In this document: positions 1-64,000 of the stretch, piece after piece | How the letters are laid out: every line of letters starts with the position of its first letter | Numbering within the stretch: position 1 is the first letter of the stretch | Origin: Acutalibacteraceae bacterium | GTDB taxonomy: Bacteria > Bacillota > Clostridia > Oscillospirales > Acutalibacteraceae | Length of the DNA stretch: 64,000 bases | Direction of reading: 5' to 3' | NCBI GenBank assembly: GCA_045594795.1 | Contig: JAZNZF010000001.1 | Coordinates: 3,917 to 67,916, forward strand | The notes under the pieces: model-generated | Seen by the model: the letters and a program-made list of their open reading frames with translations, nothing else | Told to the model about the DNA's origin: nothing | Database searches by the model: none | Program-made: the position numbers and the translations under genes

Positions 1-124
1 AAAAAGCTAAGGTATTTTTCTCTTAAATCATTTAGTGAAGTCCATTTCATTTTTATCACCCATTTATATCTTTAACATAAAAATTATTATATTATTTTTA
101 AAATCACTTGTCAATAGATATGAC

Positions 125-1495
125 TTATGAATTATCACGTATTGCATGCGAAACCTTGTATATATCGCCTCCGCCCATTGTAATAACCAAGTCACCGGCT
201 TTTGCAATTCTATCAATTTCCGCTTTAGCTTCTTCAAAAGAGTTAACACAAACACAGTTATTAATTTTTTCAGCAAGTTGTTCGGACGTAATGCCGTAGG
301 TGTTAACCTCGCGGGAGCCCATTATTGGGGTTAAAATAACCTTGTCAGCAACCGAGAGTGCTTTAATAAACTCATCTTTCAGCAAAGCTGTTCTCGAAAA
401 GGTAAAAGGTTGGAATACAGCAATTACGTTGTTATAGCTAAGCTCTTTTGCCGCAGTTAGTGTCGCATTAATTTCGGTTGGATGGTGTGCGTAATCATCG
501 GCATAAGTTATATCATTTTTAGTACATAAAAACTCAAAACGTCTTGAAGCGCCTGTGAATTTTTCGGCAGCATTTTTAATGTTTTGAGGTGAGATTCCAA
601 GAGTATGTGCCACACTAAAAGCCGCTAGCGCATTAAGTACATTATGCTTACCAGGAACTTGTAAAGCGAGCCGGCACAGCTTCTCGTTTTTATAAAAGAC
701 GTCTGATTCCATACCACGTTTACCGGGGACTATATTTGTTGCATAATAATCGTTATCACTATTCAAACCAAAAGTAACAATCTCAAGATTAGTACCCTTA
801 GCTGCACGTTTGCATAACGGATCATCGCCGTTTATAAAGGATTTAGAGCCCATAGAAATAAATTTACGGAACGAATTAACAAGGTTATCCATAGTTTTAA
901 AATATTCCATATGGTCGTTATCAATATTAAGCAGAACTGTAATATCAGGTGAAAGCTCTAAAAAAGTGTCAACGTATTCGCAAGCCTCACATACCATAAT
1001 ATCTGACGCACCTGCCCTACCGTTTGCTTTAATTACAGGCAGCATACCACCGATAACAGCTGTTGGGTCTAAATCGTTTAAGAATAGAATTTGGGTAATT
1101 AAGGAAGTAACGGTTGTTTTGCCGTGAGTACCGCAAACACCGATTACGTTACCAAATTTTCTTGTGATTGCACCAAAGAGCTGTGACCTTTCCATTACAT
1201 TGATACCAAGGCGTTTAGCTTCAATTAGCTCCGGGTTATCCTTAGCAATCGCAGCAGAATACACCAAAAGCTCGGCATCACCAACGTTCTCGGCACTATG
1301 CCCCAAAGTAACCTTAACTCCCATGTTTTTTAAGCGCATTAACGGGTCGCCAACATTGTTATCAGACCCCGTTATTATATAGCCTTTACTGTGTAAAATT
1401 TCAGCAAGCGGACACATACCGGAGCCGCCAATACCTACCATATGGATTTTTTTGATATCGTTTAAAAACGCTTCACTTTCTTTAAAAATTTTCAC
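125..1495 (-). CDS. murC: UDP-N-acetylmuramate--L-alanine ligase
   Basis: 456-aa ORF with GIGGSGM dinucleotide loop, GTHGKTT P-loop and Mur-ligase domain order. Confidence 0.9.
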   Translation of the reverse strand: MKIFKESEAFLNDIKKIHMVGIGGSGMCPLAEILHSKGYIITGSDNNVGDPLMRLKNMGVKVTLGHSAENVGDAELLVYSAAIAKDNPELIEAKRLGINVMERSQLFGAITRKFGNVIGVCGTHGKTTVTSLITQILFLNDLDPTAVIGGMLPVIKANGRAGASDIMVCEACEYVDTFLELSPDITVLLNIDNDHMEYFKTMDNLVNSFRKFISMGSKSFINGDDPLCKRAAKGTNLEIVTFGLNSDNDYYATNIVPGKRGMESDVFYKNEKLCRLALQVPGKHNVLNALAAFSVAHTLGISPQNIKNAAEKFTGASRRFEFLCTKNDITYADDYAHHPTEINATLTAAKELSYNNVIAVFQPFTFSRTALLKDEFIKALSVADKVILTPIMGSREVNTYGITSEQLAEKINNCVCVNSFEEAKAEIDRIAKAGDLVITMGGGDIYKVSHAIRDNS

Positions 1496-1635
1496 TTAAG
1501 TAGTCCCCTTTTGTTATCTATTACTTATTATATAACTTTTTATGGAAAAAATAAACAATTATTTTTTAGTTTACTATTTAACAATTAGATTAATACAGAA
1601 TATACTGTAATAAACATATTTAAAGGATGATTAGA

Positions 1636-2496
1636 ATGATTAATAATTCATTTAATATAGCCGTAATTGGCGGAGATGACCGTCAAAAACTAATATATGA
1701 ATATTTTCTTAATAGAAATTTTTCTGTTATTATCGAAGGCCACGAAGACGGAATTAATTATAATAATATATCAAAATCAGAATTTATTATTTTACCAACC
1801 GTAGTTTCAAGAGATGGCGACACATTAAGCGCTCCAAACTGTAAGGCTAAAATTCCAATAAACACTTTGCTTGCTGCATTTGAAAGTTGTAAGTACATAG
1901 CTTGCGGTAATATAAAACAAGAAATAGAAAAGGAAATAGAATCAAAAAACATTAAATTATTTAAATACACCGATTGTCCTGTATTTAAAACGCTAAATGC
2001 CGTACCAACGGCAGAAGGTGCAATAGCTATTGCTATTGAAAAAACCGACGAAACACTTTGTGGGTCGAATTGTCTGATAATCGGTAACGGCAGTATAGGA
2101 AAATGCCTATCAAGAGCATTAAAGGGATTAGGCGCCACGGTAACTGTATCTGCAAGAAAAGAATTCGATTTTGCAAATCTTTGGTCAGATAATATTCCTT
2201 ATTTAAATACTAATCAATTAAATGAAAGCGATTTAAATAATTTTGATATAATTTTTAATACTGTGCCCAAAAGAATAATTGCTAAGGAAAATCTAAAAAG
2301 TTTATCCGCAGATACGTTAATAATCGACTTAGCGTCCTACCCCTATGGATTCGACCACGCGGATAGCGAGCCGACCTGTAATTTGATTCTTGCACCGTCG
2401 CTACCTGCAATATATGCGCCAAAAAGTTCTGCTACCGCAACTGCTAAAACAATAGAAAATTATATCACAGAGGTGGTAAACAATGGACAAAATTAA
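1636..2496 (+). CDS. dpaA: Dipicolinate synthase subunit A (SpoVFA)
   Basis: N-terminal IAVIGGDDRQ and second GNGSIGK Rossmann loop. Overlaps the flavoprotein-like B subunit. ATG at 1636 has better AAGGA spacing than the ORF-track start at 1627. Confidence 0.8.
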   Translation: MINNSFNIAVIGGDDRQKLIYEYFLNRNFSVIIEGHEDGINYNNISKSEFIILPTVVSRDGDTLSAPNCKAKIPINTLLAAFESCKYIACGNIKQEIEKEIESKNIKLFKYTDCPVFKTLNAVPTAEGAIAIAIEKTDETLCGSNCLIIGNGSIGKCLSRALKGLGATVTVSARKEFDFANLWSDNIPYLNTNQLNESDLNNFDIIFNTVPKRIIAKENLKSLSADTLIIDLASYPYGFDHADSEPTCNLILAPSLPAIYAPKSSATATAKTIENYITEVVNNGQN

Positions 2497-3052
2497 GCTT
2501 GGATTTTGCGTTTGTGGTTCGTTTTGCACGATTGACAAAGCAATAGCTCAAATGAAAATCTTATCCAAAAATTATGAAATTATACCGATAATTTCAGAGG
2601 TTGTAGCAACTTATAACACAAGGTTTGGCAAGGCAAAAGAGATTATTTCAACCATTGAAGATATTTGCCAAAAAGCTGTTATTAAAGATATAGTCGAAGC
2701 AGAGCCAATAGGGCCTAAAAATCTTACAGATATAATGATAATTGCACCTTGCACGGGCAACACAATGGCAAAGCTTGCTACAGGCCTTGTCGACACAACT
2801 GTAACTATGGCAGCTAAATCTCACTTAAGAAACGCAAGACCGTTAATTATTGCGCCATCTACAAATGATGCGCTGGGCGCCGCAGCAAAGAATATCGGCA
2901 CATTACTAAATTATAGAAATTATTATTTCGTACCTTTTAGAGAGGACGATATTAATAAAAAGCCACGTTCTATGGTAGCAGATTTCGATATGATACCCGA
3001 CACGGTTAGAGAAGCATTAAAAGGCAAACAAATTCAACCTATAGTTTTTTAA
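2483..3052 (+). CDS. dpaB: Dipicolinate synthase subunit B (SpoVFB), flavoprotein family
   Basis: 189 aa with a CGSFCT flavoprotein-type N-terminus. Start overlaps the end of dpaA, as in spoVF operons. Confidence 0.8.
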   Translation: MDKIKLGFCVCGSFCTIDKAIAQMKILSKNYEIIPIISEVVATYNTRFGKAKEIISTIEDICQKAVIKDIVEAEPIGPKNLTDIMIIAPCTGNTMAKLATGLVDTTVTMAAKSHLRNARPLIIAPSTNDALGAAAKNIGTLLNYRNYYFVPFREDDINKKPRSMVADFDMIPDTVREALKGKQIQPIVF

Positions 3053-6000
3053 AGTTCAATGCACTTTTTAAGATAGAAAGAATAAATAATTTTTGATGAT
3101 ACAGGTTTATTAAATATCTTTTCTAATGCTTGAGCATATAGCGATAATTGCTTAGAATAACGCGCTATAAGCTTTGCTGCGTCATCAGTTTTATCGGTTT
3201 TGTAATCAACTATAACTATGTCGTTTTCGTTTTCAATAACGCAGTCTGCTACGCCTTGAACAACCGAAAACTCATTGTCAAAGCCGTTAATTTTACTATT
3301 AATTTCAGACACAGCAATCTTTGTTAAAAACCTATATTCTTTATGAATTCTTACAGCTTTTTGTATCATACCGTAAACATAGCTATCAAAAAAAGCTTTA
3401 ACACTTTGCTTATCAATAACTTCTGCTTCAGAAGTAGAAATATACTGCCACTCATACAACCTGGATATTTCAGATTCAATATCTATTGCTGCAGCATCAT
3501 AATCGCAAAACTGCATAAACTTGTGGGTTGCAGTACCCTTCTCTGCCGAAGTAAAACCACTCTCGCTCATAAAACCGGGCAGCGTTTTAAATGTAAGCGC
3601 ATTGGCTTTGGTGGCTCCTAAAATATCGGTAACGGATGTTTTAGCAGGTATTGAATCTAAACACTCATACGGATATTTATACAAGAATTTATCACCAAAA
3701 TCAATATTGACGTCTTTGATTTCATCATTAACCGTATCAATGCGCTCAGCCTTAGGATAATATATTTCTGCTGTAAATTTGGTATCGTAATTAATTTCCT
3801 TAATATCCCAACTGCCACGTCTTAGTTGCTTAGCATTTGAGTTACAAATTATTGCAGAAAATATCCATTCGGCATAGCTATTACCTCTATAAATAGAGTT
3901 TTTGTTAAACGGCAACAAACCAGACGAATTATAATATGATATTTCTGAAAGTTTTTCTAAATAGCTATCAACGTTTTTAGAAGACGAAACCAGCACAAGT
4001 TTTTCACAAGCACGCGTCAACGCAACATATAGCAACCTAAGTTCTTCCTTGTAAGTTCTTAAAATGGTTGCTTTTTTTATTGCGGTTTTGGATATTGGTG
4101 TGATTACCGAACCATATTCACTATCAAAGTAATCGAATGCAACGCCATAATTATCATCACAAACAATTTTTGATTGAGCATCAGTTAAATTGAATTTTGT
4201 TCCTAAATCACAAATAATGCAAATTGGAAACTGTAGGCCTTTTGAGTTATGTACACTCATTATCTTAACCGATTCTGTTGATGAAACGATATTAGCCGAT
4301 AACGCTTTGTTTTTGTCGGATTCAATATATCTTATAAACTCATCGATGCCGCTGTCAGAACTATTAAAAGCTGCGGCTTTTTCAACTAATAACCTTAAAT
4401 TTGCCTTACGCATTTCACCGTTTTGCAAGCAGGAGTATATTTCCATAAATCCTAACTCAGAAAACAGTTTATTTAATAACTTATCAAGCGGCACAATCGC
4501 GCTAAGTTTACTTGCTCTATTTAAAAAATAATATGCGTACTCCGCCTTTTCATTACCGTTTTTTGCGGCATTCTTGAGGTTAATATATAACGGCACGTTT
4601 TTGTCATTTACACGTACACTCGCAAGCTCGTTTTCATTAAACCTGAATATTGGCGACTTTAATAGCGCCGCAATCGATAAATTATCGTTAAAGTTGTTTA
4701 TCGATTTTAGCATAGATAGAGCGTCAATAATTTCAGTAGATTCGCTGAATTTTTGTGCTGGGGTACTTACAGGAATTCCGCGTTGCTTAAAAACAGAAAC
4801 ATAGTCCTTGATTTTATTTTTTGGAGAACGCATTATTACGCAAAAATCATTAAAGCCCGCTTTCCTAAGTCCGCCGTTTTCATCTTTTAAAAATGCTTCT
4901 TTTTTCAATGTACGCTCAATATAATCAGCAATAAAGTTTGCCTCAGCAACGGCATTGTTTTCGCACTCAGCCGAAACAACAATATAGCTTTCTACTGCAT
5001 TTTCATTGTTGTCTGGATAATCACCAAGAGGTATTAGTTCTTCCTCGGCAGAGTAATCCATATCGGCATCAGCTTTTGTCATATACCCTTTAAAAATATA
5101 ATTTACAAATTTGCATATATCCGCCCTGCTTCTAAAATTACCGCTTAACAAAACCTTGCTGTTATCACTATCAGGCAGATAGTCGGGATATAACTCTTTC
5201 CTTTTAAGAAAGTTATCAGGATTAGCATTTCTAAAGCCGTAAATACTTTGTTTTACATCTCCAACCATAAATAGTTGACCGTTTTTACGGCTTAAAATAT
5301 TGAAAATTTCATCTTGCAAATTATTTGTATCCTGATATTCATCAACTAAAATGGCATCAAAATTTAAAGCAAAATCGTCGTAAACAATTTCACTATGCTC
5401 TGTAAATAGCTTTAATGCTAAATGCTCAATTTGGTCGAATGTATAAACGTTATTTTTATGCGAATATTCCTTAATTGCATTAAGATATTCTTTAGTTATT
5501 TCTACCGCTAATTTAACGCACTTGCCAGCTTTATTAAGCGACTTAATGGCAGTTTCTTCACCGTACTGAAAAGCATCACAAAGAGTTTTAATTAAATCCT
5601 TTTGTGCATCCTTAGAGGCAGAAATTAAATTTGAAACTATTTGGTTTTTGGTTGCGTTTTTTCTAATGCTGTCAGAAACGTGATTATTAGCTAATTCATA
5701 TACAAGCTGCCAATTTCTATATTTCAAAGCCTCTAATACATTTTTAGCAAAATTAATTCTTTCCATCAATGCGCTTGAGTATTTTTCAAAGAAAGAATTC
5801 TCTGCTGATGCTTCATCATATAGCTTTTTAGAAAGATAATAAGCGTCTTGTGCATCTTTAATGGCAGAATCACAAATACACGCAACCCATTTTGATTTTT
5901 TTAAATCCTCAGCTGAGTCTTTGTACAGGTTTGCAATTTCATCAAGCCAGTTTTCTTGATAAGGCATAGAACAACTTTTGTTATAAAGACTCATAACAAC

Positions 6001-6516
6001 CTGTTTTAAAAACGAATCATCATATCCATTTTGTAACAACTCCAAAAGTTCGTTAAACTGAGTTGAGTTTTCATTGTGTTTAGCTTTAATTAGGTTATTA
6101 AGAATTTCATTGTAATCTTCATAAACCTCGGAAATATCAGTAGTTTTAAAGTCCGAGGAAATGTTAATTAAATTAAAATACTCTTTTACTACAAATATAC
6201 AAAAAGAGTCAATTGTGCAAATTTTTGCGCTTTTTATAAGTATATTTTGTCTTAGCAACAAATGATTGTTTGGATTGTCATTTAGCAATGCTTTGAGTTT
6301 GGTCTCAATTTTAAGCTTAAGCTCGGCAGCTGCTGCATTTGTAAAGGTTACAATTAAAGCGCGATTTGCCATTAACGGATTTTTTTCATCACAAAAGCGC
6401 TGCATAACTCTTTCTACTAATACAGCGGTTTTACCCGAACCTGCCGCCGCAGAAACGAGAACGTTTCCATTAGCATTTACAGCATCCTGTTGCGGTTTAG
6501 TTAATTTTAATGCCAT
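3049..6516 (-). CDS. addA: ATP-dependent helicase/nuclease subunit A (AddA)
   Basis: UvrD-type motifs AAAGSGKT and VDEYQDTN. C-terminal RecB-type nuclease motif (GVADCV...IVDYKTD). ATG at 6516 is preceded by AAGGAGAG; the ORF-track start at 6525 is less likely. Confidence 0.85.
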   Translation of the reverse strand: MALKLTKPQQDAVNANGNVLVSAAAGSGKTAVLVERVMQRFCDEKNPLMANRALIVTFTNAAAAELKLKIETKLKALLNDNPNNHLLLRQNILIKSAKICTIDSFCIFVVKEYFNLINISSDFKTTDISEVYEDYNEILNNLIKAKHNENSTQFNELLELLQNGYDDSFLKQVVMSLYNKSCSMPYQENWLDEIANLYKDSAEDLKKSKWVACICDSAIKDAQDAYYLSKKLYDEASAENSFFEKYSSALMERINFAKNVLEALKYRNWQLVYELANNHVSDSIRKNATKNQIVSNLISASKDAQKDLIKTLCDAFQYGEETAIKSLNKAGKCVKLAVEITKEYLNAIKEYSHKNNVYTFDQIEHLALKLFTEHSEIVYDDFALNFDAILVDEYQDTNNLQDEIFNILSRKNGQLFMVGDVKQSIYGFRNANPDNFLKRKELYPDYLPDSDNSKVLLSGNFRSRADICKFVNYIFKGYMTKADADMDYSAEEELIPLGDYPDNNENAVESYIVVSAECENNAVAEANFIADYIERTLKKEAFLKDENGGLRKAGFNDFCVIMRSPKNKIKDYVSVFKQRGIPVSTPAQKFSESTEIIDALSMLKSINNFNDNLSIAALLKSPIFRFNENELASVRVNDKNVPLYINLKNAAKNGNEKAEYAYYFLNRASKLSAIVPLDKLLNKLFSELGFMEIYSCLQNGEMRKANLRLLVEKAAAFNSSDSGIDEFIRYIESDKNKALSANIVSSTESVKIMSVHNSKGLQFPICIICDLGTKFNLTDAQSKIVCDDNYGVAFDYFDSEYGSVITPISKTAIKKATILRTYKEELRLLYVALTRACEKLVLVSSSKNVDSYLEKLSEISYYNSSGLLPFNKNSIYRGNSYAEWIFSAIICNSNAKQLRRGSWDIKEINYDTKFTAEIYYPKAERIDTVNDEIKDVNIDFGDKFLYKYPYECLDSIPAKTSVTDILGATKANALTFKTLPGFMSESGFTSAEKGTATHKFMQFCDYDAAAIDIESEISRLYEWQYISTSEAEVIDKQSVKAFFDSYVYGMIQKAVRIHKEYRFLTKIAVSEINSKINGFDNEFSVVQGVADCVIENENDIVIVDYKTDKTDDAAKLIARYSKQLSLYAQALEKIFNKPVSSKIIYSFYLKKCIEL

Positions 6517-9500
6517 CAGAAACACTCTCCTTAATAATATCCATTACTTCATCCTTGCCCATTGATGTTACGGTAGTGGCAATATTTTCGCGGTCTTTTT
6601 GACAAATATTTTTATAGTCGCACCAAGCACACGTTTGGTGTTGCGCATCAGAATTACATGGCGCTGGCGCTATTTCACCATTAACAAGAGAACGGCACAT
6701 CGAACTGAATTTTTGTTTAACATATTTGAAAACTTGTTGAAATTCCTCGTTTGTAAGGGTGCTCGAGGTTTTACTAAAGCATCCATCTGCTTTAACGGTT
6801 GCAGGCATATAGCTTCCGTTAGGGTCCATAGCTAAAACAATTTCGACATCCTCTAAAACTACACCTTTAGCTTTAGCCGCATTGTTGGATTTTTTATCGA
6901 TTCCTGTGTGTTTAATATGATTTAAAGGCTGATAAATAATTCCTGCAGGTAAATTGCCCAAGCTGCCATCGTCGCATATTGCACACAAATATATAAGCAT
7001 TTGAAGATTTAGCCCATATAAAATATCGGGCAGTTTAAAGGTTTTTGTACCTGTCTTGTAATCAACGATTCTTATGTACGACTTGCCGTTAATCATAGCA
7101 GCATCAACCCTGTCAACAATACCGCCAATTTTAGCAGAAAAATCTTGTTCTTCAATAGACAACGGCGGAATTTGTCCGTTTTCGCTTATTTTTAATTCAA
7201 AAGCAACTGGTTTAAAACTGCTTAATTTAAGCTCATTTACGACGTACGGTACCAAATCGTACAACATGTCGGCTATTCGCTTTAAAAGATACCTGCCCTC
7301 CCCGTCAAGAGCAACACCTTCACCAACCGTTAGATTAATATATTCAGAAATTAATTCATTAATTAAATCTCTTAACTCATTGTAATTTAAATTTACTGCA
7401 AACTCAAAATCCTTACACAGTACCTTTTCGAGAACATAATGCGCTATAGTACCGCGTTGCATAAACTTAAAATCAATTTTTTCGCGAGTTGAAATATTTA
7501 ACCCGTATTTAAAGAAATACGCATATGGGCACTTATAAAATTGTTCAAGCTTGCTTGGTGAGATATACAGATTTGTTCCATAGGTTAATTTAGCCACATA
7601 TTTATCTATCTTTGGCATATAAGAACTATCGAAAGAAACAATATTACTGATTAATTCTTTAGTTTTTTCGTCTACTCCGTCCGCCTTTGCCAAGTTGCAT
7701 AAACCGTCTTTATTGTTATTTTTTGATAAAACAGATACAGCTTGCATCGGGGTTTCAATTTGTTCAAAAGGATTTTCTTTACTTGGTGAATATTCCTCTT
7801 TCAAATTTAGGGCAGAAACAATTTGTTTATATGTTGTTGAATAATCACAAACATTGCTATAATCACTACTATGTGCAAGCATGTACACCGAATCAGAGGC
7901 AGAAGTAAGAGCTTTATAAAGCATATACTCCTCCTCAATGCTACGAGATATATAGTCATCACATAGGTTAATTTCAAGGCCTTGCAGAAATCCTTTTTCT
8001 GTGCTATTAAATATTCCACAAGATTTATATTCTGCAGGGAATTCGCCATAATTCATACCTAATACAAAGGTGTTTTTAACATCTAACGATACTACTCTAT
8101 CGGCGCTTATAAATGAAACCTGGTCTAAACCTTGAGGCACACCGCCCAAGGTGGAATTTACAAAACACAAATTAAGGATATCATAAAACTCTTTAATGGA
8201 TAAAACGTCCTCACCGTAGCAGGTGTAGATAGTGTCAAAAATGTTATTAATCATATTCCAACCATTTGCAAGATATTGAGAAAGATTAGAATCGGTTTCA
8301 TCTAACTCTACTGCATAATCGGTTAAATGTTTTGATACACGGCATTTCTCAATTAACTTATATATCGCGCGACAATATTCGGCGCCCGTAGTATTCTTTA
8401 GCTTACTTAGTGCAATTAACGGGGAAACTATTTTTAACCTTAATTCATTGTATTTTGTAAGCTTATTCTTTATTTCATCGGGATTCTTTTCTTGTAGTCC
8501 GTAAGGATTCTTAACAAAATCACTTAACCATTCTTCCCCATCGATACCCCACATATATATATAGTTATCAATTTCGTTTATTTCTTCTTGGGAAAGGTCG
8601 GTTAATCCTGATTTTAAAAATTTATATATTTCTTTTGTTCTAAAGTTTCGTGAAGCGCGTAATGCCGAAAGTATAAAAGTGCATATAGGTAATTCTGAAA
8701 GACTTAATTTTTCGTCTATATACAAAGGTACGTTAACTTTTTTGAAAATTTCTTTAGCTGCAACTGAATAGTTAGATGCATTGCGAGCTATTAACGCAAA
8801 ATCACGAAATCTAAGGTTTTGTGTGCGAACGAGATAATGTATTTTAGATGCAGCATATTCAAGTTCGTCATACTTAGAATCAGCAGATACAGCGTTAATT
8901 GCAATATTATTATCCGATTTTATATTATCGACAAGTAACCTTTGCAGGTCAGATAAATTGTTTTTATAGTAGGTGTCTGACGAAAGCTTTTTAATTTCAA
9001 TCCGTTTATTTAAACCATCAGCTAATGCTTTAATATTTTTAAAAGTATCGTTTACGTTAGCAAATACAGAAAACTCATTATCAAAGTCACTATTGGTACA
9101 TAATGCAATTTGAACATTATTACACTCTGAAATCGCTTGTTTTAATATTTTATACTGCTGCCCTGAAAAGCCTGTAAAGCCGTAAATAAATACCGATTTA
9201 TTTTTAAAATATCCATTGTCTTTTATTTTGTTATATGCAAATGTTAGTTCGTCCACTGGGTCAATGAATGTACTGCCTAAAAGAGAATCGTAAGCATTCA
9301 TTATAAGTGACAGCTCATTAAGTTTTAATGCAAGCGCCCCGTTATTAAGTTTTTCAGCAGCACTACTTAATTGCTTTGAGGTAACTGCTTGCTGTTTTAG
9401 TTCTACAACAGCGTTACAAATAGTAGGTATTGAATTAAAAGACAGATTATCTAATTCGAAAAACGATAGCTCTCCCCTAAGGTTTTTAAGCGCCTTATGC

Positions 9501-9775
9501 ATAAGCATTGTTCTTGTGCTATCATCAACAGTTTTAGCAGTATTTCCACCATATATTCTCTTTATTTCATTAGCAAGACTCGTAAAATTAAATAATGATA
9601 TATATGTTGTAAACCTGGGTGAAATTTTATTAAGCAATTCTCTTTCTGCATCGAATGAAAATTGTTCGGGAACAATTAATATAACCTGATTACCGTTTTC
9701 AGCTTCGGCTTTTATATTGCTAAACATTTGGTCTTTTTTGCCAGTTTTAGCTTGTCCTAAATAAAAAGTCAACAT
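6497..9775 (-). CDS. addB: ATP-dependent helicase/nuclease subunit B (AddB)
   Basis: Walker A GQAKTGKK, nuclease motif RIVDYKTG and a C-terminal Cys cluster (C...CAWCDYKNIC) typical of the AddB Fe-S domain. Lies directly upstream of addA and overlaps it. Confidence 0.85.
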   Translation of the reverse strand: MLTFYLGQAKTGKKDQMFSNIKAEAENGNQVILIVPEQFSFDAERELLNKISPRFTTYISLFNFTSLANEIKRIYGGNTAKTVDDSTRTMLMHKALKNLRGELSFFELDNLSFNSIPTICNAVVELKQQAVTSKQLSSAAEKLNNGALALKLNELSLIMNAYDSLLGSTFIDPVDELTFAYNKIKDNGYFKNKSVFIYGFTGFSGQQYKILKQAISECNNVQIALCTNSDFDNEFSVFANVNDTFKNIKALADGLNKRIEIKKLSSDTYYKNNLSDLQRLLVDNIKSDNNIAINAVSADSKYDELEYAASKIHYLVRTQNLRFRDFALIARNASNYSVAAKEIFKKVNVPLYIDEKLSLSELPICTFILSALRASRNFRTKEIYKFLKSGLTDLSQEEINEIDNYIYMWGIDGEEWLSDFVKNPYGLQEKNPDEIKNKLTKYNELRLKIVSPLIALSKLKNTTGAEYCRAIYKLIEKCRVSKHLTDYAVELDETDSNLSQYLANGWNMINNIFDTIYTCYGEDVLSIKEFYDILNLCFVNSTLGGVPQGLDQVSFISADRVVSLDVKNTFVLGMNYGEFPAEYKSCGIFNSTEKGFLQGLEINLCDDYISRSIEEEYMLYKALTSASDSVYMLAHSSDYSNVCDYSTTYKQIVSALNLKEEYSPSKENPFEQIETPMQAVSVLSKNNNKDGLCNLAKADGVDEKTKELISNIVSFDSSYMPKIDKYVAKLTYGTNLYISPSKLEQFYKCPYAYFFKYGLNISTREKIDFKFMQRGTIAHYVLEKVLCKDFEFAVNLNYNELRDLINELISEYINLTVGEGVALDGEGRYLLKRIADMLYDLVPYVVNELKLSSFKPVAFELKISENGQIPPLSIEEQDFSAKIGGIVDRVDAAMINGKSYIRIVDYKTGTKTFKLPDILYGLNLQMLIYLCAICDDGSLGNLPAGIIYQPLNHIKHTGIDKKSNNAAKAKGVVLEDVEIVLAMDPNGSYMPATVKADGCFSKTSSTLTNEEFQQVFKYVKQKFSSMCRSLVNGEIAPAPCNSDAQHQTCAWCDYKNICQKDRENIATTVTSMGKDEVMDIIKESVSDGIKIN

Positions 9776-9842
9776 TTACTACACCGCCTTGCTAAATATT
9801 TTATAATTATTATAACAGATTATAAGACCGATTAAAAGTACA

Positions 9843-10097
9843 TTAAACAAAAATTAAATTACAAATTAGTAAAAATATAACCCCTGGTGCACCTGTAGCT
9901 GCTGAAAATGTTAAAGTGTATATATTTATCGGACAGTTAAACTTAAGTTGTAAACCTAAATAATGACATATTACAAGCAACACAACCCCTATTACAGCGG
10001 TATAAGCTACCGTTTTTATAAAGCGTTTTGTTTTAATTGCAAAATACAAATAAAATATTAAGTAAATTGAGGATAAAAGGTATATAGAATATAACAA
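9843..10097 (-). CDS. bofA: Pro-sigma-K processing inhibitor BofA-like small membrane protein
   Basis: 84 aa with two TM segments. The C-terminal block PINIYTLTFSAATGAPGVIFLL resembles the B. subtilis BofA block PINLVTTAISGILGIPGIAALV. TTG start sits 7 nt after GGAGG. Confidence 0.6.
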   Translation of the reverse strand: MLYSIYLLSSIYLIFYLYFAIKTKRFIKTVAYTAVIGVVLLVICHYLGLQLKFNCPINIYTLTFSAATGAPGVIFLLICNLIFV

Positions 10098-10151
10098 AAA
10101 AACAACCTCCGTTCATGCTAATAAATATGCCTGCATGTACGAAGGTTATTA

Positions 10152-10835
10152 CTATTTAAGCACCGCCAAAACCGTGTTTAAAATAATTTTTAAATCGGTT
10201 AGTAAGCTAAAGTTTTCTAAATATTCTAAATTATATTTCATTTTTTGTGGCAAGATTTCATTTATATAAGTAGCATCGACGTCGGCACATTCGCTTAAAA
10301 GCTTTGATTCGTCTTTATACTCAATGCTTGCGGCAGACGTAACACCTGCAGGTAATAAAAGAGTTGCAAGCATTTCGTCGGTGTAAGCATTAACGTATTT
10401 TTGAACCTCAGGGCGAGTACCTACAAAGCTCATACTACCCCCTAAAATATTAAAAAGCTGTGGAAGTTCGTCAACTCTAAATTTGCGTAAAGCCTTGCCA
10501 ATTCTTGTAATTCTACAATCATTATCAGTAGTAACTAAACTGCCTATTTTATCGGCATTATTAACCATAGTTCTGAATTTTATAATATTAAAACTTTTAA
10601 GATTTTTGGTTATTCTTTTTTGCAAATAAAATACGGGGAATCCAGAATCTAAAACAATAATTATCGATAAAATTAAATAAATTGGCAAAAGGATTAAAAT
10701 AAGCACTAAAGAAAAAATTATATCAAATAATCTTTTAATTTTTAGCTGAAAGCGTTTTTTGTTTAGCGTATCATAATACTTTTTTACATCATCATTTTTA
10801 AGGCTTTCGGGAAGATTTTGCCATTTACAAAGCAT
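10152..10835 (-). CDS. Small monotopic sugar phosphotransferase (bacterial sugar transferase, PglC/WbaP C-terminal type)
   Basis: One N-terminal membrane helix, then KFRTM and DELPQLFNIL..MSFVGTRP motifs. ATG at 10835 overlaps the upstream stop (TAATG) and follows GGAGGAG. Confidence 0.8.
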   Translation of the reverse strand: MLCKWQNLPESLKNDDVKKYYDTLNKKRFQLKIKRLFDIIFSLVLILILLPIYLILSIIIVLDSGFPVFYLQKRITKNLKSFNIIKFRTMVNNADKIGSLVTTDNDCRITRIGKALRKFRVDELPQLFNILGGSMSFVGTRPEVQKYVNAYTDEMLATLLLPAGVTSAASIEYKDESKLLSECADVDATYINEILPQKMKYNLEYLENFSLLTDLKIILNTVLAVLK

Positions 10836-12034
10836 TAGCACTCCTCCATTGTTTCTTTGAAAGCTTTAATTACATAATCGACCTGTTCGTCGGTCATAGA
10901 ATTAAACACCGGCAAAGAAATTTCGTTAATATAATTATTATACGCTACGGGGAAATCTTTTATATTAAATCCAAGGTTTTTATATGCAGTAAGCAAAGGT
11001 AAAGGTTTGTAATGAACGTTACAACAAACGCCTTTTTCAGCCATTTTAATAATAAATTTGTTTCTATAGTCTTCATTGTCTTTGGTAAAACGCAACAGAT
11101 ACAGATGTCCGCTTGAATAATAGCTATCCGTGGAATGAGTTTGAGTGACAACCGGAAGGTCTTTAAAAGCCGAATTAAACTTATTAATTATATTTTGCCT
11201 ATGGCTTAAGTATTGGTCATATTTTTTTAACTGATGTATACCTATAGATGCCATAATATCAGTCATATTGCATTTATAATATGGGGCAATAATGTCGTAC
11301 TCCCAAGCGCCTTTTTGTGATTTAGAGAGTGCATCCTTTGATTGACCGTGAAGTGATAATAGTTGATACATATGATATAACTCATTTGAATCCACACCAT
11401 CTTTATGCGTCCAAGTAACCGCACCACCCTCAGCAGTAGTTAAGTTTTTAACAGCATGGAAAGAAAAGGCAGTAAAATCAGCATATGTGCATGATTTTTT
11501 GCCTAAATACTCTGCGCCCAGAGAGTGAGCTGCGTCGGTAATAATAACTATCCTGCCAAATTGTCTTTGTAATTCAGTTTTAGGAACAAATTTATTTTTG
11601 TTATTTACAACTATGTTTTTAAGAGCAGAATAATCACAAGGGATACCGGCAACATCAACAGGAATTATTGCTTTAGTTTTTTCGTTAATTGCACTATTCA
11701 CAGCGTCATAGTCAATCAAAAAATCGCTATGCATGCAATCAACCAAAACGGGCTTTGCGCCAACATGGCAAATTGCAGCAGCAGTAGCTGTATAGGTGTA
11801 AGCAGAGGTAATTACCTCATCGCCCTCACCAATTCCTAAAACACGTAACGTAAGCTCTAATGCTGCTGTAGCAGAATTAAGGCAAACCGTCATATCGGTA
11901 CCGCAGTACTCAGAAATCATTTTCTCAAAAAGCTTAGTTTTAGGGCCTGTTGTTATCCAACCTGAACGCAGTGTATCAACTACCTCAGCTATTTCGTCTT
12001 CAGCGATTAGTGGAGGAGAAAAAGGTATTTCCAT
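10835..12034 (-). CDS. DegT/DnrJ/EryC1/StrS-family PLP-dependent sugar aminotransferase
   Basis: 399 aa with the PLP-lysine block FSFHAVKNLTTAEGG and overall family layout. Confidence 0.85.
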   Translation of the reverse strand: MEIPFSPPLIAEDEIAEVVDTLRSGWITTGPKTKLFEKMISEYCGTDMTVCLNSATAALELTLRVLGIGEGDEVITSAYTYTATAAAICHVGAKPVLVDCMHSDFLIDYDAVNSAINEKTKAIIPVDVAGIPCDYSALKNIVVNNKNKFVPKTELQRQFGRIVIITDAAHSLGAEYLGKKSCTYADFTAFSFHAVKNLTTAEGGAVTWTHKDGVDSNELYHMYQLLSLHGQSKDALSKSQKGAWEYDIIAPYYKCNMTDIMASIGIHQLKKYDQYLSHRQNIINKFNSAFKDLPVVTQTHSTDSYYSSGHLYLLRFTKDNEDYRNKFIIKMAEKGVCCNVHYKPLPLLTAYKNLGFNIKDFPVAYNNYINEISLPVFNSMTDEQVDYVIKAFKETMEEC

Positions 12035-12065
12035 TTAAAACATCTCCAAAAAAATTGTTGAGTTT

Positions 12066-12094
12066 ATTATAGCATGAACAAAGAATTAAGTCAA
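12066..12094 (-). promoter_or_regulatory. Sigma-A-type promoter for the aminotransferase/sugar-transferase operon
   Basis: Minus strand reads TTGACT, 17 nt, TATAAT, about 30 nt upstream of the ATG. Confidence 0.5.
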
Positions 12095-12242
12095 TTATTC
12101 ATAATTCTTCTGCGAAAGAATCTTCCTTATGCATTTAAATTTAAAATCCAGCCGAGAATAATCGACAGGGTTTTGCTATGAAAGGATTGTACGAATTCGA
12201 TCTTGTTTGAATTTTCTACCTATGGGTTTGGACCCTCATAAA

Positions 12243-12740
12243 TCAATCGATAATTATCCTATCTATTTCTTCTTTCTTTTTTATATAAACAACTTTTTCT
12301 TTATGAGGTTCTAAAATTCTAATGATTTCTTTCATATTAGTGTTTTGAAAAGTATTAGTCCATTTCAAAAGGTCGCAAACAGATTTTAATGTCTCTTTTT
12401 TACCTTTTTCAAGCCCTACTCTTCTTTTGATATATCTCTTAATTATGCGAAATCTATATAACCATTTTGGAATGTCCAACACATAAATTACATCAGCATC
12501 TTCAAAACTTTTCTGTACCCAAGCATAATAAACACCATCTATTATCCAATCAGATTGTTGTAATATATCCTTCAACATTTGATTACGCTTTTCTATGGGC
12601 GTTTTGACTCCGTATGAATTTCGGCTATTATCCCATTGAATATCATCTAAATCAAAATTCGGTATATTGTATTTTTCAGATAGTCTTTTTGCTAAATATG
12701 TTTTACCCGAACCACTGCAACCGATTATTCGGATTTTCAT
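12243..12740 (-). CDS. P-loop NTPase, adenylate-kinase-like 'DNA topology modulation protein' (FlaR) family
   Basis: MKIRIIGCSGSGKTYLAKRL Walker A, WIIDG, and a C-terminal block (DIPKWLYRFRIIKRYIKRR) typical of FlaR-like kinases. AAGGAGA RBS before the ATG at 12740; the ORF-track extension to 12800 is unlikely. Confidence 0.75.
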   Translation of the reverse strand: MKIRIIGCSGSGKTYLAKRLSEKYNIPNFDLDDIQWDNSRNSYGVKTPIEKRNQMLKDILQQSDWIIDGVYYAWVQKSFEDADVIYVLDIPKWLYRFRIIKRYIKRRVGLEKGKKETLKSVCDLLKWTNTFQNTNMKEIIRILEPHKEKVVYIKKKEEIDRIIID

Positions 12741-13083
12741 TTGATATTCTCCTTTGCGGTGTTGATAGAGGCGATTAATATTCTGCGTATTGTACCACAT
12801 TGATTATATAAATCTTTTGCAATTTCTCGTTCTATCAAATCAGATTTTACAAACAGTTCAATCCAATATTCTGTTTCATAATATTCTTTGAGAGATATTT
12901 GAAGCTTTGCAAAAAAATCAGGTTTACCGTGAGCATAATTTGCTTCGTGAATATTAGCACCAATGCTTGTTGCGGAACGCTCTAATTGATTAACAAGAGA
13001 ATAATGTCCCTTTATATTTTACAAAGTTTTATGACTTTTACGGAAAAGTCCATTGATAAGTCGATAAGTTTATTTTCTTTCAA
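12737..13083 (-). pseudogene. Four-helix-bundle protein (23S rRNA intervening-sequence protein family), disrupted by a 1-nt frameshift
   Basis: TTG start at 13083 after GAGGTG gives MKENKLIDLSMDFSVKVIKLCKI, then a stop at 13012-13014. A second frame from 13018 reads NIKGHYSLVNQLERSATSIGANIHEA...YWIEL... down to a TGA overlapping the kinase ATG. Total length is 347 nt, one short of 116 codons. The break lies in an A4 run (13017-13020). Confidence 0.7.
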
Positions 13084-13102
13084 TAATATCACCTCTGCAA
13101 AC

Positions 13103-13111
13103 ATTATAACA
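13103..13111 (-). promoter_or_regulatory. Extended -10 promoter (TGtTATAAT) for the four-helix/kinase operon
   Basis: Minus strand reads acaTGtTATAATg, 7 nt upstream of the GAGGTG RBS. No good -35 element. Confidence 0.35.
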
Positions 13112-13117
13112 TGTTCA

Positions 13118-13287
13118 ATGAAATATTGCTACGCAATATGAAATAATCCTTCGGATTATGAAATTTGATGCTTACGCATCAAGTGAAATAAAATAAATCC
13201 CTCATACGCCGCAGCGTATTTCATAGCGACAGCTATTTCATATGCCGATAGGCATATTTCACAAATCCCACAAGGGATTTATTTCAT
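13118..13287. repeat. Heptamer/mini-hairpin ladder: four RTGAAAT then four ATTTCAY, separated by seven distinct perfect palindromes
   Basis: Heptamers start at 13118, 13138, 13158, 13183 (direct) and 13218, 13235, 13256, 13281 (inverted). The intervening stems are ATATTGC/GCAATAT, ATAATCC/GGATTAT, TTGATGC/GCATCAA, ATACGC/GCGTAT, ATAGC/GCTAT, ATATGCC/GGCATAT and AAATCCC/GGGATTT. Confidence 0.8.
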
Positions 13288-13289
13288 TG

Positions 13290-13320
13290 AAAAAAGCACC
13301 GACAATGTCGATGCTTTTTT
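13290..13320 (-). terminator. Bidirectional rho-independent terminator downstream of tRNA-Gly
   Basis: A6, then stem GCACCGAC/GTCGATGC (one mismatch, 3-nt loop), then T6, directly abutting the tRNA 3' end. Confidence 0.7.
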
Positions 13321-13321
13321 C

Positions 13322-13395
<74 letters not shown>

Positions 13396-13409
13396 AGCTA
13401 ACGGGGATT

Positions 13410-13438
13410 ATAATAACATAATCCCCCAAAAAAATCAA
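13410..13438 (-). promoter_or_regulatory. Possible promoter for tRNA-Gly
   Basis: Minus strand reads TTGATT, 17 nt, TATTAT, ending about 15 nt before the mature tRNA 5' end. Confidence 0.35.
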
Positions 13439-13456
13439 GTGTTTTTTTAAAATTTT

Positions 13457-15721
13457 TTATTTAATAGCTAATTGACCTTTGCTAACTGATAATTCTACAG
13501 AATTTAAAGAATCGTTATTTATTATAAGTTCAACAATTTTATCTTCAACATTTCTGCGAATATAGGTCCTCAAGTCGCGTGCACCACGTTTTCCGCCGTG
13601 GGTTTCTTTTGCAATAAAGCTACAAACCTCAGGCTTCCAATTAAAGCTAATGCCTTTAATTTGCAATGAATCCCTTAACTCGTTCAATGCAATTTCAGCA
13701 ATTTTACAGAAATCATCTTCACTCAAAGGATTAAACGCGGCAATTTCATCAACTCTGCCAATAAACTCGGGGCGCAAGAACTTTTCAAGAGCGGCAAGCG
13801 CTTTTTCTTTGATAGTATCATCCTTGGTTTTGCCGAATCCCATAGGATTATTTGCGCCATCACTACCGGCATTGGATGTCATAACAATTATTGTGTTTTC
13901 AAAATTAACCCTTCTGCCTTGAGCATCAGTAACCCTACCATCATCCAGGATTTGTAGTAAAATATTTAGCACGTCTGGGTGTGCCTTTTCTATTTCATCA
14001 AATAGAATTACAGAATAGGGTTTGCGTCTTACCTTTTCGGTTAACTGTCCAGCATCATCGTAGCCAACATATCCAGGAGGCGCACCAATTATTCTTGATA
14101 CAGAGTGTTTTTCCATAAACTCTGACATATCTAACCTAATTAACGTTTCAGGTGTATGGAACAACTGCTTTGATAATACCTTAACAAGCTCGGTTTTGCC
14201 TACGCCTGTAGGACCAACAAATATAAACGAAGCAGGCCTTGGATGTGAGGTTATTTGAACTCGCGAACGTTTTACCGCAGCAACAACACTACTTACAGCG
14301 TTATCTTGACCTATGATATGCTTCTTCAGTTCATCCTCAAGACCTGAAAGCTTTTGAAGGTCACTTTCTTTAACTTTAGTAGCGGGTATGCCCGTCCATA
14401 ACTCAATAACCTTTGCTAAATCGTCATCTGTAACAAGGTTATCTGCAGCAGGTGCATATAGCTCGTTTGCTTCTTCTTTGTATTTAGCTAATTCTGACTT
14501 AACTGAGGCGAGCTTTTCATAATCAGGGGTGTCAACAGATTGCTCTAACTGTTCTTCCTCGCCAGAAAGCTTTGCAATTTTTTTATTAATTAAATACAAC
14601 TTATCTATTGCTGTGTTTCTAAGACTTGCACAAGCGCAAGCTTCATCCATTAAATCTATTGCCTTATCAGGTAAAAATCTGTCTGTAATGTATCTTTCCG
14701 ACAAAGTAACAGCTTTGGTTATAATTTCATCTGGTATAACAACGTTATGATACCCCTCATAATAACCTTTAACACCAAGTAAAACATCAACAGCCTGAGC
14801 TATAGAAGGTTCCTCGATAACGACGGGCTGGAAACGTCTTTCAAGCGCTGAATCTTTTTCAATATATTTACGATATTCCTTTAAGGTTGTAGCGCCTATT
14901 ACCTGTATCTGACCCCTTGAAAGTGCCGGCTTTAAAATGTTACCGGCGTTCATTGAACCTTCAGAATCACCGGCGCCAACGAGATTATGAACCTCGTCAA
15001 TAAATAGAATTATATTACCTGCATCTTTGATGTCATCGATTAATCCCTTTACTCTGCTTTCGAATTGTCCGCGGAATTGGGTGCCTGCAACTAAAGCGGT
15101 CATATCTAGTAGGTGTATTTCTTTATCAAGAAGCCTTGCAGGTGCGTCGCCATTCGCAATTTTAATTGCCAAGCCCTCAGCTATAGCGGTTTTACCAACG
15201 CCAGGCTCACCAATTAAACAGGGGTTATTCTTGGTGCGTCTGGATAGAATCTGAATGGTTCTATACAGCTCATCTTCCCTGCCGATTATATTATCAAGCT
15301 CACCGTTTTTAGCCCTTGCAGTAAGGTTTGTGCAAAACTGATTTAAGAATCTGCCTTTTTTGGTATTTGCTTTCTTGCTTTTTTCTTTTGATTCTGATTT
15401 TTGGTTAGCATCATTATTAGATTTTGGTTCGACCTCGCCACCAAAAATATTATTTACAAACGGAAAAACAGGGGCACCGCCCATTTCAAAATTATCAAGC
15501 TGCAGGTCGCCGTCCATAAACTCCATCATCTGTTCGTTTAAGCCTTCGATATCCTCGTCGCTTAAATTCATTTTACTTATCATATCATTTATGGGTTTAA
15601 TTCCCACCTCTTTAGCACAAACAAGGCAAAAGCCCTTGGGCTCGCCACTGACATTAGAACCCATCTCTGAAACGAATACTATAGCGGGCCTTTGACCGCA
15701 TTTTGAACACATTTTTAACAT
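13457..15721 (-). CDS. clpE: Clp/Hsp100 AAA+ ATPase, ClpE-like (N-terminal zinc ribbon, two AAA+ modules)
   Basis: N-terminal CSKC...CLVC pattern as in ClpE. Walker A motifs GEPGVGKTA and GPTGVGKTE. Candidate ClpP-docking tripeptide MGF. No Clp_N repeat domain. Confidence 0.7.
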   Translation of the reverse strand: MLKMCSKCGQRPAIVFVSEMGSNVSGEPKGFCLVCAKEVGIKPINDMISKMNLSDEDIEGLNEQMMEFMDGDLQLDNFEMGGAPVFPFVNNIFGGEVEPKSNNDANQKSESKEKSKKANTKKGRFLNQFCTNLTARAKNGELDNIIGREDELYRTIQILSRRTKNNPCLIGEPGVGKTAIAEGLAIKIANGDAPARLLDKEIHLLDMTALVAGTQFRGQFESRVKGLIDDIKDAGNIILFIDEVHNLVGAGDSEGSMNAGNILKPALSRGQIQVIGATTLKEYRKYIEKDSALERRFQPVVIEEPSIAQAVDVLLGVKGYYEGYHNVVIPDEIITKAVTLSERYITDRFLPDKAIDLMDEACACASLRNTAIDKLYLINKKIAKLSGEEEQLEQSVDTPDYEKLASVKSELAKYKEEANELYAPAADNLVTDDDLAKVIELWTGIPATKVKESDLQKLSGLEDELKKHIIGQDNAVSSVVAAVKRSRVQITSHPRPASFIFVGPTGVGKTELVKVLSKQLFHTPETLIRLDMSEFMEKHSVSRIIGAPPGYVGYDDAGQLTEKVRRKPYSVILFDEIEKAHPDVLNILLQILDDGRVTDAQGRRVNFENTIIVMTSNAGSDGANNPMGFGKTKDDTIKEKALAALEKFLRPEFIGRVDEIAAFNPLSEDDFCKIAEIALNELRDSLQIKGISFNWKPEVCSFIAKETHGGKRGARDLRTYIRRNVEDKIVELIINNDSLNSVELSVSKGQLAIK

Positions 15722-15741
15722 AAAGAACTCCTTAAACTATA

Positions 15742-16434
15742 CTAAAGCAAACCGAATAAGTTAGCCATCTTACTAAAAATAAATGTTTTTTCTATTATAT
15801 CTTGATTAAGAAAAACATATTGTGTATCAGAAAATGATACTATATATGAAACAATAACGCACACCAACGAGGCAATTATTATTCCCTTAAACACTCCCAA
15901 TACAAGCCCCAATGTTTTATTTACCTGTTTTAAAATGGGAGCTTTAAATAACTTGCAAATAACCTTAGAAAGAATACGGAAAACAAGCATTAAAACAATA
16001 AATAAAATAATATTTATTGCAAAACTAATTACAGAAATTGCGGTTGGTCTTATTACATTATGAGAAAAGTTTTGGGCTATTATCTCGTTGCTTGTGTCTT
16101 TTTTTATAATAGCACCTATACTGCTTGTTGTCACACCGGAATTTTCAGCCATATTGGTAATAATTTTAGGCAAGCTTTCCCAAACTGCATTAACTGTTTG
16201 CTCACTTTTCTCGTCCTGTTTTTCAAGTTGTGTAACAACCGATTTTTGCACCGATTTATCTATAATACTATCATAAATAAATGTTGAAACAGGCATAGAG
16301 CAGGTTGAAATAATAAGAACGGTTGCAATAAGACTTGCAAGTCCCATAATTGATTTTACAAATCCGCGTTTAATGTTAATGAATGCTACAACAAAAACAA
16401 TTAGTAATACAATAATATCAAGAGCTATACTCAT
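15742..16434 (-). CDS. cvpA: CvpA-family membrane protein
   Basis: 230 aa with several TM helices and an N-terminus (DIIVLLIVFVVAFINIKRGFVKSI) typical of the CvpA/colicin V production family. Confidence 0.7.
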   Translation of the reverse strand: MSIALDIIVLLIVFVVAFINIKRGFVKSIMGLASLIATVLIISTCSMPVSTFIYDSIIDKSVQKSVVTQLEKQDEKSEQTVNAVWESLPKIITNMAENSGVTTSSIGAIIKKDTSNEIIAQNFSHNVIRPTAISVISFAINIILFIVLMLVFRILSKVICKLFKAPILKQVNKTLGLVLGVFKGIIIASLVCVIVSYIVSFSDTQYVFLNQDIIEKTFIFSKMANLFGLL

Positions 16435-16440
16435 ATTTTG

Positions 16441-17826
16441 CTACCCCTCTTTAATTTCGTGTTCGAAAATCGAATTATTATTAACAACAAAAATTTTGTT
16501 TTCAAGAATTGAAAATTTAGTTGCCGAGGTGCCACAATCGACAGTAAAAACATTTTTACCTAATTCATTATAAACATAAATAGAGCTTCCCTTTGCCGCG
16601 GCAAGATAGCGCTTAGAATACACAACCTTATCCGGATAAGAAACAACGTCAAAATTGAATAAAACTTTATTGTTTTTTCTCACTAACACATTACTTGCAT
16701 CAAGATTACTGTCAGCGCCCGTTACACTGCAAAAGCCTAAATAGGAATTTGCTTTATACTGTAAAGGAGTAGATTCAATAATGCCTTCTTTATTAGAATT
16801 CTTTGCAGTAATTAAATATGTTTTATTAGCTTCAGAAATTAAAAACTTATTTCTGCCAAAGCTGTCAACAGAAAGCATCAAGCTACCACTTTCGAATTCG
16901 TTAAAAGGCTTGTTGCTTTTGTCTTTAAAAATTTTAAGCTTTGATACATATTCACCGTTTTTTGCATTAAGAGTAACGGCAGCAACATATTTTCCATTAT
17001 CAGAAATTGCCACGGAGCTTACAAGGTCAGTAGCAGAACTCCACTTAAAAAGTTGCTTATTGTTTTTATCATAAACCTCAAGCATAGCTGCACTATCATC
17101 GGACGATGAAACTACACAGAATGTTCCGTTTCTGCCAATTTGCACATCATAGACTGTATTTTCAAATTCACGGTTATACAGTAATCCGCTAAAGTCAAAA
17201 ATCGAAACTGTATTGGAATTGTTTGCATATAGCAAAACGCGATTTTCACTAACCGAAACCGAAGGAGAATAATACCCGTGTTGTAGTGAGATAATCTCCT
17301 TGCCCTTTGCATTATACATCTCAATATATGTATCAGAAACGACAGCAATTCCGCCATTTAACTGATAAACATCAACCACACTGTTACCGCTAATAGCTTT
17401 GGGAAATCCTGCGCCACTACCTAAAGTTAGTGCAGAGTTGCGCACTAAGTCCATAATTCCGGTCGGTGAAACAACATTAATAAAGACTATTACAAGAATT
17501 ATTATAGCAGCAGATATTGCGGTAGAAAGATTTTTAATTCGCTTAGAGCTTTTTGTGCCTTTAACTACGTGGATACCTGTGGATTTATTTAATTCCGCTG
17601 CGCTTTTATTTGAATATACAATGCGCTTTTCGGGTTTGGATTTATTTAAATATTTTGCTTTTTTCTTTTCAAATCTGCGCTCAGCTCTCGCATCTTTTGC
17701 AGATTTAACATTGATCTCATCGTCTATATCCTTAAACGAAGTGATTTTATAATTATCAGAAACTGCACTTTTTTTAGGCTTAACTGCCTTAACTTTTTTA
17801 ATGTTTTTCTTTTTATACTCCGACAC
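16441..17826 (-). CDS. Hypothetical membrane-anchored protein (Lys-rich N-terminus, one TM, repeat-rich beta extracytoplasmic domain; possibly DUF5711-type)
   Basis: 461-aa ORF tightly packed between truA and cvpA. The family assignment is from memory only. Confidence 0.6.
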   Translation of the reverse strand: MSEYKKKNIKKVKAVKPKKSAVSDNYKITSFKDIDDEINVKSAKDARAERRFEKKKAKYLNKSKPEKRIVYSNKSAAELNKSTGIHVVKGTKSSKRIKNLSTAISAAIIILVIVFINVVSPTGIMDLVRNSALTLGSGAGFPKAISGNSVVDVYQLNGGIAVVSDTYIEMYNAKGKEIISLQHGYYSPSVSVSENRVLLYANNSNTVSIFDFSGLLYNREFENTVYDVQIGRNGTFCVVSSSDDSAAMLEVYDKNNKQLFKWSSATDLVSSVAISDNGKYVAAVTLNAKNGEYVSKLKIFKDKSNKPFNEFESGSLMLSVDSFGRNKFLISEANKTYLITAKNSNKEGIIESTPLQYKANSYLGFCSVTGADSNLDASNVLVRKNNKVLFNFDVVSYPDKVVYSKRYLAAAKGSSIYVYNELGKNVFTVDCGTSATKFSILENKIFVVNNNSIFEHEIKEG

Positions 17827-17830
17827 AAAA

Positions 17831-18571
17831 TCACTCCTTATATATAACTTTATTTAAATACAAACCGCAAGCAGTGGCTGTTACCCCAGCATCGCTACGG
17901 TTACCCGATTCTAACGCTTTAGTTATGGATTCAGCGCTTCGCTTGCCACCGCCAATTTCTAATAAAGTACCCGTAATAATGCGTACCATATTGTATAGAA
18001 AACCATTAGCTGTAATAGAAATCTCTATTATATCGCCAGTCTTTTTAACATCACAGCTTTGGACGGTACGAACCTTATCTACAACAGAACTTCCCGCAGA
18101 GCAGAAGGCTGAAAAGTCATGAGTACCTACAAAAAGCTTTGCGGCTAAATTCATTTTTTCAACATCTAAGGGATATTTATACCACATTGCCCTACCATTT
18201 TCAAAAGGGTTTGGATGTGCAGAATTACAAATTTTGTATACATAATTTTTATTAATACAACTATACCTTGCGTGGAAATCGTCTGGAACAATTACACAAT
18301 CAATTGCCGAAATATTTTGACTTGTGTTATGGTTAATTGCCTCGATAATATTGTGTGGATTCATATCAGTATCAATGTCGAAATGGCAACAAAACATATT
18401 TGCATGAACGCCCGAATCGGTACGGCTGCAACCGGTAACATCGATATTTTTACTATAAATTTTATTTAATGCAGAACAAATCTCTGCTTGCACCGTGTTA
18501 CCGTTTGGTTGTACCTGCCATCCGCAAAAATCGGTTCCAAGGTAAGAAATTGTTAAAAGACACCTTGACAT
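17831..18571 (-). CDS. truA: tRNA pseudouridine(38-40) synthase
   Basis: 246 aa with the catalytic block RTDSGVHA. Position after the ecf genes matches other Firmicutes. Confidence 0.9.
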   Translation of the reverse strand: MSRCLLTISYLGTDFCGWQVQPNGNTVQAEICSALNKIYSKNIDVTGCSRTDSGVHANMFCCHFDIDTDMNPHNIIEAINHNTSQNISAIDCVIVPDDFHARYSCINKNYVYKICNSAHPNPFENGRAMWYKYPLDVEKMNLAAKLFVGTHDFSAFCSAGSSVVDKVRTVQSCDVKKTGDIIEISITANGFLYNMVRIITGTLLEIGGGKRSAESITKALESGNRSDAGVTATACGLYLNKVIYKE

Positions 18572-18580
18572 TTAAACACC

Positions 18581-19396
18581 TCAAATAGTGAGAAAATTAT
18601 TGAAAATAAAAATAAGAGCTATGCCAACGATAAATATAAAAGTAGCAATCAAGTCGATAAAACTAAATCGAAGCTGTTTCATACGTGTTCTGTTACCGTT
18701 AGTGTTATAACATCTACTTTCCATCGCCTCTGCCAATTCACCCGCTCTGCGTACAGAAGAAATTAAAAGCGGAATTAAAATTGGAATTAAAGCCCTCACG
18801 CGTTTAATTATACTGCCGTTCTCAAAATCGGCTCCCCTTGCCTTTTGTGCGTTCATAAGTTTGTTGGTTTCATCAACCAAAGTAGGAATAAACCTAAGCG
18901 CTATGGTCATTATCATAGCTACGGTATGAACAGCAGAACCAAGTCCGATATATTTTAATGGAGATAGCAAACTTTCAAGTGCGTCGGTTATCTGTGTTGG
19001 TGTAGTTGTGTAAGTAAGCATAGCACTCGAAATAATTAAAATTATAATTCTAAGTGCCATAAAAACTGCTCTGCTAATTCCTTGGTCGGTTATCCTTAAC
19101 ACCCACCACTCGAGTAATACATTACCCTCAGAAATATAAAAAACGTTTAAAACAGCCGTTAAAATTATAATTGGCAGAATACTTTTTAGATTTTTTAGGT
19201 ACATCAAAACAGGCACTTTTGTTAGAAAAATAAGCGCAAAGGCAACGATAATTAAATATAACAAAGAGACAAAAGAGCTTATAATAAATATCGAAATGAT
19301 AAATGCAATAAGTGCTAAGAGCTTAAATCTTGGGTCAAGGCGGTGAATTATAGAAGCGGTTGGATAATATTGGCCGATAGTAATGTCTTTAAGCAT
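18581..19396 (-). CDS. ecfT: Energy-coupling factor transporter transmembrane component
   Basis: Polytopic membrane protein following two ECF ATPases. ATG at 19396 follows GGAGGTG; the ORF-track start is 19414. Confidence 0.85.
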   Translation of the reverse strand: MLKDITIGQYYPTASIIHRLDPRFKLLALIAFIISIFIISSFVSLLYLIIVAFALIFLTKVPVLMYLKNLKSILPIIILTAVLNVFYISEGNVLLEWWVLRITDQGISRAVFMALRIIILIISSAMLTYTTTPTQITDALESLLSPLKYIGLGSAVHTVAMIMTIALRFIPTLVDETNKLMNAQKARGADFENGSIIKRVRALIPILIPLLISSVRRAGELAEAMESRCYNTNGNRTRMKQLRFSFIDLIATFIFIVGIALIFIFNNFLTI

Positions 19397-20255
19397 TATT
19401 TGCACCTCCGCCAATATACTCAGTTAGCGCGTCAACCGCACCATCAACGGTTAGGAAATCACCTTTGATATCAAATCCTTTTTCACGAAGCTTAATAATT
19501 ATCTTAGTAATTTCAGGAACGTTCAAGCCAATTTCCTCTAATTTTTTATAATTTGAAAAAACCTTATTGGTACTATCAAACATAAATAGATTACCGTGAT
19601 TCATAACAAGCACTTTATCTGAAATTTTAGCGATGTCTTCCATACTGTGAGAAATGATAATAACAGTTGCGTTAGTGTTGTTTCTATATTCAATAATTCT
19701 TGAAATAAGTAGCTCTCTACCTGCTGGGTCTAAACCGGCGGTTGGCTCGTCTAAAACCAAAATTTCAGGTTTCATTGCAATTACACCCGCGATTGCTACC
19801 CTGCGCATTTCACCGCCCGAAAGTTCTAAGGGTGATTTATCAAAAAATTCCTCGCCAATACCAACAAGGTTAGCGGCATATCTAACAGCTCTGTCAACTT
19901 CCTCATCGTTTAGGCCCTTGTTTTTTGGCCCATAAGCAATATCACTATACACCGTTTCATCAAAGAGTTGATGCTCAGGATACTGAAATACCATACCAAC
20001 TCTAAAGCGAATTTCATTAATTTTTTTAGGATTTTCCCAAATATCTTTACCGTCTATATAAACGCTACCCTCATCAGCTTTCAAAAGCCCGTTAAGATGC
20101 TGAATAAGTGTAGATTTACCACTACCCGTATGTCCGATAATACCAATAATTTCGCCTTTGTTTGCACAAAACGAAACGTTATTAACGGCATCGGTTTTAA
20201 AAGGCGTGCCCTCACCGTAATGGTGAGATAGATTTTTAACCTCTAAAAAAGACAA
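19389..20255 (-). CDS. ecfA2: Energy-coupling factor transporter ATPase (second)
   Basis: ABC motifs GHTGSGKST and LSGGEMRRVAIA. Confidence 0.85.
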   Translation of the reverse strand: MSFLEVKNLSHHYGEGTPFKTDAVNNVSFCANKGEIIGIIGHTGSGKSTLIQHLNGLLKADEGSVYIDGKDIWENPKKINEIRFRVGMVFQYPEHQLFDETVYSDIAYGPKNKGLNDEEVDRAVRYAANLVGIGEEFFDKSPLELSGGEMRRVAIAGVIAMKPEILVLDEPTAGLDPAGRELLISRIIEYRNNTNATVIIISHSMEDIAKISDKVLVMNHGNLFMFDSTNKVFSNYKKLEEIGLNVPEITKIIIKLREKGFDIKGDFLTVDGAVDALTEYIGGGANNA

Positions 20256-20256
20256 G

Positions 20257-21096
20257 TTATTTTTCCTCCGAAAGTGCAGATGTTAAAGCATTAACGCAAT
20301 CGTCAACTGTAAGAACGTTACCTAAATCTACACCTATATTTTTTAATCTATACGCAAGCTCTGTAGTTTGAGGGATGCTTAGCCCAGCTTGCTTGATAAT
20401 TTCAACTTCACTGAACACCTCGTTGGGCGTACCATCTAAACAAATGCTGCCGTTGTCCATAACAACTACCCTGTCGGCCAGCGCAGCCTCATCCATATAA
20501 TGAGTTATTAACACCACTGTTATATTTTTCTCTTGATTAAGCTTAATAAGAGTAGACATAACCTCCTGCCTTCCCATAGGGTCAAGCATTGCGGTAGGCT
20601 CATCGAGAACGATACATTGTGGTTCCATAGCTAAAACACCTGCAATAGCAACTCTTTGCTTTTGTCCACCCGATAATAAATGTGGTGAATGATTTTTAAA
20701 TTCATACATACCCACAGACTTTAGTGAGTTATCAACGCGCCGTCTAATTTCTGTGGGATTAACTCCTAAATTTTCGGGGCCGAACGCTACATCATCTTCA
20801 ACAATAGTAGCAATAATTTGATTGTCGGGGTTTTGAAAAACCAAACCTACTTGACTTCTAATTTCAAATTCTGCTTTTTGGTTATTGGTAGTTACACCAT
20901 TTACACTAACAGTCCCATTGCTTGGTAAATGCAAACCATTTAATAGTCTTGCTACAGTAGATTTGCCAGAGCCATTATGACCGAGAATAGCAACAAAACT
21001 ACCGCGCTTTATTTTCAAATTGAAGTTATTTAAAACAGCAGTTTCGTTATCACCATAATCAAACGATACGTCCCTTAATTCAATAATATTATCCAT
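20257..21096 (-). CDS. ecfA1: Energy-coupling factor transporter ATPase (first)
   Basis: ABC motifs GHNGSGKST and LSGGQKQRVAIA. ATG at 21096 overlaps the upstream stop (TAATG); the ORF-track start is 21117. Confidence 0.85.
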   Translation of the reverse strand: MDNIIELRDVSFDYGDNETAVLNNFNLKIKRGSFVAILGHNGSGKSTVARLLNGLHLPSNGTVSVNGVTTNNQKAEFEIRSQVGLVFQNPDNQIIATIVEDDVAFGPENLGVNPTEIRRRVDNSLKSVGMYEFKNHSPHLLSGGQKQRVAIAGVLAMEPQCIVLDEPTAMLDPMGRQEVMSTLIKLNQEKNITVVLITHYMDEAALADRVVVMDNGSICLDGTPNEVFSEVEIIKQAGLSIPQTTELAYRLKNIGVDLGNVLTVDDCVNALTSALSEEK

Positions 21097-21968
21097 TAAA
21101 TTCCCTTTGCTTTCCAAATGGTTGTGCTACCGCAAGGTAAAACAATATTTTTATTAGTAACCTTTAAACCGATTTCGTCGGTTATAACATCACCATCTCT
21201 GCCATTATTAAAAACAATATCAGTCATATAGTTCATAATAGTCGGTGACATACCCGTAGTATACGAGTTAATCAATAAGAGTACTGCATCTTCGCTGAAT
21301 ATTTGCGAGGTTAAATTCAAAAGCTCAGCCAATTGATTTTCAAACTTCCAAACCTCGCCGTCAGGTCCGCGGCCATACGAAGGCGGGTCCATTATTATAA
21401 TATCGTATTTGTTGCCACGCCTAATTTCGCGCCTAACAAATTTTAAGCAGTCATCAACAAGCCATCTAACAGGTCTGTCGGCAATACCACTTGCCGCTGC
21501 GTTTTCCTTAGCCCATTGCACCATACCTTTTGATGCGTCAACGTGGGTAACCGATGCGCCCGCCTCAAGACAAGCAAGGGTTGCAGCGCCGGTATACGCA
21601 AATAAATTCAGCGCTTTTACGGGTCTATTGGCTTTTTTAATAGTATCGCTTAAAAGCTTCCAATTAACCGCTTGTTCAGGGAAAAGGCCCGTGTGTTTAA
21701 ACCCCATCGGCTTAAGGCGGAAGGTTAGATTATTATAGTTAATACTCCATACGTCAGGAACTTTTTTTAACATCTCCCATTTTCCACCGCCGGAGCTTGA
21801 TCGATGATAAACAGCATCAGCCTTGCCCCAAAGTTTAGGGTTTTTATCACCCTGCCAAATAATTTGTGGGTCGGGTCTAATAAGGGTTACATTACCCCAA
21901 CGTTCAAGCCTTTCGCCGCCTACCGCATCTATTAATTCATAATCATTAAAGTCATTAACATAACGCAT
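21096..21968 (-). CDS. Class I SAM-dependent (rRNA-type, RlmI/RlmK-like) methyltransferase
   Basis: SAM-binding block LNLFAYTGAATLA and catalytic-type block IIMDPPSYGRG. Confidence 0.7.
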   Translation of the reverse strand: MRYVNDFNDYELIDAVGGERLERWGNVTLIRPDPQIIWQGDKNPKLWGKADAVYHRSSSGGGKWEMLKKVPDVWSINYNNLTFRLKPMGFKHTGLFPEQAVNWKLLSDTIKKANRPVKALNLFAYTGAATLACLEAGASVTHVDASKGMVQWAKENAAASGIADRPVRWLVDDCLKFVRREIRRGNKYDIIIMDPPSYGRGPDGEVWKFENQLAELLNLTSQIFSEDAVLLLINSYTTGMSPTIMNYMTDIVFNNGRDGDVITDEIGLKVTNKNIVLPCGSTTIWKAKGI

Positions 21969-21985
21969 AAGAATTGCCTTTCAAA

Positions 21986-23017
21986 TTAAAATAATGATGC
22001 TTGTCCTTCTGTTTTGATTCCTAAGTGGTCATACGCTGCCTTAGTTACACATCTACCTCTGCTTGTTCTCGTTAAAAATCCTATCTGCATTAAATAGGGT
22101 TCGTATACGTCTTCAATGGTAACAGCTTCTTCACCGAGAGCCGCCGCAAGAGTATCCAAACCAACGGGACCACCGCTGTATTTTTCAATAATGGCGCGTA
22201 ATAGGTTTCTGTCAAAATAATCAAGCCCAAGCTCGTCTATCTCAAACCTATCAAGAGCAAGTGAAGCTATCCTAGTGTCAATAACGCCCTTGCCTAAAAC
22301 CTGAGCAACGTCGCGTACACGTTTTAAAAGCCTGTTTGCAATACGAGGTGTTCCTCTCGAACGGGACGCAATTTCAAGCGCACCGTCTTTGTCAATATCA
22401 ATACCCAATATTCCTGCAGAACGAGTTACAATTTCAGCCAACTCTTCAGGGGTATACATCTCAAGTCTTAGTAAAACTCCGAATCTATCTCTAAGAGGTG
22501 CAGAAAGCTGACCCGAACGGGTTGTAGCACCGACAAGCGTAAAGCGATTAAGGTCAAGACGAATAGACCGAGCTGAAGGTCCTTGCCCAAAAATTATATC
22601 AATAACGTAGTCTTCCATAGCAGGATACAAAACCTCTTCAACACTACGAGAAAGACGATGAATTTCATCAATAAAAAGCACGTCGCCATCGTTTAAATTA
22701 GTTAGTAACGCCGCTAAGTCTTTAGGCTTTTCAATGGCAGGGCCGCTTGTTACCCTAAAATTAACGCCCATTTCGTTAGCAATTATCCCTGCAAGTGTTG
22801 TTTTACCGAGACCAGGAGGGCCATATAATAACACGTGGTCAAGCGGTTCCTTTCTACCAACAGCTGCCTTAATATAAATCTCTAAATTATCTTTAGCCTT
22901 GTCCTGTCCTATATACTCGGTCAAGGTTTTTGGGCGCAAAGAAAACTCAACATCACTGTCATTCCCGCTCTCGTATTCGGGAGAAACTATTCGGTTCTCA
23001 AAATCCATATCGTTCAT
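21986..23017 (-). CDS. ruvB: Holliday junction branch migration ATPase
   Basis: GPPGLGKTT Walker A and RuvB-like length, downstream of ruvA. Confidence 0.95.
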
Positions 23018-23029
23018 AATAATTTCACC

Positions 23030-23629
23030 TTATAAGTTAGAAATTGATTTTAGTGCTTGTTTAATCATCTCTTCTACAGAGAGACTCTGGTCGAGTCGCG
23101 CAACGCATTTAGAAGCATCCGCTTGGGTAAAGCCTATAGCAATTAGAGCCTCAATAGCCTCAGCGGCATTACCCACCGGAACAGCATTGCCGATGTTTTC
23201 AAGATTAGCCGCAGAAGTAATCATACTGCCGCTTATTTTATCTTTAAGCTCTAACACAATTCTCTGTGCGGTTTTAGCACCAACACCGTTAGCTTTTGAT
23301 AGAGCTTTAGCATCACCGCTTGTAATGTATAAAGCAACCTGTTCCGGAGTGAAATCAGATAAAATTGATATACCGAGTTTTGGGCCAATACCGTTAACCG
23401 AAATTATCATTTTGAAGAAATCTAATTCGTTAGTATCAAAGAAGCCATATAAGTCACAAGCATCCTCGCGCACAGCCATATATGTATAAAGCATAACATT
23501 TTGATTTATCTTTGGTAACTGTGCTAATGTTTTATGTGATGTGTAGCATCTAAATCCAACGCCTGAACATTCTATCACAGCACTCTTTTCGTCGGTATAT
23601 ATTAACTTGCCGTTAAGAGAATATATCAT
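23030..23629 (-). CDS. ruvA: Holliday junction DNA helicase subunit
   Basis: 199 aa, with a helix-hairpin-helix region (VNGIGPKLG, ANGVGAKTAQRI), between ruvC and ruvB. Confidence 0.9.
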   Translation of the reverse strand: MIYSLNGKLIYTDEKSAVIECSGVGFRCYTSHKTLAQLPKINQNVMLYTYMAVREDACDLYGFFDTNELDFFKMIISVNGIGPKLGISILSDFTPEQVALYITSGDAKALSKANGVGAKTAQRIVLELKDKISGSMITSAANLENIGNAVPVGNAAEAIEALIAIGFTQADASKCVARLDQSLSVEEMIKQALKSISNL

Positions 23630-23633
23630 AAAA

Positions 23634-24134
23634 TCACCTCAATAATTTAAGTTTAGACATTAGCGAGCCAGAAGTATGCGCGTGGCAGATTGCAATTGCC
23701 AAGGCGTCGGCAGTATCATCGGGCTTGGGGACTTTACTTAATCCCAATAAGGTTTTTGTAAGCTCCATTACCTGTCGTTTTTCTGCCCTTCCATATCCCG
23801 TAACCGCTTGTTTAACCTGTAACGGTGTATACTCATATACCGGAACTTTTGAGTGCTCTGCCGCAAGCAAAATAACGCCCCTTGCTTGTGCTACATCAAT
23901 AGCTGTGGTTGTGTTGGTGTTAAAAAACAGTTTTTCAATAGATACAGCCTCGGGATTAAACTGCTTTATTATAGCAGTTATGTCGGAATAAATTTTTTCC
24001 AATCGCTCTACAAATGGTGTGCCGGCATCGGTTGTTATAGCACCATAATTAATAGTTTTAAATTTATTGTTTTTAAACTCAATAATGCCATATCCAACTA
24101 TTGCATACCCTGGGTCTATCCCTAAAATAATCAT
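23634..24134 (-). CDS. ruvC: Crossover junction endodeoxyribonuclease
   Basis: MIILGIDPG N-terminus and RuvC length. The ATG at 24134 is preferred over GTG/TTG at 24140/24137. Confidence 0.9.
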   Translation of the reverse strand: MIILGIDPGYAIVGYGIIEFKNNKFKTINYGAITTDAGTPFVERLEKIYSDITAIIKQFNPEAVSIEKLFFNTNTTTAIDVAQARGVILLAAEHSKVPVYEYTPLQVKQAVTGYGRAEKRQVMELTKTLLGLSKVPKPDDTADALAIAICHAHTSGSLMSKLKLLR

Positions 24135-24328
24135 CAACACTACCCCAAATTAAATATTTCATATAATTATAACATAACTTATATAAAATAACAACATTAC
24201 ATATAAAAAATTATTGTTATTAAAAGAATTATTTTGACGTATAAATTGTTAAAATAAACACAAAATTATATTTATTAGACCTTTTATTTGGTTAATTGAA
24301 AAAATATGTAATTTTTTTAAATTAGTTA

Positions 24329-24357
24329 TTGACAAACAGATATTTTGTTGATATAAT
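24329..24357 (+). promoter_or_regulatory. Consensus sigma-A promoter for tRNA-Lys
   Basis: TTGACA (24329-24334), 17 nt, TATAAT (24352-24357), 18 nt before the tRNA 5' end. Confidence 0.65.
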
Positions 24358-24375
24358 AATCAAGTCGTTTGAAAC

Positions 24376-24451
24376 GATCCATTAGCTCAGTTGGCAGAGC
24401 ACTTGACTTTTAATCAAGGTGTCCGGAGTTCGAATCTCCGATGGATCACCA
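24376..24451 (+). tRNA. tRNA-Lys (anticodon UUU), CCA encoded
   Basis: Acceptor GATCCAT/ATGGATC, anticodon arm CTTGA-CTTTTAA-TCAAG, T arm CGGAG-TTCGAAT-CTCCG, then ACCA. Confidence 0.9.
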
Positions 24452-24452
24452 A

Positions 24453-24489
24453 AATCCCCGTACATTTTGTGCGGGGATTCTTCTTTTTA
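24453..24489 (+). terminator. Rho-independent terminator of tRNA-Lys
   Basis: 12-bp stem AATCCCCGTACA/TGTGCGGGGATT (one G-T pair), loop TTT, followed by CTTCTTTTT. Confidence 0.7.
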
Positions 24490-24497
24490 TAAAGCAT

Positions 24498-24522
24498 AAA
24501 ACCCCATCGGAAGATGGGGTTT
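24498..24522 (-). terminator. Likely terminator of the glutamine synthetase gene
   Basis: Minus strand reads AAACCCCATC-TTCC-GATGGGGTTT followed by TATGCTTTAT, 7 nt after the stop. It is convergent with the tRNA-Lys terminator. Confidence 0.5.
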
Positions 24523-24528
24523 AAATTA

Positions 24529-26622
24529 TTATCTAACACCGAACAATAAATCTCCATATGAGGGGAACGGCCAATAGCTTTCGGCGGTAAGAATCTCCGC
24601 CTCATCACAAGCCGAACGAATTGCAGCCATTCTTGGTAAAATAACGTCGCGAATATATTGAGACTCAAAAACAACGTCAGAGTTTTCGTTAATAATATGA
24701 ATCTCTTTCTCAAGTTGCGAAATTTGCTCGCTAACATTATCGGTAATTAGGGAAAGCTTTGTTATAATTTCTTTTTCAAAATTACAGTTAGCATTTATTA
24801 CCGTCTGCTTTTTAATTACTGCATCGGACAAATCCGAAACATACTTAGTAATGGCGGGTAATATCTCGCGTCGCGCCATATCAACCATAGTGTTAGCCTC
24901 TATATCCACAGTTTTACAGTAGTTTTCTAAGATAATTTCTAAGCGAGAATTAAGCTCTTTTTCAGAAAATACTTTATGAACAACTAATGTTTCAATGTTC
25001 TTTTTATCAATCAAATGAGGCAAACAGTCGGGCGTTGTGGGATAATTCAAAAGGCCCCTGCACTTTGTTGCTTCTTCTATCCAAGCATCATCGTATCCGT
25101 TACCGTTAAATATAATACGCTTATGGTCTTTAATGGTCTTTTTAATAAGCTTATGTAGGTCTTCGTTGAAATCCTTTGAGTTTTCAAGTCTGTCTGCATA
25201 AGATTTAAGAGATTCAGCAACGGCGGTATTGAGCATAATATTAGCACATGCTATGCTGTTTGAAGAGCCAAGCATACGAAACTCAAACTTATTGCCCGTG
25301 AATGCAAAGGGCGATGTTCTGTTACGGTCTGTAGTATCCTTCTGAAACTTTGGAAGTACATGAACGCCAAGCTTCATAATTTCTTTTTCAGATGCATTAT
25401 AAACTCTATCGTTTTCAATAGCATCTAAAATGTCGGTAAGCTCGTCACCAAGGAACATAGAAACAACCGCCGGTGGTGCTTCTTGTGCGCCAAGTCTGTG
25501 ATCATTTCCTGCGGTAGCAACCGAAATTCTAAGCAAGTCTTGATAATCGTCAACCGCCTTAATAACTGCACATAGGAACAATAAAAACTGTGCGTTTTCA
25601 TAAGGAGTTTCGCCGGGCGTAAGTAGATTAATTCCGGTATCTGTTGTCATTGACCAGTTATTGTGCTTACCACTACCGTTCACTCCGGCAAATGGCTTTT
25701 CGTGTAAAAGACACACAAGTCCGTGTCGTGCTGCAACGTTCTGCATAATTTCCATAGTTAATTGATTATGGTCGGTTGCAATGTTTGTTGTAGTATATAC
25801 GGGCGCTAATTCATGTTGTGCAGGCGCAACCTCATTATGCTCGGTTTTTGCAAGTATGCCAAGCTTCCATAACTCATCATCAAGGTCTGCCATAAATGCG
25901 GCAACGCGAGGCTTAATTGTACCAAAATAATGGTCGTTCATTTCTTGCCCTTTTGGTGGCTTTGCGCCAAAAAGAGTTCTGCCGGTATAAACTAAATCCT
26001 TGCGTTTGTCGTGCATTTCTTTATCAATAAGAAAATACTCTTGCTCAGCGCCAACAGATGTTCTTACAAGCTTAACAGAGTCGTTACCAAACAAACGCAA
26101 TATGCGTATAGCTTGTCTATTAAGAGCCTGCATAGAACGAAGCAAAGGTGTTTTTTTATCAAGCGCTTCTCCCCCAAACGAGCAGAATGCAGTAGGTATA
26201 CACAAGGTTTTATCCTTTATAAAAGCATACGAAGTGGGGTCCCAAGCGGTATAGCCACGAGCCTCGAAGGTTGCGCGCAAACCACCTGACGGGAATGACG
26301 ATGCATCAGGTTCGCCCTTTATAAGCTCTTTTCCCGAGAACTCCATTATTATTCTACCATCAGAAGACGGTGTAATAAAGCTATCGTGCTTTTCGGCGGT
26401 AATACCAGTCATAGGCTGAAACCAATGCGTATAATGGGTTGCGCCTTTAGAAATAGCCCATTCCTTCATTGCTTCTGCTACAGCATTTGCAACCGAAAGG
26501 TCTAAGCGTATGCTCTCGTCAATCGTGCGTTTTACCTGACGGTACACATCCTCGGTTAAACAGGATTTCATAACCTTATCGTCAAATACAAGGCAGCCAA
26601 AATATTCGGTTACGGTTTTCAT
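24529..26622 (-). CDS. glnN: Glutamine synthetase, type III
   Basis: 697 aa, the size class of GS type III, with recognisable N-terminal and catalytic regions (e.g. [10 protein letters not shown]). Confidence 0.85.
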
Positions 26623-26645
26623 TATAAACCCCTTTCAAAATTAAC

Positions 26646-26670
26646 AAAAAGGGGTACGAACGTACTCCCC
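26646..26670 (-). promoter_or_regulatory. 5'-leader hairpin plus U-run (terminator-like) in the glnN leader
   Basis: Minus strand reads GGGGaGTACG-TT-CGTACCCC followed by TTTTTGTT. It starts about 8-10 nt after the predicted TSS and lies 24 nt before the ATG. Confidence 0.45.
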
Positions 26671-26684
26671 TATTAGCAGTTTAT

Positions 26685-26713
26685 ATTATACTCTCAGATG
26701 CGTTTTCAGTCAA
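26685..26713 (-). promoter_or_regulatory. Sigma-A-type promoter of glnN
   Basis: Minus strand reads TTGACT (26708-26713), 17 nt, TATAAT (26685-26690). Confidence 0.55.
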
Positions 26714-26825
26714 GTAATTAATATTCACTTTTTATGAAACTTTTTATAGTTATTTACTTATTTTAATTAAAAAAATAAAGTTACATTCTTTTTATAAATC
26801 GTTAACAATATTGCTTTAATATGAC

Positions 26826-26854
26826 TTGAAACTAAAAGGTTTGTTTGATATAAT
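26826..26854 (+). promoter_or_regulatory. Sigma-A-type promoter of the hypothetical gene at 26880
   Basis: TTGAAA, 17 nt, TATAAT, then GAGGTG RBS and ATG. Confidence 0.45.
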
Positions 26855-26879
26855 TATATAAAAATAAACGAGGTGTATA

Positions 26880-27488
26880 ATGAATACAGAAAATAAAAAC
26901 CCAAGCGGCAAAAAAACCTGGAGTAATTATTATTGGTTTTACTATAAATGGCATATTTTTTTCATTATATTTTTCGGTATTGCAATAGCTATCTGTACCG
27001 CTCAATGTGCTTCGCGCATTACACCTGATTGTTACATATTATTTAACTCTAATATATTTATAAGTGACCAAGAGCTAAATTCTACTGCAGACGAGGTAGA
27101 AAAGTATATCGATGATATAAATGACGATGGCAAGGTAGAAATAACTGCAATTAATTGCACATACCCTAAAGGCAATCAAACAAGAAAAGCACAGGTAAAC
27201 CAACAAGCAGTTTTACAAATGCAAAGTAACGATACGCACATATGGATTGTTGACCAAAAAGGCATTGAACTATATCTGCTAAATGAAGATATCGATATTT
27301 TTGCTAAGTCAGATAATTTCGACAATTACGAAAATATGGCATTATCCGTTGAAAACATTCCGTGTCTTAAATGGCTTAACCAAAACGACGAGGGCAACAA
27401 ATATTATCTGCTTGCAAGAAAAGATAAAAACGGCAAAATTACCGATGTTGCCAAGAAAATAATTAACAAAATAACAAAAATAAAATAA
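26880..27488 (+). CDS. Hypothetical N-terminally membrane-anchored protein
   Basis: 202-aa ORF with a GAGGTG RBS and one hydrophobic N-terminal helix (IFFIIFFGIAIAICTAQC). No family recognised. Confidence 0.65.
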   Translation: MNTENKNPSGKKTWSNYYWFYYKWHIFFIIFFGIAIAICTAQCASRITPDCYILFNSNIFISDQELNSTADEVEKYIDDINDDGKVEITAINCTYPKGNQTRKAQVNQQAVLQMQSNDTHIWIVDQKGIELYLLNEDIDIFAKSDNFDNYENMALSVENIPCLKWLNQNDEGNKYYLLARKDKNGKITDVAKKIINKITKIK

Positions 27489-27501
27489 CTTAATAACGCA
27501 T

Positions 27502-27535
27502 AAAAACACAGTAGTATTATTGCTACTGTGTTTTT
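27502..27535. terminator. Bidirectional terminator between the hypothetical gene (+) and argS (-)
   Basis: A5, then stem CACAGTAG/CTACTGTG, then T5. Confidence 0.65.
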
Positions 27536-27591
27536 ATTTTTCATTAAACGATTTGTTCTAAACGCTAACCGTGTATGACACGTGGATATAG

Positions 27592-29331
27592 TTACATTCT
27601 TTCGGGTGCGTCAATCTTAAGCATTGTTAATACGTTTTTAATAACCGATTTAGTTGCAACACAAAGGCTGAGTCTTGCTTGCATTAAAGCTTCATCCTCG
27701 CCCTTAACCCTGCAAGCATTATAGAATTTATGGAATAGGGTTGCAAGGTCATAAACGTATCTTGTTATTCTTGCAGAATCGTAGCTCTTTGCAGCTAACT
27801 CAATTTCGAAAGTAAGTGATGCTAAATGACGAATTAACTCACGTTCTTCGGCGGTTGAAAGTCTACATAGTTCATCTTCACTACACTCGCGTGGGGTAAT
27901 GCCCTCGTTATCAAGTGCACGCAAGATACTACAAATACGAGCATAAGCATACTGAACGTAATATACAGGGTTTTGGCTAGTTTCTTGGACTGCTAAATCC
28001 AAGTCGAACTCTAAATGAGTAGATGGTTCTTTTGAGTTAAATATAAATCTTGCAGCATCAATCGGCACCTCATCAAGCAGAGTTTTAAGGGTGATGGATT
28101 TACCGGTTCTTTTAGAAACCTTAACAACCTCACCATCGCGAACAAGACGAACAAGCTGCATTAAAACGATATCAAGCTTATCACCCGAAAGACCAATAGC
28201 ATCCATCGCGCCCTTGATACGTGCAACGTGGCCGTGATGGTCGGCGCCCCAAATATTTATTACGGTATCAAAACCGCGCACGTGGAATTTATTATAGTGA
28301 TAAGCAATATCTGCTGCAAAGTATGTTGGATTACCGTTTGCACGGATAAGAACGTCATCCTTAAGCTCTAATTTTTCGATATCGGCATCACTTTTGCCCT
28401 GCTTTTTCAGAAGCGCTGCGGTGAATTCTGCGTTCTTATACCATAAAGCTCCCTCTTTTTCGTAGGTTAAGCCCTTATCCTTCATCATATTAATTACTTT
28501 TTCAAGTGTACCGTCGGCATAAAGTGACGATTCCTTAAACCAAACGTCGTAATTAATTCTATATTCCTGAAGGTCATCTTTTAATGCATTTATATTAAGT
28601 GGTAACGCATACTCAACCAAGGCTTTTTGACGAAGCTCTTCCTCTGCATTAACAAAGCTATCACCATTTATTGCTTTGAACTGCTCTGCCCTTTCGATTA
28701 TATCAGCGCCGTGATAACCATCTTCAGGGAACTCTACTGAGCTATCGAATAATTGAAGGTAACGTGCCTCTAAAGATTTTGCAAATTTTTGAATCTGATT
28801 ACCCGCATCATTTACGTAAAACTCGCGAGTTACATCATAGCCAGCCTTTTCCAAAACAGAGGCCAACGTATCTCCCAAAGCACCGCCACGGGCATTGCCT
28901 ATATGCATAGGTCCGGTAGGGTTGGCCGAAACAAACTCTACCATTACCTTTTTCCCATTACCCATTTTACTGCTACCGTAGTTTTCACCACATTTTTCTA
29001 TATCTTTAATTATAGCAGCGTAATATTCATCTTTTAAATAGAAATTAATAAAACCGGGACCGGCTATTTCCATACGTTCGATATATGTTCCGCTCAAATC
29101 GATATACTGTTCGATTATTTCAGCAATTTTACGAGGCGCATTCTTTAATGCTCTTGCCCATACCATAGCCGCATTAACAGCGAAATCACCGTGCGATTTA
29201 TCAGCAGGTTCTTCTATAGTAAAGATAGGTAACGGTTCGCTTGGAAATTTGCCTTCGCCAACAGCTCTACCTGCTGCATTAAGTATACATTCGTAAATGC
29301 TCTTTTTAGTTTCTGCTACTATTGCCGACAT
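27592..29331 (-). CDS. argS: Arginine--tRNA ligase
   Basis: 579 aa with the class I HIGN motif (PTGPMHIGNARGG), an Arg-tRNA-synthetase N-domain and a DALR-type C-terminus ending in ERM. Confidence 0.95.
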   Translation of the reverse strand: MSAIVAETKKSIYECILNAAGRAVGEGKFPSEPLPIFTIEEPADKSHGDFAVNAAMVWARALKNAPRKIAEIIEQYIDLSGTYIERMEIAGPGFINFYLKDEYYAAIIKDIEKCGENYGSSKMGNGKKVMVEFVSANPTGPMHIGNARGGALGDTLASVLEKAGYDVTREFYVNDAGNQIQKFAKSLEARYLQLFDSSVEFPEDGYHGADIIERAEQFKAINGDSFVNAEEELRQKALVEYALPLNINALKDDLQEYRINYDVWFKESSLYADGTLEKVINMMKDKGLTYEKEGALWYKNAEFTAALLKKQGKSDADIEKLELKDDVLIRANGNPTYFAADIAYHYNKFHVRGFDTVINIWGADHHGHVARIKGAMDAIGLSGDKLDIVLMQLVRLVRDGEVVKVSKRTGKSITLKTLLDEVPIDAARFIFNSKEPSTHLEFDLDLAVQETSQNPVYYVQYAYARICSILRALDNEGITPRECSEDELCRLSTAEERELIRHLASLTFEIELAAKSYDSARITRYVYDLATLFHKFYNACRVKGEDEALMQARLSLCVATKSVIKNVLTMLKIDAPERM

Positions 29332-29332
29332 T

Positions 29333-29752
29333 TTAGTTTTCCTCTCTGATTTTAATCTCTACTTTATTACGGCTTAAAAGCCCTGAATTTACATCTATAG
29401 AATACACAAGGCTTATACTACCACCGCTACTATTTAGGTTATTTTCAACCTTATTACCATAAATCCCAATAACAACATTGCCGTATTGGGTGTAATATTG
29501 GCATTGGTGGCGTTTGCCCTCTTCTATAATGAGTGACCCAAAATCACCATTGTTACGCAAAATTTCAACTACACCGTTTTTTACAGATAGTTTAGTTTTT
29601 ACGTTATCTACACCTAAAGCAACACTCTCGTCATAAAGCACCTCAACCTTTTCGTCACAATAGTTATAGGTGCCACAGGATACAAACTCGGTAGAATCAC
29701 TTTGGCCTTCTATTTCCTGAGTGCTTTTAATATTAAGCACTATATTTTTCAT
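29333..29752 (-). CDS. DUF1934 (YwiB-like) beta-barrel protein
   Basis: 139 aa. Sequence pattern and position immediately upstream of argS match Firmicutes ywiB. Confidence 0.7.
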   Translation of the reverse strand: MKNIVLNIKSTQEIEGQSDSTEFVSCGTYNYCDEKVEVLYDESVALGVDNVKTKLSVKNGVVEILRNNGDFGSLIIEEGKRHQCQYYTQYGNVVIGIYGNKVENNLNSSGGSISLVYSIDVNSGLLSRNKVEIKIREEN

Positions 29753-30579
29753 TAAAATAACTCCTTAATATTATCAATATCTACGCGTTCTACATTGCCA
29801 ACAATGTTGTTCCCCATAAGTATTGATGCGGTTTTTGAAAAATCCTCTGTTCTGTCACTAACATAATATTTATATACGCCCTTAGTATTAGAACCGTTTA
29901 ACATATTATTTTCGGTTATATATTTTAATACAGCTTTTGCTGTATATTCGCCAATATTAACAAGGGTAACGTCATTTCCCATAATATCTCGAATTATATC
30001 GGTAATAACCGGATAGTGTGTGCAACCCATTATAAGCACGTCAACGCCCTCGTCTTTTAATGGTTGTAAATATCTGCGCGCTGTTTCAACAGTAACAGCA
30101 TCGTCATTTTTTATCCAACCAGCTTCAACAAGAGGTACAAAAAGTGGACAATCATTTTGAAAAATCTGTGCTTCGGGCATTAGCTCTAAAATTTTTGTTT
30201 TATAGGAATTACTTGCAACGGTAGCAGTAGTGCCAATAACACCAATTATTTTGTTTTTAGTGGCTTCTACTGCTCTAAATGCTGCGTGAGAAACAACCTC
30301 AATAAAAGGAACTGGCAGCATTTTACCTGTATCAGATGCAACCGAGCTAACCGTGCCACATGCAGCAACAATAAGCTTTACATCTTTTGATAGTAAAAAG
30401 CTTTCGTCCTGTTTTGCATACTTTACAATAGTTTCGCGACTGCGAGTGCCGTAAGGAACCCTACCCGTGTCGCCAAAATAAACAATGTTTTCATTAGGCA
30501 TTAGCTTAATAATTTCGCGGGCAACAGTTAATCCGCCCAAGCCTGAATCGAAAACGCCAATAGCTCTATTGTCAGACAC
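29752..30579 (-). CDS. murI: Glutamate racemase
   Basis: VFDSGLGGLTV, VAACGT and GCTHYP catalytic blocks. Confidence 0.9.
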   Translation of the reverse strand: MSDNRAIGVFDSGLGGLTVAREIIKLMPNENIVYFGDTGRVPYGTRSRETIVKYAKQDESFLLSKDVKLIVAACGTVSSVASDTGKMLPVPFIEVVSHAAFRAVEATKNKIIGVIGTTATVASNSYKTKILELMPEAQIFQNDCPLFVPLVEAGWIKNDDAVTVETARRYLQPLKDEGVDVLIMGCTHYPVITDIIRDIMGNDVTLVNIGEYTAKAVLKYITENNMLNGSNTKGVYKYYVSDRTEDFSKTASILMGNNIVGNVERVDIDNIKELF

Positions 30580-30629
30580 GTGTATTCCCCCTTTTTTATA
30601 ACTTTAATATTTTATCATACTAAAAAGAA

Positions 30630-31517
30630 TTAATCAACCTTTTTTGTACCTAAAGAACCAACGATTATTGAAGCAACAATTAGTAACATACCGAGAATCA
30701 TAGATATTGTTAATTTTTCACTAAAAACAAATATACCAAACATCGATGCAACTATAGGTTCAACGGTAGAGATAATTGAAGCTAACGCAGGGTCAGTCTT
30801 CCCAAGGCCTTTTGTATAAAATATATACGGCAGTACACCGGTAATTAGACCGAACGATAAAAACATTATGACCAATAACAATATATTTGGTGAAGCTTTC
30901 TGAACACTTATATCCTCTAACAGCGAAAGTGGAACAACCGTAAAAGCCGAAAATAAAAACGTATAAAAAGTAACGGTTAGAGATTTGTAACCCTTTTGCA
31001 TTGCAACCTTGGCAAAAATGGTGTACAGCGAATAGCCAAAGCCCGAGCCTATGCCAAAAAGCAAACCGGTAAGTGTTAAACTATACCCACCACCAGTCAG
31101 TACTCCCGATACTAAAAAACATCCAAACACCACTAAAATTATAGCAATAATTTTAAATATAGTTAGTCTGATTTTGAAAATTAAAGCTGATATTATTGCC
31201 ACGAAAACAGGCGCGGTATAAAGCAGAACTGCGGCTATTGCAACACCATTTAGTCTAATAGATACAAAATAGCAGTATGTAAAAAAGCTTAAGCTTAAAA
31301 TACCTGTACCGACAAATACCCATATATCTTTAATCTTTATTTTAAACGCGTCTCTATTAACGATAAGCAACCATATACATAACAAGAAGACTGTTGATAC
31401 TACGCGCACAGCACCAAGCTGCAATGAGGATAATGGGAAGTAATTTAAAATTAGATTTGAAAAAGCCCCAGTTGTTCCCCATAGCGCCGCAGCTATTATA
31501 ATATATAAATAGTTCAA
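30630..31517 (-). CDS. EamA/DMT-family transporter
   Basis: 295 aa, about 10 TM helices in two EamA-like halves. Confidence 0.75.
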   Translation of the reverse strand: MNYLYIIIAAALWGTTGAFSNLILNYFPLSSLQLGAVRVVSTVFLLCIWLLIVNRDAFKIKIKDIWVFVGTGILSLSFFTYCYFVSIRLNGVAIAAVLLYTAPVFVAIISALIFKIRLTIFKIIAIILVVFGCFLVSGVLTGGGYSLTLTGLLFGIGSGFGYSLYTIFAKVAMQKGYKSLTVTFYTFLFSAFTVVPLSLLEDISVQKASPNILLLVIMFLSFGLITGVLPYIFYTKGLGKTDPALASIISTVEPIVASMFGIFVFSEKLTISMILGMLLIVASIIVGSLGTKKVD

Positions 31518-31520
31518 ATA

Positions 31521-32525
31521 TTAAACTCCTTTAAAAACAGCAGATAGAATGCCAATTATGGTGCCAATTCCATACGATAAATGCAACGCTAAGAACATAA
31601 ACGGCAACAATAAATATTCGAGAGCAAACCTTTTTGTAGAAACAATAGCCATAACACTTAGTGAAACATCGACAAACAAATATGCAATCGTCAAAAGCAA
31701 TATAGGGAACGGGCTAAAGGTTAGCGCAAATATTATAGAGAAAATTAATGCCAATACAAAACATAAAGGAACTAAGTGGAATAATGAAATACATTTAGGT
31801 TGAATAAATAATGTTTTGCCAATCCAATATCCGTTACCATATTTTTGCTTAATTGAGCCAATAATGGATGGCCTTGAAAACTGATACGAGCAAATGTATG
31901 GATTATAGCAAATTTTATATCCAGCTTCTCTTACTCTATAATGATAATCATTATCCTCGGTTCTGCCAAGATTTTCATTAAAGAACCCGACCTTTTTGAT
32001 AACCTCTTTTCTATAGCAACCGTGGAAAACTGTATCAACGTACTTTTTACCTTCGCTTTGATGGTACTTACCAAAGCTACCGCCAAACATTGAGTTGTCT
32101 GATAGATGCACTAATCGCTTTTCGGGTGTTTCGCTATCAATTATATTTGGTCGCATACCGCCACACACGAACTCGCCACTATCTAAGGTTGCAGCATTTT
32201 CGCTTAAGAAGTTTGTAGTAAGTCTTGCGTGAGCGTCAACCCTTATAAGCGCATCACCACTAAAGTTATTAATAGCTACGTTCCAACCGGCAGCTTGAAT
32301 TTTACCTTCGTTATCAATAACCTGTATGTTGTAATACTCGTCAGCGTGAGCTTCTTTAAAGCTATTAAAAATATCCTTAGTAGTATCGGTAGACATACTG
32401 TTAATAAGTAGCAGTTCGGTATGCTTTTTATCGTAGTCCTGTGCTAAAATTTCGTTTAGCAAGGTATTAATATAGTCATGCTCGTTATATGCTACAATAC
32501 CAACCGACAAAATTAAATTACTCAA
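31521..32525 (-). CDS. Family 2 glycosyltransferase with C-terminal membrane helices
   Basis: GT2 N-terminus (VGIVAYNE...), followed by hydrophobic C-terminal segments. Confidence 0.75.
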   Translation of the reverse strand: MSNLILSVGIVAYNEHDYINTLLNEILAQDYDKKHTELLLINSMSTDTTKDIFNSFKEAHADEYYNIQVIDNEGKIQAAGWNVAINNFSGDALIRVDAHARLTTNFLSENAATLDSGEFVCGGMRPNIIDSETPEKRLVHLSDNSMFGGSFGKYHQSEGKKYVDTVFHGCYRKEVIKKVGFFNENLGRTEDNDYHYRVREAGYKICYNPYICSYQFSRPSIIGSIKQKYGNGYWIGKTLFIQPKCISLFHLVPLCFVLALIFSIIFALTFSPFPILLLTIAYLFVDVSLSVMAIVSTKRFALEYLLLPFMFLALHLSYGIGTIIGILSAVFKGV

Positions 32526-32534
32526 AAATATCCC

Positions 32535-33011
32535 TCACTTTGTTATATCACAAAACTCTGCGCCTATTAGGTTTGCTAAATCGTTTGGCGATAAAAATAT
32601 TTGTGTACCTATTCTGCCACCGCTAATTATTATAGTATCAAAACATTTTGCAGTTTGGTCGATTACAGTTTTAAACTGTTTTTTCATACCAATAGGAGTA
32701 CATCCGCCGCGAATGTATCCCGTTACCGAGTTTATATCCTTTACGGGAATTAATTCAACAGATTTTTCGTTTACCGATTTAGCCGCTTTTTTCATATCAA
32801 GCTCTTGTGCAATTGGTACGCAAAACACAAAATAGTCGTTACTTTTACCCTTGGCAACTAATGTTTTATATGAGCTTTCATACGGTTGGGATAACATATC
32901 TGCAATTTTTACAGCATCAATAAACTCATCACACTGATAAGTATTTAGCTCATATTTGATTTTTGCCTTATCTAATATGCGAATGGCATTTGTTTTAAGC
33001 TCTTTACCCAT
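32535..33011 (-). CDS. ybaK: Cys-tRNA(Pro)/Cys-tRNA(Cys) deacylase (YbaK family)
   Basis: About 158 aa, KTNAIRILDKAKIKYE N-terminus and a GGCTPIG block. ATG at 33011 preferred; the ORF-track GTG is at 33020. Confidence 0.8.
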   Translation of the reverse strand: MGKELKTNAIRILDKAKIKYELNTYQCDEFIDAVKIADMLSQPYESSYKTLVAKGKSNDYFVFCVPIAQELDMKKAAKSVNEKSVELIPVKDINSVTGYIRGGCTPIGMKKQFKTVIDQTAKCFDTIIISGGRIGTQIFLSPNDLANLIGAEFCDITK

Positions 33012-33020
33012 AAATAGCAC

Positions 33021-35366
33021 CTATATCTTTTTTAATCGAGCAAACGTTGCCATAAGCTTTTTAGTACCAACACTCTCAAAAACAATTTCAAGTAAAACGT
33101 CGTTACCCATTTGTGTTGCCTTAACAATTTTACCATCACCGAAGGTAGCGTGGTTTACTGAATCACCAACTGCAAAATCAAATTTAACATTAATACTTAC
33201 AGGCTTAGAATTAAATTGCGGTCTGTTAATTTTTGGTTTATTGTAAGCGTTAGAACTATATGTAAACCTTTCGGTAGCAGGAATTACGGTTGAGCTTATT
33301 TCGCATAAAAACTTAGGAATTTCTTCCACGAAGCGCGAGGGTTTATTATAGCTTGTCTGTCCGTAAAGCATTCTGTGAAAGGTATTAGAAATATGCAATT
33401 TTCGTTTAGCGCGAGTAATTCCAACGTAAGCAATACGTCTTTCTTCCTCCATTTCCTCAGCACCCTCAAGAATTGATTGGTTGCCGGGGAAAATGCCTTC
33501 TTCCATACCAACTAAAAACACAGTATCAAACTCTAAGCCTTTAGCGGAATGTAAAGTCATAAGTATTGCAGCATCTGTACCCTCATCGTAGCTATCAAGG
33601 TCACTGATTAGTGAAACTTCCTCTAAAAAGCCCGAAAGCGTCGGGTTCTCGTTCTCCTCACTATACTGAACAAGTGAGGTAGAAAGTTCCTTTACGTTCT
33701 CTTTTCTGTCACGTTCCTCATCAGGCAAGGTGTCAAGATACATTCCGTAACCTGTTTTTTCAAGGGTTGTTTCAAGTAGTTCGTGTAACGGCAAAACTTC
33801 AGCATCAGACTGTAGCTCTCGAATAACCGCACCGAATTCGCGCAAACGCGTAACTGCACGCGAAAGTATCGGATAGTTTTCTGCATTCTCAAACACCTCA
33901 AAAAGCGAAAGTCCCAAACCATCAGCAATTTGTTGAGCGTTAGCAACAGTTGTATCACCAATGCCACGCTTTGGCTCGTTAATTATACGGCGCAAACGGA
34001 CATTGTCGGCCGTGTTATTGATAACATTAAAATAAGCAATAATGTCCTTGATTTCTTTACGGTCGTAGAACCTTAAACCGCCAACAATTTTATATGGAAT
34101 ACCAGAACGAGCAAGTGCGTTTTCAATAGCATTAGATTGTGCATTCATTCTGTAAAGCACGGCGCAATCACTAAACTTACCGCCATTCCTTACGTGTTCT
34201 AAAACCTTATCGGCAACGTAGCGTGCCTCGTCACTTTCGTTTTCGGTGGTGGTATACGAAAGCTTTTCACCGCTCCCGTTTGAAGTCCAAAGACTTTTGC
34301 CTGTTCTGCCAATGTTATTGTGAATAACCGCATTTGCGGCATCTAATATATTTTGTGTAGAACGATAATTCTGCTCAAGCCTAATAACCTTTGCATCGGG
34401 ATATTGCTTTTCAAAGCTTAAAATATTTTCGATAGTAGCTCCGCGAAAACGATATATACTTTGGTCGTCATCACCAACTACGCAAATATTCCTATGCTTT
34501 TCTGCAAGTAATTTAACAAGTACGTATTGTGCGTGGTTTGTGTCTTGATACTCGTCGACAAGTATATGTTTAATTCTATTTTGATATATTTCAAGCACTT
34601 CGGAATTCTCTTGAAACAATCTTACTGTATTTACAATTAAATCGTCAAAGTCCATAGCGTTAGAGCTAAGTAATGCCTTTTGATACGCATTATATGCCTT
34701 AGCAATTAGCTTTAGTCTAACATCAATTCCTGCGTCTTTTTCATATTCACTTGGAGTTATAAGCTTGTCCTTAGCACGACTAATCTCGTTAAGTATAGTT
34801 TTGGGATGAATCTGCTTATCGTTTATGCCGATATTTTTGCAAATTTCTTTCATAACTCTGCGTTGGTCGTCGGTATCGTAAATTGTATAGTGACTGTCGT
34901 ATCCTAAAAGCTCGCCATGGCGTCTTAGTATTTTTGAGCAAATCGAATGAAAAGTACCTGCTTTAACGTACCCCGCATCATCGCCCAACATTTTTTCAAT
35001 TCTTTCTTTAAGCTCGCCTGCGGCTTTATTTGTAAAGGTAATTGCAAGAATTTCCCACGGCTTTACTGCGTTATGTGAAAATAAATCTTTAGAGAAATTA
35101 CCGCACTTTATCATATTCTCTGCTTCGGCAATTACATCATCACTTAATTGTGGCACCCATTCGGTAGTATAAGCGTCGCCATACTTTACAAGGTTTGAAA
35201 TTCTATTTACAAGCACGGTTGTTTTACCACTACCTGCACCCGCCAAAATTAAAACAGGACCATTAGTAGCAGTAACAGCCGAAAGTTGCATATCATTCAA
35301 ATTACTAAAATCACGCTCTATTATCTTTTTTCGTATATCTATAAATTTACCTACTTGCTCGGTCAT
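33021..35366 (-). CDS. pcrA: ATP-dependent DNA helicase PcrA/UvrD
   Basis: AGAGSGKTT, VDEYQDTNHAQY and UvrD-C motifs. ATG at 35366 follows AGGGG; the ORF-track TTG is at 35384. Confidence 0.9.
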   Translation of the reverse strand: MTEQVGKFIDIRKKIIERDFSNLNDMQLSAVTATNGPVLILAGAGSGKTTVLVNRISNLVKYGDAYTTEWVPQLSDDVIAEAENMIKCGNFSKDLFSHNAVKPWEILAITFTNKAAGELKERIEKMLGDDAGYVKAGTFHSICSKILRRHGELLGYDSHYTIYDTDDQRRVMKEICKNIGINDKQIHPKTILNEISRAKDKLITPSEYEKDAGIDVRLKLIAKAYNAYQKALLSSNAMDFDDLIVNTVRLFQENSEVLEIYQNRIKHILVDEYQDTNHAQYVLVKLLAEKHRNICVVGDDDQSIYRFRGATIENILSFEKQYPDAKVIRLEQNYRSTQNILDAANAVIHNNIGRTGKSLWTSNGSGEKLSYTTTENESDEARYVADKVLEHVRNGGKFSDCAVLYRMNAQSNAIENALARSGIPYKIVGGLRFYDRKEIKDIIAYFNVINNTADNVRLRRIINEPKRGIGDTTVANAQQIADGLGLSLFEVFENAENYPILSRAVTRLREFGAVIRELQSDAEVLPLHELLETTLEKTGYGMYLDTLPDEERDRKENVKELSTSLVQYSEENENPTLSGFLEEVSLISDLDSYDEGTDAAILMTLHSAKGLEFDTVFLVGMEEGIFPGNQSILEGAEEMEEERRIAYVGITRAKRKLHISNTFHRMLYGQTSYNKPSRFVEEIPKFLCEISSTVIPATERFTYSSNAYNKPKINRPQFNSKPVSINVKFDFAVGDSVNHATFGDGKIVKATQMGNDVLLEIVFESVGTKKLMATFARLKKI

Positions 35367-35460
35367 TACTTTGCCCCTTAACAATATTATAATGCAATTA
35401 TATTTTACTACAAAAAATCTGTAAGTTCAATTAAAATTTATACTTTAAATAAATATATAA

Positions 35461-35487
35461 GCGTAGAGATTAAATAATCATCTACGC
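35461..35487 (-). terminator. Possible terminator after spoVM
   Basis: Stem GCGTAGA/TCTACGC with a 13-nt loop, followed on the minus strand by TTATATATTTATTT. Confidence 0.35.
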
Positions 35488-35508
35488 TTTAATTAATATA
35501 CTATGTAA

Positions 35509-35595
35509 TTATTCGCCTTGCTCTTTTTTTATACCAAAAAACATTCTTAAAATACCCCTTAAGGCTTTAGGACTTTTAACAACAACTATTCTCAT
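35509..35595 (-). CDS. spoVM: Stage V sporulation protein M (28 aa)
   Basis: Not in the ORF track. Translates as MRIVVVKSPKALRGILRMFFGIKKEQGE, which aligns with B. subtilis SpoVM MKFYTIKLPKFLGGIVRAMLGSFRKD (K7, P9, K10, L12, G14, I15, R17, G21). GGGGGT RBS. Sits next to thiN, as in B. subtilis. Confidence 0.75.
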   Translation of the reverse strand: MRIVVVKSPKALRGILRMFFGIKKEQGE

Positions 35596-35608
35596 AAAAA
35601 TACCCCCA

Positions 35609-35755
35609 TTAACATTTTGGTATTGACATACCTAAGACAACAACGCAAAGAGCTAATAATATTATCAGAACTTTTGTAGGGCAATAGAAGGCTATTAATG
35701 TACCCATGCCTATAGCGGCAATATATTTTAAATTACTGCACCTTCGACTAAACAT
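35609..35755 (-). CDS. Hypothetical 48-aa two-helix membrane peptide
   Basis: Not in the ORF track. Translates as MFSRRCSNLKYIAAIGMGTLIAFYCPTKVLIILLALCVVVLGMSIPKC. AGGGGG RBS 7 nt before the ATG. Its stop lies 13 nt upstream of the spoVM ATG. Confidence 0.45.
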   Translation of the reverse strand: MFSRRCSNLKYIAAIGMGTLIAFYCPTKVLIILLALCVVVLGMSIPKC

Positions 35756-35817
35756 ATTACAACCCCCTGCGAAATATCTCTAAGACATATTACGCAGAGG
35801 GTCGCATTTTTGTTACA

Positions 35818-36453
35818 CTAATCTTGCAATACAACTAACACTTTTCCTTGTTTTAAGGAAATTTCACCAACAGCATCAATGATTTTATTGCTAACACCTA
35901 ATTGGGAACAACTTTTTAGTGTAGCGTTATTTAAAGGATAATCAAAACCTTTAAGGGTTAATCCTATAGCATCTTCACCCAGAGCAAAAATCGATGCGTA
36001 CCCGTTGTTTTTAGGAATAGCACAGCTATTGCTTACTATAAAAACTGTACTGTTTTCTGTAACGAGTTTAGGGTATAGGTTATGTTTAGAAATTTCTAAA
36101 AGCGCAAATATCGCACCAAGTGAATGGTCTATTCTACCGCCCCACGCGCCAAAAACTGTTACGTTTTCATATTGTTGTTCCTTGCAATATTCCAAGCAAA
36201 GCATAAAATCGGTTTTATCCTTGCGCGAAGGAAAGGTCAAACATTTAATATCGTGCGGTATTTGGAAACTAACAGAGTCAAAATCTCCAACAATTAGTTG
36301 TGGTGTTATCCCGCATTTTACACATTTATCGTAGCCACTATCGGCAGCAATAATAAGATTATAGCAGCCGAGCTGATGCTTTAACCACTCTATATTATTA
36401 ATTTCACCACCGCAAACGATAGCTACGGTTTGCTTGTTTTTTGAACATTCCAT
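35818..36453 (-). CDS. thiN: Thiamine diphosphokinase
   Basis: 211 aa with ADSG and GDFDS blocks. Position downstream of rsgA matches the ylo cluster. Confidence 0.8.
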   Translation of the reverse strand: MECSKNKQTVAIVCGGEINNIEWLKHQLGCYNLIIAADSGYDKCVKCGITPQLIVGDFDSVSFQIPHDIKCLTFPSRKDKTDFMLCLEYCKEQQYENVTVFGAWGGRIDHSLGAIFALLEISKHNLYPKLVTENSTVFIVSNSCAIPKNNGYASIFALGEDAIGLTLKGFDYPLNNATLKSCSQLGVSNKIIDAVGEISLKQGKVLVVLQD

Positions 36454-37319
36454 GGTTTTAAATCCTTAACCTCATTATAAAAAGCAACATAGCTTTGATA
36501 ACGACTATGATGAATTTCGCCGTTTTGTACAGCAGATTTCACCGCGCAGTCACGTTCTCCAATATGCGAGCAAGAGGGATAGCGACATTCGGGCTCGAAC
36601 TTTGCAAACTCTAAGAAGCAAGATGAAATCTCATCTTTAAAAACAGTTTCATATTTTTGAATATCAAGAGAGGAAAATCCAGGAGTATCGGCAATGTAGC
36701 AACCATTATCGATTTTATAAAGTTCTACCATTCTTGTGGTATGTCTGCCTCTGCCGAGTTTTTCACTAACCTCTCCGGTTTCTAAAGAAAGATTATCAAA
36801 TAGTGCGTTAAGTATGCTTGATTTACCAACGCCTGAGTTACCAGTTAATACAGAGATTCCTTTTTGGCAGATGTATTCTCTTAAAATATTAAGTGTTTCA
36901 GGCTGTTTTGCAGATACAACATAGGTTTTAATGCCAGCCATATTGTATATTCTTTCCCATTCGTCAAAGCAACCAAGGTCGCTTTTATTAAACACAACTA
37001 TTGGCTCTATTCCTTTATTTACTGCAATTGCAACAATTCTATCTATAAGCACAGAATTAGGCGCAGGGGTATTGTGGGATGATACTATAAATAGTCTATC
37101 TACGTTGGCAACAGGAGGTCTTATAAGAGAATTACGTCTTTCGTAGATTCTCTCTAAAACACCTTTGCCGTTTTGTAAAAGACTTATTTCAACCTCATCA
37201 CCTGAAAGTATTCCTTTGCCGCCTAATCTTAGGCTTCCGCGTGGCTTACACTCATACACCTTACCCTCGGCCTCTACATAGCAAAATCCCGAAAGTACTT
37301 TTAGTAAAACGCCTCTCAT
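36423..37319 (-). CDS. rsgA: Ribosome small-subunit-dependent GTPase A
   Basis: Circularly permuted GTPase with GNSGVGKSS and a C-terminal zinc cluster CRYPSCSH...C. Confidence 0.9.
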   Translation of the reverse strand: MRGVLLKVLSGFCYVEAEGKVYECKPRGSLRLGGKGILSGDEVEISLLQNGKGVLERIYERRNSLIRPPVANVDRLFIVSSHNTPAPNSVLIDRIVAIAVNKGIEPIVVFNKSDLGCFDEWERIYNMAGIKTYVVSAKQPETLNILREYICQKGISVLTGNSGVGKSSILNALFDNLSLETGEVSEKLGRGRHTTRMVELYKIDNGCYIADTPGFSSLDIQKYETVFKDEISSCFLEFAKFEPECRYPSCSHIGERDCAVKSAVQNGEIHHSRYQSYVAFYNEVKDLKPWNVQKTSKP

Positions 37320-37321
37320 AT

Positions 37322-39274
37322 TTAGCTATCCTTTGGGTAATCGTTATATTCTTTTGTTATTTCATAAGTGCCCTTTTTAAAATCAATTTTGATTTTAAGG
37401 TAGTTATATTCATTACGCTCAGACTTGTCTAACAGTTTAATTTTTACAGTATCACTGTCTTCGGTAGAATCTACATTAAAAATGTAATTTCTATCCTGTG
37501 AAAATGTTAAAGCTGAAGATTTAATTTTGGTACCGGATTCTAACTCTGCTACTACATAACCCGTATCAAAAGCACAATCGTATGGCAAGTCAACAACAAT
37601 ATCCATACTGTTAGAAACAGCGGTATTGCCTGCACTAATAACAAAGTTAATAGCAGTGCCTCTTTCTACTTGTGTATCACCGCTAATGCTCTGAGAAATA
37701 ACAAAGCCTTTTGGCTGAGTGCTCTCACCCTCTGTTACCTTGCCAACCTCTAATTTTTCATTTTCAATCATTTTACGGGCAGATTCTTCATCAAAACCAA
37801 TTATATCAGGAACGGTTGAGTAGAAAATCTCTCTGCCTTTACTAATATAAAGTGTAATTGTCTCGTCAGCTGAAACAAGTGACGTGCTAAGTGGGGCGGT
37901 TTTAACAACCTTGCCCTCGTTTACAACATCATCATAAATCTGTTCGATAACAATATCAGTAAAACCTGCGTTTTTTAAACGCTGTCTTGCTAAAGATTCG
38001 GTGTCGTTAGAAACATCGGGCACTTCGATAAGCTCAGCAGATTGGGCAATAGTAAGTTTAATGGTGTTCTTCTTCTTAATTTCGGTACCAGGGTCGGGGC
38101 TCTGGCGGATTATTTCACCAACCTCATAATCACTTGTTTCTTCATAAATTGTTTCAAAAGTATAATCATCTGTATTATATTTCTGCTTAAGCTCTTCAAC
38201 CGTTAATCCAACAAAATCAGGGCATTTGGTAGCAACGGTGGTAGTGTTAATTTTAGAGAATAAATCAATTCCGAGCCACACTAAAACAAGAATAGCAATA
38301 CCAACCACAATACCAGTAACAATGGGCACCCAGGAGGTAGATTTAGTTTCTACCTTTTTTTCATTTTCTTCTTCATCTTGTAGGTCGGTCGAAACAAATT
38401 TCGTAGGTGCATTATCAACAAAATATGAATGCTTAAACGTAGCAGACGGGTCTCTGCGGAAGGATTCTAAATCGCAAAGCATCTCTGCTGCGGTTTGGTA
38501 TCTACGCAATATCTCTTTTTGCATTGCATTCATAGTTATTTGAGAAAGTCCAAGCGGTATTGTTGGGTCTATTTCTCTTAAGGGTTTTGCCTCGTTTTGA
38601 AGCTGCATCATTGCAACAATAACAGCACTGTCAGCTTGGAAAGGCAATTTACCAGAAAGCATTTCGTACATCATAACGCCAACCGAATATATATCTGCCT
38701 TTTCATCTGTAATCTCGCCACGAGCTTGTTCGGGGCTTATATAATGAACCGAGCCGATAGCTTTATCTGTCATGGTTTTGTGTTCACTGCGGGCAAACCT
38801 TGCTATGCCAAAATCGGTAACCTTAATGCTAGCATCGTTCATAAGCATAATATTTTGGGGCTTAACATCTCTGTGGATTATGCCTTTATCATGAGCGTGC
38901 TGAAGCGCCCTTAATATTTGCATAACAATATTAACAGTTTCTTTCCACTCTAAATGGCCGTGACTTTCAATATATTGCTTAAGTGTAATACCTTCTATAT
39001 ATTCCATAACAATATACTGAATAAGGTCGCCAAAACTAACATCATAAACCTTTACAATGTTTGGATGAGAGAGAACCGCAATAGCCTTTGATTCGTTTTT
39101 AAATCTACGAACAAAATCCTCGTTAGAAACGAATTCTTGTTTTAATATTTTAATAGCAACAATTCGAGCTTCAATAGTATCATAAGCTTTATAAACAACA
39201 GCCATACCACCTACGCCGATTATCTCACGAATTTCGTATCTGCCATCTAATCTTTTACCAATATATCTATCCAT
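37322..39274 (-). CDS. prkC: Ser/Thr protein kinase with extracellular PASTA repeats
   Basis: Hanks kinase motifs HRDVKPQN and DFGIA, one TM helix, and repeated PASTA-like units in the C-terminal half. Confidence 0.9.
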   Translation of the reverse strand: MDRYIGKRLDGRYEIREIIGVGGMAVVYKAYDTIEARIVAIKILKQEFVSNEDFVRRFKNESKAIAVLSHPNIVKVYDVSFGDLIQYIVMEYIEGITLKQYIESHGHLEWKETVNIVMQILRALQHAHDKGIIHRDVKPQNIMLMNDASIKVTDFGIARFARSEHKTMTDKAIGSVHYISPEQARGEITDEKADIYSVGVMMYEMLSGKLPFQADSAVIVAMMQLQNEAKPLREIDPTIPLGLSQITMNAMQKEILRRYQTAAEMLCDLESFRRDPSATFKHSYFVDNAPTKFVSTDLQDEEENEKKVETKSTSWVPIVTGIVVGIAILVLVWLGIDLFSKINTTTVATKCPDFVGLTVEELKQKYNTDDYTFETIYEETSDYEVGEIIRQSPDPGTEIKKKNTIKLTIAQSAELIEVPDVSNDTESLARQRLKNAGFTDIVIEQIYDDVVNEGKVVKTAPLSTSLVSADETITLYISKGREIFYSTVPDIIGFDEESARKMIENEKLEVGKVTEGESTQPKGFVISQSISGDTQVERGTAINFVISAGNTAVSNSMDIVVDLPYDCAFDTGYVVAELESGTKIKSSALTFSQDRNYIFNVDSTEDSDTVKIKLLDKSERNEYNYLKIKIDFKKGTYEITKEYNDYPKDS

Positions 39275-39306
39275 AGTAACCTTCCAATCTTAAAAACAGC
39301 TGCCCG

Positions 39307-40035
39307 TTAGTCTGACAAAACAACTATTGTAATATTATCCCCGCCGCCATTTGCATTAGCGAGGTCGATAAGTGCTTTAGGATACTCGTAAAAATTATTG
39401 TCAGAAATAACCTTTTCTATGTCATTTTCAGAAACATAATTTGTTAATCCATCAGAACAAATAAGAATTTGGTCCCCGTCGTAAAATTCGGTTTCATTAT
39501 ACTCAAATTCAATATTTTCAGTAACACCTAACGCACGGGTTATTACGTTTCTCTTTGGGTGATTTTTAGCCTCCTCGGAGGTTAGTTCGCCCTTATCAAC
39601 CATTGATTGCACAATTGAATGGTCTTTGGTTATTTGAATAAGCCTATTATCACGAACAAGATATGCTCTACTATCGCCCGCGTGGGTAATATGAACCATA
39701 CCATTACATACGATAGCGGCTACAACGGTAGTGCCCATACCCTCTAAAGATTCAATAGTGTGCGCCATATCGTAAAGACGTACATTAGCGCCGCAAATTG
39801 CTGACTGCAAAAGAGTTCTGATTGAGTTAGAGTTCATATTCTCGTGATAAGAAGATGAAATATATTCAGAAATTATTTTTACTGCATTAGCGCTGGCAAC
39901 GTTGCCACCGTTTGCGCCGCCCATTCCGTCGCAAACAACCGCCCAGGCAGTACCATCCATAAGCTCGCCCGCGGCATAAGAGTCTTGGTTACTGTTACGC
40001 ACAAGACCCGTATCGGTTTTACTTGCAATTTTCAA
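39307..40035 (-). CDS. prpC: PP2C-family Ser/Thr phosphatase (Stp/PrpC)
   Basis: TDTGLVRNSNQD and VCDGMGG motifs. TTG at 40035 lies 6 nt after GGAGGTG; the ORF-track GTG at 40044 has no spacer. Confidence 0.85.
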   Translation of the reverse strand: MKIASKTDTGLVRNSNQDSYAAGELMDGTAWAVVCDGMGGANGGNVASANAVKIISEYISSSYHENMNSNSIRTLLQSAICGANVRLYDMAHTIESLEGMGTTVVAAIVCNGMVHITHAGDSRAYLVRDNRLIQITKDHSIVQSMVDKGELTSEEAKNHPKRNVITRALGVTENIEFEYNETEFYDGDQILICSDGLTNYVSENDIEKVISDNNFYEYPKALIDLANANGGGDNITIVVLSD

Positions 40036-41083
40036 GTGCAGCACCTCCAGTTTTACTTATATTATGTTCACGGCGTAATTGGCCGCAAGAAGCATTAATA
40101 TCAGCCCCAAGAGTTCGTCTAACCGTTGCGTTTATCCCAAGCTCTTGTAGCTTTATTTTAAAATCATTTACTCTTTTTATGTTAGGACGCTTAAAATCAT
40201 TCTCTACAACGGGGTTGGCAGGAATTAAATTAACGTGGCATATCATACCCTTTAAAAGTTTTGATAATTTAATTGCATGCTCCGTCGAATCGTTTACTCC
40301 ATCGATTAATGCGTATTCAAAAGATATGCGTCTTCCTGTAATTTTAATATAATCCCTACAGCTTTTTATTAATTCATCTATTCCCCATCGTTTATTTACA
40401 GGCATTATTTTACTTCTCTCGCTATCTGTAACAGCATGAAGAGAAATAGAAAGTGTTATCGGGAAGCCTTCTTCTGCTAATTTATATATATTAGGAACTA
40501 CACCACTTGTAGAAACAGAAATATGTCTTGGACTTATATTTAGTCCGTTTTCATCAGACACAAGCTTTAAAAACTTAACGGTGTTTTCAAAATTATCAAG
40601 AGGCTCTCCCATGCCCATAAGAACTATATGTGATACTCTAATACCGTTGTCACGCTCTGCGGCGGTGATTTGTGCAAGAATTTCAGAGGCGGTAAGATTT
40701 CGCACCATACCATTAATACCTGATGCGCAAAATTTACATCCCATTCTGCAACCAACCTGAGTAGACGCGCAAACGGTATACCAATGATTATACTGCATAA
40801 GTACAGATTCAACATATTCACCATCGTTTAACCTATAAAGATACTTAACAGTACCATCAATGTTAGATACAAATTTTCTCTCAATAGTAGCATTCGCAAT
40901 ATAGCACTTATCTTCTAAAATAGCTCTTAAATTTTTAGATATATCTGTCATCTCAGAAAACGACACGCAGCCTTGCTGTAACCATTTAAAGATTTGCTTA
41001 GCACGATATTTAGGCTGATTAATTTCCTTGATTAACGCCTCAATTTCTTGTAATGACATCGACTTTATATCAAGCTTTTGCAT
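40019..41083 (-). CDS. rlmN: 23S rRNA/tRNA adenine-C2 methyltransferase (radical SAM)
   Basis: Radical-SAM cluster CRMGCKFC and RlmN-like N-terminus (YRAKQIFKWL). Confidence 0.9.
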   Translation of the reverse strand: MQKLDIKSMSLQEIEALIKEINQPKYRAKQIFKWLQQGCVSFSEMTDISKNLRAILEDKCYIANATIERKFVSNIDGTVKYLYRLNDGEYVESVLMQYNHWYTVCASTQVGCRMGCKFCASGINGMVRNLTASEILAQITAAERDNGIRVSHIVLMGMGEPLDNFENTVKFLKLVSDENGLNISPRHISVSTSGVVPNIYKLAEEGFPITLSISLHAVTDSERSKIMPVNKRWGIDELIKSCRDYIKITGRRISFEYALIDGVNDSTEHAIKLSKLLKGMICHVNLIPANPVVENDFKRPNIKRVNDFKIKLQELGINATVRRTLGADINASCGQLRREHNISKTGGAALENCK

Positions 41084-41094
41084 AAATATACCTC

Positions 41095-42393
41095 TTATTT
41101 AATGCGTTTAATTACCGCAAAGAAGAACCCGTCACTGCCATAGGTATTAGGCAAAAGGCGGTGAAACTTTTTAATATCTCCAAATACGTTGCTTTCTTCA
41201 ATATCATAATTTGGGTTTTCACTAATAAATTTATTAACTACATCTTCGTTTTCGGAAGCTCTTAACGTGCATGTCGAGTAGAGTAAACATCCGCCAATTT
41301 TCAGGTAATCAGCAGAAATTTTTAGTATATTATACTGCAACTGCGGTAGGTTTGTCAAATCATCAAGCGATTTGTATTTTATCTCAGGTTTGCGACGAAT
41401 TACACCAAATCCCGAGCATACAACGTCGCAAATTATCTTATCAAATTCACCTAAAGATTTATTGAAAATTGTAGCATCGTTGACGGTTGCGGTAATGTTA
41501 TTTAATCCAAGTCTTTTAAGATTATCATTAATAAGCTCTACCCTGCTTGGATATAGATCGCAAGAAGTAATGCTTCCTTTTGACGCATACTGAGCCGCTG
41601 TACAGCTTTTGCCACCTGGCGCCGCACACACGTCAAGCACTTTATCGCTACTACTAATGTTTAAAGCAGCTATTGCCAACTGCGAAGCTAAATCTTGAAC
41701 GTGGAAAAGACCACTTTTAAACTCTGGAATATTATTAACCGCACCCTTTAACTCTATCAGCAAAGTGTTTTCTAATTCCGTTTCGCTCGATTTCACACCG
41801 CTTTCATTTAAGGAGCAAATCAGCTGTTCTTTATTTGTTTTAAGAGTATTAACCCTTATATATGTAGGGGACTGTTTTAATGAATCTTGCAGAAATGGCT
41901 CGACATTTTCTTTGCCGATATACTGCTTTAGCTCATGAATATACCACTTTGCACAAGAATATCTAACAAAAAGAGCGTAATCAGTATCACCCTCAGGAAG
42001 TGCTGGTATATTGCGCAAAAAGTTACGTAAAACAGCATTTACAAATCCTGCAGCATAGCGTTCTTTAGAGCCTTTAACAATATTAACAGCCTCGTTTACA
42101 GCGGCACTGTTCGGGATTTTATCCATATAACAGATTTGATAAATTGCTACACGTAAATTACTAAGAATAAAAGCAGACAACTTGTTAATAGGCTGAGAAG
42201 CTATGCTTTGTATATAATAATCTAAAGTTATTTTTCTTTCGGTTACGCCATAAATCAAACGAGAAGCAAAAGCTGAATCCTCTGCGCTAAAGTTATGCTC
42301 GTTAAGAAATGAGTTTAGCGCAAGGTTTGAATAACTGTTATCTTTTTCTATTTTTGCTAAAGCGTTTACTACAGCGTTTCTTACATTTAACAT
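41095..42393 (-). CDS. rsmB: 16S rRNA (cytosine967-C5)-methyltransferase
   Basis: NusB-like N-domain plus the SAM block DVCAAPGGKS. ATG at 42393 lies just after the upstream stop and follows GAAGGAAA. Confidence 0.9.
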   Translation of the reverse strand: MLNVRNAVVNALAKIEKDNSYSNLALNSFLNEHNFSAEDSAFASRLIYGVTERKITLDYYIQSIASQPINKLSAFILSNLRVAIYQICYMDKIPNSAAVNEAVNIVKGSKERYAAGFVNAVLRNFLRNIPALPEGDTDYALFVRYSCAKWYIHELKQYIGKENVEPFLQDSLKQSPTYIRVNTLKTNKEQLICSLNESGVKSSETELENTLLIELKGAVNNIPEFKSGLFHVQDLASQLAIAALNISSSDKVLDVCAAPGGKSCTAAQYASKGSITSCDLYPSRVELINDNLKRLGLNNITATVNDATIFNKSLGEFDKIICDVVCSGFGVIRRKPEIKYKSLDDLTNLPQLQYNILKISADYLKIGGCLLYSTCTLRASENEDVVNKFISENPNYDIEESNVFGDIKKFHRLLPNTYGSDGFFFAVIKRIK

Positions 42394-42395
42394 AA

Positions 42396-43115
42396 CTATT
42401 TCCTTCTGCCGCCAAAAATTCGCAAGCAATAATATAATAACGTTAGTAGTGACTGTAGCATTGCCGCAACATAAGTAAGTGCTGCTGCAGTAAGCACTTT
42501 TTTAGCACCGTCGCATTCCTCACCATACAATAAATTTGTTTCCCGTATAGCAGCCATTGCTCGTCTGCTTGCGTTAAACTCTACAGGTAGGGTTATAAAC
42601 TGAAAAGCAAAAACCGCACCATATAACGCAACACCAGTGACCATAAGATTAAGCGAGTTAAGCATAAGTCCAATAGCTACAAGTATGATACCAAACATTG
42701 GACCAAAGCGAGCAAAAGGTATGATAGCTGTACGAAGTTTGATTGGTACATATTTTTTTGCGTACTGCACAGCATGCCCTGCTTCGTGGCAGGCTATTCC
42801 AACCGCAGCAATAGACATTGAGTTATATACGCTTTCTGATAATCGTATAGTATTATTGCGTGGGTCATAGTGGTCGGTAAGTGTTCCCGAAACAGCCTCG
42901 ATATTGACACCATAAACTCCATTATATTCAAGTACGGCCTTAGCCGCCTGAGCTCCTGTGATTCCACGCATATTGTTTATTTTAGAAAACTTAGAATATC
43001 TCGATTTAACCAAGCCTTGAGCCGCAAAAATTATTACAAGCGAAAAAATTGCTATACCCAAGTAAAGCGGGTCAAAATATCTATAAAACGAAAAAGGATA
43101 ATACAACATTAACAC
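42396..43115 (-). CDS. Membrane zinc metallopeptidase (YugP-like, HExxH)
   Basis: HEAGHAVQ motif with flanking TM helices. The start is ambiguous (GTG 43115, ATG 43109). Confidence 0.75.
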   Translation of the reverse strand: MLMLYYPFSFYRYFDPLYLGIAIFSLVIIFAAQGLVKSRYSKFSKINNMRGITGAQAAKAVLEYNGVYGVNIEAVSGTLTDHYDPRNNTIRLSESVYNSMSIAAVGIACHEAGHAVQYAKKYVPIKLRTAIIPFARFGPMFGIILVAIGLMLNSLNLMVTGVALYGAVFAFQFITLPVEFNASRRAMAAIRETNLLYGEECDGAKKVLTAAALTYVAAMLQSLLTLLYYCLRIFGGRRK

Positions 43116-43121
43116 CTACGA

Positions 43122-44039
43122 TTAAATAATTTTAGTACCTATTTCTACAGGCCTGCCGCGGAGCATATCGGTAATACTCATTCTTTTTGAGCCCTCGGGT
43201 TGAACCTCAATTAAGCTAACAGCACCTTCGCCACAGCCGATAACGAGGCGGTTATTACTATCGATTACAGTACCAACCTCACCTTTAATAGACAGCGCCT
43301 CGGCTTTATATACCTTTATTCTTTTTCCTAAAAGGGTAAAATATGCACAAGGCCAAGGATTATAACCACGTATAGCGTCAACTATCTGCTTAGCACTCAA
43401 AGAAAAGTCTATTTGCGCCATCTCTTTTTTAATAATTGGCGCATAGGTTGCCTCATCATTATTTTGTTTAATAGGCTTTACGGTACCGGCTAAAACACCC
43501 TCAATGGTCTTATCTAAAAGATCTACACCCATAAGCGCTAATCTATTGTGCAAGGTTTCTGAAGTTTCATCATCAGAAATAATTGTTTCACTACTAAGTA
43601 AAATATCACCAGTATCAATTCCATCAGCCATAAGTTGCGTTGTAACACCTGTCTTCTTATCTCCACATACAATACACCACTGTATCGGTGATGCACCACG
43701 ATGTCTTGGTAAAAGCGAGGCATGTACGTTTATACACTTATATTTGGGTAACTCTAAAATTTCTTTTGGCAAGATTTTACCGTAAGCTACAACAACTATC
43801 AAATCGGGATTAAGCTCTTTTAAAAGATTATACGCCTCTCCGTCGCGCAAGGTTGTTGGCTGATATACTTTTAACCCAAGCGCTAATGCTTTTTCCTTAA
43901 CAGGTGGCGGGGTTAATACAAGCTTTCTGCCCTTTGGCTTATCGGGTTGGGTGAAAACCCCAACAACGTTGTGTTTTTTATTTAGCATTTCAAGGCAACC
44001 AACCGCAAAATCTGGTGTGCCCATAAAAACTACCTTCAT
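43122..44039 (-). CDS. fmt: Methionyl-tRNA formyltransferase
   Basis: VFMGTPDFA and HASLLPRHRGASPIQ motifs. The ATG overlaps the def stop. Confidence 0.95.
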   Translation of the reverse strand: MKVVFMGTPDFAVGCLEMLNKKHNVVGVFTQPDKPKGRKLVLTPPPVKEKALALGLKVYQPTTLRDGEAYNLLKELNPDLIVVVAYGKILPKEILELPKYKCINVHASLLPRHRGASPIQWCIVCGDKKTGVTTQLMADGIDTGDILLSSETIISDDETSETLHNRLALMGVDLLDKTIEGVLAGTVKPIKQNNDEATYAPIIKKEMAQIDFSLSAKQIVDAIRGYNPWPCAYFTLLGKRIKVYKAEALSIKGEVGTVIDSNNRLVIGCGEGAVSLIEVQPEGSKRMSITDMLRGRPVEIGTKII

Positions 44040-44497
44040 TATTTATCCTCTCTGATGTAAGAAATAACGTGGTCTGTAAACAGAACACCGTCTAAGTGGT
44101 CAATTTCGTGGCATAGAGCCCTTGCGAGTAAATCCTCACCTACAATTTCAAACTGATTACCATTTCTGTCATAAGCTCTTACCTTGACCTTTTTGGGTCG
44201 TTCTGTAATACCCCAGGTGCCAGGACAAGAAAGACAGCCTTCGGTTTCATTTTGTTTACCATTTCCCTTAACAATCTCGGGATTAACAAGCTCTATAGGT
44301 CCATCGCCAATATCAATAACGCAGACGCGCCTCAAGATACTTATTTGAGGTGCTGCAAGCCCTACGCCGTCCTTATCATACATTGTATCAAGCATATCAT
44401 CGAGTAAGGTATGAAGCTTTTCGTCAAAATTTTCTACCAAGCGTGTTTTCTTTCTAAGCATTTCATTAGGCTCAGTAATAACTTCCCTAATTGCCAT
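44039..44497 (-). CDS. def: Peptide deformylase
   Basis: EGCLS and HEIDHLDG metal-binding motifs. Confidence 0.95.
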   Translation of the reverse strand: MAIREVITEPNEMLRKKTRLVENFDEKLHTLLDDMLDTMYDKDGVGLAAPQISILRRVCVIDIGDGPIELVNPEIVKGNGKQNETEGCLSCPGTWGITERPKKVKVRAYDRNGNQFEIVGEDLLARALCHEIDHLDGVLFTDHVISYIREDK

Positions 44498-44509
44498 TTT
44501 AAACCTCCG

Positions 44510-46945
44510 TTAAATTATGTTCTCGGGATTAATATCCACAGAAACAGTAGTTTTTTTGCCCTCAAAAGAATTGTGATATGTAAGCAAGCACTTATCAAGC
44601 AACTCTGAAAAACGAGCAAATGATCTGAATTTTATAATTAATCTATATCTATACTTATTATTTACCTTAGGCACTGTTGCAACAGAAGGCCCAAGTATGT
44701 TTAACTTAACATCACTAAATTCACCGTTTACGTTATCTACAATTAATGAGAACAGATGATTAACACCCATCTCGGCGGTGTTCCTGTTAGTAGACTGCAC
44801 CACAAGCATAGCAATATCGCAATATGGTGGATATATCATAAGCTTTCGATTTGTAATTTCTTCCTCATAAAATGCATCATAATCCTGCACAGCGGCAAGC
44901 TTTATAATATTATTTTCCGGTGTGACGGTTTGTATAATCGCGCTGCCACTTTGATTGCCCCTGCCTGACCTGCCAACAACCTGTGTTAAAAGTGAAAAGG
45001 TGCGTTCAAAACTGCGATAATCGGCACTATATAATGCACGGTCGGCGTTCAGTACACCAACCAACGTAACTTTAGGAAAATCCAGACCTTTAGCTACCAT
45101 TTGGGTGCCAAGCATAATATCATATTCACCGCGTGAAAAAGCTGACAAGTTCTTCTCATAAGCATCTTTAGTTAACGTAGAATCTGCATCCATTCGTAAA
45201 ATGCGCGCGCTCGGGTATAATTCCGAGAGTTCTTCCTCTACTCTTTGAGTTCCCGAACCAAGATATTTTAAATGCTCGCCACCACATTTATTACATTTAG
45301 CCGTGTTAGCAATGGAATAGCCACAATAATGGCACATAAGCCTACCATTTGCAGAATGATAGTTCATAGAAATACTGCAGTTAGGACAGGTTATAACCTC
45401 GCCACACTCACTACAAGAAACAAAAGTATTGTGACCGCGACGATTCATAAGTAGTATTGCCTGTTGTTCACTATCTAAAACATTCTCTATTTCTTCTTGA
45501 AGCTTGCGGCTAATAGAACTGCGGCTACCTTCAAAAAACTCGGTTCTCATATCAACAGTAGTAACCTTAGGCAAGGTTGCGTTGCCATATCTATTTTTAA
45601 GCCGCCATAAATTATATCTACCGCTTTTTGCAGCAGTAAAGCTTTCGATAGACGGGGTGGCAGACGCTAATATAAGCATTGCAGAATGAAACTTCGCCCT
45701 AAAACGAGCAACATCGCGAGCATGGAATTTCGGGGTTTGTTCAGACTTGTAGGTATGTTCTTGCTCTTCGTCAATGATAATTAAACCTATATTATCAAAC
45801 GGTGCAAAAACGGCTGAACGGGTACCTATGGCTACAAGTGCATCACCGTTTTTAATGCGTTTCCACTCGTCCATTCTTTGCCCTAACGACATAGCGCTAT
45901 GCAAAACGGCAACCTTGTTACCATAGCGTTTATTAAAAATAGAAATGGTTTGTGGTGTTAAAGCAATTTCGGGTACCATTACAATAACGGCTTTTCCGCT
46001 TTCAACCACCCTGTCTGCCATTTTTAAAAACACTTGTGTTTTACCGCTGCCGGTAACACCATATAATAGATTAACCGAATAACCTTTTTGTTGCTCTAAA
46101 AGAAGGCCATCATATACCTTTTGTTGCGAATCGGTTAATTGAATATTTTCAGTTTTACCTTCACCGCTTTCATAAGGTCTGCGATAATATTCTTGCTCGT
46201 AAATTTCAACTAAACCTTTAGCGGACAAGTTATTAATAACGCCAACGGTCACGCCTGTAAAATAGCAAAGCTCTTTTACCGAGCAACAACCTACCTGCTC
46301 TAACAGCTCGAGCACTTTTTTCTGTTTTGGGGTTAACTTTACATTTTTAGTGTTTTCACATAGTTTTACCATCTTAAGTGTTGCATCGCCAATTTTTCTA
46401 ACGACGATATCATTCCTTAAAAGCAAACCCTCTTTATACATTTTTTCGAGAATATTACTTTCCCTACTAAACGATAATTTTTTTAGAATTTTATCTCGCT
46501 CTAATATACCGCAAGTAGCAAGTAAGTTTAATACCGACTGTTTATCGTTGTCGTCACTTCTAAAACTTTTGTCTTTAAGAGAATACGAAATATTAACCTT
46601 AAGTGAAATACCCGCAGGCAATAACACCCGTAACGCATCAAAATAGGTGCAAAAAGTACGCTTTTTCATCCACTCTGCAAGCTTAAGCATTTCACTATTA
46701 ATTATGGGCTTTTCATCTATTACTGCGATAATAGATTTAAGCTTTTCTAAAGGATAATCGCATTTACTATTAACCCCAATAATTAAGCCCTGCCTTGTTG
46801 CAGAGCCATTACCAAAAGGGACAAGAACACGGCAACCAATAAGCTCGGTTTGCAGCAAACTATTCGGTAACAAATAGTCGTAAGGCTTGTCTATACGGTA
46901 TATCGTTTGACTAACTGCAACGCGCACTATCATAACGTCCCCCAT
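44510..46945 (-). CDS. priA: Primosomal protein N' (replication restart helicase)
   Basis: GVTGSGKT and DEEQEH motifs, plus a Cys-rich zinc insertion (CSECG...CPNC...CHYCG...CNKCG). Confidence 0.9.
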   Translation of the reverse strand: MGDVMIVRVAVSQTIYRIDKPYDYLLPNSLLQTELIGCRVLVPFGNGSATRQGLIIGVNSKCDYPLEKLKSIIAVIDEKPIINSEMLKLAEWMKKRTFCTYFDALRVLLPAGISLKVNISYSLKDKSFRSDDNDKQSVLNLLATCGILERDKILKKLSFSRESNILEKMYKEGLLLRNDIVVRKIGDATLKMVKLCENTKNVKLTPKQKKVLELLEQVGCCSVKELCYFTGVTVGVINNLSAKGLVEIYEQEYYRRPYESGEGKTENIQLTDSQQKVYDGLLLEQQKGYSVNLLYGVTGSGKTQVFLKMADRVVESGKAVIVMVPEIALTPQTISIFNKRYGNKVAVLHSAMSLGQRMDEWKRIKNGDALVAIGTRSAVFAPFDNIGLIIIDEEQEHTYKSEQTPKFHARDVARFRAKFHSAMLILASATPSIESFTAAKSGRYNLWRLKNRYGNATLPKVTTVDMRTEFFEGSRSSISRKLQEEIENVLDSEQQAILLMNRRGHNTFVSCSECGEVITCPNCSISMNYHSANGRLMCHYCGYSIANTAKCNKCGGEHLKYLGSGTQRVEEELSELYPSARILRMDADSTLTKDAYEKNLSAFSRGEYDIMLGTQMVAKGLDFPKVTLVGVLNADRALYSADYRSFERTFSLLTQVVGRSGRGNQSGSAIIQTVTPENNIIKLAAVQDYDAFYEEEITNRKLMIYPPYCDIAMLVVQSTNRNTAEMGVNHLFSLIVDNVNGEFSDVKLNILGPSVATVPKVNNKYRYRLIIKFRSFARFSELLDKCLLTYHNSFEGKKTTVSVDINPENII

Positions 46946-46982
46946 GACAAGCCCCCCTTTTTTTAGTGATTTGAATTAATTA

Positions 46983-47162
46983 TTATAAATGCTTTTCTCT
47001 TGAAAGCTCGTTCATAGCAAGTGTAACGGGCTTTTCAATTATAATTTCGCCCTCGTTTTCGGCTTTCTCAGAAATCTTACGAGCACGCTTTGCAATTTCG
47101 AGAACAAGCTCGTAACGATTTTTATACGAATTAATTAGTTTACCAATTGCAGGATTCAGCAT
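46983..47162 (-). CDS. rpoZ: DNA-directed RNA polymerase subunit omega (59 aa)
   Basis: Not in the ORF track (just under 60 aa). Translates as MLNPAIGKLINSYKNRYELVLEIAKRARKISEKAENEGEIIIEKPVTLAMNELSREKHL, with the RpoZ core RYELV..AKRAR. The ATG lies inside the last codons of gmk. The gmk-rpoZ-priA order matches other Firmicutes. Confidence 0.75.
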   Translation of the reverse strand: MLNPAIGKLINSYKNRYELVLEIAKRARKISEKAENEGEIIIEKPVTLAMNELSREKHL

Positions 47163-47763
47163 CTTTTAGCACCTCTTTTATAATATTTATTTGACGTTCT
47201 TTTATAGAACGATTACCAACAATAATTGAAATTATATCATTAACTGCATCGGTTAGATTATCGTTTACAACAATATAATCATACTCTTCGGCGTGTTTGA
47301 TTTCTTCTAATGCAGCTTTTAGCCTGCCTTCAATTTGTTCTTTACTTTCTGTACCTCTTGAATTAAGGCGATTAGAAAGAGTCTCAAAAGAAGGTGGCAT
47401 AATAAAAATACTTATCGCGTTCGGGTATTGCTTACGTACGTTTGCAGCGCCGTTAACGTCAACCTCTAAAACTATCTCAGCACCTTCGGCAATTGCCTTT
47501 TCTACCGGTGCTTTTGGTGTGCCATAATAATTATTTTGGTACACGTTATACTCAAGCATTTCATTGTTTTTAATTGCAGCCTCAAACTCATCGCAAGAAA
47601 TAAAGTGATACTTTCCGTCCTGCGTTTCTCCTTTCCGCATATCACGGGTTATAGAGGAAATCGAAAGACGTATTTCGGGATGCAGTTTAAATACTTCGGA
47701 TAGTACAGTATCCTTACCCGAACCCGAGGGCCCTGAAAGAATTATCAGATTTCCCTTACTCAT
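47140..47763 (-). CDS. gmk: Guanylate kinase
   Basis: LSGPSGSGKDT P-loop. ATG at 47763 lies 6 nt after AAGGAGG and overlaps the remA stop; the ORF-track start at 47808 is unlikely. Confidence 0.9.
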   Translation of the reverse strand: MSKGNLIILSGPSGSGKDTVLSEVFKLHPEIRLSISSITRDMRKGETQDGKYHFISCDEFEAAIKNNEMLEYNVYQNNYYGTPKAPVEKAIAEGAEIVLEVDVNGAANVRKQYPNAISIFIMPPSFETLSNRLNSRGTESKEQIEGRLKAALEEIKHAEEYDYIVVNDNLTDAVNDIISIIVGNRSIKERQINIIKEVLKDAESCNW

Positions 47764-48013
47764 ATGCATCCTCCTTAACTTTGCCACTAAATCTATCCTC
47801 AAGCGCATCTGTTGTAAGATAGCTTAATATAACGTGGTCGCTGTCGGTTAAAATTACCGATTTTGTTTTTCTACCTTGTGTTGCATCAACAAGCTTACCG
47901 ATTTCTCGAGCTTCTTGAACCATACGCTTTACCGGTGCAGACTCGGGAGAAACTACAGATATCACCCTTTCGGCAGAAACAAGATTACCAAAGCCAATAT
48001 TAATTAATTCCAT
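47756..48013 (-). CDS. remA: RemA (DUF370) extracellular-matrix/biofilm regulatory protein
   Basis: LINIGFGN.VSA.R.I..VSPESAP.KR..QEAR...L.DAT.GR.T..VI.TDSDHVILS pattern closely matches B. subtilis RemA. Confidence 0.85.
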   Translation of the reverse strand: MELINIGFGNLVSAERVISVVSPESAPVKRMVQEAREIGKLVDATQGRKTKSVILTDSDHVILSYLTTDALEDRFSGKVKEDAYE

Positions 48014-48021
48014 ATTTACAC

Positions 48022-48900
48022 CTATTCGATATTTTGTATCTGCTCGCGAATTTTCTCAATTTCAGATTTAATTTCTACAACCGCGCGTGCTATTTCAACG
48101 TCCTGAGCTTTTGAGCCGATTGTATTTGTTTCGCGATTCATTTCTTGAACGATGAAATCAAGCTTTCTACCTATCGGTACGTCTACTTCTAAAAGTGAAC
48201 ACAACTGCTCCATATGGCTATTAAGCCTAACTGTTTCTTCACAAACCGCGAGCTTATCCGCCATAATTCCGGTTTCGGTAATAAGTCGCTGTTCATCAAT
48301 TTTAACGTCGCCTAAAAGCTCGTGCATACGCTGTTCTAATTTCTCTCGATAAAGACGAACTGTTTCGGGCGAACGGGTTTCGATAAACTTAACCTTTTCA
48401 TTAATTACCTCTACCCTGTTTAAAATATCGGATTTCAGCTTTCCTCCCTCGGTTTTACGCATTTCTATAAAAGCTAAAATTGCGTTTGTTGCAACTGCGC
48501 TTACGTCTGTCCATAGCTGTTCTTCATCAATTTCGCTTTTACTTACCGTAAATATTTCAGAATTGCGAGCAACGGTAGAAACCGAAATATCGTTAATTAA
48601 ACCGTACTGTTCTGATAGCTCTTTAAGTGCATCTATGTAAGGCTTTGCAAAGGTATGATTAATTTCTATATTTGTTTCACCCAAGGCGTTACTGCTGATA
48701 GTTAGAAACATTTCAACCTTACCGCGAGAAACGTATTGCCCAAGCAAGCTCTTTAATTTATCCTCTAAAAATATACACGCCCTTGGTACTTTGGGTGTAA
48801 ACTCTAAAAACTTATGATTTACCGAACGTAGCTCTACAGTAATTGTATAATCGTTTACCGTTTGTTGCGCCCTGCCGTAGCCGGTCATACTATTTGCCAT
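48022..48900 (-). CDS. yicC: YicC/YloC-family stress-induced protein
   Basis: 292 aa with N-terminus SMTGYGRA and a coiled central region. Position upstream of remA-gmk. Confidence 0.85.
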   Translation of the reverse strand: MANSMTGYGRAQQTVNDYTITVELRSVNHKFLEFTPKVPRACIFLEDKLKSLLGQYVSRGKVEMFLTISSNALGETNIEINHTFAKPYIDALKELSEQYGLINDISVSTVARNSEIFTVSKSEIDEEQLWTDVSAVATNAILAFIEMRKTEGGKLKSDILNRVEVINEKVKFIETRSPETVRLYREKLEQRMHELLGDVKIDEQRLITETGIMADKLAVCEETVRLNSHMEQLCSLLEVDVPIGRKLDFIVQEMNRETNTIGSKAQDVEIARAVVEIKSEIEKIREQIQNIE

Positions 48901-48944
48901 AAGCCTCTCCCCTTTTATACATTAAACTTAATTTCTATCTATAT

Positions 48945-48974
48945 ATTCTACCAAATCAGGCGGCGTTTTGTCAA
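48945..48974 (-). promoter_or_regulatory. Candidate promoter of the yicC-remA-gmk-rpoZ-priA operon
   Basis: Minus strand reads TTGACA, 18 nt, TAGAAT, about 45 nt upstream of the yicC ATG. Confidence 0.45.
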
Positions 48975-49016
48975 CACTGCAAAGGCATAAAATCACAGAA
49001 AATAGGCGGTTTTTTG

Positions 49017-49940
49017 TTATTTTTTGCTTTTACCGAGAGTCGAAAGCTTTTTAAACGTTAAAGGCCATACCGCACCTGCAAAAACAACAATCAAAAAATA
49101 CCTAATAGCATTATTAATAACCGTGTTACCAATTGCTAAATTAAGCAACGGTTTTAAACCTTCTTTTAGTGCTACGATAATTGCCAAGCCCACTAAAAGC
49201 TTAACTATTTGTCCAAGTAACGTTGCCTCGGTTTTGAAGTTTATATATCTGCTGTCAATGAAATATACAAAAAGCATACCTACAATGCACCCAAAAAGCT
49301 TGCAAAAGTTCTTTTGAGCCGATTGCAGATTTGCGGCATCAACGTCCGCTGGGAAATTATAAAACAAAACATAAAGTGTGCCAATAAAGGTTAAAATGGT
49401 AGTAGTGCCTAAAAACCACCACATAACCTTTTTATTCGTTCTGCCCTTTTCTATAATGGGTTTTAAAGCAACAATTAGAATAAGTGCTATAGCAACAGAT
49501 ACGATAACATCTTTTGGAGTGTGCACACCCAAATACATTCTTGAAAACGGTACAAGAATGCATAATATGATGCTGATTATACGTACAACACTTGACTTAT
49601 TCCAATAAGCCAATGCACCAAAAGTGCCTACCGAGCTTTGTGTGTGTCCGCTTGGGAAGGAATATCCGCCAGCCTCTGCTCGTGCAGATTCAACAATAGA
49701 AAAATTTTTATCAATAACCCAAGGCCTCGGAATTCTAAACGTTATCTTTAAAAACTGATTAATTACCGTGCCTAAAAATCCAACCGATAAAATATAATAA
49801 CCCTCAAATTTATCTATACACCAGAAGACCACTAAGGCGATAGCCATAAAAACCAATTCTTCGCCAAGACGAGTTATAACAGAAACAATCGAATCTAACC
49901 AAGGCGTACGAATTCCCTCTAAGAAATACAAAAAGCTCAT
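49017..49940 (-). CDS. PAP2-family membrane phosphatase
   Basis: KITFRIPRP, PSGH and SRMYLGVHTPKD acid-phosphatase motifs, with multiple TM helices. Confidence 0.8.
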   Translation of the reverse strand: MSFLYFLEGIRTPWLDSIVSVITRLGEELVFMAIALVVFWCIDKFEGYYILSVGFLGTVINQFLKITFRIPRPWVIDKNFSIVESARAEAGGYSFPSGHTQSSVGTFGALAYWNKSSVVRIISIILCILVPFSRMYLGVHTPKDVIVSVAIALILIVALKPIIEKGRTNKKVMWWFLGTTTILTFIGTLYVLFYNFPADVDAANLQSAQKNFCKLFGCIVGMLFVYFIDSRYINFKTEATLLGQIVKLLVGLAIIVALKEGLKPLLNLAIGNTVINNAIRYFLIVVFAGAVWPLTFKKLSTLGKSKK

Positions 49941-50016
49941 TTAATCACTCCTTATTAATTATAATAATATTATATCTATAATTAGCAAATTTTTCAAGTT
50001 TAAAAGCTATATACTA

Positions 50017-50052
50017 AATAAAAACCATAGCACTAAATTTAATGTGCTATGG
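50017..50052 (-). terminator. Rho-independent terminator after the 130-aa gene
   Basis: Minus strand reads CCATAGCAC-loop-GTGCTATGG followed by TTTTTATTT. Confidence 0.6.
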
Positions 50053-50063
50053 TAAAATATAAA

Positions 50064-50456
50064 CTAACTTATGCAAATAGGAACACTACAAGTATTTTTA
50101 GTGTTAACAATGCTTATTGGAACCGAATTGGAATTATTTACAAAATAATTATAAAAAGTTCTATCTACTTTAGGGCTGCCGATAAATATATGATATGGCT
50201 TTAGTTTATTGATATAGGAAACCAAAGCAGTAGTGGGATTTTCACTATAAATAATATCAATATCGCAGCCAGTAATATGAGATAATTTATTAAGCACCTT
50301 AAGGTCGTTAGCTCTACACTTTGCTTCTGCCTTATCTTTTTGTGATGTAACAACTATTAAATTAGCGTCAATTAGTTTTGCTAATTTTGATGCAGCATAT
50401 ATTATCTCTTTACAGCTTATTTGTGCAGTAACACAGGCAACAATATTTCTTTGCAT
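50064..50456 (-). CDS. Hypothetical protein, weakly USP/KdpD-Usp-like (adenine-nucleotide alpha-hydrolase fold?)
   Basis: 130-aa ORF with its own terminator. N-terminal IVACVT...LIVVT beta-alpha pattern; the assignment is weak. Confidence 0.5.
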   Translation of the reverse strand: MQRNIVACVTAQISCKEIIYAASKLAKLIDANLIVVTSQKDKAEAKCRANDLKVLNKLSHITGCDIDIIYSENPTTALVSYINKLKPYHIFIGSPKVDRTFYNYFVNNSNSVPISIVNTKNTCSVPICIS

Positions 50457-50529
50457 TCATTACGCCACCTTTCAATAACAATACTACATTACAAAAATTT
50501 CCTAATTATATTAAATTAATTAAATATTT

Positions 50530-50569
50530 GTAAATAAAAGCCGACTCTACATTTATATGCAGAATCGAC
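50530..50569 (-). terminator. Rho-independent terminator after aspS
   Basis: Minus strand has a 12-bp stem GTCGATTCTGCA/TGTAGAGTCGGC (with G-T pairs), loop TATAAA, followed by TTTTATTT. Confidence 0.6.
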
Positions 50570-50578
50570 TTCTAATAG

Positions 50579-52357
50579 CTATTTTTCAATTATTTTAATT
50601 GATAAGTCGGTTAGTTGAGTATCGTCAACTGTCGAGGGGGAACCACTCATAAGTTCGCCTGAGTTTGCAACCTTGGGGAATGCAACAACCTCTCTTAACG
50701 ATTCACAATTTAGCATTAGCATGCATAGTCTATCAAGACCTATTGCCATACCGCCGTGAGGTGGTGCGCCATATTTAAATGCATCGGTAAGGAAGCCAAA
50801 TTTTTCGTGTGCTTCTTCTTCAGTAAGCCCAAGTGATGCAAACATTTTGCCCTGTAGATGCGGGTCTGTAATACGTATCGAGCCACTCGAAAGCTCGATG
50901 CCGTTAAGCACAAGGTCGAAACACTTTGCGTATACTTTCTCACGGTCACTATCAAGATACTGAACACTCTCATCTGTAGGTGCAGTAAACGGATGGTGCA
51001 TAGCAACATAAGTATCATTTTCTTCGTCGTACTCAAAGAATGGGAACTCGGTAATCCAAAGGAAGTTCCATTTGTTTTTTGGAATAATATCAAGCTTTTT
51101 AGCAACCTCTAAACGTAACGCACCAAGCACTGATAAAGTAATATTCTTTTTATCTGCAATAAAGAAAACAACATCACCTTTTTTAGCATCAGTAAGCTCA
51201 AAAATGGTCTGCATTTCGTCTTCTGTCATAAACTTTGCAAACGAGCATGTTGGTGTATCCTCAACCCAACGAATGTAGCCAAGACCTTTAGCACCGATAC
51301 CTTTAACCATTTCGGTTAGCTTATCAATTTCTTTACGCGAAAGTGTTGCCGCGCCACCTTTAGCATTGATAGCCCTAACGGTACCACCACTCGCAATCGC
51401 GCCCGAGAAAACGGAAAATCCGCAGTTTTCTACCGCCTTTGATACGTCTATAATTTTCATATCAAAACGTGTGTCAGGCTTGTCCGATCCATACTGCTCG
51501 ATAGCGTCGTTATATTTCATACGAGTAATAGGGGTCTCGATTTCAACATCTAAAATCTCTTTGAACAGACGTTTTACAAAGCCCTCGTTTACCGAAAGAA
51601 TATCGTCCATCTCAACGAAAGACATCTCAAGGTCGATTTGTGTGAACTCGGGTTGTCTGTCAGCACGAAGGTCTTCATCACGGAAGCAACGGGCAATTTG
51701 ATAGTATCTATCCATACCCGAAACCATCAGCAGTTGCTTGTAAATCTGAGGTGACTGTGGTAATGCAAAGAACTTGCCTTCGTGAATCCTTGAAGGAACA
51801 AGGTAATCACGTGCGCCTTCGGGAGTAGACTTAACGAGAATAGGTGTTTCAATTTCGATAAAACCGTTCTCATCGTAATAATCGCGAACGACCTTGGTAA
51901 TCTTATGCCTTAACATAAGGTTGTTTTGTAAAACGGGTCTGCGTAAATCTAAAAAGCGATATTTTAAGCGAAGCTCTTCTTTAACGTCGGTTTGATTTAG
52001 TATTTCAAACGGGGGTGTTTCAGCCTTGCCCAAAACCTTAAGCTCGGTAACAAATATTTCAATTTTACCAGTAGGGATTTCATTGTTCTCTGCAGAACGA
52101 TGGCGAACAACACCCTTTGCCATTAATACATATTCGGAACGAACCGAGAAGGCTTTATCAAAAACCGCGCGGTCGGTTGCATCATCAAACGCAAGCTGTA
52201 CTATGCCCGTTCTATCTCTTAGGTCAATAAAAATAAGCTGACCCAAATCGCGCTGACGCTGTACCCAACCACAAACAACAACCTCGCGGCCCTCATCATT
52301 GGTTGTAAAGGTACCACAATAGTCGGTGCGTTTCATTCCGTTCATTAAATCTAACAT
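50579..52357 (-). CDS. aspS: Aspartate--tRNA ligase
   Basis: 592 aa, class II motifs (FRDEDLRADRQPEFTQID) and a bacterial insertion domain. Confidence 0.95.
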   Translation of the reverse strand: MLDLMNGMKRTDYCGTFTTNDEGREVVVCGWVQRQRDLGQLIFIDLRDRTGIVQLAFDDATDRAVFDKAFSVRSEYVLMAKGVVRHRSAENNEIPTGKIEIFVTELKVLGKAETPPFEILNQTDVKEELRLKYRFLDLRRPVLQNNLMLRHKITKVVRDYYDENGFIEIETPILVKSTPEGARDYLVPSRIHEGKFFALPQSPQIYKQLLMVSGMDRYYQIARCFRDEDLRADRQPEFTQIDLEMSFVEMDDILSVNEGFVKRLFKEILDVEIETPITRMKYNDAIEQYGSDKPDTRFDMKIIDVSKAVENCGFSVFSGAIASGGTVRAINAKGGAATLSRKEIDKLTEMVKGIGAKGLGYIRWVEDTPTCSFAKFMTEDEMQTIFELTDAKKGDVVFFIADKKNITLSVLGALRLEVAKKLDIIPKNKWNFLWITEFPFFEYDEENDTYVAMHHPFTAPTDESVQYLDSDREKVYAKCFDLVLNGIELSSGSIRITDPHLQGKMFASLGLTEEEAHEKFGFLTDAFKYGAPPHGGMAIGLDRLCMLMLNCESLREVVAFPKVANSGELMSGSPSTVDDTQLTDLSIKIIEK

Positions 52358-52368
52358 AATAACACTTC

Positions 52369-53706
52369 CTATTTTATAGTTGACAAAATGCCATCTAAAT
52401 CACTAATCGACTCTGTCAAGTTATCCATAGCGCAATTAACCTGCGCGCCGTATATTGCAGAGATTAAACCATCAGGCAAAGACGCCTCAATCTGTTCTCC
52501 GGTTTGCATATTCTTTAAAACGGCAGTTTTAGAGTTAAGCTCGTTCTCACCGATAATAACGCTAAACTTCGAGGATATTTTATTTGCATATTTCATCTGT
52601 GCTTTTACACTGCGCGAAACTATATCTGTTTCTACTGAAAAGCCTTCACTACGTAGCATTCCTGCAAGCTTGGTAGAACAAACTCTTGCCTCATCGTCCA
52701 TAGCACCTATATATAGGTCGCAGGTTGGTGGTTTTGGGAACTCAGTATTTTGGTTTTCCATAACAAGCAACAAACGTTCCATACCCATAGCAAAACCAAG
52801 CGATGGTGTATACGCGCCACCCATTTGCGATACTAAACCATCATATCTACCGCCACCGCAGACTGTTGACTGCGCACCGATAGAGCCCGAAACAAACTCG
52901 AAAACCGTTCTAGTATAATAGTCAAGTCCGCGAACTATTTTTGGATTAACCGTAAAGCTAATTTCTGCTGCCGAAAGATGCTTTTTAACAAGCTCGAAGT
53001 GCTCCTTACAGTCATCGCATAAATACTGAATAATCGTTGGTGCATCCTCGCAAATTTCACTGCAAACGGGAGATTTACAGTCAAATATACGCATAGGATT
53101 ACGCTCTAATCTATCATTGCAGGTTGCACATAAATTACTTTTTTTGTTATTAAAATACTCAATTAGTGCCTTGTGATATTTTGCGCGACATTCGGGACAA
53201 CCAATAGAGTTAATTTCTAACGAAAGGTCTTTAATACCAAGATTATTTAAAACATTGTTAGCAAGCAAAATAATCTCTGCGTCGGCAGAAGCATCTGCAG
53301 TACCAAAACACTCTACGCCGAACTGGTGGAATTCACGCAATCTACCTGCTTGTGGCTTTTCGTAACGATAGCAAGAGCCAACGTAACAAGTTTTAACAGG
53401 AAGAGTGCCACAAATATTTCCGTGCTCTATCATAGAACGTACCGTGCCCGCAGTAATTTCGGGGCGCAAAGTGATAGAACGATTACCCTTATCGTTAAAG
53501 GTATACATCTCTTTTTGAACAACGTCGGTAGTGTCACCAACACTGCGTAAAAAAACCTCAGTATGCTCGAATACAGGCGTACGAACCTCTTTATATCCGT
53601 AAAGAGATGCAGTTTCAAGCATAGTTTTTTCAAGATATTGCCATTTATAACTATCCTCAGGAAGCACGTCTGACGTGCCGCGAGGTGCTTTGTTAATTTC
53701 AGCCAT
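52369..53706 (-). CDS. hisS: Histidine--tRNA ligase
   Basis: Class II HisRS blocks (MYTFNDKGNRSITLRPE, GGGRYDGL). The ATG at 53706 has better GGAAG spacing than 53712. Confidence 0.95.
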   Translation of the reverse strand: MAEINKAPRGTSDVLPEDSYKWQYLEKTMLETASLYGYKEVRTPVFEHTEVFLRSVGDTTDVVQKEMYTFNDKGNRSITLRPEITAGTVRSMIEHGNICGTLPVKTCYVGSCYRYEKPQAGRLREFHQFGVECFGTADASADAEIILLANNVLNNLGIKDLSLEINSIGCPECRAKYHKALIEYFNNKKSNLCATCNDRLERNPMRIFDCKSPVCSEICEDAPTIIQYLCDDCKEHFELVKKHLSAAEISFTVNPKIVRGLDYYTRTVFEFVSGSIGAQSTVCGGGRYDGLVSQMGGAYTPSLGFAMGMERLLLVMENQNTEFPKPPTCDLYIGAMDDEARVCSTKLAGMLRSEGFSVETDIVSRSVKAQMKYANKISSKFSVIIGENELNSKTAVLKNMQTGEQIEASLPDGLISAIYGAQVNCAMDNLTESISDLDGILSTIK

Positions 53707-53733
53707 TACCATCTTCCATTCAATATATTAATC

Positions 53734-53760
53734 AATAAAGGGCGGTATAGTAAACCGCCC
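53734..53760 (-). terminator. Hairpin plus T-rich tract between mgsA and hisS
   Basis: Minus strand reads GGGCGGT-TTACTAT-ACCGCCC followed by TTTATT, 5 nt after the mgsA stop and about 30 nt before the hisS ATG. Confidence 0.5.
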
Positions 53761-53765
53761 GAATA

Positions 53766-54173
53766 TTACTCTTTATCTGCCCTAACAATTTCGCGCCATT
53801 CAAGGTCGCCGCGTTCGAGACCGTGAATAAGCATTTCGGCAGTTGCAATGTTTGTAGCAACAGGAATATTATGAACATCGCAAAGGCGAAGTATAGCCAT
53901 TTCGTCGGGCTCGTGGGGTTTGGGGTTTAGAGGGTCGCGGAATAATAAAACTAAATCTATTTCATCACAACCAATGCGTGAAGCAATCTGCTGAGCGCCG
54001 CCCTGATTACCGCTTAAAAATTTAATAACATCAAGGCCTGTTGATTCAGATACAAGCTTACCGGTTGTGCCGGTAGCTATTATATTATGCCTGCTTAAAA
54101 CACCACAATAGGCAATACAAAACTGCACCATAAGTTCTTTTTTAGCGTCATGAGCAATTAATGCAATGTTCAA
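53766..54173 (-). CDS. mgsA: Methylglyoxal synthase
   Basis: 135 aa with [10 protein letters not shown] and ATGTTG motifs. Confidence 0.9.
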
Positions 54174-54194
54174 GTTATATCCCTCCGAAAAAAA

Positions 54195-54932
54195 TTATAA
54201 ATTGTTAAGCTTTGGCAGCGGTACGTTTGATGATAACAAACGTTTTGCAACCCTATAAAATGCTTTAAAAGATAAACAGCGTTCGTATAGCTTTCCATTT
54301 GCGCTAAGCAACGACAGCTGTGGATCGTAAGGTATTACGCCCTTTAGCATTAAGCCTGTTTTATCAACAATGTCATCAAGCGACATTACGCCATTATGCT
54401 TATGATTAAAGTAATCAAACTTATTTAAAATTAAAAATTTGTTGTTAACATTAGCCGAGCTAAGCACAGCTTCTATAGCGGTGGCACTTCTGCAACCTAT
54501 TGCATTAAGTGGCTCTACTACAACTACGCTTGAAAACTTTGGTAACGCACGATAAAGCTCGGTATCAATGCCGGCGGGACAGTCGACAATAACAACATCG
54601 AAATCGTCTGAAACCGAGTATAAAAACTTACCAAAAAGCTCTTTATTAAGGGTACCTGGTGAAGCCGGTGCAGGAATTAAATTAATATTGCTATTAACAT
54701 GCAACATTGCCTCGTGATACGGTTTGTTATATAAAATAATATCATTAAGGTCGAAAACAAGCCTATCACTAACACCAAGCATTAGGTCAAGACAACGAAG
54801 ACCCTCGTCAATATCAATAAGCAGAACAGTTTTACCAAGCTTAGAAAAAGCGGTAGCTAAACCAACACTTACAGTAGATTTGCCTGTACCACCCTTGCCG
54901 GATGTTACAACAGATAACATACCCATAAGCAT
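54195..54932 (-). CDS. minD: MinD/ParA-family ATPase (MinD-like)
   Basis: Deviant Walker A SGKGGTGKST and a MinD-like DIDEGLRCLDLMLG block. Confidence 0.7.
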   Translation of the reverse strand: MLMGMLSVVTSGKGGTGKSTVSVGLATAFSKLGKTVLLIDIDEGLRCLDLMLGVSDRLVFDLNDIILYNKPYHEAMLHVNSNINLIPAPASPGTLNKELFGKFLYSVSDDFDVVIVDCPAGIDTELYRALPKFSSVVVVEPLNAIGCRSATAIEAVLSSANVNNKFLILNKFDYFNHKHNGVMSLDDIVDKTGLMLKGVIPYDPQLSLLSANGKLYERCLSFKAFYRVAKRLLSSNVPLPKLNNL

Positions 54933-54997
54933 TGCCGCCTTTCCTGAAAGTTGATTTTTGGTAATTATACCACATTTAAAATTATTTGTAAAGGTAG

Positions 54998-57001
54998 CTA
55001 TTTTAAAATATTGTCGGGTACGGTGTCATTTTTTTCATTATACTGTTTTAAGAAATATTCATTAAAAATTTCCTTAACAACCGATGCACTTATATAACTT
55101 TTTAAGCCATGCTCGATAACAACCGAAACCGCAATTTCGGGTGAATCAAAGGGTGCAAAAGCTATAAACACACTATGGTCACCGCCCGGGTTTTCAGCAG
55201 TACCACTTTTACCGCCGACCTTGATTTCATAATTATCGAAAACAGTGCTACCTGTACCCTCTGTAGTAACCGAAAGCATACCGTTTTTAACCACTGAGAA
55301 TACCGAATCACTAAATTCAATTTTGTTAAGAACGGTAGGTTTATATGTTTTAACCGTTTCGGTTAGTGAGTAGTTTTTAATTTCTTTTAAAAGACTTGCC
55401 TTATACCTTGTACCATTATTGGCAATAACGCTTGTATACATACAAAGCTGAAGCGGAGTGAACATATTATCCGACTGACCTATCGCGGCACTAAGGGTCA
55501 TACCGGGCGACCAAATAGAACCAACACTATCAGAATAGTCTGAACCGGCAAGAATGCCTGCACTCTCAGGAACTTCTACGCCCGTTTTAGTTCCAAGACC
55601 GTACTGCAAGCAATATTTATTCATATCGGTTATACCAATTTTTCTGCCAAGATCGTAGAAATAATAGTTACACGAAACCGAAAGTGCGTTAACTATATTA
55701 ACGTCGCGATGATAACCCATGCAGACAGGTTGAGAATCCTCATAATAATCATAAATCTGTTTGCAGTATACCGTTTCATTTGGAGTGATTTTGTTGAGCT
55801 GTAATCCAATACTTGCAACTGCCGGTTTAAAGCAAGAACCCGGCGGATACGTGCCAAGAAAAGCGCGGTTAAGTAAAGGATTATCGCTATTATTTACAAG
55901 GCTTGAATAATCCTCAAAATACTGCTCCATAGTGTAATTAGGATAGTTAGCAGCGGTAAGAATATTACCTGTTTTAACCTCACTAACAACTACTGCCGCG
56001 CCCGAAATTTCGCTGTTTTTATTTTTAAGCTCTACTAATAAATTAGATAACGCATTCTGTGCAACAAGCTGTAATGTTTTATCTAACGACAATATAACTG
56101 TATTGCCCGGTATAGCCTCCTTAGTAATTTCTGATGAGATAATATTCCCACTACCGTCAAGATTATAGGTAATCTCGCCGTCGGTTCCTCTAAGATAGCT
56201 TTCGTAAGCATACTCTATACCGCTTACGCCAACCTTATCGTTATATGAATAACCCTTGCTTTTATATTCTTCCCAACTTTCAACTGGTATGGCGCCAACA
56301 GAGCCGATTAGGTGTGTTGCGACGTTACCACCGGCGTAATCTCTTACGGGAACGGTACTTATTTCTACACCATTTAGTTTTTCCGATGACTCGTATATAG
56401 CCGTCATAATTTCGCTACCAACGTCTTCTGCAAAGGTGTACGGGAAAGAAACGGAAAAATCTGAAATTTCCATTGAATATCTGACGCCCATTATTGTTCG
56501 CTGTAACTTTGAGTTTAATCCCTCTAACTGATAGCGTGTAACCATACTATCATAGCAATTTTGCGCCGTTGCGTAGCTGTTTAAGCCGAGCGTAGTTTTC
56601 AACTGTGCAATTTTATTGTTGTCTTTAGTCTTAAAACTTTCGTTATCCTTAAGAGGTAATTTATCTATCCACTCGCATTTTTTAGTTGCAAGATAATTAG
56701 TTAAAATGGTAATTGTAGAATTGATATTATCCATATCAATATATGCCATATTAAAGACAATATTATAGCCGTCGCGGTTTACCGCAATTGGTCTTCCATA
56801 GGTGTCAAGAATCTCACCGCGTGCCGCCTTAATTACCGAGGTTTGTTTTGAAATGCCATTGGCTTGAGCCAAATATTTATCGCGGTCGATTATCTGTAAA
56901 TCAACAATGCGAACAGTGTAAATAACAAAAACCGCAATAAGAACAAAAGAAAGTGCAACATTGCGGATATTAAGTTTTTTCTTACTCCTCAATTTTTGCA
57001 C
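54998..57001 (-). CDS. mrdA: Penicillin-binding protein 2 (elongation transpeptidase)
   Basis: N-terminal TM helix, PBP dimerisation domain, SxxK (SCFK) and KSGT motifs. Located downstream of mreD. Confidence 0.85.
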   Translation of the reverse strand: MQKLRSKKKLNIRNVALSFVLIAVFVIYTVRIVDLQIIDRDKYLAQANGISKQTSVIKAARGEILDTYGRPIAVNRDGYNIVFNMAYIDMDNINSTITILTNYLATKKCEWIDKLPLKDNESFKTKDNNKIAQLKTTLGLNSYATAQNCYDSMVTRYQLEGLNSKLQRTIMGVRYSMEISDFSVSFPYTFAEDVGSEIMTAIYESSEKLNGVEISTVPVRDYAGGNVATHLIGSVGAIPVESWEEYKSKGYSYNDKVGVSGIEYAYESYLRGTDGEITYNLDGSGNIISSEITKEAIPGNTVILSLDKTLQLVAQNALSNLLVELKNKNSEISGAAVVVSEVKTGNILTAANYPNYTMEQYFEDYSSLVNNSDNPLLNRAFLGTYPPGSCFKPAVASIGLQLNKITPNETVYCKQIYDYYEDSQPVCMGYHRDVNIVNALSVSCNYYFYDLGRKIGITDMNKYCLQYGLGTKTGVEVPESAGILAGSDYSDSVGSIWSPGMTLSAAIGQSDNMFTPLQLCMYTSVIANNGTRYKASLLKEIKNYSLTETVKTYKPTVLNKIEFSDSVFSVVKNGMLSVTTEGTGSTVFDNYEIKVGGKSGTAENPGGDHSVFIAFAPFDSPEIAVSVVIEHGLKSYISASVVKEIFNEYFLKQYNEKNDTVPDNILK

Positions 57002-57012
57002 TCCTTAATACT

Positions 57013-57534
57013 TTAATTTTTATTTAATAGCTGTTTTTTACGGATTTTAAAAAATAATAACAATAAAAAATATAAAAACACAGAAAAAAATACAGTAGAA
57101 AAAAACGCAGGAATATAACACAAAGTTAGTGTTGGTATATCAAATCTGTTTATTACCCACAAACCGAAATAATATAGTAACGTAGAAATAGAGCTGACAA
57201 TTAACGATGCACGAAAATTGTTATTTATTACAAACTGTACCAGCACTCCACCAAAATAGCCTGCAAGTAACATAAAAATACCGTTATAGCATATAGTATC
57301 AGCAGCAACAGCATCAACAGCCGTGCCTATAAAAAAACCAAACACCGCACCTACCCTATCTCCAAAGAACATACCGCTGAACAAAGCAGCAGGCAGCATA
57401 AGTTGAGGAAAATAAAGATTCTTTGGAAAAACACCGTCGGTGTATTGAATTACATATATAACAAAATACACAATAGAAACAGCCACAATAAGTGGATAAT
57501 CTAAAGCCTTATTTCTTTTCATATTATACACCAA
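57013..57534 (-). CDS. mreD: Rod shape-determining protein MreD
   Basis: 173-aa polytopic membrane protein directly after mreC. Confidence 0.7.
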   Translation of the reverse strand: MVYNMKRNKALDYPLIVAVSIVYFVIYVIQYTDGVFPKNLYFPQLMLPAALFSGMFFGDRVGAVFGFFIGTAVDAVAADTICYNGIFMLLAGYFGGVLVQFVINNNFRASLIVSSISTLLYYFGLWVINRFDIPTLTLCYIPAFFSTVFFSVFLYFLLLLFFKIRKKQLLNKN

Positions 57535-57551
57535 CTTTACACGGGTGAGCG

Positions 57552-58403
57552 CTATTTTGCAGTAATAGAACTTTGACCCTCAAAATAAGTAATTACCATA
57601 ACATCTTTAACGTTTAAAATATCAACAGAACAATCAATAGTAGCCGTGATGGATGTTTGATTTTCATCAGACGACAGATGACTAATTGTACCTACAACCA
57701 AACCTTCTGGGAAAATGCCGCCACCTGCGGTTACAATTATATCGTTTAACGCAACCGAACAGCTGCGCGGCAGATTATAAAAATAGCTTTGACCGTTCTT
57801 TGAAAGCTTTGGAGAACCACTAACAATACCAACGTCGGATGTGCGGTAATCTAAACAACCGACCTTGATTTTGTCGCTAAGCAAGGTAGTAACTTTAGAA
57901 TAGCTTGGCCCTACCTCAGTAACATATCCCACCAACCCTGATGAAGTAATCACAGGATCACCCGCCGTAATACCGTTTACCGAGCCTTTATTAATGGTGA
58001 ACATATACCCACTATCACCCATATCACGCGAAATAAGGGTTGCATTTACAAAATTAAAATCCTTATTATCTTCCTTAATTTCAAGAAATCCCTTTAAAAA
58101 CTCGTTCTCTTTTTTAATGTTATTATAATCGACCACTTGCGAAGAAAGTTCGTCTACCCTTTTTTGCAACTCGTCATTTTTTTGCATAAGCTCTGTGCCG
58201 GTGTTCAAACGTGTATTTATATCATTAATACTATTGGAAATATATGTGGCAAAAGAACGAATTGGCTGTGTAATCGAGCCGATAATGCTTGCTTGTGGTG
58301 AAATTGTTCCGCCAATAATGCGAATAATTATTGAAATAACTATCAGGCAGGCAACAACTCCACATATTATTTTAAAACGTTTACTTCTAAGAAAAAATCT
58401 CAC
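57552..58403 (-). CDS. mreC: Rod shape-determining protein MreC
   Basis: N-terminal TM helix, coiled coil, then a beta-rich domain, following mreB. GTG at 58403 lies 9 nt after AGGGGTG; the ORF-track start is 58415. Confidence 0.8.
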   Translation of the reverse strand: MRFFLRSKRFKIICGVVACLIVISIIIRIIGGTISPQASIIGSITQPIRSFATYISNSINDINTRLNTGTELMQKNDELQKRVDELSSQVVDYNNIKKENEFLKGFLEIKEDNKDFNFVNATLISRDMGDSGYMFTINKGSVNGITAGDPVITSSGLVGYVTEVGPSYSKVTTLLSDKIKVGCLDYRTSDVGIVSGSPKLSKNGQSYFYNLPRSCSVALNDIIVTAGGGIFPEGLVVGTISHLSSDENQTSITATIDCSVDILNVKDVMVITYFEGQSSITAK

Positions 58404-58435
58404 GGTGTCCCCCACCCCTTTCTAATTAACAATTA

Positions 58436-59455
58436 TTATCTGTATCTTTTACTCTTTCTTGCAATATAAGTATCAAACGTCTCTAATTTATCAAGCCATT
58501 TTGAAACGCCTAAAACAGCGCAATCCAAAGGATTATCGGCTACAGTAACAAATATACCTGTTTCTTGCGAGATTAATTTATCAAGACCACGAAGCAGCGC
58601 ACCGCCACCCGTAAGCATAATGCCTCTGTCAATTATATCGGAAGCGAGTTCTGGCGGAGTTTTTTCAAGCGTAGAACGGATTGCATCAACTATTTGCATA
58701 ACAGTATCGGTAATTGCTTCGCGTACCTCTTCAGAATTAATTTCAATGTTCTTTGGTAATCCGTCAAGAAGATTTCTGCCGCGCACCTCAATAGTCTGCT
58801 CATCATCGTACGGAAGTGCGGAGCCTAATTTAATTTTAATTTCCTCGGCAGTACGTTCGCCAATTAACATATTATGCTTTTTGCGTATAAAGTTAATAAT
58901 TGCATCATCTAAATCATCGCCCGCAACACGCACAGATTGTGATGTTACAATATCACCAAGTGCAATAACAGCAACCTCTGACGTGCCACCGCCAATATCT
59001 ACTATCATATTACCTTGCGCATCGTTAACATCAATACCCGCGCCAAGAGCAGCAGCCATTGGCTCTTCAATTAAATCGGTATCACTTGAGCCGGCAAGCC
59101 TTGCGGCATCAAGAACAGCGCGGCTTTCAACCTCGGTAACACCGGCAGGGATACTTACAAGAACGCGTGCTCGAGAAAAAAGCGAACCCTTTAGCGCCTC
59201 TTTAATAAACCTTTTTAGCATGGCAGCTGTAACGTCGAAGTCGGCAATAACACCATCTTTTAAGGGACGAACTGCAACGATAGAGCCAGGAGTTCTGCCA
59301 ATCATTTCCTTAGCCTCGGTACCTACCGCCTTTACAGCATCACTTCGAACATCGTACGCTACAACCGACGGCTCGCGCATTGTGATGCCTTTACCTTTTA
59401 TACAAACCAAGGTATTAGCAGTGCCTAAATCTATACCAATATCTCTTGTAAACAT
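58436..59455 (-). CDS. mreB: Rod shape-determining actin homologue MreB
   Basis: DIGIDLGTANT N-terminus and actin-fold motifs. Confidence 0.95.
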   Translation of the reverse strand: MFTRDIGIDLGTANTLVCIKGKGITMREPSVVAYDVRSDAVKAVGTEAKEMIGRTPGSIVAVRPLKDGVIADFDVTAAMLKRFIKEALKGSLFSRARVLVSIPAGVTEVESRAVLDAARLAGSSDTDLIEEPMAAALGAGIDVNDAQGNMIVDIGGGTSEVAVIALGDIVTSQSVRVAGDDLDDAIINFIRKKHNMLIGERTAEEIKIKLGSALPYDDEQTIEVRGRNLLDGLPKNIEINSEEVREAITDTVMQIVDAIRSTLEKTPPELASDIIDRGIMLTGGGALLRGLDKLISQETGIFVTVADNPLDCAVLGVSKWLDKLETFDTYIARKSKRYR

Positions 59456-59457
59456 AA

Positions 59458-60012
59458 CTATATATCCATCCCTTTCAACTCTCTATATAACCTATTGGCA
59501 GGCAACCCCATAACGTTATAATAATCGCCTTTAATCCATTTAACAAACCTACAACCCAAGCCCTGAACGGCATACGAACCTGCTTTGTCCATAGGCTCTC
59601 CCGAACTAATATAATCTTCTATTTCCGAGTCAGTTAAGTTATCGAAGGCAACTTCGCTACACTCGGTAAAGCTAATAGTTTTTTTCGAATTAATTATAGC
59701 TACACCCGTATATACTTTATGAATATTACCCGACAAAAGCTTAAGCATTTCTTTTGCCTCTACTTTATCTTTGGGTTTGCCAAGGATTTTATCCTTTATC
59801 ACCACAACGGTATCAGACCCAATAACCGTGTCGTTAGGATGTAATATAAAGCCCGCTTTTGCCTTGCGCAATGCCAACAGTTCTGCAACTTGCGAAAACT
59901 GAACGCTACTACGAACAGTTTCGTCAACATCAACGGGGTCACAAATAAAATTAAATTGTAGCTTTTCTAAAATTTCTTTTCGCCTTGGCGAGTTTGAAGC
60001 TAAAACGAGCAA
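59458..60012 (-). CDS. maf: Maf-family nucleoside triphosphate pyrophosphatase
   Basis: LASNSPRRKEIL N-terminus, 184 aa. TTG start lies 7 nt after AGGTG. Confidence 0.9.
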   Translation of the reverse strand: MLVLASNSPRRKEILEKLQFNFICDPVDVDETVRSSVQFSQVAELLALRKAKAGFILHPNDTVIGSDTVVVIKDKILGKPKDKVEAKEMLKLLSGNIHKVYTGVAIINSKKTISFTECSEVAFDNLTDSEIEDYISSGEPMDKAGSYAVQGLGCRFVKWIKGDYYNVMGLPANRLYRELKGMDI

Positions 60013-60048
60013 TTATAAACACCTAACATAAGTAAAATATAATTGTTA

Positions 60049-60077
60049 ATTATAACAAAAATTAACTAAGTATACAA
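60049..60077 (-). promoter_or_regulatory. Candidate promoter of the maf-mreBCD-mrdA operon
   Basis: Minus strand reads TTGTAT, 17 nt, TATAAT. Confidence 0.4.
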
Positions 60078-60091
60078 GTCTTTTAGCAAAA

Positions 60092-60763
60092 TTACAGTTT
60101 TGGTTTTCTGCCGCAGGAACTCTTTTCACGGCAAAAGCCTGTATATTCACATTTAGGCATAAAATAGTTTTCAACAACGTATTTCCATTCGTCAGAATAT
60201 TCACTTAAAGCCTTACACAAATCGTTAAAAAGTCTGCGATATTCATGGTATGCTCGAGTGCACATTCTCTGCCTTGACATATCCATTAAATTACGAAGAT
60301 TGTGTTTGCAAACAACCTTGGTGGTCATACCAAGCGGTAGCAATAATGCCGAATCTTCTCTTGGCACGCCAGCCGCTTCAAGCTTTTGCAAGGATGAAAG
60401 TATATTGTCCATTGCACTAATATATTCGTTTTTAATATTTTCATCTTTTTCTATTGATGGAGGTATAACGTAATCGAAACCTTTTTGGTAGTCAATGTAT
60501 CTTGTGCTTGCCTGCAAGCGTGTTGGCGAACCACCAATATGGGTATACCATTCGCGAATAACACGGGCGGAATATCCGTCTAATATTATATAAACATCAG
60601 GAAATTCGAAAGTTCTGCCATGTTCACTTTCAAAACAGCTTATGCCACGTTTATAGTTTTTCTCGGGGTCGGTTATATCTCCTCCCCAGCATACACCTGC
60701 TTGACTACCAATCATAGTAATCGGGTTTTTAACAGTATATTCTTCAATAATAACCCTTGCCAT
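60092..60763 (-). CDS. thyX: ThyX-like FAD-dependent thymidylate synthase (divergent motif)
   Basis: Thy1-like pattern (EHGRTFEF..., ...QASTRY). ATG at 60763 follows AAAGGGGAAA; the ORF-track start at 60802 would run into an upstream hairpin. Confidence 0.7.
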   Translation of the reverse strand: MARVIIEEYTVKNPITMIGSQAGVCWGGDITDPEKNYKRGISCFESEHGRTFEFPDVYIILDGYSARVIREWYTHIGGSPTRLQASTRYIDYQKGFDYVIPPSIEKDENIKNEYISAMDNILSSLQKLEAAGVPREDSALLLPLGMTTKVVCKHNLRNLMDMSRQRMCTRAYHEYRRLFNDLCKALSEYSDEWKYVVENYFMPKCEYTGFCREKSSCGRKPKL

Positions 60764-60863
60764 TGCTATTTCCCCTTTACAAAAAAAGTAAATAAAAAGC
60801 ACTATATAAGTCTATTATAACTCATATAATGCTTTTTTTAAAGTATTAATTTTAAATTTCTAA

Positions 60864-61880
60864 TTAAAATTTCATTCTGCCGTAGGTTTTTAAAATCTTA
60901 AGAATTTCTTCTTTGGATTTCATACCGCCTATAGAATCAGCTGAGGTAAGATTACATACCGCAGCTCCCGAAGCAAATTCGAGCATCTCGAGGTCACTCA
61001 TACCATTGTAAAGACCGTACAGACAACCTGCGCAGAATGCGTCACCAGCACCGCAAGTACCCTTAATCATACTACGCGGTATATCGATTGAACCGATACT
61101 TGTGAACTCACCATCCGAATTCAAGCAGAATCCCGCTTCCTTACAGTGAACAATAACCTTATCCTTAACACCAAATTCAAAAAACTTTTCCATTGTTTTG
61201 CGAATATTATCTACGTTAACTGTGCCATCGGGATTACGTGGGTCTAAGCCGGTAACACCGCAAGACTCAATTTCATTAATAATACAGTAGTTAGTGTATT
61301 TGAGGGCCGGAATAATTTTTTCTTTATAGGCACCTGTGTTGTCACTAACAACATCAAAAGAGGTTTTAATATTGTTATCTTGACATCTTTTTAAGAAACG
61401 AGCCATAACGGTACCGTACTCATCATCGGGCATATCAAATGCTTTAAGCAGCAGAATATAACCGATATGCAACATTTTGCAATTAAGAATTTCAACCGAA
61501 ACGTCGTCGGGTGAGAACAAATCATTAGCACCACCATCAGTAAAGAAGGTACGTGCACCTCCAATTTTCTCGGTCATAACATCGGTGAATGCAGTTGAAA
61601 CACCGCTTGTGACTAGAACGCCGCTTGTATCGATATTATGGTTTTGAAACTGAGAAATTATGTAACTACCATTATCGTCGTCACCAACCCTGCCAACTGC
61701 GGCAAGTGGCATTTCATTGTCAATAATTGAAATATCGATAATTGTGTTGCTTACGCAACCGCCAACCGCCTTGTCGGTAGAAATGATTTTTGCAAGCATA
61801 CCCTTTTCGGGGTAGGATTCCACGATTTTTAAGTTATCGATAATAATATTACCTGCTATAACTATACCTTTTTTATCCAT
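60864..61880 (-). CDS. PfkB-family carbohydrate kinase
   Basis: 338 aa with a C-terminal GAGDAFCAG anion-hole motif. Confidence 0.8.
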   Translation of the reverse strand: MDKKGIVIAGNIIIDNLKIVESYPEKGMLAKIISTDKAVGGCVSNTIIDISIIDNEMPLAAVGRVGDDDNGSYIISQFQNHNIDTSGVLVTSGVSTAFTDVMTEKIGGARTFFTDGGANDLFSPDDVSVEILNCKMLHIGYILLLKAFDMPDDEYGTVMARFLKRCQDNNIKTSFDVVSDNTGAYKEKIIPALKYTNYCIINEIESCGVTGLDPRNPDGTVNVDNIRKTMEKFFEFGVKDKVIVHCKEAGFCLNSDGEFTSIGSIDIPRSMIKGTCGAGDAFCAGCLYGLYNGMSDLEMLEFASGAAVCNLTSADSIGGMKSKEEILKILKTYGRMKF

Positions 61881-61899
61881 AAAGCAAGCCTCCTGCGTA

Positions 61900-63126
61900 T
61901 TATTGAGTCACAAATCTGTGGTGAACCTTTTTGCCTTTTTTAACAATAATACCATCGGCAAAATCAGCAACGTCATAAGAAGTATTAGGGTCGGAAAGCT
62001 TAACGTCATTAACCGAAACGCCGCCCTGTTGTATTAGCCTTCTACCCTCGCCTTTTGATGGAATAAGACCACCCTTTAGCATAAGGTCAAGAATTGCAAT
62101 TTTACCATCAGTAAAGTCATCACCCGAAAGAGAGGTTGTTGGCATTTCGGAAATATCCATAGCGCCGCCAAATAAAGAACGTGCTGTTTTTTGCGCTGCA
62201 TTTGCAGCATCTCCACCGTGTATAAGTTTGGTAAGTTCGTAAGCAAGCAACTCTTTTACAGGGTTAAGCTGTTGACCTTCAAGACTCTCATACTTAGCAA
62301 TTTCCTCAAGCGGAACAAAGGTAAGCATTTTTAAGCACTTAATAACGTCGGCATCGTCAACGTTGCGCCAGTACTGATAGAAATCATATGGAGAGGTTTT
62401 ATTAGGGTCAAGCCAAACCGCGCCATTCTCGGTTTTACCCATTTTTTTGCCTTCACTTGTTAGTAGCAAATTACAGGTCATTGCATATGCTTCGCGGTTG
62501 TCACACTTGCGAATAAGCTCTACACCGCCTATCATATTACTCCACTGATCATCGCCGCCAAGCTGCATTAAGCAACCGTATTTTCTGTTAAGGGTAAGGA
62601 AATCGTAGCTTTGCATTAGCATATAGTTAAGCTCGAAGAACGAAAGTCCTCTTTCCAAGCGCTGTTTATAGCATTCAAAACTGAGCATTCTATTAACCGA
62701 GAAATGAACACCAATTTCCCTAATAAAGTTGATATAGTTCAAATCAAGCAACCAGTCACCATTGTTAACGATTAAAGCCTTATCGTCAGTGAAATCGATA
62801 AGCTTAGACATTTGAGCCTTAAAGCACTCGATATTATGCTCGATATCCTCGCGGGTTAGCATTTTACGCATATCTGTTTTGCCCGATGGGTCACCTATCA
62901 TACCGGTACCACCGCCAAAAAGGGCAATTGGTCTGTGGCCGTGGCGTTGCATATGCGACATTACAACAACTGCAACAAAATGGCCAACGTGTAGGCTATC
63001 TGCTGTGGGGTCAAATCCAATATAAAAAGTAACAGGCTTATCACCGTCGATAAGTTTTCTTACCTCTTCTTCGTTGGTAGACTGTGCCAAAAGGCCACGA
63101 GCCTTAAGTTCTTCAAATAAAGTCAT
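61900..63126 (-). CDS. tyrS: Tyrosine--tRNA ligase
   Basis: HIGH-type LHVGH, KMSKS-type KMGKT and a C-terminal S4 domain. Confidence 0.95.
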
Positions 63127-63150
63127 ATTTACATATCCTTTCGATATAAT

Positions 63151-64000
63151 TTACACTTTTGTTTCTATAAGTTCTTTTGCAGTATTATACAGGTTCTCTG
63201 TAATCTCAGAGCCCGACATTATTCGAGCAACCTCGCAAACACGCTTATCACCCGTTAAACTTTCAACCGATGTAAAGGTAGAGTTTTCATCACTACTCTT
63301 CGAGATTAGCAGATGGTTATCAGCTATAGCTGCAATCTGTGCTAAGTGGGTGATACATATAACCTGCCGCAAGGCAGAAACTTTTTTAAGCTGTATGCCA
63401 ATTTTGCGCGCTGCCCTACCACTAATACCTGTATCAATTTCATCGAAAATCAAGGTGTCAACGTCGTCTTTGTCGGCAAGTACGCTTTTGATTGATAACA
63501 TAATTCGCGAAAGTTCGCCACCTGATGCAATTTTGGAAAGCGGCATAAGCGACTGTCCTTTGTTTGTTGATATCAAAAACTCGACCTTATCCGTACCAAT
63601 TGCAGTATAGCTACCTTGATTAATGCGAACGCTAAAGATAACATTCTCCATATCCAAGAACTGTAGTACAGCACAGATATCGTTTGATAGATTTTTGGCT
63701 GCCGACTGCCGCCTTACCGATAATTTTTTAGCTTTTTCAATAAGCTGATTTTGAATAACAACCAGCTGATTTTCGTATTCTGTTTTTTTGTTAGAATTAA
63801 TGCTTATTTCGTCTAATTCTTTTTTATAGTTAGAGAGCGAACTTATTAAGTGCTGCTCGTCACCATCATATTTTCGCATAAGGGTATGCAAAAAGTCAAG
63901 CCTATTTTGTATCTTTTCTAACTCTTCTGGGCTAAAATCTAACGTATCGTTAAGTTTTTTAGCATCTGACCTTAAAGCTTTAAGCTCTAAAACTGCAGAA
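63151..64000 (-). CDS. recN: DNA repair protein RecN (3' part; gene continues beyond the window end)
   Basis: SMC-type signature ASGGELSRIMLSIK and Walker B LIFDEIDTGISG. The reading frame stays open from 63892 to position 64000 with RecN-like sequence (LDFSPEELEKIQNRLDFLHTLMRKY). Confidence 0.9.
   Translation of the reverse strand, partial: SAVLELKALRSDAKKLNDTLDFSPEELEKIQNRLDFLHTLMRKYDGDEQHLISSLSNYKKELDEISINSNKKTEYENQLVVIQNQLIEKAKKLSVRRQSAAKNLSNDICAVLQFLDMENVIFSVRINQGSYTAIGTDKVEFLISTNKGQSLMPLSKIASGGELSRIMLSIKSVLADKDDVDTLIFDEIDTGISGRAARKIGIQLKKVSALRQVICITHLAQIAAIADNHLLISKSSDENSTFTSVESLTGDKRVCEVARIMSGSEITENLYNTAKELIETKV

Follow-up and report, generated by a model that had tools for sequence, protein, structure and literature searches.

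The window examined here, a 64,000-nt stretch of Acutalibacteraceae DNA, carries on its minus strand a ClpC-like gene followed in order by tRNA-Gly(UCC), a terminator hairpin (hp0), a repeat-rich element spanning 13289-13118, an extended -10 promoter (TGTTATAAT), a four-helix-bundle (4HB) gene of the PF05635 family, and a P-loop kinase gene (Table 1). The original prediction had likewise placed the element between the tRNA-Gly terminator and the extended -10 of the four-helix/kinase genes. Exact-protein look-ups of the kinase and of ClpC/P0001 returned no match. A consensus promoter scan found no promoter for the element on either strand; the same scan, which demands a -35, did not list TGTTATAAT. 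Similar outward promoters follow the element in loci L136, L192, and L218.

Hairpin hp0 has a folding energy of -20.5 kcal/mol on the minus strand and of -16.1 kcal/mol on the plus strand, where it contains an internal mismatch, and A- and T-tracts lie on both sides of it. It is probably the native tRNA-Gly terminator. A similar hairpin terminates tRNA-Gly in a relative (L367); this resemblance suggests that the element sits immediately 3' of the native terminator, and it weakens the proposal that the terminator travels with the element. Only hp0 combines a GC-rich hairpin with a following U-tract, the module hairpins being followed by a heptamer instead, and an array of intrinsic terminators was rejected accordingly. 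The consensus scan omitted hp0 and named one terminator-like structure only, P1 read on the plus strand.

Table 1. Features of the element and its flanks, in minus-strand order from the tRNA gene.
Feature	Position	Strand	Evidence or remark
tRNA-Gly(UCC), upstream anchor	13322..13395	-	ARAGORN; Rfam tRNA, 72 bits; kept in all syntenic relatives
hp0, A6 - GC-rich hairpin - T6 terminator	13290..13320	-	directly after CCA end; first hairpin of the unit
H1, first forward heptamer AUGAAAU	13281..13287	-	with P1 5' arm, 5' strand of P0
P1 hairpin AAAUCCC-UUGU-GGGAUUU	13263..13280	-	5' arm can instead pair with the centre (P0)
Remaining 5' domain	13206..13262	-	Rfam Gut-1 match spans 13213-13289; covariation
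H2	13256-13262	-	
hp2	13242-13255	-	
H3	13235-13241	-	
hp3	13225-13234	-	
H4	13218-13224	-	
hp4, ACGC-UGCG-GCGU	13206-13217	-	cUNCGg loop
Centre	13187..13205	-	linker AUGA 13202-13205, remainder X'; minus-strand reading AUGAGGGAUUUAUUUUAUU
X', complement of A+H1+P1 5' arm		-	3' strand of P0: 13187-13201 pairs with 13274-13288
3' domain, inverted modules	13118..13189	-	Gut-1 plus-strand match, 49.4 bits; covariation
H5'	13183-13189	-	
hp5	13165-13182	-	
H6'	13158-13164	-	
hp6	13145-13157	-	
H7'	13138-13144	-	
hp7	13125-13137	-	
H8'	13118-13124	-	
Extended -10 TGTTATAAT of downstream cassette	13103..13111	-	read in sequence; 6 nt past last heptamer
Four-helix-bundle gene (23S rRNA IVS protein, PF05635)	12803..13083	-	frameshift near 13012-13016; Pfam E = 9e-18, 3' part
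P-loop kinase	12243-12800	-	inside accessory block
Accessory block (element, 4HB pseudogene, P-loop kinase, ~150 nt more)	12097..13289	-	missing in syntenic relatives

The element had been described from its sequence as a mirror-symmetric ladder of eight heptamers, RTGAAAT and its complement ATTTCAY, separated by seven mini-hairpins. All eight heptamers were present, with RTGAAAT on the plus strand at 13118, 13138, 13158, and 13183 and on the minus strand at 13218, 13235, 13256, and 13281, as were the seven hairpins and, in the centre, an AAATCCC (13195-13201) identical to one arm of the last hairpin. Across the whole window RTGAAAT occurs 60 times on both strands against 36 expected, while the 170 nt of the element hold eight copies where approximately 0.1 is expected, a clustering far beyond chance. 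Both strands of the element folded far better than dinucleotide-shuffled controls (z = -7.7 for plus and -6.3 for minus), with none of 200 shuffles folding as well. The region is non-coding, as originally proposed; the variable spacing of the heptamers (17-25 bp) shifts the reading frame and the open reading frames are short, on which grounds a coding repeat was rejected.

The original prediction had matched the element to no known family. This held for CRISPR, T-box, riboswitch, and retron sequences; the Rfam scan, in contrast, identified Gut-1 RNA (RF01706) at 13213-13289 on the minus strand with 57.9 bits, above the gathering score of 50. A second Gut-1 match was located on the opposite arm, at 13081-13169 on the plus strand, with 49.4 bits, slightly below the cut-off of 50. 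Only Gut-1 and tRNA were matched in the scan up to E = 10. Alignment to the Rfam consensus places four RUGAAAU linkers between three hairpins in the window, the stems being lengthened by AU...RU pairs, and the hairpins covary among homologues (96% of cells paired in an alignment fitted to the hairpins). Since the consensus already includes this 2-bp stem extension into the heptamers (..AU[stem]RU..), the linker proper is reduced to GAA or GAU.

The Gut-1 motif originates from Weinberg et al. 2010 (PMC2864571), who gave it one sentence, reporting human-gut sequences and no sequenced organism; that paper is silent on a mirror half, tRNA adjacency, PF05635 neighbors, and a GAUAU class. A search for later literature on Gut-1 found none. 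Flanks of the 2010 seed alignment show, at some loci, a second, inverted heptamer set with unrelated hairpins and, at some loci, GUGAUAU/AUAUCAC in place of GUGAAAU/AUUUCAC. The ladder in the window is a full-length, two-armed (dyad) copy of Gut-1, an orphan Rfam family since 2010. It shares with the described motif the RUGAAAU linkers between short hairpins, the stems lengthened by AU/GU pairs, and an association with uncultured gut bacteria. The Rfam model covers 77 nt and three hairpins on one strand, whereas the unit described here is approximately 200 nt, with a terminator hairpin followed by forward and inverted modules, four of each, and a long-range helix (P0). Mirror symmetry is thus a family trait absent from the Rfam model, and for this reason one dyad is reported as two matches on opposite strands. 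The element is a genuine, well-formed dyad of a known but uncharacterized family and not a new class of element.

In order to examine the family across genomes, a pattern scan of one genome per species was performed and yielded at least 120 loci, almost all in metagenome-assembled genomes (MAGs) of gut or rumen Clostridia (Oscillospiraceae, Acutalibacteraceae, Ruminococcaceae, Christensenella, and others). A metagenome scan for the GTGATAT class added 120 further loci, for a total of approximately 240 related loci. Among the matches listed, several contigs per MAG carried copies, many of them at contig ends. Whether the element is single-copy or dispersed had been posed as a question: the several contigs per MAG point to multi-copy dispersal, and the 64-kb window itself contains one copy only. 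Most matches of a first viral scan, which used three heptamers alone as its pattern, were tandem repeats, the genuine cases being L011, L028, L050, and L098. One of these four is a phage, in which the arrays are one-sided, sense-oriented, and situated between a portal gene and small genes of a structural operon.

The repeating module is oriented and consists of a heptamer RUGAWAU and a short, C-G-clamped mini-hairpin, whose stem gains 2 bp by pairing of the AU that ends one heptamer with the RU that begins the following one. Each related array is preceded by an hp0-like hairpin. One-sided arrays read hp0, four GUGAAAU-hairpin modules, GUKRRGGNAG, and a hairpin; approximately 45% of arrays among the matches listed carry no inverted half. 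In dyads the forward modules precede the inverted ones (28 strict and ~30 looser pairs against ~2 divergent pairs, among the matches listed), and mirrored copies usually hold 4+4 heptamers. The 5' part of the canonical dyad contains the terminator hairpin, CA, H1 (AYGAAAU), P1, H2, hp2, H3, hp3, H4, and hp4; its 3' part continues with GUGAG, X' (the complement of H1 and the P1 5' arm), and four AUUUCAC linkers with three hairpins. The minus strand of the window element has exactly this layout, with AUUUCAY linkers and GUAA, GAA, and GUA loops in the 3' domain. A close homologue, L233, lies behind tRNA-Thr. Paralogues within one MAG display whole-hairpin "flip-flop" inversions of flanking hairpins, and L326 contains mosaic clusters of alternating orientation.

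Heptamers fall into classes that change in concert. Mirrored elements of the GTGATAT class carry ATATCAC in their inverted half in 15 of 16 cases, and L305 and L168 share hairpins and architecture with every heptamer, including H1 and H1', changed between them. Mixed-class arrays exist, and one dyad (L292) is class-mismatched, its two halves carrying GTGATAT and ATTTCAC, respectively. A common heptamer class is found among separate elements of the same contig and also in one-sided arrays; a lineage-specific reader or homogenization therefore accounts better for the switch than pairing within the molecule alone.

A structure-padded alignment of 23 dyads (A1), fitted to the hairpins, was used to evaluate pairing. 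Local hairpins were paired in 96.3% of cells, 39 of 74 pairs changed on both sides, and covariation was 0.42, compared with 0.10 in shuffles and at most 0.08 when the alignment was slid. Selection on structure had been proposed from the differing stems of the window copy. The hairpins are indeed structure-constrained, but dissimilar stems of neighboring hairpins in one copy do not prove it, being different hairpin types that recur in other genomes; covariation is visible only between homologous hairpins of different copies. P1 was paired in all 23 copies, with double changes at six pairs. An alternative pairing with the central AAATCCC had also been suggested, and it is real: it corresponds to P0, the best-supported long-range helix of the Gut-1 family, in which the first heptamer and the 5' arm of the first hairpin join the centre as an alternative to local P1. 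P0 is 22 nt long in the window and 13-19 nt in most of ~37 mirrored copies. Among the 23 dyads 92.1% of its cells were paired and eight pairs showed compensatory changes (e.g. AAAUCC/GGAUUU, CCACCC/GGGUGG, UCGUUCC/GGAACGA, and a change from G-C to U-A inside H1:H1'); covariation was 0.31, compared with 0.12 for shuffled and no more than 0.13 for slid controls.

The nested ladder as originally drawn did not fare as well. Its rungs were 93.7% complementary across the 23 copies and almost invariant, which leaves no covariation to read; rungs 2-4 were ~99% complementary, while the outer rung carried two mismatched positions in 15 of the 23. The innermost inverted heptamer contributes its first 3 nt to P0, which makes P0 and the ladder mutually exclusive. 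The energy model predicted mean rung probabilities of 0.20, 0.28, 0.24, and 0.04 and a P1 probability of 0.71 against 0.03 for P0, and folds forced into either P0 or the ladder lay ~9 kcal/mol above the minimum. The window copy was among the better ladder formers (0.62, 0.70, 0.64, and 0.00). Local hairpins and P0 are supported for the Gut-1 family; a strict nested ladder is not, and it is not the ground state of the family. Loop-loop kissing between the halves was rejected, the loops being complementary in no consistent order.

With each array in its own forward orientation, non-Watson-Crick pairs showed no strand bias (15 G.U vs 14 A.C); a bias emerged only after whole dyads were oriented by P0 and the tRNA. 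On this canonical strand the first half contained four G.U and one A.C pairs, and the second-half stems contained 12 G.U against one A.C and 28 tandem G.A against two C.U. The hp4 loop was cUGCGg in 11 of 23 copies, and second-half loops were GNA or GNNA; loops of the UNCG and GNRA types thus also fall on the tRNA-sense strand. In 21 of 23 copies the canonical strand gave the more stable fold of the full element, with a mean advantage of 6.25 kcal/mol. Taken alone, each half folded better in its own forward orientation, the first in 23 of 23 copies and the second in 18 of 23, the latter on the non-canonical strand. The G.A and G.U asymmetry stems from few hairpin types and thus represents few independent events, and a replicate on seven metagenome dyads was too small to inform on it. 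The types of non-Watson-Crick pair favor one functional strand for both halves, and on balance the dyad probably has a single functional strand (tRNA-sense, here minus) and does not encode two convergent RNAs.

Comparison of syntenic loci bears on what the element is. Relatives with ClpC 90%, 84%, 78%, 77%, 77%, and 70% identical all keep the ClpC-tRNA-Gly arrangement, and at this locus the Gut-1 element was absent from all seven syntenic relatives. The original prediction had named the lack of both heptamers and hairpins at syntenic loci as an outcome that would count against it, and the seven related lineages lack both; this excludes a conserved housekeeping RNA at the locus and is compatible with a function at the level of the family. 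The accessory block is missing in L245, L246, L367, L368, and L369, the ClpC-to-DegT spacing is 1423 nt in the window compared with 272 nt in the 90%-identity relatives, and the DNA past tRNA-Gly differs in every syntenic lineage. The absence from seven relatives indicates that the element is accessory or mobile; it is accessory DNA at a hypervariable tRNA flank.

Adjacency to tRNA genes extends beyond the window. Among the matches listed, a tRNA gene in the same direction lay 33-46 nt upstream of 22 of 58 mirrored elements and of 4 of 49 one-sided arrays; 11 different specificities were represented, and the opposite orientation never occurred. One-sided arrays were co-oriented with flanking genes approximately 2:1, in a crude ORF-based analysis subject to noise in GC-rich MAGs. 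Both in the window and at 11 further loci identified by tblastn, the element is followed at 20-75 nt by the start of a PF05635 gene; such a gene follows the element in ~12% of loci, and PF05635 was the sole neighbor family enriched within 1.5 kb of ~190 arrays. Transposase, integrase, and Y1-type genes were not enriched within that distance of the same arrays, and downstream genes were otherwise diverse. The window contains neither a target-site duplication nor a second copy of the tRNA-Gly 3' end with at most three mismatches. A tRNA-targeting integrative element with an att site was rejected on this ground, as such an element would have a duplicate of the tRNA 3' end at its far border. A "tail + hairpin" right border of 4HB cassettes was also rejected, as it was seen in the window (AAGGAAG + hairpin, ~12105-12140) and not at other 4HB loci.

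Several known systems share features with Gut-1. The REP/BIME/REPIN elements of proteobacteria are likewise dispersed intergenic palindromes, often after genes or terminators, with inverted pairs, mosaic clusters, passive transcription, and presence/absence polymorphism. In contrast to these, Gut-1 is hosted by Clostridia and conserves a 7-nt linker and loop type, its 4+4 layout with P0 is fixed and not freely mosaic, and no RAYT-like (Y1 HUH) gene is enriched within 1.5 kb of the ~190 arrays. Stems differ between modules of one element, unlike the near-identical palindromic units of REPs. As to copy number, arrays occur on several contigs per MAG, against one copy in the 64-kb window. Integron attC sites are also structure-conserved, sequence-variable imperfect palindromes bounded by inverted 7-nt cores, with strand-specific features and small flanked cassettes. 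Their cores read RYYYAAC/GTTRRRY, whereas those of Gut-1 read RTGAWAT/ATWTCAY, and an attC identity was rejected on the R''/R' cores; furthermore, Gut-1 modules are repeated and no integrase or cassette array was found. Intervening sequences (IVS) of 23S rRNA with a PF05635 ORF similarly combine a four-helix-bundle gene beside a stable-RNA gene with an inverted-repeat structure, but Gut-1 lies outside the RNA gene, past its terminator, and has PF05635 at only ~12% of loci. Sponge sRNAs of the CsrB/RsmZ type also display a short motif many times along a hairpin chain; there the motif is in the loops, while in Gut-1 it is in the linkers, the partner protein is only putative, and the element is mobile or accessory.

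The reading tentatively preferred here, with a chance somewhat short of even, is a REP/BIME-like modular element that acts as a tRNA-sense RNA and is read by a lineage-specific factor. Accessory or mobile DNA would insert directly downstream of a hairpin or terminator and, as no promoter of its own was found, would probably be transcribed by read-through from the strong tRNA promoter. In the resulting RNA, very stable hairpins would follow one another, and recognition would fall on the AU-rich linkers between them. All heptamers of an element switch between GAAAU and GAUAU together by lineage, which suggests that a lineage-specific trans-acting factor may read them. The inverted half and X' may act intramolecularly on the forward array, masking or closing it through P1/P0 switching and partial rung pairing. 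The net role might resemble that of REP/BIME elements, protecting transcript ends or insulating the tRNA gene from the inserted cassette; both the factor and the insulator or stabilizer role are conjectural. Action as RNA is itself suggested by sequence features, and the stems, near-perfect Watson-Crick palindromes with G.U below 2% of pairs, are more typical of DNA palindromes than of RNA genes and count against it. Further counting against this explanation are the predicted loss of P0 to P1, the missing promoter, the preference of the isolated second half for the opposite strand, the lack of a mobilizing enzyme within 1.5 kb of ~190 arrays, and the single copy in the 64-kb window.

The main rival, considered unlikely, is that any RNA is incidental and the modules are recognized as folded single-stranded DNA (e.g. 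on the lagging-strand template), as with REPINs or attC sites, by a putative HUH-type or other recombinase that inserts 3' of hairpins or terminators. Consistent with this are the presence/absence polymorphism at a hypervariable insertion spot, multi-copy dispersal with arrays at contig ends, arrays that always begin right after a hairpin, the near-perfect palindromes with almost no G.U, the flip-flop inversions between paralogues, the alternating mosaic of L326, and the REPIN-like inverted pairs. On one strand the loops read C-GNA-G or C-GNNA-G, which are extra-stable loops of DNA mini-hairpins. Weighing against recognition as DNA, transposase, integrase, and Y1-type genes are not enriched near the ~190 arrays, and the window shows neither a target-site duplication nor a repeat of the tRNA 3' end. 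Two features are of RNA type, namely the cUGCGg loop conserved in hp4 and the U.G pairs that close every forward module, and stems differ between modules, unlike those of REPs. Binding to double-stranded DNA, with two opposed sets of TGAAAT half-sites forming an operator array for a DNA-binding protein that controls the adjacent promoter or organizes the chromosome, appears extremely doubtful. It would account for the concerted heptamer switch and for the last heptamer adjoining outward promoters, and the heptamer presumably resembles the half-sites of ParB parS and Noc NBS; it leaves unexplained the covarying palindromic spacers, the coupling of loop orientation to the heptamer, and the strand-specific G.U and G.A pairs, and it fits poorly with the variable heptamer spacing, the diverse downstream genes, and the arrays inside phage operons.

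Two further readings accept an RNA but differ in its form. The ladder as functional ground state would pair H1:H8', H2:H7', H3:H6', and H4:H5' of one transcript into serial four-way junctions. The usual 4+4 complementarity, the class matching between halves in the GATAT elements, the near-complete complementarity of rungs 2-4, and, in the window, the predicted probabilities of 0.62-0.70 for rungs 1-3 and an outer helix reaching 11 bp are all in its favor. It is nevertheless very unlikely: the nearly invariant rungs offer no independent covariation, the class switch also affects one-sided arrays, and P0 covaries and topologically excludes the ladder. The outer-rung mismatches, the low mean rung probabilities, the cost of the constrained folds, the R/Y position out of nested match in the window and L233, the mismatched halves of L292, and the many arrays without an inverted half point the same way. 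Two convergent Gut-1 sRNAs, one per strand, each oriented by GUGAAAU and meeting at the centre, are highly improbable. The Rfam matches on opposite strands, the better folding of each half in its own forward orientation, loops that begin with U in that orientation in both halves, and the A- and T-tracts on both sides of hp0 would suit such a pair. The non-Watson-Crick pairs of the second half, however, fit the tRNA-sense strand, on which the full element is also the more stable; the plus-strand half has an outward-pointing promoter in place of one of its own; and the halves are asymmetric, with P0/X' and the tandem G.A hairpins on one side only.

Beyond the preferred reading of a tRNA-sense RNA, a broader proposal, regarded as quite unlikely, is that Gut-1 dyads are the cis-acting module of an unrecognized class of small mobile cassettes in gut Clostridia and phages. 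Such cassettes would insert directly 3' of terminator hairpins, above all behind tRNA genes, and would often carry a PF05635 gene and a variable second gene; a lineage-specific factor would read RUGAWAU, and the inverted half with P0 would serve as a switch or as a fold-back substrate for insertion or processing. If true, this could provide a first handle on the spread of orphan "23S rRNA IVS / four-helix-bundle" genes beside stable-RNA genes. Until now, Gut-1 amounted to three hairpins, known from human-gut metagenomes and described in a single sentence. The family can now be described as a larger, often dyad-symmetric unit with a covarying long-range helix, accessory and apparently multi-copy in gut and rumen Clostridia and present in a phage, with a preference for the 3' flank of tRNA terminators, a repeated coupling to PF05635, and a concerted change of heptamers between lineages. 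For genome annotators, this explains recurrent contig breaks and paired Rfam matches on opposite strands. A bare motif thereby becomes a testable system.

The four-helix-bundle (4HB) gene that lies downstream of the mirrored Gut-1 array is read in two frames, the first ending in VIKLCKI* and the second continuing with KGHYSLVNQLERS. The interruption appears to be a 1-nt deletion within AAAATATAAAGG, which, judged from the sequence, would make the gene a probable pseudogene or the product of an assembly error. At another locus, L176, a one-sided array (forward modules only) joins this same 4HB gene exactly where the frameshift lies (..|RGHYSLVNQLERS). Four 4HB genes adjacent to mirrored arrays (the window, L164, L167 and L206) are each followed by a different second gene, apparently translationally coupled to the first. 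The arrangement appears to be a cassette of two genes in which the partner of the 4HB gene varies.

Features of the accessory DNA between the mirrored array and its far border
Feature	Position in window	Strand	Remarks
PF05635 four-helix-bundle gene	12803-13083	minus	two frames; frameshift near 13012-13016
P-loop kinase gene	12243-12800		second gene, after the 4HB gene
AUAAGGAAG then hairpin AUUCUU-UCGCAG-AAGAAU	about 12105-12140	minus	far border of accessory block

The far border resembles the GUKRRGGNAG and hairpin tail that closes one-sided Gut-1 arrays; such a border was looked for after the 4HB genes of other loci and none was seen.

One-sided arrays of the GUGAUAU class were also present in a phage (L098, the same phage as L267) at 3790-3895 and 4290-4380, sense-oriented within intergenic gaps of the structural operon. 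The gene order is portal, array, 98-aa ORF, array, 137-aa ORF, with the second array extending as far as the RBS. A metagenome contig of 1.2 kb (L326) is covered entirely by a BIME-like mosaic cluster of GTGATAT modules in inverted, forward and inverted runs, and therefore arrays larger than 4+4 exist.

Paralogous arrays in MAG RGIG6228 (L123 and L124) differ by inversion of whole flanking hairpins (GAAAAC-GCTCCGC-GTTTTC versus GAAAAC-GCGGAGC-GTTTTC), and a further hairpin is inverted between them (loop GTA versus TAC). Flip-flop variation of this kind is typical of palindromes in DNA. A hairpin of the type AUCGAsC...GsGAGAU, with tandem G.A/A.G mismatches on the tRNA-sense strand, recurs among second-half hairpins (L125, L129, L142, L154, L192, L193, L218 and others). 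Its sequence is conserved and its position usually adjoins the dyad centre; it may serve as a site of protein or tertiary contact.

The heptamer GTGAAAT/ATTTCAC differs by one base from the half-site of ParB parS (GTGAAAC) and by one from that of Noc NBS (GGGAAAT). Nowhere in the Gut-1 arrays do two half-sites abut to form a palindrome.

Among taxonomic outliers (L121, L122, L146, L166, L204, L215, L219 and L232), one apparently genuine dyad (L121) occurred in a MAG labelled Bacteroidaceae, an occurrence that could reflect binning error or transfer. The few pattern matches in Proteobacteria, Acidobacteriota, Akkermansia, Porphyromonas and Lysinibacillus were without arrays and look like chance matches.

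When window 12097-13289 was set against L241-L246 and L367-L369, the DNA directly 3' of tRNA-Gly was different in every related lineage, the downstream neighbour being DegT directly, a 590-aa gene, an H+-PPase, an AraC regulator or another tRNA. In one relative (L246) the tRNA-Gly 3' end is partially repeated, in both inverted and direct orientation, some 90-250 nt downstream, a pattern suggestive of an integration hotspot.
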